Shown here in pieces: positions 1 to 64,000 of a stretch of 64,000 nt of DNA. The notes under the pieces were generated by a model. That model was not told where the DNA came from, searched no databases, and saw only the letters and a list, made by a program, of their open reading frames with translations. This DNA is from Fonticula alba ATCC 38817 (taxonomy: Eukaryota > Protista > Nucleariida), in assembly GCA_000388065.2 (NCBI GenBank), contig KB932205.1; one strand, written 5' to 3'. Within the stretch, counting starts at the first letter, position 1. Every line of letters begins with the position of its first letter. Position numbers and translations under genes: made by a program.

Positions 1-2056
1 AGGACCATGCGCGATATTCCTCCAACCGGATGGGCCTGAAAAACAGGCGATCAACCATTTTCTGCTTGACCATCGAGGCCGGGAGGGGGGGGGGGGGGAT
101 GTTTGGATCTCGAGGAACGTGTTGCCAGTGGTACTCGAGGGTCAGAACCCAGACCGAGGGGGGGCCGCAGGTCGGGGCGAAGCTCAGCGAGGAATCGGAC
201 GACCGTGCCTGTCGGGGCTTGGCGCCAAGAGCTTTCAGGTCTACAGTTTGGGAGACAGCGTCCGTCCTGCTAACATGTGCACAGGGGGGCCCTTGGGCCG
301 TGGCCGCGGCTCGCCCCGCCCCCCGAGCAGGCGGCTGTCGTGCGTATTGGGGGTCCGACCAAAAGTCGACCCGCTGCGAAGCGCACTGGGCGAAGGTGCG
401 GAGGATGCCCCTGGCGCTTCGGTGGCCCTTCACGGGGCGGAGCAGCCACCGCCCTGGCCCATCGGAGCGCCGGGAACCAGACGCAGGCCCGCGTCCTCAG
501 ACCTTTCGTCCCCCCTCCCCCCCCCTTGTGGTGCGGGGACACAGCTTGGCTCCCTTTCGGTCTGCCCTCCCGCCGCGCCCCCTCGCCCCCCACGGCGTGC
601 GGGCTCCGCGGGCCGGTACACGGGGCGGGGGCATAGCCGGGTCATTTCACAGAGTCCAGAGCCAGCCAAGTCGATTCACGTGCCGGTGCCGCCCGCCCGC
701 TCCCAAGAACAAGCGGCCCATCATCTGCCAACACATCTCAGCTCAGGCCCCGGGGCGTTTCTTGCGGCGAGCCACTGTGCGCTCTGCTTTCCGCGGTATC
801 CGGGCCTGGCCGAGTGGATTGGCACGACTGAGGCGGAGCCAGGTTGAGGGCGGGGGGGGGGGGACCGAATTAATACGCCCCCCTCCATCCCTGACAGAAG
901 GTCGTCGTCTGCGCAAGACAAGCTCGTTGCCTCCGAGCAGGGGTGGCTGGGCAACGGCATGTCGTGCGGAATGTGCGTCCCTTCCTCGGTCCCGAGATTC
1001 TTGTGTGTGTGTGTGGGGGGGGGGCACGGCACCTGCGCACACGTTGGGGTGCCCCCTGTCGCCGCCCTTCCGCCACGCGCGCCGGCCCCGAGCAGGGAGA
1101 GGGGTCCTGCATGGAAGGCCCGAGAGAGAGGGGCGGGAGGGGCGCACCGATCGGCAGGGCTCCTCCGCCTAATGGCGCATGTCTCGCGCCCGATTGGGTG
1201 TGCGAAGGTCGGGGTTCTCGCGGTCCCGGCACCCGCCGAGATACGGGCCAGCAAATGGTCCCACGCAGGCCCCCCCCCCCCCGCTCTGCCCCGCCCCACC
1301 TGTAGAGGACCACAGGGACGGGGGGGGGGGACGGGGCTAACGAGAGGCGGGGAACTGGCTATGGAAGTCCCCGGTTGCAGGCTGAAAATAGCCCCAGGGA
1401 GAGACATAGGCACGGCAGGGGGGGGGGGGGGGGGCGGGGGCACGCTCACACGAGGGCCCCGCCAGTCGGCACCCCAGAAGCAAGGCTCCCGCGGCGGTCT
1501 GGCGCGCTCCAGAGAGTGCCCGACCGGCGCCTTTTTCCCACACATCCCCCCGTTTGTCCGCCCCAGGGAAGCTGGCCCCCTCGGCCCTTCGGTTCCTGGG
1601 GCACCGGGGCCCCTCCCGTTCAAGCATGGCAATCTGGCCCCGCCCGGGGGGGGGGGGGGGGGGGGGTGTCGACACTCTTGCCTCAACGGCCGCTCCCCCA
1701 GAGCCGAACACCCCATCCCACCCCACCCCGCCACTCTTCACCTCCTCCCACCTCCTCCCACCCCTGTCCCTTTGACGCTCTCTTCTCGGCCCCGCTGCCT
1801 GCCGGGTCTGATTGTCCTCCCCCCCCCCTCCCCTCCCTCCCCTAGGGGTGCCGTCAGCCCCCTGAGCGTGCCGCGTCCTCTCGCGCCGCTCCCGCTTTTT
1901 CTGGGTGTGCCTCCCCCTGTCTTTCTCTCTCTCTCTCCCTCTCTCTCCCTCTTTGCCCCCTGATCCCCTTCCCGGGAGCCATGCGCGCTGACCTCCTCCC
2001 CCTCCCTGCCCCCTTCGGCCCTTCTCCCTGCTCCCCATCTCGGCCCCAGTCCCAGG

Positions 2057-4026
2057 ATGGGTTTCTTCCGCGAGTCGCCTGCCCAGCAAATTGAGTCCTC
2101 CTCCAGCTGGTCACTGGATTTGACCGATGCCGACATCTTCGGCGCCAGCCCGGATGCCGGCGGGGAAACCGGCCCCCAAAGTGTCAACCTCTCCGACGAG
2201 CCTGCCTCCTCGACGACCGGCCCCGGGCGCCGGTCACGGGCCTCCCCCGGGGGCGAGCTCTTCCTCGGCAGCATGCCGATCGGTGATCTGCGCGACCGGA
2301 TCCGCAGCACCGGTGTCCTGGAGGCCCTCCGGCAAAAGGGCTACTGGGATTTGACCCTCGAAACCGACCTCAGTGATCCGTTTGTCCACTCGTTCTTCAT
2401 CTTTGCCAACGCCTCGTCCGGTCGCCGGGGCCCTTGCGACGCTCCGGGCCCGAGCGCCAGCGCCGATGCCAAGCCGCCGGGCACCACGACCGGCGGGGCT
2501 CCCGAGCGCCTGCTCCTGGTGCAAGTATGCTTCCGCGACATCAAGGACCCTGGGCAGCTGAAATATGCCCTTCATGTGCAGCCAACTCCCAGCCAGCTTC
2601 TGGCGCGGCGCGGACTCAGTCGCAGTCCCAGCGCCGCGAGCGTTGTCGACAACAGCACCGCCGGCGGGCTGGCGGCCGATGGCTCCAGCTCCGAGCCCCT
2701 CTCGACCAGCCAAACCCCCTCCCCCGTCGGCTCTCGATCGGCGTCGCGGTCCGACTCTGGGGCCCTGTCTGTCGGGGCCAATGGAAATGGCCCGGCCGCC
2801 GCCTCCTCCTCTTCCCTCAGCCCGGGGCAGGAGTACTTCGCGTCCTTCATCCTGCCCTTGGCTTCACAGCGCCTTCGTTTGCTTGGACTGGACTGGATGT
2901 TGCTCCAATCGCCCAATGAGAGCTTCTCCCCGACGCGGCCGGCGCTCCCCGGCCAAACACACCCCGGGCTTGGGATCCTCCGCCACATGGGGGATGTCAT
3001 TGGATGGATTGCCTCCGAGCGTCTCCGGTGCGATGCGCTGGTCAATGCGCCGGCCCACTTCCACAATGCCTATATCTACTCGCGCTTTGGCTATGCCTTC
3101 GCCGATCCCGAGGTCCAGGCGGCCTTTAATGCCGTTGCTCGGGATTTGGACCGAGACCAGGAGGCCGCGGCGATTGTGGCTCGGCAAACCGCCGGGCGGG
3201 ATGGCAACACGGCCACGGCCCCGATGACGGGTACCCCCTCCGGGACTCCATCCGAGTCTCCGAGCCCCCCTGCTCGACAGCACACCTACTCGGCGGTGGC
3301 TGCGTCTGGGCGTCGTGGGTCCGGTGTCCTGTCGAGCCGTGTGGGCTTGGCCCTGGTGGCGAATGCCGTCCTGCAGGGCCGTCTACGCCTGCGGTTGCCA
3401 CAGATGCGCGACATTTGCGGATGTCCCGATGGCTGCCCGGCCGCCATCGGGCCTGAGCAAGATCCCCCCGAAGACCCGGTGGTCATCTGGCGCCCCGAGG
3501 AACAGCTCTTCCCCCTGAGCCCGCGTTTCCGGACATACCTCACCAGCCGGCGGTACACCGAGCTCCGGGATGCCTTTGCTCGCCAGGCCCGGGCCTTCCG
3601 CTGGCCCGGGGCCCGGTCCCCCCCTCCGGCCCCGGCCAGTCTTTCGCGCACGGTCCTTGGATGGTTCACCGGTGAGCATGCGCTCGAGCCGGCGCCGGGT
3701 CTGTTTTACATTGACTGGGATGCCTCGCTGGCCGATACCGCCCAGCTGGAGGCCGCCCTGAGCGTGGTGGATGCCACTCGCCTGTATCAGGCTCGCTTGG
3801 AGCAGCTCCTCCTGGACCGGCCATGTCGAGTGGTTGCCCCGGCCGGGGCGGCTGGCACTTCGGCCCCCATCACCGGCGTCGGGATCGACTCGCCGGCCGC
3901 CTCGCCGCCCTGTCCCAATATCGACGCCTCGTCGGCCAGCGCCCACCCCAGCCCGAGCCCCAGCGGCAATGTCGCCACCGGCACCGAGGCAGCAAATGCC
4001 GCGGCCACGGGGCCCTCTGCCTCGAT

Positions 4027-4065
<39 letters not shown>

Positions 4066-4243
4066 TCGAACCGAGTGCGGCACCGCCAGCCGAGCCAGCG
4101 CCAGCACGAGTGCCTCTCCCTCTTCAGATTCCCCTCTTTCCGTCGTGGCGGCCGCCAATGGTGGTGGTCCGGGGGGGACACAGCACAGCACGTATCCCCG
4201 GATGGGGCTTCTCTCGAATTTCCACTACCCGAGCGCCTCGTAG
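2057..4243 (+). CDS. Intronless 728-aa protein: conserved core resembling an uncharacterised bacterial domain with probable GNAT fold, interrupted by S/P/A/G-rich insertions
   Basis: Long ATG-to-TAG ORF with coding-like codon usage. Globular blocks: LEALRQKGYWDLTLETDLSDPF, LGLDWMLLQSPNESFSPTRPALPGQTHPGLG, DALVNAPAHFHNAYIYSRFGYAFADP, VVIWRPEEQLFPL. Family assignment is from memory. Confidence 0.75.
4028..4063 (+). repeat. (GGC)n trinucleotide repeat encoding poly-Gly in the 2057-4243 ORF
   Basis: ggcggcggc... run directly visible. Confidence 0.9.
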
Positions 4244-6760
4244 ACAAAGTGTCCTTCTCCTCCTTCTCCTCCTCTTTCGTGCATTTGTACGTGTGCACGC
4301 GCGTATAGACGTACATCATACCTACCCCCCCCCCCCCGCTCCTCCTCTCTCTTTCGCTCCTTTCAACACATGTGTATGTGCGCTATTATTCGGGAGGGAT
4401 GGTCTCTCGGGGGCCGGATGCAGGCGGGCGGGGGGAGCCGGTTCCCGGGCGAGATCTCCCGACTCCATGTGACGGACGAGTACACCCACACGTGCTCACA
4501 CGCGGAGCCAAACAAGGCCCTCTCGATCCGACGAGTCGTGCTCCTTGGATGGCGTGTGATCACATGAACACACCATGGTCCATGCAGTTAGGGTCGCAGA
4601 GGCCCGCCTGGTACCCCAGGGCGACATCGTGACCCGAGAACATGCGCGTGAGTATAGAATGCTATGGAGGCTTTCGCCTGTTCCAAGGGCAGGGCCCAGA
4701 TCCGTCCGGCGAGGCGCCGGGGGCACTTTCGGAGGAATCTCCACACAATACAATCTCTTCTTGTTCCCGCGATCCCGTTTGTCCATCGGGCTCTTCCATA
4801 TATGACTCATGTAACAGCCTGGAGGGGGGGGGGTGGCGGCTATGCGGAGAGCGCGGCATCGGCTGGGTCCACACGGGGCCGGGCCCGAGGGATGCCCCGA
4901 CCACGCCCTGGGGCCGGGTCCTTAACCGACCGATGACACCCGGAGACGACGTCCCAGCGAAGAGGGCAACCACCGGCGGCCTGCTCCTGTGCGGCCGGAA
5001 GGCCGAGGCGGGGCGCAGGGGCACAGAACACTGGCAGCAAACGCGCCCCCCCCCCCCCCCCCCGCCTCTTCTGGGGCCTTGTGCATTGATGGTGGTCGGC
5101 CAGCCTGCCGGGGAATGTCCACCGCCGGGGGGCGCAGCCGATCACATTCGCGCGGTGGGCAACTGACGCGGCAGCCCATAAGTCAATAAGGTATTTTTAT
5201 TTAGTATGATAAGCATGTGTGGGCACCCTTCTGTCCCCTGCCCTCGCCCGACCTTGGATCGTGTCCGCAGCCCCGGTCTCTGCGCTTGGCCCTTTGCCTT
5301 TTCCGGCGGGGAGGCCCGCCCGCCACGGGCCCACGCGGCGGGGGCGGCGTCTCCGGGACCGGGGCTAGGGGCCGCCGGGAAGCGGGGAGCAGGGCCCCCC
5401 TCCCCCCGCGGGGGCAGGAGCTGGGGGAAAGGCCAACAGAGGGTGAGAGAGACACCGAGAGAGCGAGAGGGAGACCGAGAGAGAGAGAGAGACGAGGAGC
5501 TCAACGTCCACTGGCGCCATTTCCTCCTCGCCCTATCGGTCTGGCCTTCCCCCGGGCCTCAGGGGTACCTCCCCTGGGGGGACGCTCGAGGTGCTGGTTC
5601 CCCTCGCCCCTCAGTCCTGGCCCCACCGGCTAGCCGGGGGTCCAGAGTGGGGACGGGTGCTCCCGGCTGGCCGGCCGCGCCCGCGCGTCTGCAGTTTTAT
5701 GGTGTGTACATGCATGTATGCATGCACGCATGTGTGTGTGTGTGTGTGNNNNNNNNNNNNNNNNNNNNNNNNNNNNNNNNNNNNNNNNNNNNNNNNNNNN
5801 NNNNNNNNNNNNNNNNNNNNNNNNNNNNGCCGGAACCGGTGGCCGAAGAAGTGCGCCCTCAGGCGGGCAACCTGCAGGGGGGGAGGGCGTGGCAAGGGGG
5901 GAGGGGGGGGGGGGGGCCGGGTGTGGCCAGGCGGCCGGGTGACGAGGGGTCGCCCTCAAAAAAAAATCGGTCCGGGCGGGGCCGACGAAAGGCCATCAGG
6001 CCATTCTAGTGGGGATTGTTTTTTTCTGCCAATCGCAGAATGATCATCACATTCCAGATTGAGATGCCCATTCCCGGGAAGGCACGCTCAGACCGCTGCT
6101 TTCCCCCCCCCCCCGCCCGCACATCCGGGCGCGTGAGGAGAAACCCGCGAAAAGTGCAAGGGGCGGACTCCGATACACATCGCGGCGAAGGGCTTCTGTC
6201 GCTGGGCCCTCTGTGTGTGCCCCCCCCCCCACCCCCCACCCCTTGTCCGTCCCGGTCGCACCCCCCTGGCCTCCCGGAGGCCGGGCTGAGATCTGCCCGT
6301 GCCATGCCCGTTTTGATTGGGGCCGGGGGTCGGCCAGGCGCGAGGCCAGGCAAGGCCCGCGGTCAGGCAGGGACTGACCACCGGAGGCCCTTCCCACACG
6401 AATATCGGCTCCCTCCCCCGGCCCCGGCCTCGGGCTGCCGGATGCGGTGGCCGTCAACTGGGCTTCCGTCGGCGGGGACCGGCCCCTGCCACCTTGGCAT
6501 TGAAGGCCCCACTCCCCCCTCCTCCCTCCCTCGCCAAGAGCCAGTCCCGCGCAGAGGCCTAAACTTGCGCGCGTGCGCGCGCGCCAAGCGAAGGACGCGG
6601 GCAGGGGGGACACGCCGCGCCGGTTCTCGCGTGGGCCTGGCCCTGGTGCTCGGGGCCATTGCCCCAGTCCCGTGTGTGATGGGCGTGGCTGGCTGCGAGG
6701 CTGCACGCCTCCTGCTGCTGCTGCGCATGCTTCTCCCCAGGGGCACGGCCGGCCCTCCGC

Positions 6761-6805
6761 ACCAGCCGACCCAGACACCAGCCGACCCAGACACCAGCCG
6801 ACCCC
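6761..6805. repeat. Short tandem repeat, 16-bp unit ACCAGCCGACCCAGAC x~2.8, followed by (GACACACC)n
   Basis: accagccgacccagac accagccgacccagac accagccgacccc directly visible. Confidence 0.85.
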
Positions 6806-7259
6806 CTCACTTTCTGGAGACGCACCCACACCAACACACCGACACACCGACACACCGACACACCCACACATAAACGGCGAATCATCCCCCCCCCCCATTC
6901 CGCCTCTGTTCAACACAGGACCCAACCCTCCTCCCGCCGGCCGATCGCCGGGGGCCATCAGCCCACTTCTCCACCGAGCCGGGGCAGCGCCCTTTTCGGA
7001 CAGTGCCGGGCACCAGTGCCACGCACGAAGCCCTCTTCCACCTCTTTCTTCGGTTGCCCCCTGCCCTCGCCTCGCCTTCCGTCCTCTTCTCCGCTCTCGT
7101 CACGCCCCCACTCTCATCCATCCACCCCCTTTGCCTTTCCCGCCCCGCCGCCCCAACTCCCGTACGTGCCGCCTTCCGCGCCCCGGCCAAGATCTTCTCC
7201 TGATTCCCCCGCCCCCGTTGCCGGCCCCACCGCCCTCGACCGATGGCACACGACCCTCC

Positions 7260-7298
<39 letters not shown>

Positions 7299-7401
7299 TC
7301 CTGAACAGGTCGGTCGCGGCCCCCCCCCCCCCCCCCCCTCTCCCACTCTCCTCTGCCCTCGCGCACACGCGCACCCACACCCACACCCACACATCCCATC
7401 C

Positions 7402-9825
7402 ATGTCTACCTCCTCGCGGCAGAGCTCCCCGGCACCGGCTTCGCCGGTCAGCACCCAGAGCAGCTTGCAATTGGAGCCGGGTGCCACCGCCTCGCCGACC
7501 TCCTCCACAGCAAGCAGTGGCAGCATCGCCGGGCACTCGCCTCCCTCGGCCTCGATCTATCCCGCCATGTCCGAGAGCATGCCGGCCCTGGTGTCGGTCT
7601 CGACGCCGAACCTGGCCCCGGCCTCCCAGCGGGTATCCTTCAGCAGCCTGGGCATCGAGCTGCCCGGGGAGACCGCCAGCGGGTCGGCCTCTTCGCCGGC
7701 CCTCGCGCCGCTGACCATCCCCTCGCCGTCGACCAGTGGCGGAGGCAACAGCCCCCGGTCGGCGCCAGCCGGCCAGCCGCCGGTGCCCTGCCGCCATGCG
7801 CTGTCCATCTCGGTGGAGGTCATCGAGGCCAAAGATCTCAAGGAGCGCTATGACACATACTGCACCATCACCGTCAACCAGGAGGAGAAGTTCCGCACCA
7901 AGTCCCAGCTCCTCACCCATGAGCCGGAGTTCAATGAGCAGTTCTATGTGTGCGTGTGCCTGGGCTCCTGGTATCCTGCTCGCCGCTCCCCCTCGGCCGG
8001 AGGGGTCGCACGCAGCCACTGACCCGTCCTTTGTCCGTGCTCATTGCCCAGTCCGCTGGAGGTGGACTTCCGCGCGCTGGATGTTGTTCTTTGGGACGAG
8101 AAGCGCCTCATCTCCGACCGGGCCCTCGGCCGGGTGTCCTTCACCAAGGACTTCCTCCGCATGCGCTCCGGCAAGATGCTCGAGCAGTGGTATCCCCTCA
8201 GCTCGCCCGGCTCCGACAGCGTGGTGTCCGGTGATGTGAAGCTCGAGATGGGTCTCATCCCGGGTGCCCAGCCGGGCGGCAACCACCGGCTGATTGTGAG
8301 CGGTGTGTACTCCTCCCTCCCTGTCTCGGTCTCTTCCTCTGTCTCTGCCCCGTCCCGCCCCGTTCCCCCGAGAGGCATTTCTCGATCTCTGCTGACGCCA
8401 TTCGCCCCCTCCCTCCCTGCCGTGGCGGCGGTGCCGCGACCGCCCAGTGTCCGAGGCGCGCGACCTGCTGGGCCGCGACTCGGCCACTCCCCCGGACACC
8501 TATGTCACGCTGCACATGTTCCCCGACGAGCAGATGGCCCTGCCCACCCGGGCCACGCGTGTCTTCCTCCGGTCATCGGCCCCCAAGTTCCAGCAGACCT
8601 TCGAGTTTGAGTTCGCCGGCGATGTGGGCACCCACTCGCTGCATGTGGCCCTGTGGGACCATGCGCGCTACCCGGGCAACGACTTCATGGGACACTTCTC
8701 CGTATCCATGGCCGATCTGCCGGAAAACTGGACCATCAGCGAATGGTTCCCACTGCTGCCCCCGCCGTCGGGGCTGCTGCAGTCCCTTGGCATCAAGGCG
8801 GAGGATGGCCGGCCGCTGTCCTTCATCCCGCGCTTCCGGCGGAACCGCTCGAGCACCGGTGCGCCTACACACACACACACACACACGCACACATGCACAC
8901 ATATGCCCTTTCTCGTTCTCCCTCCCTCTCTGTTCCCCCTTCTATGTCTCCAGCACCGGGATCAGTGCCCTTCTTGCTCCCCCCCCCCTGACCTGTACAT
9001 CTCCTCACCACCACCGCCACCGCCATTGATTCAGGCGGCCTGTCGGAGCTTCTGTCCCGGCCGCGGACCTTTATTGAGTCCTTCCAGAAGGCCCCCCTGG
9101 ACCAGGGGCCCATGGCCCTGGCCGCCATGCGCGGGTCCATTCGTTTGCGCGTGAGCTACTCCGAGGAGTACATCCTCGAGCGGAGCCATTACCTGCCGCT
9201 GGTGCGGCACATTTCCCGGCGGGACTTCCTCCTGTCGGCCATGCTCGGCCGGTGGTCGGCCGCCCGTGAAAGCCTGTCTCTGACGCTGATGCGAGTGTTC
9301 GATGAGAATGGCATCCTGGTGCCCTTCCTCCACTCGATGATTCGCGTGGAGCTGGCCCAGACCACCGACGTGAACACCCTCTTCCGTGCCAACTCTCTGG
9401 CCAGCAAGGGCATCGACGTTTTCATGAAGGCATCTGGCCATGCGTTCCTGGTCAATACCATCGGCCAGCCGGTGCGGGATCTCATCCTGTCCAAGAAGTC
9501 CTTCGAGGTGCGTGTGCATTCCCCCTCCCCTACCGCTCCCGGGGGAGGGAGGTGGGGCAGTGGCCCCTGCTCGATCGAACAGGGGCCTTTTCAGCTGAGA
9601 CCGGCAGCCCGGAGCCGCGTCTTTTGCTGCTGCTGCTGCCGCTGGCTTTCCTTCCCCCCCCCCCCCGGGCTGCCGCAGACACCAGCATGCCCCCCCACCC
9701 CCCCCCCCCCCTCCCCCCGCGGGAAGCCTCGGCGGGCGGTGGCGGGGGGGGCGTTTCCAGTGGGAACCGCAGAGGGTCCCCGCTGGGGCCGATGGTGGTG
9801 CATGGGGGTGCCGGTTGGGGGGGGT

Positions 9826-9868
<43 letters not shown>

Positions 9869-12800
9869 CGGAGGAAAGCACAACCCACTGCGGAGCCCGC
9901 CGGCCCTGAGCCGAGCTTGGGTTTCTCGGGCGGGCCTGGCTGAGACGGGGGGCGTGCTGGAGGAAGGGGAGGGGCAACCGTGCGGTCAGACGTTCCTCCG
10001 GCCCGCAAAATCGGGCCTTTTTGTCGCGCTCCGGGATACCTCCCGCCGGGGATGTCCCCCCCCCCCCCGCCCCCGCATGGCTTCCTTCCCCACCCAGCTC
10101 GGCGTGCAGGGCCCGAGGCGGCCCGCCCGCGCCCAAGGGCTCGCCCTCTCCTCTGACTGGGGCTGGCGTCTGGGGCAAATGCGCTCTACGCGCGATACTC
10201 GCCCCGGCTGGGACTCCGACGCGCGATGCCAAAGGGCCCCGGATCCTGCCCCTCCGTCAACAAAAAGCGCCAGTCCTCAGCGGAGACCCCCGCCCCCCCC
10301 CNNNNNNNNNNCCCGGCATGTGCTGACGCGTATACCTTTTCACACGTTCCTGGATAACGTACACGTACACACGTACACACGTACGAAAACACACCCGCCG
10401 GCAGGTCGACCCCATGCGTCTTGCCAAGGGCGAGGATATCGACAAGAACTGGAAGAACATCGAGCACTTCCTGGGTATCATCATCAAGGCGATCATCAAC
10501 TCGGTGAAGCACTGCCCACCGGCTTTCAGCTTGATTTTCAGCTTCATCCAGGCTGAGGTGATCGCTCGGTTCCCAGACAGCACGGCGGCCCGGTACACAT
10601 CCATTTCGGGGTTCTTCTTCCTGCGATTCTTCTGCCCGGCCATCTTGGGCCCGAAGCTCTTCGGACTGTGGGACGGTACGTGAGGCACTCGTCCGGAGGC
10701 GTCTTCCTTTTCTGCCTTCCTCCCCCCCTCCCCCCCTGTCTCTTTTCCCTTGGCCCATGCCCCGCCTCTGCTTTGGCGCATATTTCCCCTCTCCCCTCCC
10801 GGCCGCCTGCACCGGGCAGCTTCCATTCATGCAGCGCCACCATGGCCATCCACTCACTCCTACTTTGGTCCTCCATCCCGCGCCAAAACAGAGGCCATCG
10901 ACCCGCGCCAGGCCCGCGGTCTGACCCTTATTGCCAAAATCATCCAGAGCATGGCCAATCTGGTGGAGTTCGGCAACAAGGAGGCCTTCATGACGCCCAT
11001 CAACGATGTGATTTACCAGTACATCCCCTCCATCAAGGAGCTGCTCGATGAGATCTCCGTACGTCAGGCAGAACCCCACGGCAGCCCGAATGTCGATACA
11101 CACGCGCACACAACAAGCGGAGGCTGACTCTCAGTAATATGCCATGTGCCATCTATGCACACGCACACGCACACGCACACGCACACGCACACGCACACAC
11201 ACAGTCCCCCCTTCCGGAGTTCCATGTCAGTAAGCTCCCCAAGCGCATGATCTCTTGGGATGTGCCGAACCCCCTCTTCTCCGACCACTCGGACTATGAG
11301 CGCCAGTGCTTCCGGCTGTTCACCTATCTGGAAACCGAAAGCAAGAAGGTTTCCCAGCACCTGGACCCCTCGGAGTATGCGCTGTTCGACGAGCTGCAGG
11401 ACATGCTGGACGACTTGCGCGAGAAGCACCGGTCTTGCGAGGACTTCTTCAAGGCCCGGACCAATCGCTACTCCATGTCCAGCCCGTTGAGCTCCACCTC
11501 GCTGAACCTGTCCTCCGAGCTGTCCAGCAAGAACCCCTTCTCCAGCGGCCTGCGCCTGTCGCGCCTGTCGGCCGGGTCTCTGGGGGCCTCTTCCCCGGGG
11601 TCGGTCTCCTCGTCCTCTCCCTCGCCGCACTCGGCGCCGATGGTCCCCTCGCCGCTAAGCACCGGTGCCCATACCCCGCGATCCGACGACCCGCATGAGC
11701 TTGAGTGGGCCTTCAGCCAGTCGGCCGGCAGCTCGCCCAAGCACCGGACCTCGATCCTGGTCCCCATCGGGTCGCCCTCGGCCATGGCCGCGGCTGCGGG
11801 CGTGGCCAATGCCGTCGCCGAGACCCCGGTCCTGGCCGCCAGCCTCACCTCGACGAGTGATGTTTCAACCACCCCTCTGGTGGGAGACATTGCCCTGGCC
11901 TGTGAGGAGGAGGTTCCGTCGGGCGATCTGCCCACCCTGCCGGACGCGGTGGTTGATGACCCGGCCCCGCCGGTGCCCGTGGAGTCCACCGATGCCGAGG
12001 CATCGCCAGCCACCGACAAGCAGGCCGACTCGCCATCTGGCGCGCCGACCGAGCCGCAATCCCCGGTGCTGGACACCACTCCGGGCGACTTCCACAAGGC
12101 CAGGGAGGTCTTCCTGGCCGCCGAGGAGTCATACATCCCGGCGCCAAGTGCCCAGTTCGCCGTGGCCCAGCCGAACTTCCTCACCGCCGACAAGACCATT
12201 GCCATGGAGGATTCGGTGCGTGTGCCGCGCTGGCTCTTTTGCGCCTGCCCTGCTCCATGTTGCCGAGTGGGGCCGGACATTTCCCCTTTTCCTGCTGCTC
12301 CTTTGGTCCCTGGTTTGCCCCCTCCCCTGCTCGACACTTCCTTCTGGTGAACTAGCACCATGCCACCGGCCAGCCATTCTCCCTTCTTACCTCTGCCCCC
12401 CTTCCCTCTCTCTCTCTCTCCCCCCCCCCCCGGATCAAAGGTTGTCCTCACTGGGGTTTTGTCCACGCCGACGATTGTCCGCTCCCCGGCGCCGATGCCG
12501 ACACCAGTGGTGGCCATGGACCTGCCGGTGGCCTCCTCGGTCCCGGCTGCGGCGGCCCCCTTGGAAGAGATTGTCATGCCGGCCCTGCCGGCCAGCCTGA
12601 CAGCCGCCACCGGGCCCACGATCACGCCCTCTGCCTCCACGGTGACCACCTTCATCATGCCGCTGCGTGCGGATCTCGCGGAGCCGGTGCCGGTGGCCCC
12701 CTACTCGGATGCCGGGCCGCCGATGTCCACGTACATTGCCCAGGCCAATACGCTGACCGTGTCGGTCAGCCCGATGCCCGAGCCGCTGGTGATGCAGGAG

Positions 12801-14453
12801 GTGGTGGTCGGCTCGCCGCCGGCACCGGTGGCCACCGACGAGTTCGGCCTGCCCGTGGACTTCCTGGATCAGCTGGACGCGGCCCCGGCCTCGGCCCCGG
12901 CCCCGGCCCCGGCCAGCTCGGACTGGGCCGCCACCAATCCCGCTTTGGCGGCTCTGCTCCTTGCCACTCAGCACGCGTCCAGCCATGCGGGCAGCCTGGC
13001 GGCCGGGCTCGGCCGCGGCTCGACGGCCGCCGGTCCGACCGGGTCGGTCAGTTCGCCGCACACGGCGGCCACGCCCCTCTCGCCGGTGGACGATTTGGAC
13101 AGCCTGCTGCAGGAGCTCGAGGCGTCGGGCTCCGGCTCGGGAACCGGCTCGATCGGGTCGGTCGCATCGCCGGGGGGCGCTCTCGTCGCCACGCCGGCCG
13201 CCGGTCAGCAGCATCCTCACCAGCCGTCTGGCACTTCGTCGAGCTCCCTGCAGCCGGTGTTCGCCAACAACGACCCCACGCAGCCGGTGCTCCAGTGTGC
13301 TGCCTGTGCCTATCACATCGAGCTGGAGGAGGAGTACCTCAGCTGGGGCGGCTTCGTTTGGCACACGGACCACTTCACCTGCTCGCACTGTGACTGCTCG
13401 CTCACCGGCAGCCGCTTCTACTTCCACAACCGGCAGCTCTACTGCTCGACGCACTTCGAGGCGCTCTTCAGCTGTGGCAAGTGTGGCGACCCTGTGTCGA
13501 CGGATGTACGTACTCTCTTTGGGGGGGGGGGGGGGGGGGTTCAGCAGCATCGCGTGGCTCTTTGCGTCCCGCCCTCTGTTCTTCCTCTCGCCGGCACCTG
13601 TACTGACTCCTCCTCTCTCTCTCTCCACACACACACACACACACACACACGTGTCTCAGGTCGTCGAGGCTCTTGGCAAGAAGTGGCACGCGAACTGCTT
13701 CTGCTGCACGGATTGTGGCATGGTCCTGTCATCGAACTTCATGGCCGACGAGCACCGGATGCCCTATTGCCGCAACCACTTCCTGCAGTCGCGCGGCATG
13801 ATTTGCCGTGTGTGCACGCAGCTGGTGTCCAGCGACTTCGTTCGCATCGATGGCGCCTACCTTCACACCAGCTGCTTCACTTGCCAGGTGCGCCATACAG
13901 CCTGCAACATCCACGCACACGCACCGGGGTTCACTTGCCTTCCGTGCCCCTGTCTCCTTTCTCCTCCTCTTCCGGATGGGACTGACGCTTTTTCCTTTCC
14001 TCCTTCCTTTCCCGGTCTCTTCCCCGGTCTGCCCCTCCTCCTCCCGGCTCCTGTAGGAATGTGCCTCCTGCCTCTCCGGGAAGGCATATCTCCGGGTCGG
14101 CGACAGCACATACATGTGCGCGGACCATTATGTGTGCTTCTCATGCAAGCATCCCATCTCCGACGGACAGGCCGTCTCGGCACTTGGTGCGTCTGGCTCT
14201 TGGCGCGGGCCGGGTGCCAATTGTGGCCTCCTCTCTACCGCACCGCCGCCACCGACACATGCGCACCTTTCTCCCCTCTGTCTTTGCGATTGCTGACCGC
14301 CACATGATGCGCCCGATCGCCTGCTGTGCTGCCATGTGCGCAGGGAAAAAGTTCCACGTCGATCACTTCAACTGCACTTCCTGCGGGAACACGCTGATCG
14401 ATCAGCAGCTGTATGAGCGCGGTGGCATTCCACTATGCTACTCCTGCTTCTAG
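7402..14453 (+). CDS. C2-C2-RasGAP (GAP1-like) protein with a Ser/Pro-rich linker, LD motif and four C-terminal LIM domains; 11 exons, ~1554 aa
   Basis: Exons 7402-7949, 8052-8302, 8448-8858, 9035-9507, 10405-10675, 10892-11058, 11205-12215, 12441-13505, 13660-13887, 14057-14186, 14344-14453. All introns are GT-AG with consistent phases; total 4665 nt. Two C2 domains (VEVIEAKDL...EPEFNEQF; VSEARDLL...LHVALWDH). RasGAP arginine finger TLFRANSLASK and signature FLRFFCPAILGPKLF. Four CxxC...HxxC/HxxCxxC...CxxH/C LIM repeats. Confidence 0.9.
9826..9868. repeat. ~43-nt poly-G run in the largest RasGAP intron (9508-10404), with poly-C tracts upstream
   Basis: Directly visible homopolymer. Confidence 0.85.
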
Positions 14454-15060
14454 TCATTTTTGGTGCGTCATCCGTCGCCCCGTCATCCGGGAAACGAGAT
14501 GCCTCTTTTTGCCGCGAGGAGCTTCAGATTCTGACGCTGACCCTTGTCTGCGCTTCCGATGGTGGCAACGACCACCACCACCACCACCACCGTACCGCTG
14601 CCACCGCCACCATCCGTGTATAGTTATACCTCAGCGATGTTACTCCCCTCCGATCATCGGGGGACGGGCACGCCTCCGCGCGCTGCCCGCGTGACCCTAC
14701 ACGCCCTGTGAGACTTCCCCGCTGTTAGTTGCCCTTGTGTGTTAATAATGTAGCTGAAATTGCTTCCACAAAGCGTCCTGCATGCTCTCTCTCTCTCCCA
14801 TCATGGTCCCTGCTCCACATATGCATGCTCATACACATGCATGGGATGCTATGGCGATATACAGGGAGCCAGGCGAGGAGAGAACATGAAGGGATACAAA
14901 GAAAGAGGGAGCGAGGGCGTGTGTATGTGTGTGTTTGTTTGTTTGTTTGTTTGGTCTTTTGGAGCTCTATTGCTTGCGGATGTGCCTCCCCCTCCTGGGG
15001 ATACAGGAAGAATGCCAGATCCGGAGGAAGCAGACGGGACAAGAGCCCACGTGCGCCAGA

Positions 15061-17576
15061 TTACCCACTTCCCCACTTCTGGTTCCACTTCAGCAGGGTC
15101 TTGATGTCGTGCACCCAGTCGGTGTTGTTGGCCACCGGTGCCCCGCTGGGGCTGAGCTTTTGTGGAACCAGCGCCGGCAGGGGGAAGGGCGATGCCCGAA
15201 CATGGAGGGTCTCCCGGAAGTCCAGCTTCAAATTGTTCCGCCCGTCGAAGCTGACCTCGGCCGAGGACCGGCTCCCAGCAGCCAGCTGATGAAGGAACAC
15301 GAGGGAGGAAAAGGAAAGGTCAGCATGTGGCCTGGCACGGGCAAGGCCAGTGTTGCAGGAGGCACCCAAAGGAGAGACGCACCCGGAGGGAGATCGAGCA
15401 GTCCGGCGGCAAAACCGCCGGCCGGAAGGACAAGCTGCGCGGGCAAATCGGCGTCAGCAAAAGGCTTCGAACGGAGGGGTGGACCACCGGGCCCCCGGCT
15501 GACAGAGAATAGGCCGTCGACCCTGTCGGTGTGGCGATGATCAGCCTGGACACGTAAGTGGCCATGGGTGGGGGGGGGGGGGGGGGGGGGGGAAGGAGTG
15601 CAAGAAAGAACAAGGCCATCATTTTTTATTCCCATATAAAGTGAGTTGTTCTCTTCCATGTGTGTGTGGTTTTCTGGCGTTGTCCCCCATTCTCGTTGGG
15701 GGAAAAGACAATGTTTGAGGTTCTCCCCCGGGCTCGGGGGGGGGAGGGGGGCAAGACAGAGAGCGGGTGAGCGGGTGAGCGGGTGAGTGAATGGATGGGA
15801 AACAAGAGGGGGGGGGGGGCGGATTGCTTGTCGAAACATTTCGATAATGCTCTCCAGAGTAGCGCAGCAGGAAGACGCCGCAGCATCGGAGACGGGCGGA
15901 ACGCACCCATCGGCGATGGTTTCGGTCATGTACTTGCCGTCGATCATGATGTCCATGAAAGCCGGCGAGGTGTTGTTCCCCCGGTGGAGGGTCGTCTCAT
16001 TGAGAGCATGATACTCTGGGGAGGTGGAGAGAGAGAGAGAAGAAGAGGGGGAGATCAGGGCCGATGGCCACGTAAGATCCACAGGGTTAGACACGGGGGG
16101 GGGGGGGGCAGGAGAGAGCGAGAGAGAGGGCTTCGAGGGAAACAGGCATCACACACGAGAGCCATCTCGCGCAGCGCACCATCCTTCACCTTGCCATCGG
16201 CGTCCACAATGGTACAGTGGAGTCGCATGCGGGGGACGAATGCCACCGGCTCCTCCAGGGCCTGGCGCAGGATCGACCCAAATGAGTCCACTCGGAAGGG
16301 CATCAGGAAGCCCAGGGTCCCCATGCTGAGGGCCATAACCGGCGGGACTGGGCTGCCCTGGAAAAGAGAGGACACATGCAGCAGGGTCCCATCGCCGCCG
16401 ATGGCCACCACCAGGTCCACAACATCCGCCAGCTCCGAGCGGTTGACTGTAAAGGCGTAGCAAAGGAGGGGAGAGGGGGGGGGTGAGTTGGACGCGGACA
16501 AGAGGGGGGGGGCGGGCGGGAGGCGCAGAGCCAGCATCTGGGAAGGCAGGCGGCGGGGACAGAAAGAAAACAAGAGGAAGGCAGGCGCACTGGATGAATA
16601 GCCGATGAGATTGGGTGGCAGGGTGGGCGAGGCCGACTGGGTGGGCTGCTGGCCCGGGGTCCCGGGCTGCGGGGACCCTGTGGCCGGGTGACCCACATCG
16701 GCATAGTCATCATCCGGCACCGGATAGCAGGCCGAGGCCAGGGCCGACGCCGGCGTCAGCATGCGACGATACTCCTCCAACATATGATCCTCGACGATGA
16801 TGTTGAACCGGGGGCTGGCCCCGGGCCCGGAGGCGGCCAACGGATGGTTATCATCCGCCGCCCCGGGCAGGCTGGTAGATAGGGCCCCCAGGAGCCCGGA
16901 GGCCGGGTGGTGTGGCACGCCGGATGACTGATCCAGCAGCTCGGCGATGCGGACATTCAACGAGGGGGACATGCCGTGTGTGACCGGGCCTCCGGCGGAC
17001 AGCTCCGACACGCGCAGCAGATCGCGCACAATGCGTGAGAAGGCCCGCGTGACGGAAATATCCCCCTTCTTGGCGATGAGGAGGATATTCCGCGGCGGGG
17101 TCGACCACTTGAGGGAGAAAAGGCTGTGTGGCGGAGGCAGCACCAGGAGCGGGGGAGGGGGGGGAGGGGCCGAGCGGAAGGGTAAGTCGGACAGACCAGC
17201 CAAGGGCGCGAGGGTGCCGGAGGCGTGGGGGCGGTACGCACTTGGAGACCGACCGCGAAAGGATCTGCCCATTGACGTCATCAATGTGCTCGGAGCAAAT
17301 GGGGCCGCCCTCGAGGCGTGCGCCGGATGGCAAGTTCATACCACAGCCGGTCAGGTTCAGGGGTGTGGCGAGGCTGGCGGGCCCGGGCTGCACGCTGGCC
17401 TCCTGGCCGGCGGCCGTGGCGGCCGCCGAGTCGAAGGTCAACGGGTCGGGGGCCTGGCTGAGGGGGTTCGCCGGAATTGGGCCAACTGGCTGGCCCACCT
17501 GCGAGATCAGCCGCAAAGGCACCCGCCGGGGAAGGTGGGCGAACCGCGAGTAGACACGCTGCGCGACGGAACTCAT
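15061..17576 (-). CDS. NADK: NAD(H) kinase, probably mitochondrial (POS5-like); 6 exons, ~543 aa
   Basis: Exons 17576-17242, 17123-16591, 16446-16180, 16015-15907, 15545-15383, 15285-15061 (1632 nt, in frame). Motifs [55 protein letters not shown]. The N-terminus [25 protein letters not shown] is Arg-rich and acid-free. Confidence 0.93.
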
Positions 17577-19381
17577 GGCAGTCCGGACATCTGGGGGGGG
17601 GTGCAGGGGAAAGGGCAGGGGAGGGGCGCGGATGGNNNNNNNNNNNNNNNNNNNNNNNNNNNNNNNNNNNNNNNNNNNNNNNNNNNNNNNNNNNNNNNNN
17701 NNNNNNNNNNNNNNNNNNNNNNNNNNNNNNNNNNNNNNNNNNNNNNNNNNNNNNNNNNNNNNNNNNNNNNNNNNNNNNNNNNNNNNNNNNNNNNNNNNNN
17801 NNNNNNNNNNNNNNNNNNNNNNNNNNNNNNNNNNNNNNNNNNNNNNNNNNNNNNNNNNNNNNNNNNNNNNNNNNNNNNNNNNNNNNNNNNNNNNNNNNNN
17901 NNNNNNNNNNNNNNNNNNNNNNNNNNNNNNNNNNNNNNNNNNNNNNNNNNNNNNNNNNNNNNNNNNNNNNNNNNNNNNNNGGGGGGGAACCACACCTTCG
18001 GTGTTTGTGTGCCATGTTTGGGACCGTTCTCTCGGGACGAAACTCAGGCGCGGCCCGGGCGTAGGCCAAGGGGTGGGGGCATATTCACGCGGCAACCGGT
18101 GAATGGGGCACGCGGAGTGCGCGGCGCCATCGGCGCATGTCGGCCCTCCCGTTCCCCCCCCCCCCCCTCCCCCTCTGAGGGCAATAAGGCGGGAGGCGCG
18201 GACCCATCTCCCCGGCTGCAAGGAGAAGACGCCCTCTCGAGATCTCATCCGACATGGAAGAGGCAACAGGCGGCCGGCCTGCCCCAGCCCGCCCGTCGGG
18301 GCCCGGGGAGGCCGGCGGGCCGGGGAACCGCCCTGGTAGTGGGCGTTTTCTGTCCCCCCCCCCCCCACCCTCAGGGGCGCGAATGTCCGCGTGCGCGGGC
18401 CCCCGATACGCTTTTTGTGCGCCCCTCTGCACGCAAGGGCAGGCGCGTGGGGGACCACCCGCCCCACGGCACGCACCGAAGTAAAGACGCCACAATAGCG
18501 CGACCTGACCCCCATGTGTGACACTGATCCATCCGAGGTTCGTGCCCGCGCGCGCATACACTCGCACAGACATGGAGGCCGGATACGCACGCGGGGAGAG
18601 ACACCCCGGCCTGGGGCCAGCCGGCGGCAATCCATACTGCCAATGATTCATGTCTTAGTTCATCGGCATCTGATCCGCCATGTCATGTTATCGATCACTT
18701 GACTATGTGGCGGTTTAGGACTTGCCCTGGCGGGACCATGACCCCTGAAATGCACGCACATCATTTGGACAACGGGCCCTTAGGGTGGTCTGGCGGCGAT
18801 GTGTGCGTCGCCCGGCGGCGGGGGGGGGGGGGGGGGGAGGGGGGCGCGAGTGGCTGGCTGCTGTGTGCCCGAGTGACATGGCCGGTGATGTGCGTGTGTT
18901 GACCACCAGGACATGCTCTCTCTTTGGCCCACAGCTCCCCGCTGCCCCTCTTGCCCTGGAGGAAGCCCGCCCACACAGCCGGGCCAGGCCCCTTTCGGCA
19001 CCCGGCATTGGGGGGCGGGGGGGGGAGCGAGGGACACAACACTTGGCCCGCGGCTGGTGACTCAGTCATTCTCGCGGGGCAAGGACACTCCCATGCGCGG
19101 AACGTGGTAGACCGCGCCACCCGAATGGGCCCCGACGTCGCTCCCCCCCCCCCCCCGTCAACGGAGAGACTGAGCGAAAGAGGCAGGGAGAGTGAGAGAA
19201 CGAGACACACACATACACGGACCGAGGGAAGATGGGCCCTCTTCCTCTCACGCCCAAAATGGCTCTTCATATGTGTTGGTATCACTCCAAATAATGGTCT
19301 ATTATTGACACATACGAGAGAAAGATGGGGCGAGAGGGAAGGGGGACAGGCGTGCCAGCCTCTTCGGAGTTTCCCCCTTCA

Positions 19382-22000
<2,619 letters not shown>

Positions 22001-25000
22001 TGTGGGAAGGGTGGGGGGGGGGGGGGCGCTGCTCGTCGCCCTGCTTCGGGGCATCATCCGCTGCCCTCGACAGGAGGGAGCCCCCGAGGGAGGGGGTGGG
22101 GTGGGGGGTGGGGGGGGGGGGGGGGGGGAGAAAAATGAAGCCTCAAATTCTGGCGGAGGGAAGAGGCGCATACGGGGGAAAGAGCACGACGGAAGGGGCG
22201 TAGGGGAGGGGCACGGCGGGGCGTGGGTGGGTGTGTCAGCAAACACCAAAGGGGACAGGAGGGGGAGGGGCAAGAGACGGACAGAGAGGGAGAGGGAGAG
22301 GGAGACAAGGGGGGGGGCAGAGGATGACGGGGGGAACGAACCGCCAAAACAAAAGAGAACAAAAAGCTTGATAGCCAACCCCGCTTCGTCGGTGCCAAAA
22401 GCACCACTCATGTACTTGAATGAACGCCTTGGCGCGTGCGTGCGCGAGCGCGCCCGGGCCCCACGGCAGGAAAGAAAGAAAGAGAGAGGGGGCAGCGGGC
22501 AGGGACGGAAGAAAGCGACCACAGGCGAAGGGAGAACGCACGGGCCCACGCCCCGTCGGGGCCTCCCTCCGTGTTCCCCTCCGCCGCCCCCTCACACCGC
22601 CCCGTCCCCCGGGGGGGGGGAGTGCGAGGGGACAAGGGGCGCGGCCTCCCCTGAGAGTACCACACCACTACGCCCATGCACACCGCAGCCCACGGCCTGC
22701 ATTCCTTCCCCGTCACAGAAACCGGGGACCGTCTACGCACGGGTCCCCCACTGGACCCTTGCCCCGCCCCGCTCCGCCCCGGGACAGGGGGGGCCGGGCG
22801 GCGAGAGAGAGGACAGAAGACGGACAGCCCTCTGCCGCCCGCCGCGGCGCTCTGCGAGGCCGCCCCCCCCCCCTCGCCCGCCCCGCCGCGCCCCCCAGCC
22901 GCTACGACTGGGGTGGCAGACTTGCGCCCCCCTTCCCTGCCCCCCCTCCCCCCCCGCGTCCCCTCGCTCCCCGGCCAGGCATGAAAAAGGGGGACGACAA
23001 ATGGGGCGAGCGGGGGCTGGCGTGCCTGCGCCCCCGTCCCCGCCGGGGGAGGGGGGGGGGCGGGGGGCGAGGCGCAGAGACAGGAGACCAACGTCCTGCA
23101 CTGCCCAGGAGGGGCCCCCCCGGGGGGGGGGGAGGGGGGCAGGGAGCAGGAGAGGCTCNNNNNNNNNNNNNNNNNNNNNNNNNNNNNNNNNNNNNNNNNN
23201 NNNNNNNNNNNNNNNNNNNNNNNNNNNNNNNNNNNNNNNNNNNNNNNNNNNNNNNNNNNNNNNNNNNNNNNNNNNNNNNNNNNNNNNNNNNNNNNNNNNN
23301 NNNNNNNNNNNNNNNNNNNNNNNNNNNNNNNNNNNNNNNNNNNNNNNNNNNNNNNNNNNNNNNNNNNNNNNNNNNNNNNNNNNNNNNNNNNNNNNNNNNN
23401 NNNNNNNNNNNNNNNNNNNNNNNNNNNNNNNNNNNNNNNNNNNNNNNNNNNNNNNNNNNNNNNNNNNNNNNNNNNNNNNNNNNNNNNNNNNNNNNNNNNN
23501 NNNNNNNNNNNNNNNNNNNNNNNNNNNNNNNNNNNNNNNNNNNNNNNNNNNNNNNNNNNNNNNNNNNNNNNNNNNNNNNNNNNNNNNNNNNNNNNNNNNN
23601 NNNNNNNNNNNNNNNNNNNNNNNNNNNNNNNNNNNNNNNNNNNNNNNNNNNNNNNNNNNNNNNNNNNNNNNNCCCCCCGCCCCCCAGCCCTCCCCCAGGG
23701 TGCTCTCTAGCCTGGGGCCCCCGTGTCTGGGCCGCCCAAAGTGCGGACGTGTACTCTCCCCCCTCCACCCAGTTCCCCGAGGGAGGGGATGAGGGGCGTG
23801 AGCCCCTCTCGGGAAATAAATAGCGCGCAACGGGGGCTCTTCCGAGCGGCGCGCTGTGGCCAGAGGGAGCGGGAGCGGGAGACGGCAGTCAGCAAGTTGC
23901 CGAGGCGGCGCGGGTGGATAGTCACGCGCCCCGGCTCGCATACCGGCGGCCAGCGGGGGGAAGCCCCCAGGGCGGAGGCCCGGCCTGTGGGGCTGCCGCC
24001 CGCGGCCCCGCACGAAGACCAGCCAAGAGGCCCTGTGAGTGTGCGCAATGTTCCTGGCCGAGGGCTCGAGGGGAGAGGGAGAGAGCGCGGGAGGCCGGCG
24101 TCGAAGGGAGGCGGGCCGAGCCCCGGGGGCTGGCCGAAAGAAAATCTCGCCGGCGCCGCATAACGGCTCTCGGGCAACTCCGCCGGGTGCCCAAGCATGT
24201 CTGTCTACCTTGCCCCCTCTCGCGCGCAAGTCGACCAGCCGCGGGCGCCGGAAAGCCGGCCAGGGACACGAGGCATATCCGGGTCCTGACCAATCGCATG
24301 CGTCCGGCCAGGCCGGGCGTTCGGGGGACGTTCTGAGGTAGCAGGCCCTGCGCGTGCGCGCGTCTGTGCGCCGTGCGTGGGCTCTCCATCTGTGCATTAG
24401 TAAAAATGCATGATCGGAGACGCTAGAGTGCTGGGGGGGGGGTGACGCCCTGGTGCGCGCGCGCACCAGGCGCAATGGCGCGAGGCGGAGAAGGCCCGCT
24501 GGACAAGTAGCGCTCCCCCGCCGCCTGGCCTCCCTCTTTCTGCGCGCTAGACGCGCGCGCGCGCGGGGGCGGGGGGGGCAGGAGGGGGGAGGGGGGCAGT
24601 CGGCGCCCAGGGATGTGGGCCGAAAATGATGAGAAAAATGCCCCCCCACCCAATAGGCCAGCCTGGGAAGACTGCCGGGGCTCCTAGCCGGGCTCCGTCG
24701 CCCCCCCCCCCCCCCCCCACCCCTTGCCCCCCCGGGGTTGGTTCTTCGCCGCGCGCGCACGGCCGTCTCCGTGGGACGCGCCGCGCGCCCACGCCGCATG
24801 CACGCACGCACGACGCCTTCGGCGAGAGGACGAGCGCAGGCGACCAGGAGCCTGAGACACATGCGCAGGGGCCGGGGGAGACGGGCCGGCGGACGCGGTG
24901 CGTGCAGGGGACGAGGCTCTCAAATATTCTAGACCGGCCCCGCAGCGCACATTCCACCGTGCGCGGGTGAAATTCCGCCGAATATCTGCGCACGGACGGT

Positions 25001-28000
25001 CCCCGGTCGCCCCGGGTGAGTGCGTCCCACCCGCCCCGCCCCGCCCCGCCCCGCCCCCCCAGTGCGTCCCCGTCCCCTGCACCCCGTTTCCACCGCCGCG
25101 CTCGGGCCGGCCCTGTCGCCCCGACCCTGGCACCGCCCGCGCGAAGGCCCCGCAGGAGTTAATATCATCGGCGAGCTGGCCCCCACACGCCCCGGGCGCG
25201 CTGCCAGGGGGGCGCTGCCCCGAGTTTCGTCCGCCGATCGCCGGCGCGCCCGGGCAGGCTCCGCGCCGCCGCCGGTGCGCCCTCCGGCAGACTCGGCGGC
25301 TCCCGGTTGGCCGGCCGCCGCGGTGCCTCCCCCGTCAGATGCGCCACAGGGGAGCGGCCAGGGGGCGGGGACCGGCAGACAGGCGAAGGTGTAACGGCCA
25401 CCGCGCGAACGCCCCTACGCCCGCGGCAGGGCACGCACCCGTGCCAGCACCGGTGCCCCCGTGTGGGGCCGGGGGGGCGCAAGGGCCGGGCACGCATTGG
25501 CAGGATTTCCCGGAACAAACACGCCCGGCCGGGGGGGGGGGGGGGTGTCACCGAAGAAGGCGGCGGGCGCGTGCGGCGAGCGCGCGCGCGCGCAGCGGGC
25601 CTTTGTTTGCGCCCTGACACACCTGCCCCCAGGCCCGGGAGCCCGAGCCCGCCAGCGTGAGGGGCCCCGCCCGTCAGGGCGCGCGCGCCCCCCGCCCCTC
25701 TTGACCAGGCTCCCCGGGCCGGGATTCCGAGGGAGGGGGAGCATCCCCACATGCGAGGGGGAAGGGCATATGCACACGGGCAGGACCCTGCCCAGTGCGG
25801 TCGTCCAGCTGGCCGCGCCGCGCGAGGGGGCGCGGCCTTTTGCATCAAGCCGCCCGACGCCCCGGCGCCCGGGGGAAAGGCGCCGGGGCAAGGCAGCAGC
25901 CGGCCGGCCCGGGGGGGGGGGGGGGCTGCCCGCCTGCCTCGCGAGCGGGTAGACGCGCCTGGCAGCAGGACGCGGCACCGGCGCAGGCTGGCCAGCCAGG
26001 AAGGAGGCCGGCCAAAACAAAGCCCCCCCCCCCGCCCCCGCCCCTCCCCGGCACTATCTCGCACGGAGGCGCGCGCTCTGGGGCTCTTTCGGCCGGGCCG
26101 ACTCTGACTGAAGCGCGTGAAGTCGCGCGCCAGACCGATCGGACTGACGAACATGTCCGGCACGCGCGCTCGCCGCAACATGCACTCGCGCGCGGCCGGG
26201 GGTGCCTGGCCGGCCTGGCTGGCAAAATAACAACCACGACGCTACAAGGGTGGGCCCGGGGGGNNNNNNNNNNNNNNNNNNNNNNNNNNNNNNNNNNNNN
26301 NNNNNNNNNNNNNNNNNNNNNNNNNNNNNNNNNNNNNNNNNNNNNNNNNNNNNNNNNNNNNNNNNNNNNNNNNNNNNNNNNNNNNNNNNNNNNNNNNNNN
26401 NNNGGGGGGGGTGCCCCTCGGGCCGGCCTCTCGCAGGGCCCACGGACCGCCCGAAAAGGGCCATACTCCGCGCCCCTTCCCCGGCGAACAGGCGCCCGCC
26501 TCCACCGTGCCCAGACCCCGCCTCCTGGCGCCTCGCGCGCGCCCGCACGGTTCCCCCCCCCCCCGCTCCGGGACAGGCGAGCAGAGCGCGCCATCCCGAG
26601 CCAGACAAGTCAACTGACACATGCACGCACATGCACCCCCGCACCCTGGGGGCGACCCGCCGCGGCGGTGTGCCCCCCGCCAACTGGGCCGCGAGCCGGG
26701 CCGGGGGGGGAGGGGGGGACGGGACCAGACCACATACGCCACATCACCCGCCGCCAGACACGGCCGCACGACCTGGCCCCTGGAACTGGGCACCGGGGAG
26801 GAGGAAACAGCTGGCTACACCCGGGGCCGGGACCGGCGGGCGGGGCAACGACGACCGTATCAGGGCGGGTCGGGCTTCTCCCCGCCCCCGACCCCTTCTC
26901 CCCCGGCGGACGCTCCACCCGCGCCCCAGGCAACTCGGAGGCCAGCCCCTCGCCGGGCACCCGAGCGCCCGCGGACCGCGCACGGGGTCCTCCGGGGACC
27001 TCTTCCAGGCGGGGGGGGGGGGGGACGCCCAAAAACAGGCGTCGTCGCGGCTCCCCCTTCCGGAGACTTGCGCGGCTGACCGCCGCGCACACGAAGAAGA
27101 AGCTCTCCCGGCCCTGCGAACGTAAACACACCGACCAAGGGGCGACTTCCGCCCCCCCCCCCCGCCCCCTATCCACCGGGGGAAGTGTTCGCACGTGCGC
27201 GCGCGCTGCGGGGGCATCGCAGCCACGAACACACCCCAGCCCGCCGACACTCTGGTGGAAAAAATACAACCTGCGCCCCCGCGTCAGGCCTCCGGTCTCG
27301 CCCCCCCCCCCCCCCCAGCACGGCCCGCCTCCTCCCTCCCAAGAGCCATCATGTCCCGGTCCGCCAGAAGGAGAGGGCTGCTTGACAACGCTGCCGCGGG
27401 ACGTTCGACCGGCTCGGCAGCAACGGCTGCCCCCCCCCCCCCCGGAGGTCGTGTATGTTTCCCCATGTGGGCGCGGGTCGCCGGAGGCCCGGCGGGGACG
27501 CGCGCGCGGGGCCATTGGCGGGCGCACCCGACCAGCCCGCGGCTGCTACCAGGTCGGACGGCTCCAGGGGAACTGCACGCCGGATATGCGTGCGCGAGCG
27601 CGCACACCCACACGCACACGAGAATAAACCGGCTCGCTCCCACAGTCACATGCACAGCCCCACACCCGCGTAGCCGTGTACAACACAGGGCACAACCGAG
27701 GCCCCCCCCCCCCCCCAGGGTGACGTCCCCTCTCAAGGGCCTGCCCCCCTCCCTTGCGGAGTGACAGCAAGTGGAGCACATCTCGCCTGGGGATGCGCCC
27801 GCCCATTTCCCCCCCCCCCGACCCCGCCTCCTGTGGGAGAACACAAACGAAGGAGGGAGAGAGAGGGAGGTAGGGAATGGCACGGAGAGCCCGTCCTCCT
27901 CCCCCCCCCCCTTGACCACAGGGAAGGGAACCCAGCGACGCAGCATGAGCCTCCTCCCGCACAAACCTCCCCGAGGTCGGCGGGATCCAAAAGCACGCAC

Positions 28001-28666
28001 CCCGACGTGGAGCCTCCTTCTGGAGGGCTGTTGCCTGGCTTTTACGCCGACAACCCCCCGCCCCGGGCCCATTGTCATGCCTCTGCCCCAGCCAGCGGAA
28101 AAGGAAGAGTGGGAACAGCAGCCCAGCGCGACACATCCTCCCAGAGCCCACCCCGCCCCCCCCCCGGTCGACAGCTTCACCCCCTCCCCCCGGCGCCAGG
28201 GGCTGAGCGGGCCCCGGAGTGTAATGCGGCCACAAAAACCAATCATACACATCCCCCCCCCCCCCCCCGGCCCTTCTATTCTCTGGGGCCGGGGAGAAGA
28301 CGGGGGCGGGCAGTTGCCGCTCCGGACCGCCGCCCGGGCACAGGAGCCCGTCTGTCCGAGGGTTAATCGGTCGGGCCTATTGGGGCATTTGTAAATCCGT
28401 GAAATGGTGTTTTCTAATAGACCCGCGCCCTCTCCCGGGAGCTGCGGAGGCGGCAGACGCGCAGAGCGCCGCCCTCCCCGAGACTCACACACACAGAGAG
28501 AGAGAGAGAGAGAGGCGAAGGGCACACAACCGCCGCGGCCTCCCCGCACCCGCCCCGCTGTGCGCGAGCAAGACGACCCCCGCGCCTTCTCTCGCTCTCC
28601 CTGCCCCCTCTCGTGCCAGTGGGTATATAGGCGTCACCCACCACGCGCATCATTGAGGAAGTTGTT

Positions 28667-28672
28667 TTTATT
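28667..28672 (-). promoter_or_regulatory. Candidate AATAAA polyadenylation signal of the TCTP gene
   Basis: AATAAA on the minus strand in an AT-rich patch ~390 nt downstream of the TCTP stop. Confidence 0.5.
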
Positions 28673-29060
28673 GATGCAGAACGCGCGAACGCAGGGGGGA
28701 AGCATAGGACACGCATGTGAGGGGGGGGGGATGCGGCGCATAGAGGTGCACAAAAGGGAGACACACTCACGGCCACATACACGCGCGCGCGGGGGAGGGA
28801 GGACGGCACAAGTGTGCGCACTCGCCCCCCCCCCCCGGGGCATCCCCCACACACATGCGGGCGCACAGGCGCGCTCACACGGCTGGCCCCTTCTCCACCC
28901 TCTCCTCCGCTGGCCGCGCGCGCCCCCCGCTCTCCGGTCAACAAACTGCCACGCGCGGCAGGGGGGGCCGCCGCGCGCGCGTCGTCAGCCAAGAAGGGGA
29001 AACACCCGGGGGCGGGGAGAGAAGAGAGGGAGGAGAGCGTGCTTCGAAAAAAACAGGCGC

Positions 29061-29807
29061 TTAGACCTTGGTCTGGCGGAGACCGTCCTTGAAGTAGACC
29101 ATGACGGGGGTCTCGCCCTTCCAGTAGCAAAGGACGACCATACCCTCGGCCTCCATGCTCTCACCGGTGAAGAACTGGTACTCGTTGAACTGGCCAAGGA
29201 CCTTCTTGACGTACGACTGGGCGCCCTTCTGGAAGGCAGTGACGCGCTCCGGGTCGTTCTTCTTCAGGTGCTCGACGATGTTCTTCATGTACTCCTTGAT
29301 GTAGATCATGTAGCTCTTCTTGTCGAACGAGGTCTCGACGAGGTGGAAGGCGTGGACGATCTCGTTGACGACCTGGGCGTCAGCAGGGACGGCACCGTCA
29401 TCGGCATCCTCACCCTCGGCGGAGGGGTTGGCACCAATGTCGAAGTCGTCGCTCTCAGAGATGGTGATCATGCGAGCGGGGACCTCCATGGCAACATCGT
29501 CGATGAGCTCGAACTCATAGACGTCGGAGACGAGCTCGTCGCCGCCTGCGGGGTCGCGTTGGGGTCGAGAGAGAGGGAGGGGGCGCGCGAGCGAGCGAGC
29601 GCAAGAAAGGGGCAGCGAAGGGGGGGGGGCGAGGTCAGCAGTGAGTAAGGGCAAGGATGCGCCACATGTGACGGGCCCCGCGCGCTCCCGCCGCCGGCGA
29701 GGGGAGGAGGGGGAGAAAGGAACACCGCCGGCAGGCGGGGCGGGAGCATACGCGGAGAGGGAGAGAGGCATTGACGCACAGCCAAGAACATCAGTGTAGA
29801 TAATCAT
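29061..29807 (-). CDS. TPT1: Translationally controlled tumour protein (TCTP); 2 exons, 170 aa
   Basis: Exons 29807-29780 and 29545-29061 (513 nt). MIIYTDVL...GDELVSD, DIGANPSAEG, FDKKSYMIYIKEYMK, FFTGESM, FKDGL. Confidence 0.96.
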   Translation of the reverse strand: MIIYTDVLGCASMPLSLSAYAPAPPAGGVPFSPSSPRRRRERAGPVTCGASLPLLTADLAPPPSLPLSCARSLARPLPLSRPQRDPAGGDELVSDVYEFELIDDVAMEVPARMITISESDDFDIGANPSAEGEDADDGAVPADAQVVNEIVHAFHLVETSFDKKSYMIYIKEYMKNIVEHLKKNDPERVTAFQKGAQSYVKKVLGQFNEYQFFTGESMEAEGMVVLCYWKGETPVMVYFKDGLRQTKV

Positions 29808-32800
29808 TTTAAGGTTCTATGCGGAGGAGGGACCGGGGGGGAGGGGGAGGGGCGGCGGCGGCAAGGCGTGGGGCGACGTTAGGAGGAGATGCGTGTGCGT
29901 GTGTGTGGGTGGGTGCGCGCATGCGGGCGCCTGTGGACCGAGGTCGAGAGGGAAGGGGGGGGAGAGAGAGAAGGGGCAGCAGATGCATGGTGCATCCGAC
30001 AGGGCCATGCACACGGATGGGCGCGACGAAAGCAACGCGAGGGGATCGGGGAAGTGCAGGGAGGGGCGGGGGGGGGGGGGGGGGGGGCGCGCGCGGAGGG
30101 ACATACGACACAATCCGACAAAACTACAGGAAACAGAGTCAAGGAGGAGTGGGACCGACCAATGCGGAGATACGCCTACCGGGCGCCTGCTCTTGTACAG
30201 AGAGAGACAGAGAGAAAGAGAAAGCGCGCACGGAGGACGCGTGGTGTGTCGCCGGTTAGGAGTTCATCGTTGTCGAGGGGGGACGTGTTTGCGGGAGGCC
30301 CCCCTGGCCTCCGGGGGGGAAGAGGAGGCCCAACAGGCACAAATCACTTTTGTGGGCCTCCCCCCCCCCCCCCTGTGCCTGGGACTGGCGCTGGGCGGTT
30401 GCAAGATCCCCCCCCCCGGCCCCGATGTGCAGATATACACACGCACACGCACACACACACACACACACACGGCACACAGCGTGCCAGCCCGGTCGGGCGG
30501 GGACCAATGCGTGGGGCACCCCGCCGCCGCCGCGCGCAAATGCACGGGGGGTCAGGGTGCCACTGGAAAGGAACGCCCCGGGTCCCGACGCAGGTCGGGA
30601 TCCGGGTCAGTGCGGCCGAGCACGACACATACCCTCCGCAGTGGCAGAGCGCCGCCACCGCGGCAGCCCATCGTGCACCGGCCCCCCAGAAGTGGCCAGG
30701 CTGCGGCCACGGAGAAGGTACACGACGCCCTCGTCGCCCATCGCGCGCACCAGAACGCACACACACGCACACGCACAACGCCCTAGGAGACAACCCCGCA
30801 CACCAACAAGAAGGGCGGAGACATCAATGCGCGCCGCCCCGCGTCTCACGTTGCCAACCCCAGGGACACACACGCACAGGGAGGGCCCCCACTCTCTCTC
30901 TCTCTCTCCGCACACCCCCGACAACCCCGATCCACATGCACTCAAACGCAAACTCGCGGGCTCCTGCCCCGACCCCCCCTCCCGCCATCAGGGACGTGTC
31001 CGACAGCACCGGCATTCTCCGATCGTCGCGCGCCTCGGGCCGCCGCGGGAGGGGCCGGCCGACAAGGCCGCCAGCGAACACGGCAGAGGCGCGCGCCCGC
31101 ACATGCGCCCACACGCACATACACATTCACCACATCCCCACGAAGTCCATTGCCCCCCACCCGCCAGCAAACAGCAGAGACTGATCCCACGCTGCGAGGA
31201 CGCACCCCTCCCACGAGAAGCAGCGCCTCAGCACCAGAAATAGGGCCTTTTTTAACGCCATGTTATTTGCCCCGCGCCCCGTGTGTGCCCCCGCGACGTT
31301 TTTCCGGTCAGCGAGGAGAGGGGGGTAGAACCACGCTCTGACCGGCTCTTGCTTGCAAGGGGGAGCCGGGGCAAGCGCCCGGGGGCGGGGCCACCCGGCC
31401 CCGGCGTCTGTTGCCCGGTCCCCCCCGGTCGACACGGGGAGATCGCGCGCGCCGGTCGGTTGGCCCCTTTTGACAGGCGTCCCCCGCCAGTGTGCGGCGT
31501 ACCACACTCTCGCGAGCCAGCGTGGGCCCGGCTTCCTCGCTCGGCCCGCGGCTCGTCCCCTCCTTCCCTTTCCCACAGGGGCCTTTTCTTCGGAGGCCAA
31601 CGGGCGACCGGGGCCGGGCCTCGTGAGGTGTCCACCATTACATCACGCCCGCAGGGAGATCACGCACCCGATCACCACCCCGAATGCAATTCCCCCGGAG
31701 TGCAGGGGGCCTGGTGCCAGGTTCGGTGAAGGTACAGCAATCTGATAAAATTGCCCCCTCCCCGCCACCCCCAAACGCGCGGATCTGAGGCGCCGCGATC
31801 TGGACCGGCCCCGGTGCTGCTTCCCCGGATCTGCCCGACGGTCTCCGCCGGACCTTCTCGAACGGTGGGCGCCCCTGCATTGTGCATGCGGCCGCTGCCC
31901 GGGCCCACGTTTACCCCCCACCAACCAGCATGGTTGTTCGGAACCCCCGGGTCCGGGGCGTTCTGAACCACGCGCGTCCTGCCCCCCTCCCCACGCCACG
32001 GACCCCTCAACTCCGCACGGCCAGCAGCCCGCCCCAGAGCACGTCCACCAGGCGGGCGGGCGGGCGGGCGGGCTGCTCCGGCGCCAGCGGCCGCGCCAGC
32101 GGCAGACACGTACCTCGTGGGACCTTCCCTCCCTGCGTGGGTCCGCCCCGACACATGGCCTGGCGCGGGCCAAGCGCCCCCCCGCCCCCCCCTGCCCCGA
32201 GAGACACGAAAGCATGCTCGGCGTGGGGACCCCGCGATCGCCGCTCCCTCCCACACACCCTCGCTCCTAGTTTGCTCGGGGATGTGGGGAGCTGGCCGCG
32301 CAGGGCAATATGACTAGCATGTAAAGGCGGTCCACGGAGGCAGGTGGGAGGGCACGCCCCCCCATGTGTGTGCCCCAAAGGGGGGGGTTCTGCGCCCGCG
32401 AAGTCAGCCGCGCATGGCGCGGCCCACGCCCGCGCGTCAGAATCATGGGCAGCCCCGGCCGCCCCCCCGCCCCCGGAGGCCATCTGATGTCCCACATCCG
32501 TCCTCCCCCCCCCCTCGCAGGGGCGGGAGCGACCACGAAGTTGAGAGCGTAGAGGCCCGCGTTGCCCCCCCCCCCCCCCCCCCTCCCCCCCCCCCCCCCG
32601 CCCCCGGGGGGACCGGGGGTCAATCGCGGTTCTTCCTCCCTCACTCCCTCTCGCTGTGGCTCATCCTGTNNNNNNNNNNNNNNNNNNNNNNNNNNNNNNN
32701 NNNNNNNNNNNNNNNNNNNNNNNNNNNNNNNNNNNNNNNNNNNNNNNNNNNNNNNNNNNNNNNNNNNNNNNNNNNNNNNNNNNNNNNNNNNNNNNNNNNN

Positions 32801-33223
32801 CCCCCCCCCCCCGGTGCCGGCAGGCCGACACGCACACGTTGCTGTTATTTTGCAGCCTCACATGGGTCTGGGTTATGTGTCACCGGCCACACTCAATTGG
32901 CGAAGAGCGTTCGGTCATCTCTCTCTCCTCCCTCCCCCCCTTCCCGCCCTCGCTCGCCCCCCTCCTCTCTTTTTTCACTTTTTGGTACCTACCCCTCGTT
33001 GTCCCTCTGCCCCCCCCCCCTCAACCGTCTCCACTCTCCAGCAGTGTGCCCTCCCCCTCTCCCCCCCCCCTGCCCCTCTCCCACCAGCCCGGATGTCCCT
33101 GCCAGCCGGGTGCTTCTTGTCGGCCGGCGGTCCTGCCATCCCGCGTCTTGCTGCATTCTCCCTCCCCCTACTGCCACACGCCCAGCAGCTAACCCAGCAC
33201 ATGTGTCAATCCCACAGCCCAAT

Positions 33224-34269
33224 ATGGATCGCCCTGATCATGGACGTGAGCCCTGGTACGATGTTCCTTCCCTGTCGCTCCCCCTCCTGTCTCCCCGCGC
33301 TTCCCTTGTCCCCACTTCCCTCTCTGACCCCCGCCCCTCCCTCCACCCCTTCTTCCCGGTCCCCCGTCTCCCCCCCCCCAGCCCTTGGCGTATTGGTGAG
33401 GATGCTGGTGGTGCTTTCGCCATGGGCTTCGTCGGCTCCTCGATGATCAACTCCTTCAAGGGTTTCCGCAATGCCCCCAAGGTGCGCCTCTGCCCTCTGT
33501 TCTTGCCAGCTTGCCACCCCCCCCTCCCTTGCGTGATATGCTGACTCCCTCTTGACCTTTACTCTGCTCGGGGATGGCGCACCGGGCATGTCTAGTCCGC
33601 CAACCGCATTGCTCATGCCCTCCGCACTGCCCAGCGCGTGGCCCCCGTCACCGGAGGTTTGTGATGATCATCTCCTGCCTCCATATCGCCTCGCATGCCT
33701 CCCCTCCTGACCCCTCCCCTTCTGCGCCACTCCTCCCCCCTCCTCCCCTTCCCCCCGCCACAACACAACCATACAGGGAGCTTCGCCGTCTGGGGTGCTA
33801 CTTTCTCCACCCTTGAGTGCACCTTCTCCTATCTGCGTGGGAAGTCCGACTCTTACAACATGATTGCTGCTGGTACTCTGACCGGTGGTATCCTGGCCCT
33901 CCGCTCCGGTATCCGCAGTGCCGCCATCAGTGCTGTCATTGGTGGTTCCCTGATGGCCGTCTTCGAGATGATTTCCGTCGGTGCGTCTTCTCCCCCTCCC
34001 CCTCCCTCCCGATCAGCCTCACGCACGCACGCACGCACGCACACACACACGCACGCACACACACACATGAACAGGCAGCTTCTGCTTCTCTGACACATGC
34101 TCCTCACTCTGCCCCTTCCCTCCGTCTGTCGCACACAGCCCTCAACCGCACCACCGCCGATATGACCCGTCCGACTGCCTTCGAGTTTGGTGTCTCATCC
34201 AACCTCAGCCCCACTGTCCTGGACCCCCACGGTCCGCCTCAGGAGTTCTCTGAGGATAAGCTCTACTAA
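33224..34269 (+). CDS. TIM17: Mitochondrial inner-membrane translocase subunit Tim17; 5 exons, 175 aa
   Basis: Exons 33224-33255, 33382-33481, 33596-33656, 33777-33980, 34139-34269 (528 nt). REPCPWRIGEDAGGAFAMG, GGSFAVWG, RGKSDSYN...GTLTGGILA. Confidence 0.92.
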
Positions 34270-35147
34270 AGTGGGCGGCTCGCGCGCGCGCGCGCGTGTC
34301 CCCCCCCCACTCTCCCCTCCTATTTACTCCACAGACACACGGACGCCCGCGAGCGCCCGCGTCCGCGCACCGGCGCCAGCACCGACACACCCGCACACAT
34401 GTGCACGCTCGTGTACCCCCGTCACTGCGCTGCGGTTGCTGTCACGATGGCAGCAGTAGCAATGTGCGCCCGCCTCCTTCCCCCCCCCCCACACATTTCT
34501 CCCGCCCCTTTTTCCTCCTAGACAGTCCCCACCTCCTTGCCCCCGCCGTTCTCTTCATCTCCCCCCTCTCCCATTAGGGCATCTCTCTCTGTGTATGTGT
34601 ACGTGTGTACGTGTGTATGCACAACCCCTTCCCCCCTGGCCAGGGAGCTGGAAGGCCACAGCAGAGCGGCGAGGGAGGAAGGGGGGAGAGGCGGGACAGC
34701 CGGCAGGAGAGAGAGAGAACCGAGGAGAGAGGGGCGGCGAGGAGGACAGGGGGAGTTCTTGTGCTCCTGTGTACGCCCCGGGCGGCGGCCTTCCCCTGAC
34801 GCGCTTACCTTGCTTCCTCCTCGCATCAGCATGGCATCCGCCCGATCATCCTCCCTCCCTTTCCGCCCTTTCCTTCCCTTTCCTTCTTTCTCCTCCTCCT
34901 CTGTCCATTTCCCTTGAAAGACACCAAACACTATAAAACTGCAAACTTCCCTTCTCCTGCCTTTTGTTCTTTCCTTTGTGTTCTCCCCGTATGCCCCTAT
35001 GTGTGTGTGGATGCGTGAGTGGGGACACACGATGTGCCTGCTCCCTCTTCCTGCCCTCCTGCCCTCCTGTCTTCCTGTTCGTCTTGTTACTTTCTTCGTT
35101 CTCCCTGTTTTCCTTTACTCTGTTTGATCTCTTCCTCCCACCCCCGC

Positions 35148-35247
<100 letters not shown>

Positions 35248-36168
35248 TATGCACACGTACACACATTCGGTGCCTCAGGACGGGGAAAGGGGGCGGATTT
35301 TGCGCCGATGCTGTGCGACGGCCAATCCCACCCAGTCTTGGTAACCGAATCCAGTTAAGACCACTATCACGCGGGGGACAGCTGTTCAGGGGGCTGGAAT
35401 TCCACCCCGCAGGAAGCCGCCGCCTCGGCCTGCTTTTCGTGTCCCTCAGGCGGTGCGGCGCGAGGGCCGGCCCTCCTTGTCGTGTATGCGCCATAAGTGT
35501 GTAAATGCGGGCATTCTGCAGAGCCGTAGCTCCGGGGCAGTAGACACCAGCGTTGGGGGCTGCTTCTTTTGTCCCCTCGCCCAAGAGCGGGCCCCTCCTC
35601 GGGGCCTGTTCATTTGTCTCCAAGCCCGCACCCTGCAGCGGGGAGGGTCTGCCAGCCAGCCGGGCTGTTTGCCCCGATGCACTCCCCCCCCCCCCCCCGG
35701 CGAGACTCGCAACAAGTAACTGTAGCCAGCCCTGGCCTCTGGTCGGGGGTGGGGGGGTGCCCTGCGCCGTTGGCCGACAGATCCCCCCGTCGCCGCGGTC
35801 CGGTCCGTAGGGAGGTGTGCTTGCTTGTCCGCCAGCGCACCAGGCCGGAGCGTCGACGCTGGGCCCCCCGCCTCGCCCCGGCCTCTCTCGTGCGAGTCCC
35901 TCGCCCTCCTGGCGAGAGGGAGGGAGAGAGAGAATGGGGGGGGGGGCCGATGGGGCCCTGATCTGGGCACCTCTTTTTTTCGCTCCATCATCCACGGCCA
36001 GCCCCCGCCGATGCCGGCAGCTCCCCTCCCCCGCCTGTCCCTCCTGCTCCTGCGCTTCGTCGCTCGCTCGCTCGCTTGCCCCCCCCCCCTCCTCGCCCGC
36101 CTGCCCGCCCGCCCGCGCACCGGCACTCCACCACTCCTGCCCCTCGGTTTCCCTCTCGCCCCCTGCCT

Positions 36169-36200
<32 letters not shown>

Positions 36201-36233
36201 CCCCCCCTCCCGAGAGCAGGCGTCATCGGCAGC

Positions 36234-37627
36234 ATGAACTCCGCCGACAATCAGTTCATTGTCATCGACAATGTACCCCCTCCCCCGCCTCCGTCCTCTC
36301 CCACCTGTCTGCCTGCGTCGCCATCCCCCATCCCCCATTGGTCGTCTGGCTGCCTGTCCCGCTTCTGACCCAGCTCATTGCCTCCCCCTCCACCTCCCGC
36401 TCTGCCTGGCCACGCGTCCTCAGGGGTCCTTCACCATCAAGGCCGGCTTTGCCGGCGAGGACCGCCCCCAGGCTCTCCTCCGGACCTGGTGTGTTCCTTG
36501 GCCATCTTCCCTCTCGTTTTGGCCCTTTCCCCTTTCCCGGGCTCCCCGCGGCTTTTCTAACCCTCCCCCCTTGTGTTCCTCCCGCGCCCGCCCGCCTGCC
36601 CGCCTGCCCGCCCGCCTGCCCGCCTGCCCGCCCGCCCGCCCACCTCCCGATAGCATTGGCCACACCAAGTACCAGAAGGTCATGAGCGGCGGCGACTTCG
36701 AGCCCGGGCGCATGATCGGCAACAGCCTGCAGGAATATCGCGGCCTCTTCCGCACCACCTCCCCAATCAAGAATGGCCTGATCGAGAATTGGGAGGACAT
36801 GGAGGCCCTGTGGAATCACCTGTATAGCCAGCACCTGAAGGTGTCCTCCGAGGACCACCCGGTGCTGATCACCGACGCGGCCTTGAGCCCCCACAAGCAG
36901 CGCCTGCAGATCGCCCAGGTCCTCTTCGAGTCCTACAACGTCCCGGCTCTGTCGATTGCGGTGCCGGGTGTCCTGAGTCTGTGCGTGCCAGGCTCTCGGC
37001 CCTCGGCCCTCGCCCCCTCCTGCAGATGTGTCATATACTTACTGCTGGCCTGCTGATTTCCCCTGCTCGGCTGTGGCGCTGCCGGGCCGGGCACGCAGCT
37101 ACTCCTCCGGCATGACTTCCGGCATCGCCCTGGACTCCGGCAATGGCGTGACCGCTGCCATTCCCGTGTACAACGGTTTTATCCCAACTGGCACCGTGCG
37201 CCGGATGGACATCGGTGGAGAGTACGCCTCCCTCCTCCCGCTGCGCTCCGGGCCCATGTGGCCTCGTTCCCCCGACTGGGCATCTCCCTGGCCCGTGTCC
37301 CTGCCCTTTCCCGTCATTCACACTCGTCCACACGACCCGCTCATCCCAGCGACATCACCAAATACCTGCAGCTGCTCCTGCGCAAGTCCGGCTACTTCTT
37401 TAACACTTCGGCCGAGCTGGACATCGTGCGCGAGATGAAGGAGCGCCTGGGGAAGATCTCCGAGGTGACCACCTTCAACCCCCTCCACATGGCGACCACC
37501 ACTGGCAGTGGGGCCGGCGCCGACTCGACCACCGATTCGGCCGCCACCGAGCCCATCAAGTACCTGTTGCCCGATAACCAGGTGATCGAGGTCCGTGCTG
37601 CGCTGTGCCGCATCTCCCATCTGACCA

Positions 37628-37663
<36 letters not shown>

Positions 37664-38273
37664 NNNNNNNNNNNNNNNNNNNNNNNNNNNNNNNNNNNNN
37701 NNNNNNNNNNNNNNNNNNNNNNNNNNNNNNNNNNNNNNNNNNNNNNNNNNNNNNNNNNNNNNNCCCCCCCCCCCCCCCCCCCCCCCCCCGCCGCCGGGTC
37801 TGACGCCGCCGCCCTGTATTTTCTCCCTGTCCCCGCGTTCTCCCTCCGCCTCACCCCCATGGTCTACGCCGTTTTCCCTGCCGCAGATCGCCGACGAGCC
37901 CACTCGCGCCATCGAGGCCATCTTCGCCCCGCATGTCATGGGCAAGGAGTCCCCGGGGATTCACACCCTGCTGGCGGAGTCCATCCAGCTGTGCGACATC
38001 GACATCCGGAAGTCCCTCTACTCGAACATCATCCTGTCCGGCGGCAATACCCTCTTCTCGGGCTTCTGCTCGCGCTTGCTCAGCGAGATCCAGCACTCGC
38101 GGCCCACCAACAAGGTGCGCATCTACGCGGCAGCCGATCGCGAGAGCTCGGCCTGGGTGGGCGGGTCCATCCTGGCCGCGTTGTCGTCCTTCCGCAAGAT
38201 GACCATCACGTATGCCCAGTACGATGAGGATCGCGACATCCTCCGCCGGAAGCTCATGTCCCTGGACTACTGA
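36234..38273 (+). CDS. ACTR1: Divergent actin-related protein most similar to Arp1/centractin; 6 exons, 393 aa
   Basis: Exons 36234-36272, 36424-36488, 36654-36980, 37099-37221, 37350-37590, 37887-38273 (1182 nt). NQFIVIDNGS..IKAGFAG, HPVLITDA, LQLLLRKSGYFFNTSAELDIVREMKE, DIDIRKSLYSNIILSGG, WVGGSILAALSSFRKM. The NQ-start, 'LLLRKxGY' and 'F.KM' features are Arp1-like. Confidence 0.8.
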
Positions 38274-39136
38274 GGTGTCCTTGTGTTTGGCGCGTGTGCT
38301 TGTGCATTTTCCTTTTCACACAATCCCCTCATGCACATGGGCTGGTGTGGGGGGCCAGGGAGGAGGCGGAGGCAGACGCTGCCTCGCTCCTGTTTGGGGG
38401 GTTCTCCCCCATTTGCCCAGGTGCATGTGCCCTCCCTGCGTCCTTTCACCTTGGGCCTCCGCCTTCCCCCCCTCGCCCCCTCGCCCTCTCTTGACGCCGC
38501 ACATGCCCAGGCCGGCGAAGCCCCTCCCCCCCCCCCCCCCAAAAGCCCCTAAATACAGAGACAAACACTCAACCCCAGGGGGCGTTCTCCCCTGTCTGTC
38601 CTTGCCCCTCGCTCTCCTTTGCGCGTTTGCGTGTGTAGATCGGAGAAGTCGGGAGATGCGCATGGATGTGGCCACATGCGCGCATGCAAAACTCGCAAAA
38701 GCGCAGACACAAACAGGCGGCGCATGTACAAGTGCTGTATATTTGTGTGTTGGGAGAGAGGGGGAGTTCTTCTCCGGGAAGGTGGCGGGGAAAAGGGGCA
38801 GAGACGGTGCTCTGCGCAACGGATTCCTCCCGCCCGGGCGCCACCGCTGGTCGCATGGATCTGAAGGTGGGCACGCACGCACGCACGCACGCACGCGCGT
38901 GTGAGTGTGTATGTGGGGTATATATAGATGTGTATGTGTGTGTGTGTGTGTCGGGGCGCGCACGCGCGTCCACCGCGGAGGGAGGGGAAGAAAGGGGGTC
39001 CCACCCGCCCTCTCGCTCTATCGTGCTCGGTGTCACCGCCACCATGGCCACCGCCGGAATGGGGGAGCCGCAGCACCGGCGGTGTGCCAGCCGGGCAGGC
39101 GGAGGTGAAGGAGGGGGAGCATGAAACACGCCGCAC

Positions 39137-40231
39137 TTACTTGCGGTACCACATGTTGACAATGCGATGGCGGCGCATCTTCTTCTGGAGCTGAAGGAAG
39201 GAGTAGAGCAGGGCCTCGGCGGTGGGCGGGCAGCCGGGGACGTAGATGTCCACGGGGATAATGCGGTCGCAGCCGCGCACAACGGCATACGAGTAGTGGT
39301 AGTAGCCACCACCGTTGGCGCAAGAGCCCATAGAAATGACCCACTTGGGCTCGGGCTAGGGGGCAAAAAAGGGAAAGGACCATGCGCGAGCGGGCGGGCA
39401 CATGGCACTGTGAGTGGGGGCAGGCAGGCACGCGCGCGGAGGCAAAGTGGCACAGAGCAGGACAGGAGCAAACGCGAGGACGCACCATCTGCTCGTAGAC
39501 ACGGCGCAGGGCGGGAGCCATCTTGTTGGTCAGGGTACCGGCAACAATCATGATATCGGCCTGACGGGGGGTGGCACGGAAGACAACACCAAAGCGATCC
39601 TGATCGTAGCGAGCGGCGGCCTGTGCGTGCAGGGTGGTAGGTAGAGGGACAGCAAGAGCGACCGGGGGAAAGGGCGAGCACGGGGGGGGNNNNNNNNNNN
39701 NNNNNNNNNNNNNNNNNNNNNNNNNNNNNNNNNNNNNNNNNNNNNNNNNNNNNNNNNNNNNNNNNNNNNNNNNNNNNNNNNNNNNNNNNNNNNNNNNNNN
39801 NNNNNNNNNNNNNNNNNNNNNNNNNNNNNNNNNNNNNNNNNNNNNNNNNNNNNNNNNNNNNNNNNNNNNNNNNNNNNNNNNNNNNNNNNNNNNNNNNNNN
39901 NNNNNNNNNNNNNNNNNNNNNNNNNNNNNNNNNNNNNNNNNNNNNNNNNNNNNNNNNNNNNNNNNNNNNNNNNNNNNNNNNNNNNNNNNNNNNNNNNNNN
40001 NNNNNNNNNGGGGGGATTCGCCCGTGAGGGAGAGCTGGGCATAGGGGTGAATGCGTACGCCTGAGTGACGGCCTTGAGGAGGGCGCCCCGGTTGGCGGCT
40101 GGCGGGGAGCAGGGAGGTGCGCAAGGGAGGTCATAGGTCAGAGACGAAGAGGAGGCAAGAAGGCCCCCAGATGTACACAGGGGAGGGAGCGAGGATCACA
40201 TACTGGCAGTGGAGCGGTAAAGGCTCAGCAT
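39137..40231 (-). CDS. NDUFS7: NADH:ubiquinone oxidoreductase 20-kDa (PSST) subunit; middle exon(s) fall in the gap 39690-40009
   Basis: Exons 39355-39137 ([23 protein letters not shown]...[12 protein letters not shown]) and 39620-39486 ([19 protein letters not shown]...[14 protein letters not shown]). Presequence-like exons 40231-40204 and 40098-40059 ([22 protein letters not shown]). The CC-containing segment is missing, consistent with the gap. Confidence 0.93.
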
Positions 40232-42187
40232 GGTGGAAATGAGAAGGAAGTTCCGCAGATCTGAGGGGTATGGTTATGGGGTCAGTGGCCAGGCGCGTGC
40301 GCGAACATGAGCGGGGTGGGGGATGGAGGGGGGGGGGGAGGGAGTGCAGCGGTCAGGGGAGGACACTGTCGCCAGGGGGCTTTAGTGTGCACGCGCGCGC
40401 GTGCGCGTGCGCGTATATGTGTATATGTGTCTAGCCCACGCCGTCGTAGTCCAGGGACGTGAGACACACACACACACACACACACACACGCACGCACGCC
40501 GGTGGGTGTCTGGGGCAAACCCCGCGCGGGCGTCGGGCGGCGCGGGCCATCCACGTCAGATCTGGCGTCTCTGCCCTGTCGGCAAGGGGCGGAGGAAAGC
40601 AGAGGGGGCGCAGAATCACGGCCCGGCGGGTGGAGCGGCCGCGCGCGAAATGCCAGGGCGAGAGGGGCGGGGAGAGGGCGGATGTGTGCGAGATGAGGAG
40701 AGGCAGGAATGGGAAAGGGGGAGGAGGGGGGGGGGGAATGAACCTCGGGGAGGGGAGGCGGGAATCCGGTCTGCTTGGAGTCAGGGCCTCACCCGAGACA
40801 GGGGCGTGTGTTTTCTGTGGACGTGACGAACGGAGGGGGGGGGGGAGGCTACCGTGCGGGGAGGGCCACCCGGCCGGGCCCCGTCGGTTGTTGCCAAGCC
40901 CCTCTCGCACAACACCCGTTTACGCGGGGCGCGCACACGCCGTCGCTGGACTTGCAGCCCCCCCCCACCCTCTCCAGCACGGGTCCCAGCGCGCGCGCGC
41001 GCGCGCGCCGGCCTCGCAGGGTCAGAGACCAGCAGCGTGCGGGGCGTGCCTGTCCCTCTGACTGGTGGGCTGGGCGTCGTTCCCCTCGCGCTCGCGCTCG
41101 CGCTTGCGCCCGCCCTGTCCGTGTGCGCGCGTGCGCGGAGGATGCGCGCCTGCCTCCGCCGCCACCGGGCGCTGGGACGTGGATGGGGCCTCTTTTGGGG
41201 GCATCCGTGTGCAACAGCCCCGGCCCCGGGCAGCCCCTTCTCTCCCTGGCCGGGGACATTTAGAATTACACCAGAGGTAGACCCAAGCGTCATGACGGCC
41301 CGGACGGGCTCGGGAGCTGCGCGCCCTACGCGCCTCACCCGCTCCGCAAGAGGGCAGGTGTTGCCGCTGACATTCGGCGTGTGCGCGTACGCAGCCCTCC
41401 CCTCGCCCCGCCCCCCTCTCCCCCCCCCCATCTGTCCCCGCCCCCCGGTTCCCTTCCCCAGTCTGCCGACGGAGACACCGCCCCCGCTCGTAAGGCGAGG
41501 GGGCGGCGGCCGGGGCACACTGGGAGGTACATCGGCCAGTTCTTGTCGGCCGAGGGTATTCTCGCCGAGACCACAGAACACAACACCATTCCCCGGAAGA
41601 CATACGCACGCCCGGGACCTTCACATGATCCTTCATGGGTTGGTAGAAGCCCATATGCCACCGCTCCCGCCCCCGGCCTCTGGGCCGCCGGGCATTTTCT
41701 CTCGCCCTTGCCCCCCAGCCGGGGCCAGACAGAGGAACGCCGCCCCGGCCTCCGGGTCCCTGCAGGCAAGCATCTTGTTGTGGAAAAGCCCTCTTCCCCC
41801 CCCCCCCCCACCCCTGAGCGGCCTCGGAACTCGCCCGGCCCCTCCCACACAGGGGGCGCGGGTGTCAGGCACTCTGGCGACCGATGGCCAACTCGATCGG
41901 AGCCCGGGGTGGGGGAGGGGACTCTCTTTCTGTCTGTCTGTCTGTCTGTCTCTCCCCCCCCCCCTCCGAGGCTTGGCCACCCTCGCGATCTCACACTTGT
42001 CTGCTGGCGGGCCCCGTCCCCGCCTGGACCCCCGGCGCTCGGCCTCCTCCTCCTCCTGCCCCTCCCCATCGCCCTCTCATCTGCTGCCCCTTGCCCCCCG
42101 TATCTCTCCTCCTCCACGCGCGCCCCTCCCCCCTCGTCCCGCCACCGCCTCTTGTTTTCCGCTTCTGCCCCCTCCCCCCCGCCTGCC

Positions 42188-42924
42188 ATGTCGGCTGCGA
42201 CACACCAGGCCGGCGGTCCCGCCCTGCAGGACCCGGCCGAGCTGTTGCGCTTCGCACGAAAGTCCGTTGCCTGCCTGACGCCGCCAACAGCAGCGGCGGC
42301 GGCCGCCGCCTTCGGATCGGCGGCTGCCACGCCCAACTTATCGGCCGAGGGAGCCAGCACCCACAGCCTGAGTTTGACGCTCTCCGGGGTGGCTGTTCTC
42401 CGTTTGTCCATGGGCCAAGTGCTCGCGGTGCGAGCGTCCCCCCTTCGCCTCTCGGCCTCCCCTTGCCCGCTGTGAGTGGGCCGCTTGGACCCGCGCGCCT
42501 GACCTGCTCTTCTCTGTTCCCTCCCCTCCCTTTCCCGGATCCCCCCTCCCAGTGTGATGGGGAGCTCGCTGACGTCAACCTCCTCCAGGCGGTGGTGCCC
42601 CACCTTCTGGCCCTGGCGCGGGATGTGTCTTGCGCGCTTGACCGTGCGCCGGGCAACCCGGCCGACGCTCTTACACCCCCCTCGCCCGGTGGTGGTGGTG
42701 GTGGTGGCGGTGCTGCAGTGGCCCCTCCCACCAGCGACGGTTTCCGCGGCTTTTCCGGTACCAGCTCCTCCCGCGTGTCCCCATCCCTCGCCCCGTCTCA
42801 CAGGTCATTGACCATAAGTCCCCTCATCTGGACAGTCACATTCGGCCCATCACGCATCGCGGTCTCGCCACTGGACCCATCACAACCGGATACCGTGGCA
42901 GTGGCGCTCTTCAGGAAGGTGTAG
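42188..42924 (+). CDS. Small 2-exon gene (~203 aa), possible roadblock-fold LAMTOR4-like Ragulator subunit
   Basis: Exons 42188-42427 (donor GTGCGA) and 42553-42924 join in phase 0. The junction gives GVAVLRLSMGQVLACDGELAD, which resembles LAMTOR4 GYLVL-SEGAVLASSGDLEN. Product call is tentative. Confidence 0.5.
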
Positions 42925-43207
42925 CCAGGCGTATGCGTGCCTCTCTCTTTCTCGTCTGCTGGCCTTTCCCCAGTCTGCGCCCTTCTTCCTCTCCTCCCTC
43001 TTTTCTCTTCAAGTTCATAATAAAGATAAGTTTTTCTTTTCAACAAAGCTCCCGGCGGCCCTGCTTTTTTCTCTTGGCCTCCCCTTCCCCCCCCACATCT
43101 CTCTACCCTCCTCCGGGGCAAACACACACCAGCCCATAAATGTCATTCACATGTATTTGCCTCCCATGCGAGACGAGCTTCCCGACGTGGGGGCGTCACC
43201 GTGCGGC

Positions 43208-44762
43208 CTACGGCTGTCCCGCCGGGCCCGGCCGCGCGGAGTCCCCCCCCTGGGGATCGTGCTGCTGCGGGGGCATCGCTGGGGGCGAGCCACCATGCGG
43301 CATGTGCGGCGGCATATGGTGGGGACCCGGCGCCGGTGGCGACATGTGGTGCGGGGGCGACATGAAGTTGACCGGCGGCCCAAGAGGCAGGGCCAGAGGC
43401 GGCATCATGGGCATGCCATGCATGCCGAGCATGGGATGCTGCATTGGCGCGCCCATCGGCGGCAGTCCCTGGTGCGACGCGAGGTAATGAGGGTGCTGCA
43501 TGGGAAGCTGCATGTAGGGCATTTGCGGCGGCGGCGGCTGCTGCGGCTGCTGCTGCTGCTGCTGCTGCGACTGCGGCTGCTTCACCGGGGGCCCCTGATG
43601 CCGAGGCTGCTTGGAGGGGGGAGCACCACGGGGACCACGGGAGCCCCCGCGGCCTGTGGCGGCATCCGGCCGGCCGGCATCCGAGGTAGGCTTGCGCTTG
43701 CGGGCCTGGCGCGCGGCCTGCTCCTCTTCATCATCGGAGAAGGCCGCTTGCGAGGGGTCGATCTCCTCATCGTGGATGTTGGAGGCGTCGGAGCCACGCT
43801 CCAGGCGCGAGGTCATCATCTCATGCAGCCGCTCGGCCGAGATGGTGTTGCAGTCCGGCGTTTGGGCCAGACGCACCTCGGCATTGACGTCCAGCAGCGG
43901 CCGGTGGTGCTCGACCGCCTGACGCAGCTGGGCATCCGTGCCAAAGCGCAGCAGATAGAATGGCCGGAAGACCGGGCCCATGGTCTCGAACACGGAGCCC
44001 AGGCTGATGTCCGGACCGCCGTCCGCCGGGCGCACGCACAAAATCGACCCGTCGGCCACGATGGGAGGGCCGCCGGCCGTGGTGTCCTGCGCGGCCTGCA
44101 CCACCAGCATGCCATCTGGCGCGTGGCTGAACACCTTGCCCAGCGGGATGGAGCTCACACCCTCCGGCAGAGGAGACAGCAGCTGGTCCTTGTCCAGGGG
44201 AAGGGTCTGAATTGGTCGGTGTTTCCGCCCCATCCCCGGGCCAGGGCACATTGGAGGTCAGTGGAATGCCCCAGAAATGCCGAGTGCGACCCGACAGGGC
44301 ATGCCCGGGAGTGGGCCAAAGTAAATGGCGACAACAGGGGGCAGGGTGGTCAGGTACGGACCCGGACGTCCAGCTCGTTGCGCGTGGCCACGCGGTGCCC
44401 AATGGCAGCCGAGCCACCGCCAATCTCGTCATCCTCCTCGGCGCCACTGTCAAAGGCATACTCCAGCTCAAGGTCCGACCCGGAGTCGGAGCTGGAGTCA
44501 GAGCTGGCCCCGACATCGGAGTCGCTGCCCAGGCCGCTGTTTGCCCATGCCAGAGTGTTAAAGGGGCAGTTCCTCAAAAGAAGCAAGAAGTGGAATATGT
44601 CCAGTGCTAGCAACGGCAGCAGCAGCAGCAGAAATCAAGACGCAGGGGAATGGAGAGAATGGCAGACGCACGCATCGGCGACCGGCATTCGCATAAAAGT
44701 GCTGGTCGAGCCTCCAGGCGGGGCAGGCTCGGACAAGGCAGGGGGCGCCGGCGAGGTGTCAT

Positions 44763-44797
<35 letters not shown>

Positions 44798-45303
44798 ACA
44801 GACTCAGAGGGAGCCGGAGCCGGAGCCTCGACCGTGGCTGGCTCCCCGGTGCCCGAGATGAGGGAATTCGCGGCTGTCGACGTCTCGTGCTGGGCAATCA
44901 CCGGGGACGCAGTCTCCTCCTCGGCATTCCCAGCTGCAGTGAGGTCAGCATTTGGCTCGGGAGCAGATTCAGTGGCAGGCTCGGGAGCGGTTCCAGGCAC
45001 AGACTGGGAGAGCAGCTCAGAGGTTGGCTCAGCAGTGGGCTCGACGGCAGTCTCGGCAACAGGCTCGACGGCAGGCTCGACGGCAGGCTCGACGGCAGGC
45101 TCGACGGCAGGCTCGACGGCAGGCTCGACAGTATGTTCGGCAACCGGCTCAGCAACCGGCTCAGCAACCGGCTCAGCAACCGGCTCGGCAGCCGACGCAG
45201 CGGAGTCCCCTGTAGGATTACCAGCAGAGACACTCAAAGCGGCAGCATGAGCAGAGTCCGCCTGGTCGCTGGAAGGTGACATTTGGAGATTTATGTTGGT
45301 CAT
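43208..45303 (-). CDS. NAF1: H/ACA snoRNP assembly factor Naf1; 3 exons, ~600 aa
   Basis: Exons ~45303-44672, ~44536-44362, 44206-43208. Gar1/Naf1 domain DGSILC...LGSVFETMGPVFRPFYLLRF, Naf1 motif RGSDASNIHDEE...FSDDEEE, S/D-rich patch and Pro/Met/Gln-rich C-terminus. Confidence 0.88.
45031..45188 (-). repeat. 12-bp coding tandem repeats (AGGCTCGACGGC x~5-6; AACCGGCTCAGC x3) encoding (EPAV)n/(EPVA)n in the NAF1 N-terminus
   Basis: Repeat units directly visible. Confidence 0.9.
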
Positions 45304-46624
45304 AATCTTGCGCCACGAGGAAAAAGAGAGGCAGGGCCGAGGGGGGGGGGGAGGAGAAGGAGAAACAGGAAGAGAAGAGAGATCGGGGGGTGCGCCTCCC
45401 CGGGCCTGAGGGGCCAAGTGCACAATCTCTCTGCCCCTTAAAGCCCGAGCAGCCTGTGTGGGCTCATGCGCTCAGGGCTTCTCCGATCAGGCGCACGGCG
45501 GACCACGGCCGGGCCTGGAGCCGGAGAGGCGGCAGGCGAGCCTGGCTCCGGTCGTGTGTGGCTTTCTGCGTGCATACAGGGCAGGGACAGGGAATCTGCG
45601 CCTCGTGTCACCCCCGCCAGCCGGCGATCTCACCCGTGGTCGCCGTAGATCGGCCCAGGCAAGCCACCAGCACGACCAGAGAGCCCCGGCCGCGTGTGTT
45701 TCCTCCTTCCGGCTGGGAGCCAGCGCGTCCGGTCCGAATGCCAACCCACGGGGATGTCACGAGCACATTCCAGAGGGCACGGGATCGGTGTCACATTTAT
45801 CCCGGGTGAGGTGCCCCTCGCCAATCGCGGGGCAAACATTGTCGTCCTCTCGTCGGCGTGTGGGTATCTCTCACCTCTTGCCCCTCCCCCCCCCCCCCCA
45901 TCCACACTCTCAGGGGCAATTGTTTGTGCCGTCTAGTCTCGGGGGCTGGGGTGGCAATCCCGGGCGGCGAGTGCGCGCGCGCGCGCCGCGACCACCAGTG
46001 CTGTACTGCCGGACGTTTGGTCCTCCTTCCCCGTCTAGACACCAGCGCCGATCCTCGGACCCCCCGCGTCGGGGCTTACGTGCCAGTGGTCGAGACGGGC
46101 CACACTCGGGCCCCGGCGGGTATTTCCCGTCCCGTTGGCTCGGGGAGTCAGACCTGGTGCGCGAGGACGCGCACACTTTTTCGATTCGCACATTCTGGGA
46201 TGTTCCAAGCGGTAGATGTGAACATCATCGTCGGCGGGGGCCGATCAACTACCACATCGTGTGGCGTTGCCCCTGTTGCCTGGGACGACCGCGGTCGGGG
46301 GGGGGGGGGGGGTGACGTTTCTCTTGGTGGCCCCGCGGCCCGTGGTCCCATTCGCGGCCAGATGCCTCGCCCCCTCTCTCCGAAAGGCAAAGGCACACCA
46401 GGGGGGCCCCATCCCTTGCTGACCTCATCGCCGCCGGCCGGATCTTGCCCCGGGGCAATGGGCCCGGTGTCCGGGCGTGCTACTTGAAGGACCGCACCGC
46501 TGGCGTGCCGATTCCCAGGCCGAGCCAGATCCCCCCCTCCATCATTTCACCCCGACCCATCTTCCTTGCTGTTCCCTCTGCCCATCTCTTTCCCTCCCTC
46601 CCCTCCCACCAGGCCCAACACACC

Positions 46625-49600
46625 ATGTCCAACGGTTCGTCACGACCCGCGCCCCCCCGAAAGCAATGCCGCTTCCCCGCCTCTTACCCCTTCCCCCCTG
46701 CCGTCCCCCTCTCGCCCGTGGCCGGCACACAGACCAGACCCCCGCGGAGAAGCGCGCCGCCGAGCGCCTCGAGCGCCACAAGGAGATGACCTCCAAGTCT
46801 GAGGCGCTGGTGGCCCTGCTGAAGCAGGGCGCCGAATCGGCGGCTGCCCTTCGCGCCGTGACTCAGGCCATCCAGGCGTTTGACCTGAAGACCGAGTTTG
46901 ATCGGCAGACGGCCGTCGACAACCACATCCTGGAGCCGCTGCTCGGGCAGATCGCGGCCGGCGCCGCGGCCCTGAAGGCCGCCGTCAGCGAGGCCGCCTC
47001 GAAGACGCCCCTCGAGGCCCAGGAGGCCGTCGATCCGGCCACCGTGGCCGATGGGGCCGACATCTCCGCGATCCTGCTCGCTGGGTATCTGGACGTGCTG
47101 CTGGGCTTCCTGTCCGATCTCCTGCGCTCCGGTGCGTCCAAGGTGACACGCGCATGCACATGCACGCGGCCCCACATGTGTGCTAACTCGCTGGATCCCG
47201 GTGCGCCCCCCCCNNNNNNNNNNNNNNNNNNNNNNNNNNNNNNNNNNNNNNNCCCTGCGCGCGCGCGGGCCACCACACCCACCAAACGCAGAGTTCACCC
47301 GTAAGACCATCACCCCGATGGCGCCGCGCCTGCTCGACGCGATTGCCGTGCTGGTGGCCATCCCGGTGGACTTCGAGTCTCTCTCGGCCTGGGGTCAGGC
47401 CCTGATCAAGCTCTGCGTCCGGTCCATGAACACCGTTTCCAACCTCTGCTACGAGCATGGTGCGCACCCCGCCGGGGTCCTGGGCCTCTGTCACATCTGC
47501 TCGGTCCTCTGCTGGCCCGGTTCCGCCGCCCCGCCCCGCCCCGCCCCCGCCCCCGCCCCCGCCCCCGCCCCCCCTCCCCCCCTTCTCACACCGCTCCCCC
47601 TCTCCCATGTGTCGTCGCTGGCCCCCACAGACGACCACGGTGCCCTGGTGTCCGAGGTGCCCGGCTTCCTGGAGCGCCTGTACAAGATTCTGGCCCTGTC
47701 GCCGGGGTACTTCGGCCAGCATCAGACCCTGCGCGCGCCGCTGCTCGGTGGGGCCTGCTCGGTCCTGGCCAACATGCTCTTTGCCGATGAGGCGCTGCAG
47801 GCGCGTCTGGTCGGCCAGGCCGGGGCCGCCCCCCTGTCGGCGGACCTGCCGACCAACATCTTCCCTCTGCTGCTGGAGCACCTCCGCCATGCGACCAGCA
47901 CCTCGTTGAATGCCATCAGCACGGTCATCCAGAATCTGCTGGAGACCGATGAGGGGGCGGCCGCCTTCCTGGAAGCCGGCGGCCTGGAGGCCGCCATCGA
48001 CATGGCCACCGGGTCGCTGGACCGGGCCAAGGCCGCCACCGAGGCCGACCAGCGTGCCGAGCTGCTGAGCATGGCCGAGCTGGCCTTCGGCTCGCTGGCG
48101 GCCCTGGTGTCGGATGAGCGCTTCCACCGGCCGGTGTACCAGCGCGGCCTGGTTGACCGCATGGTCCGGGTCATCGAGGACCCGGAGCTGGAGCATGTCA
48201 TCATCAAGCGCAGCATCGCCAAGACCGTGGCCATCATCCTGTCCAACGACGAGAACATGCGGTCCATGTTCGAGGAGCGCAGCCTCGACCGGTTCTCCCG
48301 GTGGATCGAGGGCAGCACCGACATCGAGGTCAAGGCGTATGCCACCTTCTGTGTGTCGAATCTGGCGCGGAGTGGTATGTGCACGCGAGCATGCCTGTGT
48401 TTGTTGGTTTATTTGTCTGCTTCTCTCTCTCTGTCTCTGTTTCCCTTCCTTGGTCTCCCTTTCTTCCTCTCTCTCTCTCCCTCCCTCCCTCCCTCTCTCT
48501 CTCTCTCTCTCCCTCCCTCCCTCCTCTCTCCATCTCTCTCCCTCCCTCCACTCAATCAACTCCGTGCATTAACCTCGCCATCTCGCCCACGTGGGAAAAT
48601 GTATACACCCTCGCAGATGACTACGCCTCGGCCGTCATGGCGCACGATGGCCTGATTCGCACGGTGTTCAGCTTCCTGCGCGCCGATCTGGCCCTCGATG
48701 CCAGTGGCAACTACAACACCCTGCCCGGGGTGGCGGAGCTGGCCGAGGCGGCCCGGCGCCAGGCCGAGGCCCGGCAGTCCGAGGACCCGGAGCTGGCCGA
48801 GGCTGAGGCCAACCTGACTGCCACGCGTCTGGTCTCGGCAGCGCTCAGCATCTTCCGCAACATCGTCCTCCTGCCGGAGAACAAGGCCAAGCTCCGCCGC
48901 TGCCTGCGTCCGGAGTCGGGCACCGCCGCTGCCGAGGCCCCGACGACCGACTGTGGGGATCTCCTGCGAGAGCTCCTTCGGCTGGTGGTGCACTCCCAGT
49001 CGACGGTGAGCTTTGTGTCGGTCATCATCTTGAAGAACATGCTGGTGGGCAATGGTATGCGGTTTTCCACCCCCCCCCCCCTCTCTCTCTCTCCCCTTGC
49101 CCTCCCCCCTCTTTCCCTCGTCCCACACACCATGAGCCTCACGAAGCTTTCTCTAACATCCCCCTCTTCTCCGAGCGCAGAGGAGAATGGCCTTTGGTTC
49201 GTCGGCAAAACCGAGAACGCCGACGGCGTCCGGGCTGATGTCGATGCCATTGCTCTGCTGCAGCGCCTGCGCGAGAGCAAGCACGACGGCATCCGCACCG
49301 AGGCCGCCCGTATCCTGGTGGTCCTCAGCCGCCTGGGCAACCCCGACATCGCGGAGTACATCTTCGGCCCGGCCACCGACACCACCGACATCAACCCACC
49401 CACCTACGGGTACCCCCTGTTTGCGGAGATCGCCAGCTCGCCGCACAGCATCATCCGCTCCGAGGCGCTGGAGGTGATTGAGATGATCAACAAGTCCGGT
49501 GGTGCGTCCCGGCCCTGTCTTTCGGCCCTGTCTTTCGCCCCCCCCCCCCCCCCCCNNNNNNNNNNNNNNNNNNNNCCCCCCCCCCCCCCCCACTCGCTCC

Positions 49601-50003
49601 ACATGCATACCCCCCGCGCTTCCTGCGCCTCCTTCGCACCTTTTTTCCTTCGTGTGGCATTCTTTCCCACTGACTGACCGTTTTCCCTGTTGCCGCCCTC
49701 CGGCTCGCGGCCCCTCACATCTCGCACCCCCCCCCACTTATAGTTGTCGCTCATGCGGCCCGCATGCGTGACACCCTGCTGGCCACCGAGCCGCAGGCGG
49801 CCTCCTCCGCCTCGGCCCACATCCTCCAGTCGTCCCTCCCCCAGGTGGATCCCAGTGACGGGAAGGGCTGCGTCGGCTTGCTGTCCAAGTCCTCACTGCT
49901 GCATCTGGTGCCTGGCACGGCCGGCCCCACTGGCGGGGCCTTCACCGAGACCCCGGGCGCCCCGATTGTTGATGCCATGCTGAAGCTGGCCGCCGGCAAG
50001 TAG
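46625..50003 (+). CDS. RAP1GDS1: Armadillo-repeat protein, SmgGDS/RAP1GDS1-like small-GTPase GEF/chaperone; 7 exons, 779 aa
   Basis: Exons 46625-46634, 46733-47131, 47292-47459, 47631-48374, 48617-49054, 49181-49501, 49744-50003 (2340 nt). ARM-like helical repeats. CVSNLARSDD, ALSIFRNIVLLPENKAKL, SKHDGIRTEAARILVVL and SPHSIIRSEAL parallel the SmgGDS C-terminal repeats as I recall them (GNFARND; ALSALRNLAIPVINKAKM; GVMGESNRLL; SEHVIMQNEAL). Confidence 0.7.
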
Positions 50004-52502
50004 GCCTCTGTGAAAGGGGGAAAAAAAAAAGAAAAGAAGAAAACCGCCACCACACCCCCTGCCTGGGGCAATCCGCACACAAGGCAGCATGCAGCGCGTG
50101 TGGCCACGCATGTGCATCCCCCTGCGCTCCCTCCGCCGCATCCATCCCCCCTTTCTGCCTCGTTCCCTGGACTTGGCCCTTGTGGCATTCCGCCTCTTTC
50201 CGTTGCTCCCCCCCCTCCTCAGGGAAGACATCCACAAGGGGCGACAGCGGCGGGAGAGCGCCGCGACGCTGTCCTCGCGAAGCCACTTCCTTGTGGCCCT
50301 CCCCCCCCCCCCTTCCTCCTCCCTTGATCTTTTCGTAAATACAAAGCCAATACAATATCAACATTCTCCCCCCTCTCCTGCTTGCCCCGCTGACGGGCGA
50401 CGGTGGCCTGTTTCCTTGGTTTCCCTTTGTCCCAACACCCGCCCAACTTCCAATCCCACCCTCTGTGGCCGTCAGCACACATCCCCAGGTAAATAGGCCG
50501 CTGTCGCCTGCCCTCCCCGCCCACACCTCGACAAGCCGCCGAGGGATGGCTCGCCTGTGTTTGTGGCGGCGTGCTGGAAGCCAGCCGGCTGACCAGAGGG
50601 GGGCTCGGGCCCGCCGTCCACCGTCCGCATTCCGCATTCCCAGTCGCGTTCATGTGCCCACGCATGTGTCACATGTTAATCCGATGGATTAATCTTATCG
50701 GTTACACTGGTCTCAGAGTTGTGGGTCACACCTGCGCGCTTCGGTGGTTGGCGAGTGCCTGCCGGGTGAGTTGGTGGGGGCGCCATCCTGCCCCACAATC
50801 CCCCCACCAACCGGCGGGCTGTGCATGGCCAGCCGGGAACCCGGCCGGGAAGATGGCCAGCATGGTCCAGGTCACTGCCCGGGCCAGAGAGTATGCCGTT
50901 GAACAGCGGACGCCGACCTCCGAACGGACATGGGAAAAAGTCTCACTGCACTCGGGCCAGCACAGGCTCACCCGGGTCCGGGGCTTACATCATACATGGC
51001 TGCCGATTGCCCTGGCCATGCGCCGGCATGCAGCTCAAGTGTGCGGAGATTGTGATAGGGCAAGGGCACTCCGACGCCATGCGGGATCTGGCGGTCACAC
51101 CGGAGCCAAGTGCGCGCCATGGTCACCCGCCCTCGCCTCTGGAAGGAGGACGGGCTGGCGAATGGGGCGTAGGCCGGCACCTCCGCGGCCAGCCGATGTG
51201 TAGCACGGCATGTTACTGACTCCCCTCCCCCCCCCCTCTAACGAGCGACGCGCTCTGTATGGGGCCCTTCTCAGGCAGGACTCCCGCAAGCGGGGCTCAG
51301 AAGAGCAAGGGGGCGTCCGGAAACGGAGCACGTGGGCCCGTCAGAGATTTGCTCGCTGAGCTTGGGTGCGCCCCGGCACCGGGCACAAGATCCTGCACAC
51401 TCCCCCTCCGCCGTCCCCAAGGGGCCGGGGGAGGGTGGGGACCGGGACCGGAGGCCAAGGGGGGCCAGTGTTCGGGGTGCTCCCAAGCGCCTTTCTTGTG
51501 TCACCCGGTCTGTGGGGCGATTTCCGCCAGGTTGTGACGTGGCCAGAGGGGTGGGCTACTGATGCAAAAAAGCACGGCTCCATAAGGGCCGCGAACTCCG
51601 AGGGGAGCCCCCCTCCGGCCGCCCGGCATCTGAAAACGCGCGACAGGCAGGAAAGAACCAGGCGCGCGGGAGGCGCTGTGCATTTGGGCTGCCGTTCGAG
51701 ATGAGAGGAGGGTGCCTAGGGACAGGGCGAGGGGGGCGGACGGATGGACCTAGGTGCACCCCTTCCACTAGCCTCAAGACTAGTGTATGTATGTATGTGT
51801 GTGTTTGTGTGTTTGTGTGTGTGTGTGTGAATGAGTGAATGCGCATGTGCATGTACGCGAGCATGTGCATGTCCGTATGTATGTAGCTAGGGAGGAGGGG
51901 TGCCGTCTATTTGAGGCAGTGCCATGCGCGGACCCCTTTCAAACGGATAAACAAATACGCCCCTCATCTTTTCAAGCCACTGCCCATCTCAGCCCGCGCT
52001 CTCCCCAGACACAGTCACACGCACACGCGCCCCTGCTCATACGCGAAGCTCTGTGTCCCTACTTGCTGTCCCTGCCAGCCGCGTCCCCTCGCCCGCGCAG
52101 TGTAAGAACGCACACGCAGGAACCGCCCCCTCGCGCTCGCTCGCCCCCTTCCGTCTTGCCGCTCCACCGCCGAGCAGCCAAGAGCGCATTGCCTGATTCG
52201 TCGGCACTCGCGTCCAGTCAGTGTATAATTCCCCTCGGTACGCCAGCGCCACCTGCCTGCTCGGTGTGTGTCCCGGGTGCAAGGGTGACAGAGCCCGAAA
52301 AGCGTGTCACTGGGCCTTGGGCATGCCGGCCACCATGATGCTTGCTTCTTGTGACTTCACTCGCGCACGGTGTTTGCTGACCACCTCTCCCTGCCCGGAT
52401 TCTGCATCCGCGTTCCCCCCCCCCCCCCTCATCGCCCGGTCGACCACTCAGCCACACCCAGCAACGAGCCCCAGCTGCTGTCCCCTGGTGTGCACAGGAA
52501 AA

Positions 52503-55500
52503 ATGGGTTCACGCTCACGCACCGGCCGCCGTGGCCGTCCCTCCGCGACTCGGCCCGGCTCATCGCACTCCACCACCACCGCCACCACTACCAATATCGC
52601 CACGCGCAGCACGCCCGTCACCGAGGCTGCCAGCCGGCGGTCCTTGTCGTCCAGCGTGGCAGCCATCGGCGCGGCGCTGCTGCTCATGTCCCCGAGTCTG
52701 AGCATGGCCGCGCCGGTGGGCTGGGCCGAGGCCCGCAGCGACTCCGACAGCCCGCGACTGACGGAGGACGGCGGAGCCTGGATGGCCCGCGCGACGGCCG
52801 CCTCGGCCAGCGCCCCCCCCAGCCGCCTGGCAGTCCGCAGCGACACGGGCGTCCTGCCAGAGGGCGTGGAGATGGTGGCATGCGGTGGGCCGACCGCGCG
52901 CTCGCGCACCCGCTACTCCCCGAAGACACGCTCACGTCGTGAAGAGGAGGAGGAGGAGGAGGAAGACGAGGAAGAGGAGGAGGAGGAGGAGGAGGAGGAG
53001 GGCAAGTTCCGGAAGATGCAGAAGGCCGCCATGTTCCAACGGGTCATGTCCCCGGCGGCGACGGTGGTGCAGCCGCCGCTGGTGGTGGTGCAGGCCCCGC
53101 CCGCCCCATACTACCCACCCCCGATGCAGCACTATCACTACCACTCTTCGGGCGGCATGTGGCACTCCATGTACCGACGGGAGGCCGGCTCGGTGGCCGG
53201 CAGCAAAACCCTGGCCAAGCGGGCCATCCTGGACCCGAAGAATGTGGCCGCCGGGGTCAAGGTGGCCGGCCTGCCGGTGGGGAAGAACGTGGCCACCGGC
53301 CCGGGCGCCGTGCGCCCGGCGGCTCGTCAAGCTCGCGGGACCCTGGCCGAAGCGTCCTTCCGCCGTGGCCCCGCCGCCTCCTTCGAGGGCCGGGGGCCGC
53401 CTGCGGCGGAGCGCGGTGCACTGAAGCGCAGTGCGCCGGGGGCCGCCAGGCCCCGGGGGGATCCCCTGCGCGAAGTCCTGGCCGGCCATCCGTCCGTGGT
53501 GCTGGACGATGGCCGGGCCCAGGCGGCCGTCATGAACCCGGCTCTCATCCGCAACCCGGTGTTGCTGCAGGCCAACAGCATCCCGGCGGCCGCCGGGGCC
53601 CGGGCCCCACGGCCGCCCATGCACCCCGCCGGTGGGAGCATCCATCAGCAGACGGCCGAGGCGCGTGCTCGCGCGGCTGGCATTCTGGCCGACGCGCACC
53701 CGGACGAGGGGCTGATGCATGCCCTGCCGGCTCTGGACTTCATCCCGGCGGACGACCAGCATCCCGAGCAGGAGCCGGACACCCGCCGGCGGGAGGATGA
53801 CCAGGCGGCGCCGGGCTCGCCGGAGTACAAGCCGGCGGACCGGCTGCGTGCCTTCATCCGGCGCTCCCTGGGGGGTCTGTTCAATTGGGCCTGGTCGTCC
53901 GAGGTGTCGGACGATGCCCCGGCCGAAGTGGCCCCCGAGCCCGGCCTGGACACGGTTGTCTTCCCCGTCCGGGCCTCGGTCTCGGAGCTGGTGGTCCCGG
54001 TGGCGGCCCGGCGCCCGGGTGCCGCCCAAGAAGAAGAGCAGTATGCCGCTGGGGTGGCGGAGGAGCCGCGCCGGGGCCGGCCCGTCGCCCCGCCCGGATC
54101 GGCCAGCGCCGGGCCGCGCGTCGCTCTGGGTCCCGGCAGCCCGGTCGTCCTGGCCACGGACACGGCCCCGGTGGTGAGGCTGAATGCCGGCCTGCCGCGG
54201 GTGGTGGTCACCCGCCTGGCGGCGCGGGACACGGCCGACGCCGCGGCCGCGGCCAGGATCCAGGACCCGGCTGGCCTGGAGCCCCGCGGCAAGAAGACCC
54301 TCCTGGTGCCGGTGACCACCGTGGTGCCGGTCAAGGTTCCCAAGCGCACTGTGGCCGTGAACCCCCTGCCGGCGGTCATCCCGGCGGTGCCGGTGGCTCC
54401 GGTGGTGCCGGCAGCGGTGGTCAATGCCCCGGCGGCCGGGATCATGCTGCCGTCCATGCACCCGTACATGGCGCCGGCCGTGGCCGGGGCGGCCTTCCCC
54501 CCGATGCCCGGCGGCATGATGATCATGCCCCGGCGAGATGTGGTGGCCGACATGGAGGACCGCCGGCCGCGGGCAGCTCGATCGGTCATGGCCACAGCCG
54601 GCCACTATCACCGCCGGCGTCTGGCCGCGCGTGCCGAGGCCGAGCCGAAGAATGGCACCGACGCGGAGGCGGAGCACGAGCAGGAGGAGGACGCGACCCA
54701 GGACACCAGCAGCCCCATCGAGAAGGTGGCCAAGATGGTTGGGCATGTGGCCAAGAAGGAGCCTCTGAAGCCGGCCCTCGCGGCGGCCGGGGTCAACATC
54801 ACCCTGGCCGACATCCTGGAGCACACGCGTCTGGCTGGGCCGTCGAAGAATGGCGATGAAGGCGATGACGAGGAGGACGAGGAGGCCGAGGAGGCCGAGG
54901 AGGACTCCGAGGACGAGGGTTCCGAATCTGAATCCGACTCGGACTCGGACTCGGATTCGGACTCGGACTCGGACTCGGATTCGGACTCGGATTGCGGCTC
55001 GGAGTCTGCTAGCGACAGCGATTCGGACTCGGACGCCGAGGGCGTGAGCGACGACGGTGCCGGGTCCGGCGGCGAGGATGCCGGCAATGCCTCCGAGGAG
55101 GAGGAGGCCGAGGGTGAGTTGGTTGAGAAGGACCTGGACATTCGGCCCGCCGGCAGCGGCCCCGGCGACGGTGCCGCGGAGGATGATGCCACCGAGGACC
55201 AATCGGCTGGGGATGCCGAGGGGCGTGTGCGCCAGCGTCGTGCCCATGTCCACGCCGAGCCTCTGGCCCAGGCATACAGCTTTGTGCCTCGTGGCCGGTC
55301 GGCGACCAGCGAGAGGGCGCGACCTGTGGCCGCTGGTGACCGGCCGCGGCAGCGCCAGGGCGGCAGCGCCAGGGCGGCCACGGGCTCGACCCTGGATCGG
55401 GTGTACACGGCGGCCTTCTCCAACAGCAACCGCCAGCCGGCCGAGCGCCGCGTCCGGAACCAGTACTACGCCGACCTGGAGGACGGGGCCAGCGACGGGG

Positions 55501-55544
55501 CCAGCGAGTTTGCCCTGCTGCAGTACTGGGCCTCCGGCGAGTAG
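52503..55544 (+). CDS. Intronless ~1013-aa low-complexity protein, predicted secreted precursor with multiple dibasic processing sites
   Basis: ATG at 52503 is in frame with the long ORF ending TAG 55544. GC3-rich codon usage. Hydrophobic segment [18 protein letters not shown]. Poly-Glu, Pro/Val/Ala-rich blocks and an SD repeat. Confidence 0.8.
   Translation: [1013 protein letters not shown]
54921..55037 (+). repeat. (GACTCG/GATTCG)n hexamer repeat encoding a Ser-Asp dipeptide tract
   Basis: [36 protein letters not shown]. Confidence 0.92.
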
Positions 55545-57658
55545 TGGGCTGTGAGCTGCGCCTCTCGCGCGGCTCCTTTGGGGGGCTGCCCTGGGGCGCG
55601 CATTTGTGACGACAGAGGGGCGACGTGAGGGGCCCGAGGCCGGACCAGTGTGACTGGCGGGCAGGGGGTGGTGCTTAGCAGGGCGTCAGCCTGCTTCGCA
55701 CCTCTTACTTCGTGAGCCCCCGCCCCCCCCCCCCCCACTTCTTCAAGTGCCAGCATCGGCAATAGGCTGCCCCGCCGTGTACGACGGGAAAAGCCCGCTC
55801 GTGTGCACGCGCGCCTGTGTGTGTCTGTTCTTGTGTCTGGCCGATGGCAAATAGAATATTAGGACTCTCTTTCTCACCGAACACATGCCGGGGGAAGGGA
55901 TGGCGAGCAGCGGCGCATCGCAGTTTATGCTCGCCGGGTTGCAGGGGCGAGGGGCCTGAGCCAGGCGCGGCTACCTCCAGAGGGGCGGGAGGGCTCCATC
56001 ATGCGAGTGGCGCTTGGGGAGAAGGGTGAATGCACAGCTGGCTGCCGAGCTGCCGCCATTCGCGGGCCCCATTCACCCTGGCCAGATGCATCATGAATTT
56101 CACCTGCCTGCCTCTCGCTCACGTCCATCTTGTTTCCTCGTCTCACGCCCCCCCCCCCCCCCCCCAGGATTTTCCATGTGTTTCAGTGTTCAGCCGCTCA
56201 TCTGCACTCGGAGCACCGGCCGCCTGCGACATACACCTGCCCTTTCCTTCGAATCCATCCACTCGGTCCTCTGGCATTGTGGCTTCGTCGAAGAGCCTTG
56301 TGCCCCCCCCCATCTCCCCCCCCGCCTCCCTCTACCGGCATCTCGTGTGTTTTCTGTCCTTTTTGGCCCTGCCTGTGCTACCCTCTTTCTGTTTCCCCCT
56401 CGCTCAAGTAATCCCGCTCTGTTTCCCCAGATCTCTCTCTCCTTACTCAAACGCTTTATTCGGTGCACTATATGCGTATACGCCGACACATAGGCGCAAG
56501 TCTCCCTGCCCTCCCGCGGTCTCGAGAGGAAGGACGGCGTTCACAGTGTACAAGCATGTACGCGCACGTGAATGGTGCCACCCACTCCAGCCTGCCCGGC
56601 GTAGAAGGCCAGCACGGAAGATAAGGGGAGGCATGCGCGAGCAAAGCCCCCCCCCTCCCGTTCCCCTCTCGTGCACATGCCTTTGTCGCATGCATGATTT
56701 GTGTGGTGGTACACTTCTCCCCCACCGCGCTGTTTGTGGCTGCCCCCCCTCCCCCCACCCCTGGCCCCGCCGCCTCGTCCCAAGGCCCGCCCCCTGACCT
56801 GTGTGGGTCTCTTCTTTTGCTCGTGAGCGGGGAGAGAGAGAGACGCGTGCTATGGGCGACACATGCATGTGGTGCTTGGTGTGTGTGACTCTGCGCTATT
56901 GTGGTTTTCTGTCTGATGGGTGTGTATATGCGTCCACCACGCGGTCACCGCCGCCCGCCCTGGGGAAGAGGGGGGAGAGGCGAGGGCCCGGAGTGGTGGA
57001 GAGGGGATGGTGCGGAATGCGAGCGCAGACGCCTACTCTCGGCTTCCTCGCCGGTGAGTGGCAGAAGGGGGTGGAGGGGGGAGGCACGGGACCCCCCCCG
57101 CCCCCCCTCCCCTCCGTCAGGTGGGGCAGGAAAGAGGGGCGCCGGCGCTCGGGTTGTTGTTGTCGCTATTGTTACTGTTATATGTGGGTGAAAAAGAGCG
57201 AGGCCAGCCAAAGCCGGCTACTCAAATGAGAAGAAGCGGGGCCAAGAGGGACCGGGGGCAGGGGTGGCCGGCGTGTACAGGCTTGCTCTGGCCAGAAAGC
57301 CAGGTATGGCGAGGGGCCGCCATGAGGAGGGCGCGCGCCCGCCGCAAACACGGGCCGAGCATGCTCGGCCCTGGGGGATTGCGCACGCGCGCGTCGCTCT
57401 CTCGCTCATGTGTCCGTCTGCCTGGCATCCTGGGCCGGTTGGGCCCTTGTGTACATCTCTCGAGCGCCCCTAGTCCAGCCCGGATGCCCTGTTGTTGGTG
57501 GGGTGTGGGTGGTGCGCTGATATGGAGGGGATTGGTGGTGGTGGTGGTGGTGGTGGGGTTTTGCTCGGCCGCGGATTCTTCTTCTCCACCCTCATGCACA
57601 TACACGCGCTCGCGGGGGGACCCGACCCCGGTGTCGGGGAGGGGCACACAGAGGCCGC

Positions 57659-60600
57659 CTACATGTCAACACCGGCCTCGAAGAGGGTGCGCCCGGTGCG
57701 GCGCAGGCCGGGCTCGGAGCCGGCGGTCACGCCGACGCGCATGGAAGCCAGGCGCGGGTTGAACCGGTTGTAGGTGAAGTCCGTGCCGAAGAGGCCATCG
57801 CGAACCTCGTAGTCGTTCTCCTGGCCGTCGACGTCGAAGGTGGACACGCGCTGGGGCAGGCGCGGGTCCAGCATGAAGCGGGCGGTCTGGCCCAGGATAC
57901 CGTGGGGGTTGGTGGGCGGGCCGACCAGGCTGGCAGCCAGGTTGACGTAGGACTCGGAGATGAGGCCCTTCTCGACCTTGGTGCGGGCAACGATCTGCCA
58001 GCTGTCGGTGCGGACGGTGAGGCGGTGGCGGCCATCGACATGCTCGACGACGACATCGGCCTCGGGCAGCTCGATGGTGCCAGACGGGACCTGGGTGCCG
58101 TTGACGAAGGTGCCGAAGTGCGGGTCGTAGCCGATGGAGGTGGACCCGATGAGCATACCAATGCGGCCCATGTAGGTACCTGTGCGTGTGCGTGCGTGTG
58201 TGTGTGTGTGTGTTTTTGTGGGGGATGGTTGTGTTCCCACAAAAAAAACACGCACGGGCACGGACACACACACATATTAAGGAAGGGGTGTGTTTTGTGT
58301 GTCGGGTTGGTCAGGCCCGGGGCGTGGAAAGGGGGGGGGGGGTGTACGGAGTCAGTATCGGGTCATCGGGNNNNNNNNNNNNNNNNNNNNNNNNNNNNNN
58401 NNNNNNNNNNNNNNNNNNNNNNNNNNNNNNNNNNNNNNNNNNNNNNNNNNNNNNNNNNNNNNNNNNNNNNNNNNNNNNNNNNNNNNNNNNNNNNNNNNNN
58501 NNNNNNNNNNNNNNNNNNNNNNNNNNNNNNNNNNNNNNNNNNNNNNNNNNNNNNNNNNNNNNNNNNNNNNNNNNNNNNNNNNNNNNNNNNNNNNNNNNNN
58601 NNNNNNNNNNNNNNNNNNNNNNNNNNNNNNNNNNNNNNNNNNNNNNNNNNNNNNNNNNNNNNGGGGTGGCTCGTGCATGTGTGTGCCCCATGCACTCTCG
58701 AAGGAGCGTGTGCATGTGCCCACGCGAGCACCCCCCGCTGCCCCTGGGCGCGGCTGGGTAGCCTGTCCGCGGCACTTGGGGCTGACCCGCTTTGGTGCAT
58801 GAGCGCCGCTCGTTCGCTAAGCCCCTGTGGTCGCTCTCTTCGCTCGCCGCCCCTCTTTTGCGCCTCCCCTCTCCTCCCCCCGGTAAGTTGCTACTTGGGT
58901 CGCGCGTTTCATGCGGGAGCATGTGCAAAGGCAAAAGCGCATGCATGCCCGCGCTTCCTGCCCGCCCCTCCCCCCTCCGCCCCCTGTATGGCCGCGACTC
59001 TATACTCGCCGGCCGCGGGCACGTGCCCAAGTCTCTCTGCCACTGGGCCCCGTCGGGCTCCCTCGCTGCGCGGAGGGGAGAGAGGGGCGCGGCGGAGCCG
59101 CCTGTGCCGGAGTCCCTTTCGGGATCTGACATATTCAAGAGGAAGCTCGCGCACGCGGACACCTCTGCCCGGTCGCCCGGCCCTCTGCGCACCGGCGACC
59201 TTTCGGGCCCCCGCAGGCCTCCTCTTTGGCCGAGATGGGCGGGGGGATGCGCTCCCGAAGGGCCCCGGGCGCGGGGCATGGAGGATCGCTGGCTGTCCGC
59301 CGCCGCCATCGCACATGCATACGCCCGCCTCCGCCCCCCATCGTCCCCCTGTGGGCAGGGTGTTGGCCGAGGGGGCCGAGGGGCCAGCACGGGAGGAGCC
59401 AGTCGGGGCATAGACACGTGCGACGGCGGCGGCGGACAGCCAAGCACAGGTACTGGAAAAAAAGCGCGCGCCAAAGAGAGCGCCCCGAGAGGGAGGGAGA
59501 GAGCGCGCGAGACCGATACAACCACCCACACAGTCAAGCCTCTGTGGCGGGCGCGGGTGGGCAGCGCGCCCGTTGGCCGGTTCTCCTCACTTGCGGGGGC
59601 GCACGCACGGCCGGCACCACCACCACTACCACCGCACCACGCGAGCCGCCCTTGTATGCGCGCACACATACACACGCACAAGCGCCGTGGGTCTCCCGTT
59701 CTCGCACGAAGCAAGGGATGTGGGAGGATGCAGGAAAGGCTAGCAACACGCGCACGGGCGTGTGCCCGTGGCGTGAGATCTCGGCTATCATTGCGGCGCG
59801 CGCGCGCGTGGAGGACACGCGCGTGCTCGTTTCATGCGGCGAGACACGACGCGCCCCCCGACGGTGCGGTTGCTCTCAAGCGAGATGGCGGGACGACTGG
59901 GCGTTCCCCGGCCGCTCCGCCCCCCTCCCTCCCCTGGAGGGGCTGCTCGCGTGGTGGTGGGTGCCGGCCGTGTGGGGCCACATGCGACCGCCGTCTGCCC
60001 GGTGTGTGGCTGTGGTGTGTGCCCGTGTCTGTCTGCGTGCGTGCGTGCGGGCAAGCGGGTGCGCACACGCGCGCATAAATGCTCGACCTGACCGTGGGGC
60101 GCGCCGTCATAGTAGTTGCTACTTCGGTTTACCGCAGGCATTCGAGGGTCTTCGCTTCTCCTGCTCTTTTTTTGCACGTCACTCTCCGTCCCACCGAAGG
60201 CGGGGAGGGGGGGGGGGGGGGAACGCGGCCGCTTCCCTTCAGGCAGGCCGCCGGCCTCCACGAGGGGCAAGCACGCGAGCGCACCCACGCACCCACGCAA
60301 ACAGGCATGCACACACACACACACACACACACCCACCCATACACACAGAGAGACATGCACACGCATGGACATCTGGCTAGTGGCGCATATGCACCTCTGC
60401 CGGGCATGCCCCTCTCCCCGAGTGTCTCGCTCCCTCGCGCTCCCTCCCTCGCGCACGCTCTCTTGCTCGATACCATCCGACCCCTGTCCAACCTACTCTA
60501 CCCTGGCTGGCGCTTCGCCGCGGACCATCGGCCGACGGCTGCACCATGATGCTCTTGCTCACCCGGGACCGGGCACGCGTGCGACAGGGACAAACCGGCA

Positions 60601-61689
60601 CATGGTGCACGGGCCTTCTCCGCCGACACGTCCTCGCCCCTCTCCATCCGACAAAGGCGGCACAGGAGGGACGGAGACCCGAGGGGGGGCGGGGGCAGGG
60701 AAGCGGCACCACGCGAGGACACACTCCGACACTCGGAAGAAGGCGGGGGGGGCAGGGGGCGGCGAAGCGAGGCGCAATGGCGGCCAAGGCCGATCAGCGG
60801 ACACCCACCAGGGCATCCCCAGTCACGCGCGCCCGAGGGGCGGGGCGCAGGCAGCCCCATTCACGGACACAGGAACAGCTACAGCCGGGCAGGCACACGC
60901 CAGAAACCCAAGTGCACACACACACACACACACACATACACACACGGAAGGCACACGCGCGCACGCGCGCGAGCCAGCCTCTCAGGTCCCCACTCTGTCG
61001 GTCTTCCTCTCAGCAACACCACCTTCCGGCTTTCCAAATGGTCATGCTCACGTACCCTTGAGCGCATGCAGGCGGATGAACTGGGCGTTGACCTGGAAGT
61101 TGACATCGGAAATGATGTTGTAGTCGTGGCCGGCGAAGCCCTCGAAGTAGTAGGAGGCGCCGTTGAAGCCGACGAAGTGCGGGTCGTCGGTGGCGCTGCC
61201 CTGGCAGTTGGTGACGGACTTGCAGTTGTTCGGCTCCTCGGCACAGGCGAAGACCTGCAGGCCGTTGGCCGCGCACTGGGCGGTGGTCGGGTAGCTGACG
61301 GGGTTGGTGCCGGCCTGGCAGGCGGCCACGCTGCTGAAGCAGAGGGCGTTGCGCTGGCACGCGCAGGAGGCGCCATCGTTGCCGCCGCCGGTGGAGGGGC
61401 TGCTGGTGGGGCGAGGGTGCTTCTTGCCCTTCTTGCCCTTCTTGCCCTTCTTGCCGCCCTTGTTGCCCTTGCGGGCCCTCTTGGCGGCCTTCTTGGCGGC
61501 CTTGCGGGCGCGCTTGGCGGCCTTCTTGCCGCCACCGCCGCCACCGTGCTCATCATCATCATCATCATCGTCGTCCTCGTCGTCGCGGCGGCTGATGCGC
61601 GCGGCGTTGGCAGCGGTGGCGGCCAGCAGCAGCATGGCCAGCAGGGCCATGAGCAGGGCGCGCGGCAGGCGAGTCTTGGTCAGCTGCAT
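57659..61689 (-). CDS. Secreted protein: signal peptide, poly-Asp, Lys-rich block, 8-Cys module and vWD-like (D-D-P-H) domain; 2 exons, 384 aa
   Basis: Exon 1 61689-61056 (donor GTACGT, phase 1) joins exon 2 58179-57659 (acceptor CACAG) in frame: ...ALKG|TYMGRIG..., 1155 nt. Signal-like LLMALLAMLLLAATAANA. DDPHFVGFNGASYYFEG, YNIISDVNFQVNAQF, PHGILGQT, DYEVRDGLFGTDF. Confidence 0.82.
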
Positions 61690-61869
61690 GGTTGCTCGGT
61701 TGAGAGGGGGAGGGAGGGGAGGGGGGGGGAGTGTTCGGGGGGGTGGGTGGGAGAGTGGAGGGAGGGGAGAGGTAATTGCAGGGGTGGAGATTGGGAGAGA
61801 GGTCTTTCCCGGTTAGTCCAGAGTCTGCTATCTCGATGGCCCGATTGGCCGGCGTCCTGTCTACCAGCC

Positions 61870-61876
61870 TTAAATA
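61870..61876 (-). promoter_or_regulatory. Candidate TATA-like element (TATTTAA) ~180 nt upstream of the vWD-like gene start
   Basis: AT-rich heptamer in otherwise GC-rich DNA, oriented with the gene. Confidence 0.35.
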
Positions 61877-64000
61877 GGTAGTCCAGATTCCCCCTCCTCG
61901 CCTGGGGAGGGGAGGGGCCGGGAGGCGGGGGGAGACCGGCCACCCACATCGTCTCCCCCCCCCCCCCCCCCCCCCCGGACGCCCGTCGTTCACCAGGTGA
62001 GAGGCCCAGCCGCAGGATGCGGCTGCTGCCAACACCCCCCCCCCCCCTCCGGGGGAGACCCGGGGCCAGATACTTCAAGCAGCCTGTCGTGGGCTAAGAC
62101 GGCCCGGGGCGGCCTGGCCGCTGGGACATGTCGACGAGGCCGCCCCGGGCCCCGGGGACGCGGGCCCAGGGAACAGAGGGCCTGTATGGTCGGCGGCCGG
62201 CTCTACGGGCCGCTCGGAAGAGCCCAGCACGCCGTGACAGCTGAGATCTGCATGTGCATGTGGCGAGAGAGGGCGGGGTGTGGGAAAATTAAATGCCCCT
62301 CGCCCCCCTCCCCGGCCGGTAGTGGTGTGGCCAATGGGACCGGCTGGGGATCCGCATCACCTCCAATCATGCTGGCTTCGTGCCCGGGCAGGGCCATCGT
62401 GCCGGGGTGGCGAGGACATGGTTGCATGTCCCGCTCGGAGCCGGGGGTGCTGACTGCGGGAGGTATGCCTGGGGCCTGTCATTTTCTTCTTCGCAGCATC
62501 TGTGGCCGTGTCCCAGGCGGGCTGGCTCGAGTGTCACCCGGTAGGGACCTGGTGGGAGGCACCTACTTACACACGGCCGCGCCCGGCCAAACGTCCGCGC
62601 GAGCGGATGGACCGGCGCGGGCGAGCCCCTTCAGCCGACAGAAGGGGGCGCGGCGATGGAGGACGGCCGCCGGGAGGCGCATTTGAACAGGACGGGGGGG
62701 GGGGGGGGGCGAAGCTTCACGCCTGGTGGCAAGGCAAGGGGCTGGCAAACCCGGCCAGGCTCCAGATACCGTCAAACACCAGTGCCCCCGAGTCTATCCT
62801 CGGGCGCTCGCGTCGTTGGGTGCCCGCCCCGCGCCCCGGGCGCCGAACGCCCCCCTGTCGTATGCGCGTACACACACACACACACACTCACACGGACACA
62901 CTCGAGGCCGCAGACCCCCCTCTATGCGCACGCCAGCGTCGTGGGAGAGGACCGGCGGATGGCCGGGCGTCTGGACTGCCGTCTGCTGCTCGTGCCTGCT
63001 GGGTAGAAGGCAGCCGGCGGGCGGCCGGATCGGGCGCGCACCCACACACCCGCACAAGGAGGCCGATCTGTCGCCCGGCCGGCAGGCGTGAGGCGAGCCC
63101 GAGCCGGCTGCCCAGCGACCGGGGCCGCGCTCAGGAGAGCCGTCATGCCAGGCCAACGTCCGGCCGGCCCCGTCGCGTTGTCCTTGTCCTTGTCCTTTCC
63201 CGCCCTTGGGGGGAGGGGGCGGGGAGGGGGGCCCCCTCTTGCGCGGGCAGGCTCATCTGCCCCGCCAGTCGCCAAGCCAAGGGGACTTGACACATGCCGG
63301 GCGAGGGCCGGGGCGCGTACGTCCGGCGATTGCGCGCAGGAGGCCACTGGAAGACATGTAAAAGTGTACGCGCATCGCCGGTCGACTACGCCGCCAAGGT
63401 CCATGGCGCCCTCGGCCGAAGCCCTGGCAGGCGCCGGACCGGGTGCGCGCATGCCCAAGACACCCGGGGACCTGTCAGATGCCAGGAGACCCGCCACAAG
63501 GCACACGGGCTCGTGCGCATGCACACCACAACGAAGGCACCGGCATGCGAAGGTGTGCGCACCATGCAGGAGTGCGCCCCTCTCCTGGCGCGCTTGCGCG
63601 CGCGCGCGCGCGACCGGGGGCATGCCGGCAGAGCCGCCCCTCGCCAGCCCCTCGCGTCTAAGCGCCTGCCGGTGTTTTGATCCGGGCGACTTCGGAAGAA
63701 TGGAGGGAAAATGTGCCTCCCCGGCCCGGGTCCGTCCGACCGATGCGCCCCGCCCCCGTTCCCGTCCCGCCCCCCCACTCCCCCCACCCAGAGAGGCAGC
63801 CCCTAGTTCTTCCCCAGGAACCGACCTGTCAGCCGAGCCATAATGAAGTTGCCTCATGGGTCCTTGTTTGGATGAGGCCGATATCGAGAGGGGACGCGCG
63901 CCGAGGAGGAGCCGGCTGGGCCCGGGCGCCCTTCCCCATCTCCGCACAACCTCACCCCTTTCGATAAAATCACCCAGCGGCTTTGTTGGTGGGCCCGGGC

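Follow-up and report, generated by a model that had tools for sequence, protein, structure and literature searches.

The Fonticula alba locus and its gene product

The window, a 64,000-nucleotide stretch of DNA from Fonticula alba ATCC 38817, contains at positions 2057–4243 a real nuclear gene of this organism that is transcribed and spliced (Table 1). In NCBI assembly GCA_000388065.2, the 2.3-Mb scaffold KB932205.1 encodes an identical product of 728 aa, which places the gene on a Fonticula alba scaffold rather than on a contaminant contig. RNA-library contigs cover 2049–4322 (flanks uncovered), so that the question of expression raised by an earlier, sequence-only note on this DNA is answered: the gene is transcribed. 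These contigs were collinear with the genome over 2049–4019 and 4073–4322, with a break at 4019–4073. One of them (X2 record 4) joins 1842–1903 to 2049 onward, and shifting this junction by one G yields an intron with canonical GT/AG ends; another (X1 record 2) carries 33 unmatched letters upstream of 2049. Exon 1 has an in-frame TAG at 1843–1845 and is without an ATG ahead of the junction. The earlier note had described an intron-free 2.2-kb ORF, which holds for the coding region but not for the gene, because an intron is located in the 5'UTR. The RNA-seq runs X20 and X21, labelled 'organism B', yielded only a few low-complexity reads and were uninformative. The base composition of the gene (GC 0.68) was the same as that of its flanks (0.65–0.70), and throughout the ORF GC was higher at third codon positions (GC3 0.78) than at first or second positions (GC1 0.67, GC2 0.62).

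Table 1. Gene features and predicted protein segments at the Fonticula alba locus (window positions).
Feature	Position	Strand	Evidence or remark
Exon 1, 5'UTR, minimum extent	1842..1904	+	RNA-library contig X2 record 4, letters 1-62
Spliceosomal 5'UTR intron, 145 nt, GT..AG, pyrimidine-rich 3' part	1905..2049	+	RNA-contig junction
Coding sequence, 728 aa	2057..4243	+	No intron where RNA contigs cover it
Conserved block 1, aa 59-120, N-terminal helices and first strands of the GNAT-like domain	2231..2416	+	Collinear phmmer stretches; pLDDT 89-97
Insert 1, aa 121-250, S/A/G/P-rich, mostly predicted disordered	2417..2806	+	Mostly missing from compact relatives
Conserved block 2, aa 251-385, predicted fold core: strand, loop, helix, strand, helix	2807..3211	+	pLDDT 92-97
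LPGQTHPGLG loop, aa 297-306, just before helix	2945..2974	+	Candidate counterpart of the Q/RxxGxG/A loop that binds pyrophosphate in GNAT proteins
FHNAYIYSRFGY, aa 335-346, helix that follows the next strand, motif-B-like position	3059..3094	+	H336 and A338 nearly invariant
Insert 2, aa 386-465, largely low complexity, predicted disordered	3212..3451	+	Alignment and model
Conserved block 3, aa 466-580, C-terminal strands and helices	3452..3796	+	W478 and Y500 nearly invariant
C-terminal tail, aa 581-728, low complexity	3797..4240	+	Covered by no homologue
3'UTR	4244..4323	+	Contigs from both RNA libraries stop at 4322-4324

The protein appears to consist of a domain of ~280 residues that is broken by two predicted disordered inserts and followed by a disordered tail. 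Three collinear blocks (borders approximate, Table 1) are homologous to compact bacterial proteins, consistent with the description in the earlier note of conserved blocks split by low-complexity inserts. The S/A/G/P-rich stretches between and after the blocks were modelled mostly at pLDDT < 50, apart from one strand and a short helix that are confidently modelled at the start of insert 1, and the tail includes a GGC-repeat poly-Gly run near 4028–4064. Block 2 was the top-scoring stretch in every match. It holds both motifs that had been singled out from the sequence, at exactly the positions given for them (the strand-plus-loop segment from nt 2882 and HNAYIYSRFGY from nt 3062). Four loop residues (P298, Q300, P303 and G304) were invariant in 118 sequences; in the model, Q300-T-H-P-G304-L-G306 abuts a helix, with a spacing one residue longer than that of the classical Q/RxxGxG/A loop.

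A widespread family without a name

Word-indexed searches with the full ORF and with alignments returned at most a few proteins, their candidate lists being flooded by low-complexity words, and an exhaustive HMMER search was needed to detect the homologues. This search recovered 770 at E ≤ 1e-3 and 377 at E ≤ 1e-10 (best match E 1.5e-33), far beyond chance, and three blocks aligned to most of the inspected matches, giving collinear homology across the whole ~280-aa domain. The majority were bacterial proteins of roughly 250–350 aa. From this search and a scan of bacterial genomes with a 12-row family alignment, the family comprises at least 770 sequence clusters. The genomes of at least 486 bacterial species carry it, as do many protists and early-diverging fungi; it is frequent among environmental bacteria and patchy across eukaryotes. 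Its signature is LPGQxHPGLG followed by FHNA, and the family consensus agrees with the pattern given in the earlier note. The Fonticula sequence retains all five invariant and all 12 nearly invariant family residues, and by this measure is assigned to the 'LPGQxHPGLG...FHNA' family.

The family is unnamed, has neither a Pfam nor an NCBIfam model, and includes no solved structure; nor does it have a characterised member, in keeping with the earlier note. Searches of Pfam, NCBIfam and PDB sequences with the Fonticula query found no family (GNAT families were absent even at E ≤ 10), no Pfam family matched any of 117 family members, which likewise gave no match to GNAT profiles of Pfam or NCBIfam at E ≤ 0.01, and a family profile found no relative among PDB sequences. 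The Swiss-Prot structure library likewise contained no family member, and PADLOC gave no defence-system match.

Predicted fold of the family domain

Structure models were obtained for the Fonticula core (pTM 0.73, core pLDDT > 90) and for a compact homologue (P0003; pLDDT 92.4, pTM 0.88). Both show the order of elements expected of GNAT proteins, namely an N-terminal strand, two helices and an antiparallel sheet, then helix, strand, helix and strand. When the compact homologue was compared with 48,161 PDB chains by a search independent of Foldseek, the highest-ranking structures included NatD (Z 9.0, 8.5 and 8.2), AtaT (7.8) and TacT3 (7.2), although structural Z-scores of 6–9 are only moderately over the background described for the search tool. 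Essentially all of the top 50 in this search were GNAT-type acyltransferases, and the Foldseek top 50 were likewise GNAT-type. The family domain is thus predicted from the models to have a GNAT fold, in line with the original proposal, with all top structural matches being of this type.

Inheritance within eukaryotes

The earlier note had proposed lateral acquisition by the Fonticula lineage, a claim that it would have given up for best matches among eukaryotic proteins, and such proteins are what we found. Homologues occur in at least 15 eukaryotes, spanning nucleariids, ichthyosporeans, fungi, amoebozoans, Anaeramoeba, Closterium and Cantina. The best matches overall are eukaryotic; besides P0001 they came from Lithocolla, Amoebidium, Sphaerothecum, Pigoraptor, Endogone, Acaulospora, Chytridium, Balamuthia, Acytostelium, Phalansterium, Anaeramoeba, Closterium and Cantina. 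The closest homologue (P0001) lies on a eukaryote-type metagenome contig, which showed no synteny with the Fonticula locus. In the tree, the neighbours of the query were P0001 and Lithocolla, and a single branch (support 98/91) had every one of the 16 eukaryotic rows, with the query among these, on one side and all 28 bacterial ones on the other. That the eukaryotic copies group together argues that the Fonticula gene came from eukaryotic ancestors and not from recent bacterial uptake. Branching inside this group fits the species tree imperfectly, with nucleariid copies placed with holozoans and not with fungi.

Recent acquisition from bacteria, for example from prey, followed by the addition of eukaryote-style disordered inserts, would fit the mostly bacterial membership of the family, the intron-free coding region, and the nesting of the eukaryotic group among bacterial sequences in a midpoint-rooted tree of 118 rows. 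However, the closest relatives are eukaryotic and the nearest named one is itself a nucleariid (Lithocolla), the 16 eukaryotic rows on one side of the 98/91 branch represent several supergroups, and the gene shares the GC content of its flanks, carries a spliceosomal intron in its 5'UTR and is located on a 2.3-Mb scaffold of the Fonticula assembly. We therefore regard recent transfer as highly improbable. The relationships among the sequences indicate inheritance of the Fonticula gene within eukaryotes instead, and an exchange far back in time, involving bacteria and an early eukaryote, is conceivable. The case also warns against reading a 'bacterial-looking, intron-free' protist gene as a recent transfer when interpreting genomes, since such a gene can belong to an old eukaryotic group.

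Deacylase and ligase partners in bacteria

The bacterial family described in the earlier note, with members standing alone or C-terminal to HDAC-family proteins, was found and is abundant. Twelve of the best 150 matches were ~600–650 aa long, with an N-terminal HDAC domain in both of those scanned (P0007 and P0030), and two others (P0154 and P0163) had precomputed PF00850 annotations. HDAC-fused members came from deltaproteobacteria and Acidobacteriota, with the family domain C-terminal. In 16 of 80 bacterial loci, the gene directly upstream, in the same orientation, encoded an HDAC. In a different bacterial clade, FadD11-like ligases were encoded directly downstream in six loci and were fused to the family domain in two cases. 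Each association was restricted to particular bacterial clades, no locus among the 80 had both partners, and the neighbourhoods of P0021 and P0057, the bacterial relatives nearest to the eukaryotic group, contained no HDAC or ligase.

The class IV motif was present in 10 of the 13 matches of ~514–644 aa examined as HDAC fusions. GGG[FYL]HH plus xGGY occurred in all 15 complete adjacent HDACs and in 10 of 13 fused ones, the RPP motif was seen in none of these adjacent and fused proteins, and the best match of partner HDACs was Leptospira HDAC11 (9RJD; 3e-54 and 1e-44). By motif and similarity, the partner deacylases classify as class IV HDACs (HDAC11-like, cluster 5) with a long-chain foot-pocket signature. 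The motif replacements GGGFHH (HDAC11) and SGGYHH (VcHdaH) have been tied to long-chain deacylation (PMC11532494), and robust long-chain deacylase activity has been reported for clade B HDAC11s (PMC13325672). A term search of both papers found no description of an HDAC-GNAT fusion or of a partner acyltransferase. The class IV identity of the bacterial partner HDACs, and the separate clade in which the family is adjacent or fused to FadD-like fatty-acyl-CoA ligases, are new here.

Proposed function and its alternatives

Taken together, the locus holds a genuine, eukaryote-inherited gene of a GNAT-fold family, whose product is probably an acyl-CoA-dependent N-acyltransferase, possibly a fatty-acyl one, that would oppose HDAC11-type deacylases. 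It is the linkage of bacterial members to class IV deacylases and FadD-like ligases, through fusions and operons, that makes a 'writer' role appear most likely. We infer CoA binding, catalysis, substrate and chain length for the family as follows: the domain would bind acyl-CoA at the loop-helix junction and pass the acyl group to an amine (a protein lysine, an N-terminus or a small amine), so that the family would write an N-acyl, possibly fatty-acyl, mark and HDAC11-type enzymes would erase it. To our knowledge, little is known about which enzymes attach long-chain fatty acyl groups to lysines, or about what HDAC11-like enzymes act on physiologically, which is why the HDAC11 linkage matters; a dedicated partner acyltransferase, if true, would make both questions directly testable by simple recombinant assays. 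A more specific version, which we put forward only tentatively and consider unlikely as a whole, is that the family is the long-sought enzyme that writes long-chain N-acyl marks (fatty-acylated lysines or an N-fatty-acyl amine signal), with an HDAC11-type class IV deacylase as eraser. This pair would have originated in bacteria, where its members occur fused or in one transcription unit, with coupling to fatty-acyl-CoA ligases in one clade, and would have entered eukaryotes early, surviving in protists such as Fonticula.

Not all GNAT-fold domains are catalytic, and the C-terminal GNAT-like domain of Mycobacterium tuberculosis ICL2 is a regulatory, acetyl-CoA-responsive example. The family domain could similarly be an acyl-CoA sensor or scaffold that regulates a partner HDAC11-type deacylase or acyl-CoA ligase. 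The ICL2 domain was among the best Foldseek matches, topping the list for the compact model (3e-4), and ornithine decarboxylase antizyme, which is similar in fold but not an enzyme, was also among the matches. Fusion to enzymes is typical of regulatory domains, and the family domain offered no residue assignable as a classical catalytic Glu or Tyr. Yet the loop and the His, Tyr and Trp residues are strongly conserved from bacteria to eukaryotes, which is more typical of an active site, and most members, including all eukaryotic ones seen, stand alone without a partner domain. A purely regulatory role consequently seems unlikely to us, if worth keeping in mind.

Two other readings retain catalysis and differ in the substrate. 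The domain might make small N-acyl molecules (N-acyl amino acids or polyamines) in the manner of FeeM, with the HDAC11-type partner hydrolysing the amide. FeeM was the first Foldseek PDB match of the query model and recurred in other lists, adjacent fatty-acyl-CoA ligases could supply the donor, and non-peptidic targets have been proposed for clade A HDAC11s (PMC13325672). Since the best Z-scores belonged instead to acetyltransferases directed at protein N-termini and tRNA (NatD, AtaT, TacT), and no biosynthetic cluster was apparent around the examined bacterial genes, we think such a product quite unlikely. The gene context (GNAT-like protein, Zn-deacylase and AMP-binding ligase) is also reminiscent of acuA-acuC-acsA, raising the prospect of an AcuA/Pat-type short-chain acetyltransferase that silences AMP-forming acyl-CoA ligases at their catalytic lysine, with the HDAC acting like Bacillus AcuC. 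AcsA is indeed regulated at a lysine conserved in the ANL family (PMC11532494). Nevertheless, the partner HDACs fall into class IV/cluster 5 with the long-chain foot-pocket motif and are not AcuC-like class I enzymes, the ligases are FadD-like and not acetyl-CoA synthetases, and the two partners never shared a locus, all of which makes this arrangement very unlikely.

Comparison with known systems

The best structural match of both models was NatD/Naa40, the histone H4/H2A N-terminal acetyltransferase (PDB 4ua3, 4u9w and 9syr); the compact homologue reached Z 9.0 (149 of 193 residues) and the Fonticula core Z 7.3. NatD and the family have in common the GNAT core and an extra N-terminal segment, but sequence similarity between them is undetectable (8–12% identity). 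Unlike NatD, which is eukaryotic, the family is mostly bacterial, with an insertion of ~15 residues ahead of the putative cofactor loop and extra C-terminal helices. The GNAT toxins AtaT, TacT and KacT also ranked high against the family models (Z 6.2–7.8); in contrast to these, the family genes have no small neighbour resembling an antitoxin and match nothing in PADLOC or among toxin families, and the proteins are ~100 residues larger.

The C-terminal domain of ICL2 (PDB 6ee1 and 6edz) is a GNAT-like module attached to another enzyme, as the family domain is in its HDAC and ligase fusions, whereas the family is mostly standalone with a strongly conserved putative active-site loop. The AcuA-AcuC-AcsA system of Bacillus subtilis follows a similar logic, in which a GNAT-type writer, a Zn-dependent eraser and an AMP-forming ligase are genomically linked. 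In the family context, however, the eraser is of another HDAC class, the ligase resembles FadD, and the family has no sequence relation to AcuA-type GNAT Pfam families. The HDAC11/class IV deacylases, represented by Leptospira HDAC11 (9RJD) and the cluster-5 structure 9GKV (presumably Vibrio cholerae HdaH), are partners of the family and not its relatives, and the fused and adjacent HDACs have these structures as their best matches and share GGG[FY]HH plus xGGY with both.

Gene structure and transcription

GC content ranged from 0.54 to 0.75 along the window, which is GC-rich throughout, and was 0.68 at the locus, where the open reading frame (ORF) at 2057-4243 (+) encodes 728 aa. The first 8 kb held no longer ORF, GC3 (0.78) exceeded GC1 and GC2 over its full length, and an identical 728-aa product was called on scaffold KB932205.1 (2.3 Mb; assembly GCA_000388065.2). 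The earlier note had described the gene as intron-free, which holds for the coding region but not for the gene, given that its 5'UTR contains a spliceosomal intron: one library contig runs from 1842-1903 straight into 2049 and beyond. The spliced RNA carries an in-frame TAG (1843-1845) upstream of the ATG at 2057, with no further ATG between them. Contigs of two small 2012 libraries covered 2049-4019 and 4073-4322, and none covered the flanks (1000-1754 and 4473-5500); that the libraries are RNA is a guess, supported by the splicing seen and by the abrupt ends of coverage. With that reservation, the spliceosomal intron in the 5'UTR speaks against a contaminant as well as against an untranscribed ORF.

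The contigs break precisely at a GGC repeat (~4028-4064) that gives the C-terminal tail a poly-Gly stretch, leaving this short segment (4019-4073) outside their coverage. A scaffold gap of 80 N (5749-5828) lies 1.5 kb 3' of the gene, and the window has ten more N runs. Sequencing runs X6 and X10-X17, which comprise metagenomes of soil, sediment and sludge plus DNA runs labelled as another organism, 'organism B', contained 6-89% of the gene's 31-mers; those samples may thus have included Fonticula itself or something very closely related to it. Expression was not seen in the organism B RNA runs, whose few low-complexity reads were uninformative.

Coordinates of the intron, the modelled core and the ligase fusions
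Feature	Sequence	Position	Strand	Details
5'UTR intron, canonical GT..AG	window	1905-2049	+	from contig junction, ends ambiguous by one base (G at both 1904 and 2049)
Modelled core	Fonticula protein	aa 55-585		pTM 0.73; pLDDT >90 in blocks, <50 in inserts
Domain with C-terminal FadD11-like ligase, single ORF	L008	5911-8655		914 aa; bacterial MAG
Domain with C-terminal FadD11-like ligase, single ORF	L009	5998-8673		891 aa; bacterial MAG

Domain architecture and fold

Searches of Pfam, NCBIfam and PDB sequences with the protein gave no match, and none of 117 family members matched Pfam. When 1.84 billion representatives were searched exhaustively with HMMER, 770 homologues emerged at E<=1e-3 (377 at E<=1e-10), usually ~250-350 aa long, with 12 of the best 150 at 600-650 aa. 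Three collinear blocks (aa ~59-120, ~251-385 and ~466-580) match the compact proteins and are separated by S/A/G/P-rich inserts, in line with the blocks and low-complexity inserts described in the earlier note, and a low-complexity tail of 148 aa follows them. The family consensus reproduced the residue pattern given in that note, and all five invariant and 12 nearly invariant residues are kept in the Fonticula protein. The two motifs it had singled out also lie exactly where it placed them (the LGLDWMLL strand from nt 2882, HNAYIYSRFGY from nt 3062).

Structure models showed the GNAT fold it had proposed. The compact bacterial homologue P0003 (pTM 0.88, pLDDT 92.4) was searched against 48,161 PDB chains by a method independent of Foldseek; GNAT-type proteins made up essentially all of the top 50, including NatD (Z 9.0, 8.5 and 8.2), AtaT (7.8) and TacT3 (7.2). 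Foldseek returned the ICL2 GNAT-like domain (3e-4), then KacT, NatD, AtaT, TmcA and FeeM, and the Fonticula model gave the same match types at lower scores. GNATs bind the CoA pyrophosphate at a loop just before a helix. In the models, the invariant Q-x-H-P-G-L-G loop directly precedes a helix and the FHNA...Y segment forms the next one. The spacing of this loop is one residue off the textbook GNAT motif, so while the fold is taken as shown, the loop is a candidate cofactor site.

An acidic N-terminal motif (hydrophobic-x-hydrophobic-D/E ... D-D/E-hydrophobic; window 2096-2150, aa ~14-32) also precedes the domain in the best match P0001, Endogone, Closterium, Cantina and others, and bacterial members have a similar L..DE string. 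A0A1J4JR14, an AlphaFold DB cluster match (380 aa, 'Initiator binding domain-containing protein'), aligns via residues 99-348, so one or more eukaryotes may carry the domain joined to a DNA-binding module. Balamuthia mandrillaris homologues P0066, P0164 and P0165, 296-399 aa long, carry the source name 'Protein kinase domain-containing protein'; in P0066 (388 aa) the domain spans 54-388, leaving scant room for a kinase, and the name may be annotation carry-over.

Bacterial relatives and gene context

A scan of species-representative genomes found relatives in at least 486, with carriers including Calditrichota, KSB1, deltaproteobacterial lineages, Aminicenantes, Marinimicrobia, Bacteriovoracaceae and Cytophagia. 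A ~310-aa PF00850 (HDAC) gene lay directly upstream on the same strand in 16 of 80 retrieved loci, and one or two AMP-binding ligase genes of FadD11-like type directly downstream in six (L015, L024, L025, L027, L031 and L064); in two (L008 and L009) the ligase is fused to the domain. The HDAC fusion described in the earlier note was recovered in P0007 (from a deltaproteobacterial MAG and named 'histone deacetylase') and P0030, with PF00850 N-terminal and the homologous region C-terminal; the ESM Atlas independently yielded Myxococcota proteins and one HDAC-containing cluster.

Eukaryotic distribution and origin

Homologues occur in nucleariids (Lithocolla globosa), ichthyosporeans (Sphaerothecum, Amoebidium), another holozoan (Pigoraptor), fungi (Endogone, Acaulospora, Chytridium lagenaria), Amoebozoa (Balamuthia, Acytostelium, Phalansterium), Metamonada (Anaeramoeba), streptophyte algae (Closterium) and stramenopiles (Cantina), with additional uncharacterised members in AlphaFold DB clusters. 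P0001 (346 aa; L001:8001-9041 and L002:5831-6871) is compact, without Fonticula-type inserts. Its metagenomic contigs (~18-22 kb, GC 0.59; L001 from a bioreactor sample) are, judged by sequence, from a eukaryote, with eukaryote-type neighbours (a 1374-aa ABC transporter, PDCD2_C and PAP_assoc), and the window shares no synteny with them.

A careful maximum-likelihood tree built from 16 eukaryotic and 28 bacterial sequences has one branch that splits the two groups (bootstrap 98, SH-aLRT 91), and the query sits among eukaryotes nearest to P0001 and Lithocolla; a bigger quick tree agrees. The HDAC and ligase associations are confined to particular bacterial clades. Lateral acquisition, possibly from prey bacteria according to the earlier note, is thus highly improbable as a recent event, since the best matches are widespread eukaryotic proteins and all eukaryotic sequences fall on one side of that branch. 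P0021 and P0057 branch immediately outside the eukaryotes, and their gene context marks them as bacterial, so under a provisional midpoint rooting the eukaryotes look nested in bacterial diversity. This topology would fit an ancient transfer into an early eukaryote. Branching within the eukaryotic group is only loosely species-like, with nucleariid copies beside holozoans, not fungi.

Predicted function

We predict that the Fonticula protein, a member of a new GNAT-fold family, is an N-acyltransferase dependent on acyl-CoA; it would probably act opposite HDAC11-type deacylases and may use medium or long acyl chains. The HDAC and ligase associations are Rosetta-stone hints to function, not proof. 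A non-catalytic acyl-CoA-sensing module, like the ICL2 domain that led the Foldseek matches, is a rather unlikely alternative; a synthase of N-acyl small molecules like FeeM, also among those matches, is less likely again, and we give a slimmer chance to an AcuA/Pat-like acetyl switch acting on ligases such as those adjoining or fused to the bacterial domain.

The fold is known, and the family is unmodelled and unstudied. The link to HDAC11 appears undescribed so far, with neither a GNAT-like partner nor such a fusion mentioned in the passages retrieved from PMC11532494 and PMC13325672. Adjacent and fused HDACs best matched Leptospira interrogans HDAC11 (9GZ5/9RJD; 3e-54 and 1e-44), whereas their matches to the class I/II enzymes HDAC6 (~1e-30 to 1e-36) and HDAC8 (~1e-20) were far weaker. 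The RPP motif was absent from all 15 complete adjacent and 13 fused HDACs, and GGG[FYL]HH with xGGY occurred in 15/15 and 10/13, respectively. PMC11532494 attributes a foot pocket widened for long acyl chains to the equivalent replacements, GGGFHH in HDAC11 and SGGYHH in VcHdaH.

What the first reader, a model, noticed from the sequence alone, without database searches (positions are those of the whole stretch)
7402..14453. RasGAP-paxillin chimera: C2-C2-RasGAP fused to an LD motif and four LIM domains
Seen: one phase-consistent 11-exon model joins a GAP1-type N-half (two C2 domains, intact arginine finger FRANS at 9382-9396, FLRFFCPAIL) to a long S/P/A-rich linker and four tandem LIM domains. 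Established: GAP1-family proteins (RASA2/3/4, RASAL1) end in PH-BTK domains, and a 4xLIM C-terminus with LD motifs is the paxillin architecture. Inference: a Ras inactivator hard-wired to adhesion or actin structures, coupling adhesion sites to Ras shut-off in an amoeboid cell. I do not recognise this architecture from described proteins.
Basis: partly seen in the sequence, partly recalled or inferred. Interest (0 to 1): 0.8.

Follow-up and report, generated by a model that had tools for sequence, protein, structure and literature searches.

The report
RasGAP with paxillin-like LIM tail
This is one real, expressed Fonticula alba gene that joins a GAP1-type Ras switch-off enzyme to four paxillin-like LIM domains; the same layout sits unremarked in chytrids, a blastoclad and an aphelid, so it is old and conserved rather than a Fonticula oddity.

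Summary
An 11-exon gene at 7402-14453 (+) encodes a 1554-aa protein: C2, C2, RasGAP, a roughly 565-aa S/A/P-rich linker with one LD motif, then four LIM domains. My model matches the public Fonticula alba protein H696_03440 (XP_009495581.1, "hypothetical protein") letter for letter.

The N gap (10302-10311) lies inside intron 4. cDNA-derived contigs from two samples join the flanking exons in frame. The same contigs splice exon 7 to exon 8 across 12216-12440, the RasGAP-to-LIM link, and nothing covers that intron. The two-gene rival is therefore rejected.

The architecture is not unique. C2-C2-(C1)-RasGAP-linker-3/4 LIM occurs in at least 14 named zoosporic Holomycota, including Batrachochytrium, Synchytrium, Paraphysoderma and Amoeboaphelidium. 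Their RasGAP domains cluster together, and the LIM domains correspond position by position.

The N-terminal half is closest to the animal GAP1 family (RASA2/3/4, RASAL1). The LIM array aligns colinearly with a protist paxillin, but its paxillin origin is unproven. The LD motif is found only in Fonticula.

I found no paper that describes this layout.

The proposed function is inferred, not shown: a membrane-bound Ras/Rap GAP held at actin or adhesion structures by its LIM tail.

Verdict: a new variant of a known kind, of moderate interest. The scan also noted this same stretch once before, from an overlapping window.

The parts
7402..14453 (+). Coding part of the gene. Exons: 7402-7949, 8052-8302, 8448-8858, 9035-9507, 10405-10675, 10892-11058, 11205-12215, 12441-13505, 13660-13887, 14057-14186, 14344-14453 (stop TAG at 14451-14453).
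   Evidence: Splice sites and phase were checked. The product is identical to public protein P0001. Exons 3-11 are joined in single cDNA contigs.
7804..8238 (+). C2 domain A (aa 135-245), spanning intron 1.
   Evidence: Pfam C2 hits. The AF2 model gives a beta-sandwich with pLDDT about 82-92 across the exon junction.
8287..8755 (+). C2 domain B (aa 262-369), spanning intron 2.
   Evidence: Pfam C2 at residues 262-369. AF2 model.
9112..11363 (+). RasGAP domain with its flanking helices (aa 430-760). The Pfam core is aa 501-674, at 9325-10959.
   Evidence: Pfam RasGAP, 113 bits. Sequence matches to p120GAP and SynGAP. Fold match to p120GAP from the Ras-RasGAP complex, TM 0.84 by target.
9382..9396 (+). 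Arginine-finger motif FRANS (R521).
   Evidence: It aligns with FRATT of p120GAP. F520, R521, N523 and S524 are invariant in the 16-member family alignment.
10618..10644 (+). FLR motif FLRFFCPAI.
   Evidence: Coordinates. F633, L634 and R635 are invariant in the family.
9508..10404 (+). Intron 4. It holds the assembly gap (N at 10302-10311), a 43-base G run and several C runs.
   Evidence: cDNA contigs skip 9505->10403, GT..AG, with nothing in between. Homopolymer runs listed.
12216..12440 (+). Intron 7, the link between the RasGAP half and the LIM half. It is 225 nt long; if retained, it would give an in-frame TGA at 12348.
   Evidence: In both cDNA contigs, record positions 3188/3189 (X1) and 3187/3188 (X2) join 12214 to 12440. 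Depth inside the intron is zero.
11364..13283 (+). S/A/P-rich linker (aa 761-1325), probably disordered.
   Evidence: Composition is S 15%, A 15%, P 13%. There is no Pfam hit here and no conservation in the family alignment.
13095..13118 (+). LD motif LDSLLQEL, in the context PVDDLDSLLQELEAS.
   Evidence: A strict LDxLLxxL match occurs in 0.24% of 20,000 linker shuffles; the extended form occurs in none. The 7-mer DDLDSLL is shared with the paxillin-class protein P0195.
13296..13460 (+). LIM1 (aa 1330-1384).
   Evidence: Pfam LIM. LIM HMM coordinates.
13473..13782 (+). LIM2 (aa 1389-1440), spanning intron 8.
13804..14131 (+). LIM3 (aa 1448-1500), spanning intron 9.
   Evidence: It groups with the penultimate LIM of all family members.
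14135..14450 (+). LIM4 (aa 1502-1554), spanning intron 10. It ends at the last residue of the protein.
14463..14623 (+). Intron in the 3' UTR (GTGCGT..AG), starting 9 nt after the stop codon.
   Evidence: The cDNA contigs leave the window at 14462 and continue with TTATACCTCAGCG..., which is the sequence from 14624 onward.

Best explanation
Shown here. This is a single expressed gene of Fonticula alba (H696_03440). It encodes a catalytically intact-looking GAP1-type RasGAP (C2A-C2B-RasGAP). In place of the PH-BTK tail of animal GAP1 proteins, its C-terminus carries a long, probably disordered linker and four tandem paxillin-like LIM domains. It belongs to a conserved family of zoosporic and amoeboid Holomycota, which in most members also carries a C1 domain between C2B and the GAP domain. 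Inferred. The two C2 domains (plus C1 in chytrids) place the GAP domain on the membrane next to lipid-anchored Ras or Rap. The LIM array, helped in Fonticula by an LD motif, holds the protein at actin-rich or adhesion-type structures. Ras/Rap-GTP would then be switched off locally at those sites.
For: One gene: cDNA contigs of 4872 and 4875 nt from two samples carry exons 3-10 in the listed pieces and exon 11 by the 14185->14343 joint, with every intron between them removed, no mismatches, and no coverage in intron 7. The model equals the public protein. Catalytic integrity: the arginine finger and FLR motif are invariant across the family, and the GAP core superposes on p120GAP from the Ras complex. 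GAP1-type: RASA3, RASA2, RASAL1 and RASA4 are the top structural matches over C2A-C2B-GAP, at E 1e-41 to 1e-39, and starfish RASAL1 and Capsaspora 'RASA3' are tree neighbours. Conserved family: at least 14 named species share the architecture. All LIM-bearing proteins fall in one RasGAP clade with Fonticula in an unresolved position at its base. LIM1 and LIM3 are positional orthologues of the family's corresponding LIM domains. Paxillin-like tail: 33% identity over four colinear LIM domains with a paxillin-class protein; start-to-start spacing of 59/59/54 against 59/59/59; LD motif with p about 0.002. Tandem LIM arrays of the paxillin, zyxin and FHL classes bind strained F-actin (preprints 10.1101/2020.03.06.979245 and 10.1101/2020.03.06.980649).
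Against: No localisation or GAP assay exists. The RasGAP clade has weak support (SH-aLRT 81). The phenylalanine needed for strained-actin binding sits at the exact position only in LIM1. The LIM3-LIM4 linker is 2 residues, against about 6-8 elsewhere. The LD motif is absent from the 15 other family members. The LIM region matches human PINCH as well as it matches human paxillin. Ras versus Rap specificity cannot be read from the sequence.
Confidence: 0.6

Rival explanations
1. There are two neighbouring genes: a RasGAP ending at TGA 12348-12350 and a paxillin-like LIM gene starting at ATG 12360 or later. They would be joined only by read-through splicing or by an over-eager gene model.
For: With intron 7 retained, the frame closes at 12348 and an in-frame ATG follows at 12360. 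The LD-plus-4-LIM part on its own looks like a complete small paxillin. The tool warns that a contig spanning two genes does not prove a single transcript.
Against: The exon 7-exon 8 junction is an exact GT..AG splice with zero coverage in the intron, in both samples. The donor GTGCGT and the pyrimidine-rich acceptor resemble the gene's other introns. The same fusion is present in at least 14 other named species, with positional LIM orthology.
Confidence: 0.03
2. It is one gene, but the LIM tail is not a cytoskeleton or adhesion anchor. It could be a general protein-binding or autoinhibitory module, for example folding back on the GAP domain or docking another signalling protein. It might also be released as a separate LIM product by an internal start or by cleavage.
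For: LIM domains are general protein-interaction modules. The mechanoresponder phenylalanine is only partly kept. The LIM3-LIM4 linker is atypically short. PINCH, reported as a non-mechanoresponder in the Sun et al. preprint, matches as well as paxillin. Earlier scan notes report LIM domains fused to other signalling enzymes in this genome (unchecked).
Against: Four tandem LIM domains with paxillin-like 59-residue spacing, plus an LD motif, form the arrangement that targets paxillin-class proteins to adhesions and strained actin. The family consensus keeps an aromatic residue at or next to the critical position in the last two LIM domains.
Confidence: 0.3
3. The domain is a degenerate or non-catalytic RasGAP that acts only as a scaffold.
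For: There are no biochemical data. The Pfam alignment breaks into two stretches that skip profile positions 63-103.
Against: The arginine finger, the FLR motif and further core residues are invariant in the family. Chytrid orthologues show the same short region yet still give a single full-length Pfam match. The cDNA shows no missing exon. The model of the GAP core has pLDDT above 90 and superposes on p120GAP.
Confidence: 0.07

Closest known systems
Animal GAP1 family (RASA2/GAP1m, RASA3/GAP1-IP4BP, RASA4/CAPRI, RASAL1)
   Same: Both have tandem C2A-C2B directly in front of a RasGAP domain. Identity is 25-28% and Foldseek E is 1e-41 to 1e-39 over the whole C2A-C2B-GAP unit. They are neighbours in the RasGAP tree.
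   Different: There is no PH or BTK domain after the GAP domain. In its place are a roughly 565-aa linker and four LIM domains. Orthologues in chytrids carry a C1 domain between C2B and the GAP domain; Fonticula has lost it.
Paxillin family (paxillin, Hic-5, leupaxin; fungal Pxl1; protist paxillin-like proteins such as P0195)
   Same: Both have an LDxLLxxL motif followed by four C-terminal tandem LIM domains that end at the C-terminus. The alignment is colinear at 33% identity over 234 aa, and LIM spacing is the same for LIM1-3.
   Different: Here the LD-LIM unit is the tail of a protein with about 1250 aa of RasGAP and linker in front of it. There is only one LD motif, and only in Fonticula. 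The LIM3-LIM4 linker is 2 residues. One-to-one orthology with paxillin LIM1-4 is not resolved. Human PINCH scores as well as human paxillin.
Fungal LIM-RhoGAP proteins (S. pombe Rga1/Rga3/Rga4; Lrg1)
   Same: Both put LIM domains and a small-GTPase GAP domain in one polypeptide within Holomycota. The fission-yeast LIM proteins are listed in the Winkelman et al. preprint, and LRG1 in M. oryzae is covered in PMC3914944 (listing).
   Different: Those proteins have a RhoGAP fold, not RasGAP, and their LIM domains are N-terminal and fewer (my own knowledge). I did not compare the sequences here.
Capsaspora owczarzaki 'RAS p21 protein activator 3' (P0026) and the Corallochytrium C2-C2-RasGAP protein (P0022)
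   Same: They share the C2-C2-(C1)-RasGAP core and fall in the same half of the RasGAP tree: Corallochytrium inside the 37-row LIM-bearing clade, Capsaspora just outside it.
   Different: Neither has LIM domains. Capsaspora has two C1 domains.

Membership tests
RasGAP (Pfam PF00616) catalytic domain | Profile match above the curated cut-off | tested here: met
   113.4 bits against a 28.3-bit cut-off on P0001.
RasGAP (Pfam PF00616) catalytic domain | Arginine finger (FRxxxxxxK) and FLR motif | tested here: met
   FRANSLASK and FLRFFCPAI are present. The finger aligns with that of p120GAP and is invariant in the family.
RasGAP (Pfam PF00616) catalytic domain | All-helical RasGAP fold | tested here: met
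   The AF2 model has pLDDT above 90 over the core. TM by target is 0.84-0.85 to p120GAP in 1wq1 and 8bos.
RasGAP (Pfam PF00616) catalytic domain | Stimulates GTP hydrolysis on Ras or Rap | not testable with these tools
   This needs a biochemical assay.
GAP1 family (RASA2/3/4, RASAL1) | Tandem C2A-C2B directly N-terminal of the GAP domain | tested here: met
   Pfam C2 x2. Top structural matches cover residues 9-568 of RASA3.
GAP1 family (RASA2/3/4, RASAL1) | C-terminal PH domain with BTK motif | tested here: not met
   P0001 has no PH or BTK hit, whereas starfish RASAL1 (P0015) shows both in the same kind of scan.
Paxillin family | Four tandem LIM domains at the C-terminus | tested here: met
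   Four LIM domains at aa 1330-1554, ending at the last residue.
Paxillin family | N-terminal LD motifs (LDxLLxxL) | tested here: inconclusive
   There is one strict match, with p about 0.002 by shuffling. It is absent from 15 other family members.
Paxillin family | LIM domains orthologous to paxillin LIM1-4 | tested here: inconclusive
   BLASTP alignment to the paxillin-class protein P0195 is colinear (E 1e-35). The single-LIM tree gives no one-to-one pairing, and PINCH scores equally well.
Paxillin family | Binds FAK, vinculin or parvin through LD motifs and localises to adhesions | not testable with these tools
   This needs cell biology and binding assays.
Strain-sensing (mechanoresponder) LIM arrays | [quoted passage not shown] | tested here: inconclusive
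   There are four LIM domains. Linkers are 6, 8 and 2 residues, and spacing is 59/59/54. The 2-residue linker is atypical.
Strain-sensing (mechanoresponder) LIM arrays | [quoted passage not shown] | tested here: not met
   LIM1 has F. LIM2 has M, with F at -10. LIM3 has Y at -10. LIM4 has L, with Y at -8. The paxillin-class references have F in 11 of 11 LIM domains measured. I mapped the position from the mutant numbering in the preprint and my own recollection of the FHL2 sequence.

The most novel reading that the evidence does not exclude
The family is an ancestral holomycotan mechanochemical feedback device. The tandem LIM tail would recruit a GAP1-type Ras/Rap GAP to tensed actin or adhesion sites, so that force-bearing structures extinguish the Ras/Rap signal that built them. 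Among the best 150 representatives, the family appeared only in lineages that keep crawling or zoosporic cells. It would have been lost, or stripped of its LIM domains, where amoeboid motility was lost.
Probability: 0.2. Interest if true: 0.75.

Novelty: new variant of a known kind. Interest (0 to 1): 0.5.

Why it matters
Ras and Rap GAPs are usually positioned by lipid- or phosphotyrosine-binding modules. A conserved family positioned by a paxillin-type LIM array would link small-GTPase shut-off directly to the actin and adhesion machinery, in lineages that branched off before animals evolved focal adhesions. The family is present in Batrachochytrium dendrobatidis, and genetic tools now exist for chytrids (papers listed: PMC10823177, PMC12595416, PMC7213984). 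The idea can therefore be tested directly. The finding also warns that "paxillin" calls based only on four C-terminal LIM domains in early-branching fungi may in fact be the tails of this RasGAP.

Tried and rejected
Several steps led nowhere or had to be corrected.

- My first two choices for the exon 1/2 junction (7950/8062 and 7970/8052) were wrong. The right one is 7949/8052, with a GTGCGT donor.
- A scan of genome contigs with the RasGAP exon found nothing, because that collection holds only bacteria and archaea.
- RNA runs X12 and X13 ('organism B') matched only the poly-C and poly-G tracts, so they are not from this organism.
- The word-indexed protein searches missed the chytrid orthologues and were swamped by vertebrate DAB2IP isoforms. 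They say little about distribution; the exhaustive HMMER search was the useful one.
- Five literature searches and four paper look-ups found no description of a RasGAP-LIM protein.
- Rfam gave no hit in 6500-15500.
- The ESM Atlas has no large cluster that combines RasGAP and LIM.
- A tree of single LIM domains has too few columns to decide on paxillin descent.
- I considered a hidden exon in the assembly gap, because the Pfam RasGAP match skips profile positions 63-103. I rejected it: the cDNA is continuous there, and the orthologues have the same short region.
Full report
**What is in the sequence.** Three-frame translation of 7300-14700 shows coding segments that change frame at GT..AG boundaries. 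After correcting the first junction, eleven exons join in phase:

- 7402-7949, 8052-8302, 8448-8858, 9035-9507, 10405-10675, 10892-11058
- 11205-12215, 12441-13505, 13660-13887, 14057-14186, 14344-14453

Donors are mostly GTGCGT or GTACGT. Introns are 102-225 nt, except intron 4 at 897 nt. The product is 1554 aa.

Pfam on single exons and on the whole protein finds two C2 domains, a RasGAP domain and four LIM domains.

**The assembly gap.** The ten Ns at 10302-10311 lie inside intron 4 (9508-10404). Exon 4 ends ...SKKSFE and exon 5 starts VDPMRL..., which gives the continuous RasGAP motif. In the RNA-derived contigs the two exons are adjacent, joined 9505->10403 (GT..AG) with no extra letters.

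The Pfam match does skip profile positions 63-103. Chytrid orthologues have the same short region, though, and still give one continuous match. The gap therefore hides no exon, and the frame across it is known.

**One gene or two.** The critical link is intron 7 (12216-12440). If it were retained, the frame would stop at TGA 12348, and an in-frame ATG follows at 12360. That made a two-gene reading possible on sequence alone.

Runs X1 and X2 come from two samples of one 2012 study, are labelled RNA by guess, and are held as Logan contigs. Each contains one contig, of 4872 and 4875 nt. These contigs cover exon 3 to exon 10 in the listed pieces, and reach exon 11 through the 14185->14343 joint. 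Every intron between these exons is removed and there are no mismatches. Record positions 3188/3189 (X1) and 3187/3188 (X2) join 12214 to 12440.

The binned depth fits zero coverage inside the intron. The absence of all ten coding introns shows that the material is cDNA.

By arithmetic, the contig starts about 57 nt upstream of the ATG at 7402. That agrees with the modelled exons 1-3, which I could not lay directly because of the 6,000-letter limit.

The tool cautions that a contig across two genes does not prove a single transcript. Here the junction is an exact splice, and the fusion is conserved in other species (see below). I put the two-gene reading at about 3%.

**Identity.** An exhaustive HMMER search with exon 4 returned a 1554-aa protein at 100% identity. 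It is letter for letter my model. It is Fonticula alba H696_03440 (XP_009495581.1, KCV69975.1, UniProt A0A058Z6W5), named only 'hypothetical protein' or 'Ras-GAP domain-containing protein'. The gene model is therefore already public.

**It is a family.** Among the best 150 representatives, 18 besides the query carry LIM signatures behind a RasGAP domain. Pfam confirms the layout C2-C2-(C1)-RasGAP-3/4 LIM. The named sources are:

- Chytrids: Batrachochytrium dendrobatidis, Entophlyctis, Blyttiomyces, Polychytrium, Thoreauomyces, Fimicolochytrium, Synchytrium, Globomyces, Boothiomyces, Phlyctochytrium, Polyrhizophydium and Rhizophlyctis
- The blastoclad Paraphysoderma
- The aphelid Amoeboaphelidium

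In a RasGAP-domain tree of 123 sequences, all 21 LIM-bearing proteins fall in one clade. Fonticula sits in an unresolved position at its base, and support is weak (SH-aLRT 81). The LIM-less sequences inside the clade are mostly short or partial models.

A tree of single LIM domains gives independent support. Fonticula LIM3 groups with the penultimate LIM of all ten members (SH-aLRT 90). LIM1 groups with the first LIM of the four-LIM members (86). The LIM array was therefore inherited together with the GAP domain, and was not added in Fonticula.

Fonticula differs from most members in three ways. It lacks the C1 domain through a clean deletion. Its linker is among the longer ones in the family. 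It alone has an LD motif. It also has a LIM-less paralogue elsewhere in the genome, H696_02859.

**The N-terminal half.** An AlphaFold2 model of aa 130-765, built on a 22-sequence alignment, has mean pLDDT 85. It shows two beta-sandwiches and a helical GAP domain, and confidence stays high across the exon 1/2 and 2/3 junctions.

Against reviewed UniProt models, the best matches are RASA3, RASA2, RASAL1 and RASA4 over their entire C2A-C2B-GAP unit (E 1e-41 to 1e-39, 25-28% identity). p120GAP, DAB2IP/SynGAP and Bud2 rank lower. Against solved structures, the GAP core superposes on p120GAP from the Ras-RasGAP complex (TM by target 0.84-0.85).

Strict membership fails, however, because there is no PH-BTK tail.

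Both C2 domains lack the middle aspartate of the D-x-D calcium-binding loop: they read WDEK and WDHA. This is my own reading of the sequence. Calcium-independent membrane binding seems the more likely, but that is inference.

**The C-terminal half.** Four LIM domains run from aa 1330 to the last residue. Their start-to-start spacing is 59, 59 and 54 residues.

The region aligns colinearly, LIM1-4 to LIM1-4, with P0195 at 33% identity over 234 aa (E 1e-35). It also shares the 7-mer DDLDSLL with P0195. P0195 is a protist protein that is itself clearly paxillin-class: its LIM2-3 and LIM4 match human paxillin in register, at 119 and 84 bits, against 77 bits for PINCH. A chytrid family member aligns with P0195 in the same colinear way.

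Direct comparison of the Fonticula tail with human proteins is less clear. PINCH LIM4-5 scores 62 bits and paxillin LIM2-3 scores 59.5 bits. The Atlas ranks them equally. The single-LIM tree does not pair family LIM domains with paxillin LIM domains. 'Paxillin-like' is thus a fair description of the layout, but descent from paxillin is not shown.

The LD motif is unlikely to be chance given the linker's composition: 0.24% of shuffles give a match, and none give the extended form. It is, however, a Fonticula-only feature.

**Mechanism.**

- Shown: intact catalytic motifs and fold, membrane-binding-type domains in front, and a paxillin-like tandem LIM array behind a long flexible linker.
- From the literature: tandem LIM arrays of the paxillin, zyxin and FHL classes, including fission-yeast Pxl1, bind mechanically strained F-actin. 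This requires three or more LIM domains, short linkers and a conserved phenylalanine in each domain (preprints read).
- Inferred: the protein is a membrane-apposed Ras/Rap GAP concentrated at actin or adhesion structures, where it terminates Ras/Rap signalling locally.
- Weak points: only LIM1 has the phenylalanine at the exact position. LIM2 has F one residue earlier, LIM3 has Y, and LIM4 has L followed by Y. The LIM3-LIM4 linker is only two residues. The family consensus does keep an aromatic residue at or next to that position in the last two LIM domains.

I put about 50% on LIM-mediated cytoskeletal or adhesion targeting, about 30% on another protein-binding or autoinhibitory role, and under 10% on a non-catalytic GAP domain.

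**Novelty.** I found no paper that mentions these accessions or a RasGAP-LIM protein. That includes a survey of Ras-regulator architectures, a survey of the LIM superclass and a study of fungal focal-adhesion proteins. The library is limited to open-access text, so absence is not proof.

The Atlas holds no cluster of 50 or more members that combines the two domains. The sequences themselves are public and machine-annotated. I therefore class the finding as a new variant of a known kind: real, conserved, unremarked, and testable in chytrids that can now be transformed.

Earlier notes of this scan report LIM domains fused to other signalling enzymes in Fonticula, namely a phospholipase C and an RGS-PX protein. 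I did not check those notes. If they hold, LIM-tagging of signalling enzymes may be a wider habit of this lineage.

Noticed in passing
window 14463-14623: There is a 161-nt GTGCGT..AG intron in the 3' UTR, starting 9 nt after the stop codon. The cDNA contigs jump from 14462 to 14624.
   Followed up: partly
window 9508-10404: Intron 4 is four to nine times longer than the gene's other introns. It holds a 43-base G run (9826-9868), four C runs of 13-14 bases and the assembly gap. Its homopolymers attract large numbers of unrelated reads. No Rfam family matches it.
   Followed up: partly
window 7243-7401: An in-frame ATG at 7243 lies upstream of the annotated start. It sits in (CT)n, (CA)n and poly-C low-complexity sequence, and it is outside the cDNA contig, whose 5' end lies near 7345. 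It is probably not used.
   Followed up: no
window 7255-7300, 8866-8900, 11150-11203, 13625-13652: (CA)n and (CT)n microsatellites sit in the 5' flank and just upstream of several acceptor sites, in introns 3, 6 and 8.
   Followed up: no
window about 12510-12542: A second contig in X1 and X2 matches a short stretch ending at 12542 and then continues with unrelated sequence (TTCTCGACCACGGCGG...). It is probably a chance GC-rich match rather than an isoform.
   Followed up: no
window 14131-14135 (aa 1499-1502): The linker between LIM3 and LIM4 is only two residues (..CADH-YV-CFSC..). The paxillin-like reference has six more residues there (alignment gap).
   Followed up: partly
P0153/P0154 (Batrachochytrium dendrobatidis strain with MT418 locus tags): In one Bd assembly the orthologue is annotated as two adjacent genes, of 222 aa and 1286 aa. 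Five other Bd records give 1465-1478 aa, so this looks like a split gene model near the N-terminus.
   Followed up: no
P0149 (Fonticula alba H696_02859, elsewhere in the genome): This is a LIM-less C2-RasGAP paralogue of 750 aa. It falls in the same RasGAP clade as the LIM-bearing family.
   Followed up: partly
PMC5042518 (Orpinomyces focal-adhesion study): The 'paxillin' of an anaerobic gut fungus was called from a 5'-partial sequence with four LIM domains only. Such calls could be tails of this RasGAP-LIM family.
   Followed up: no
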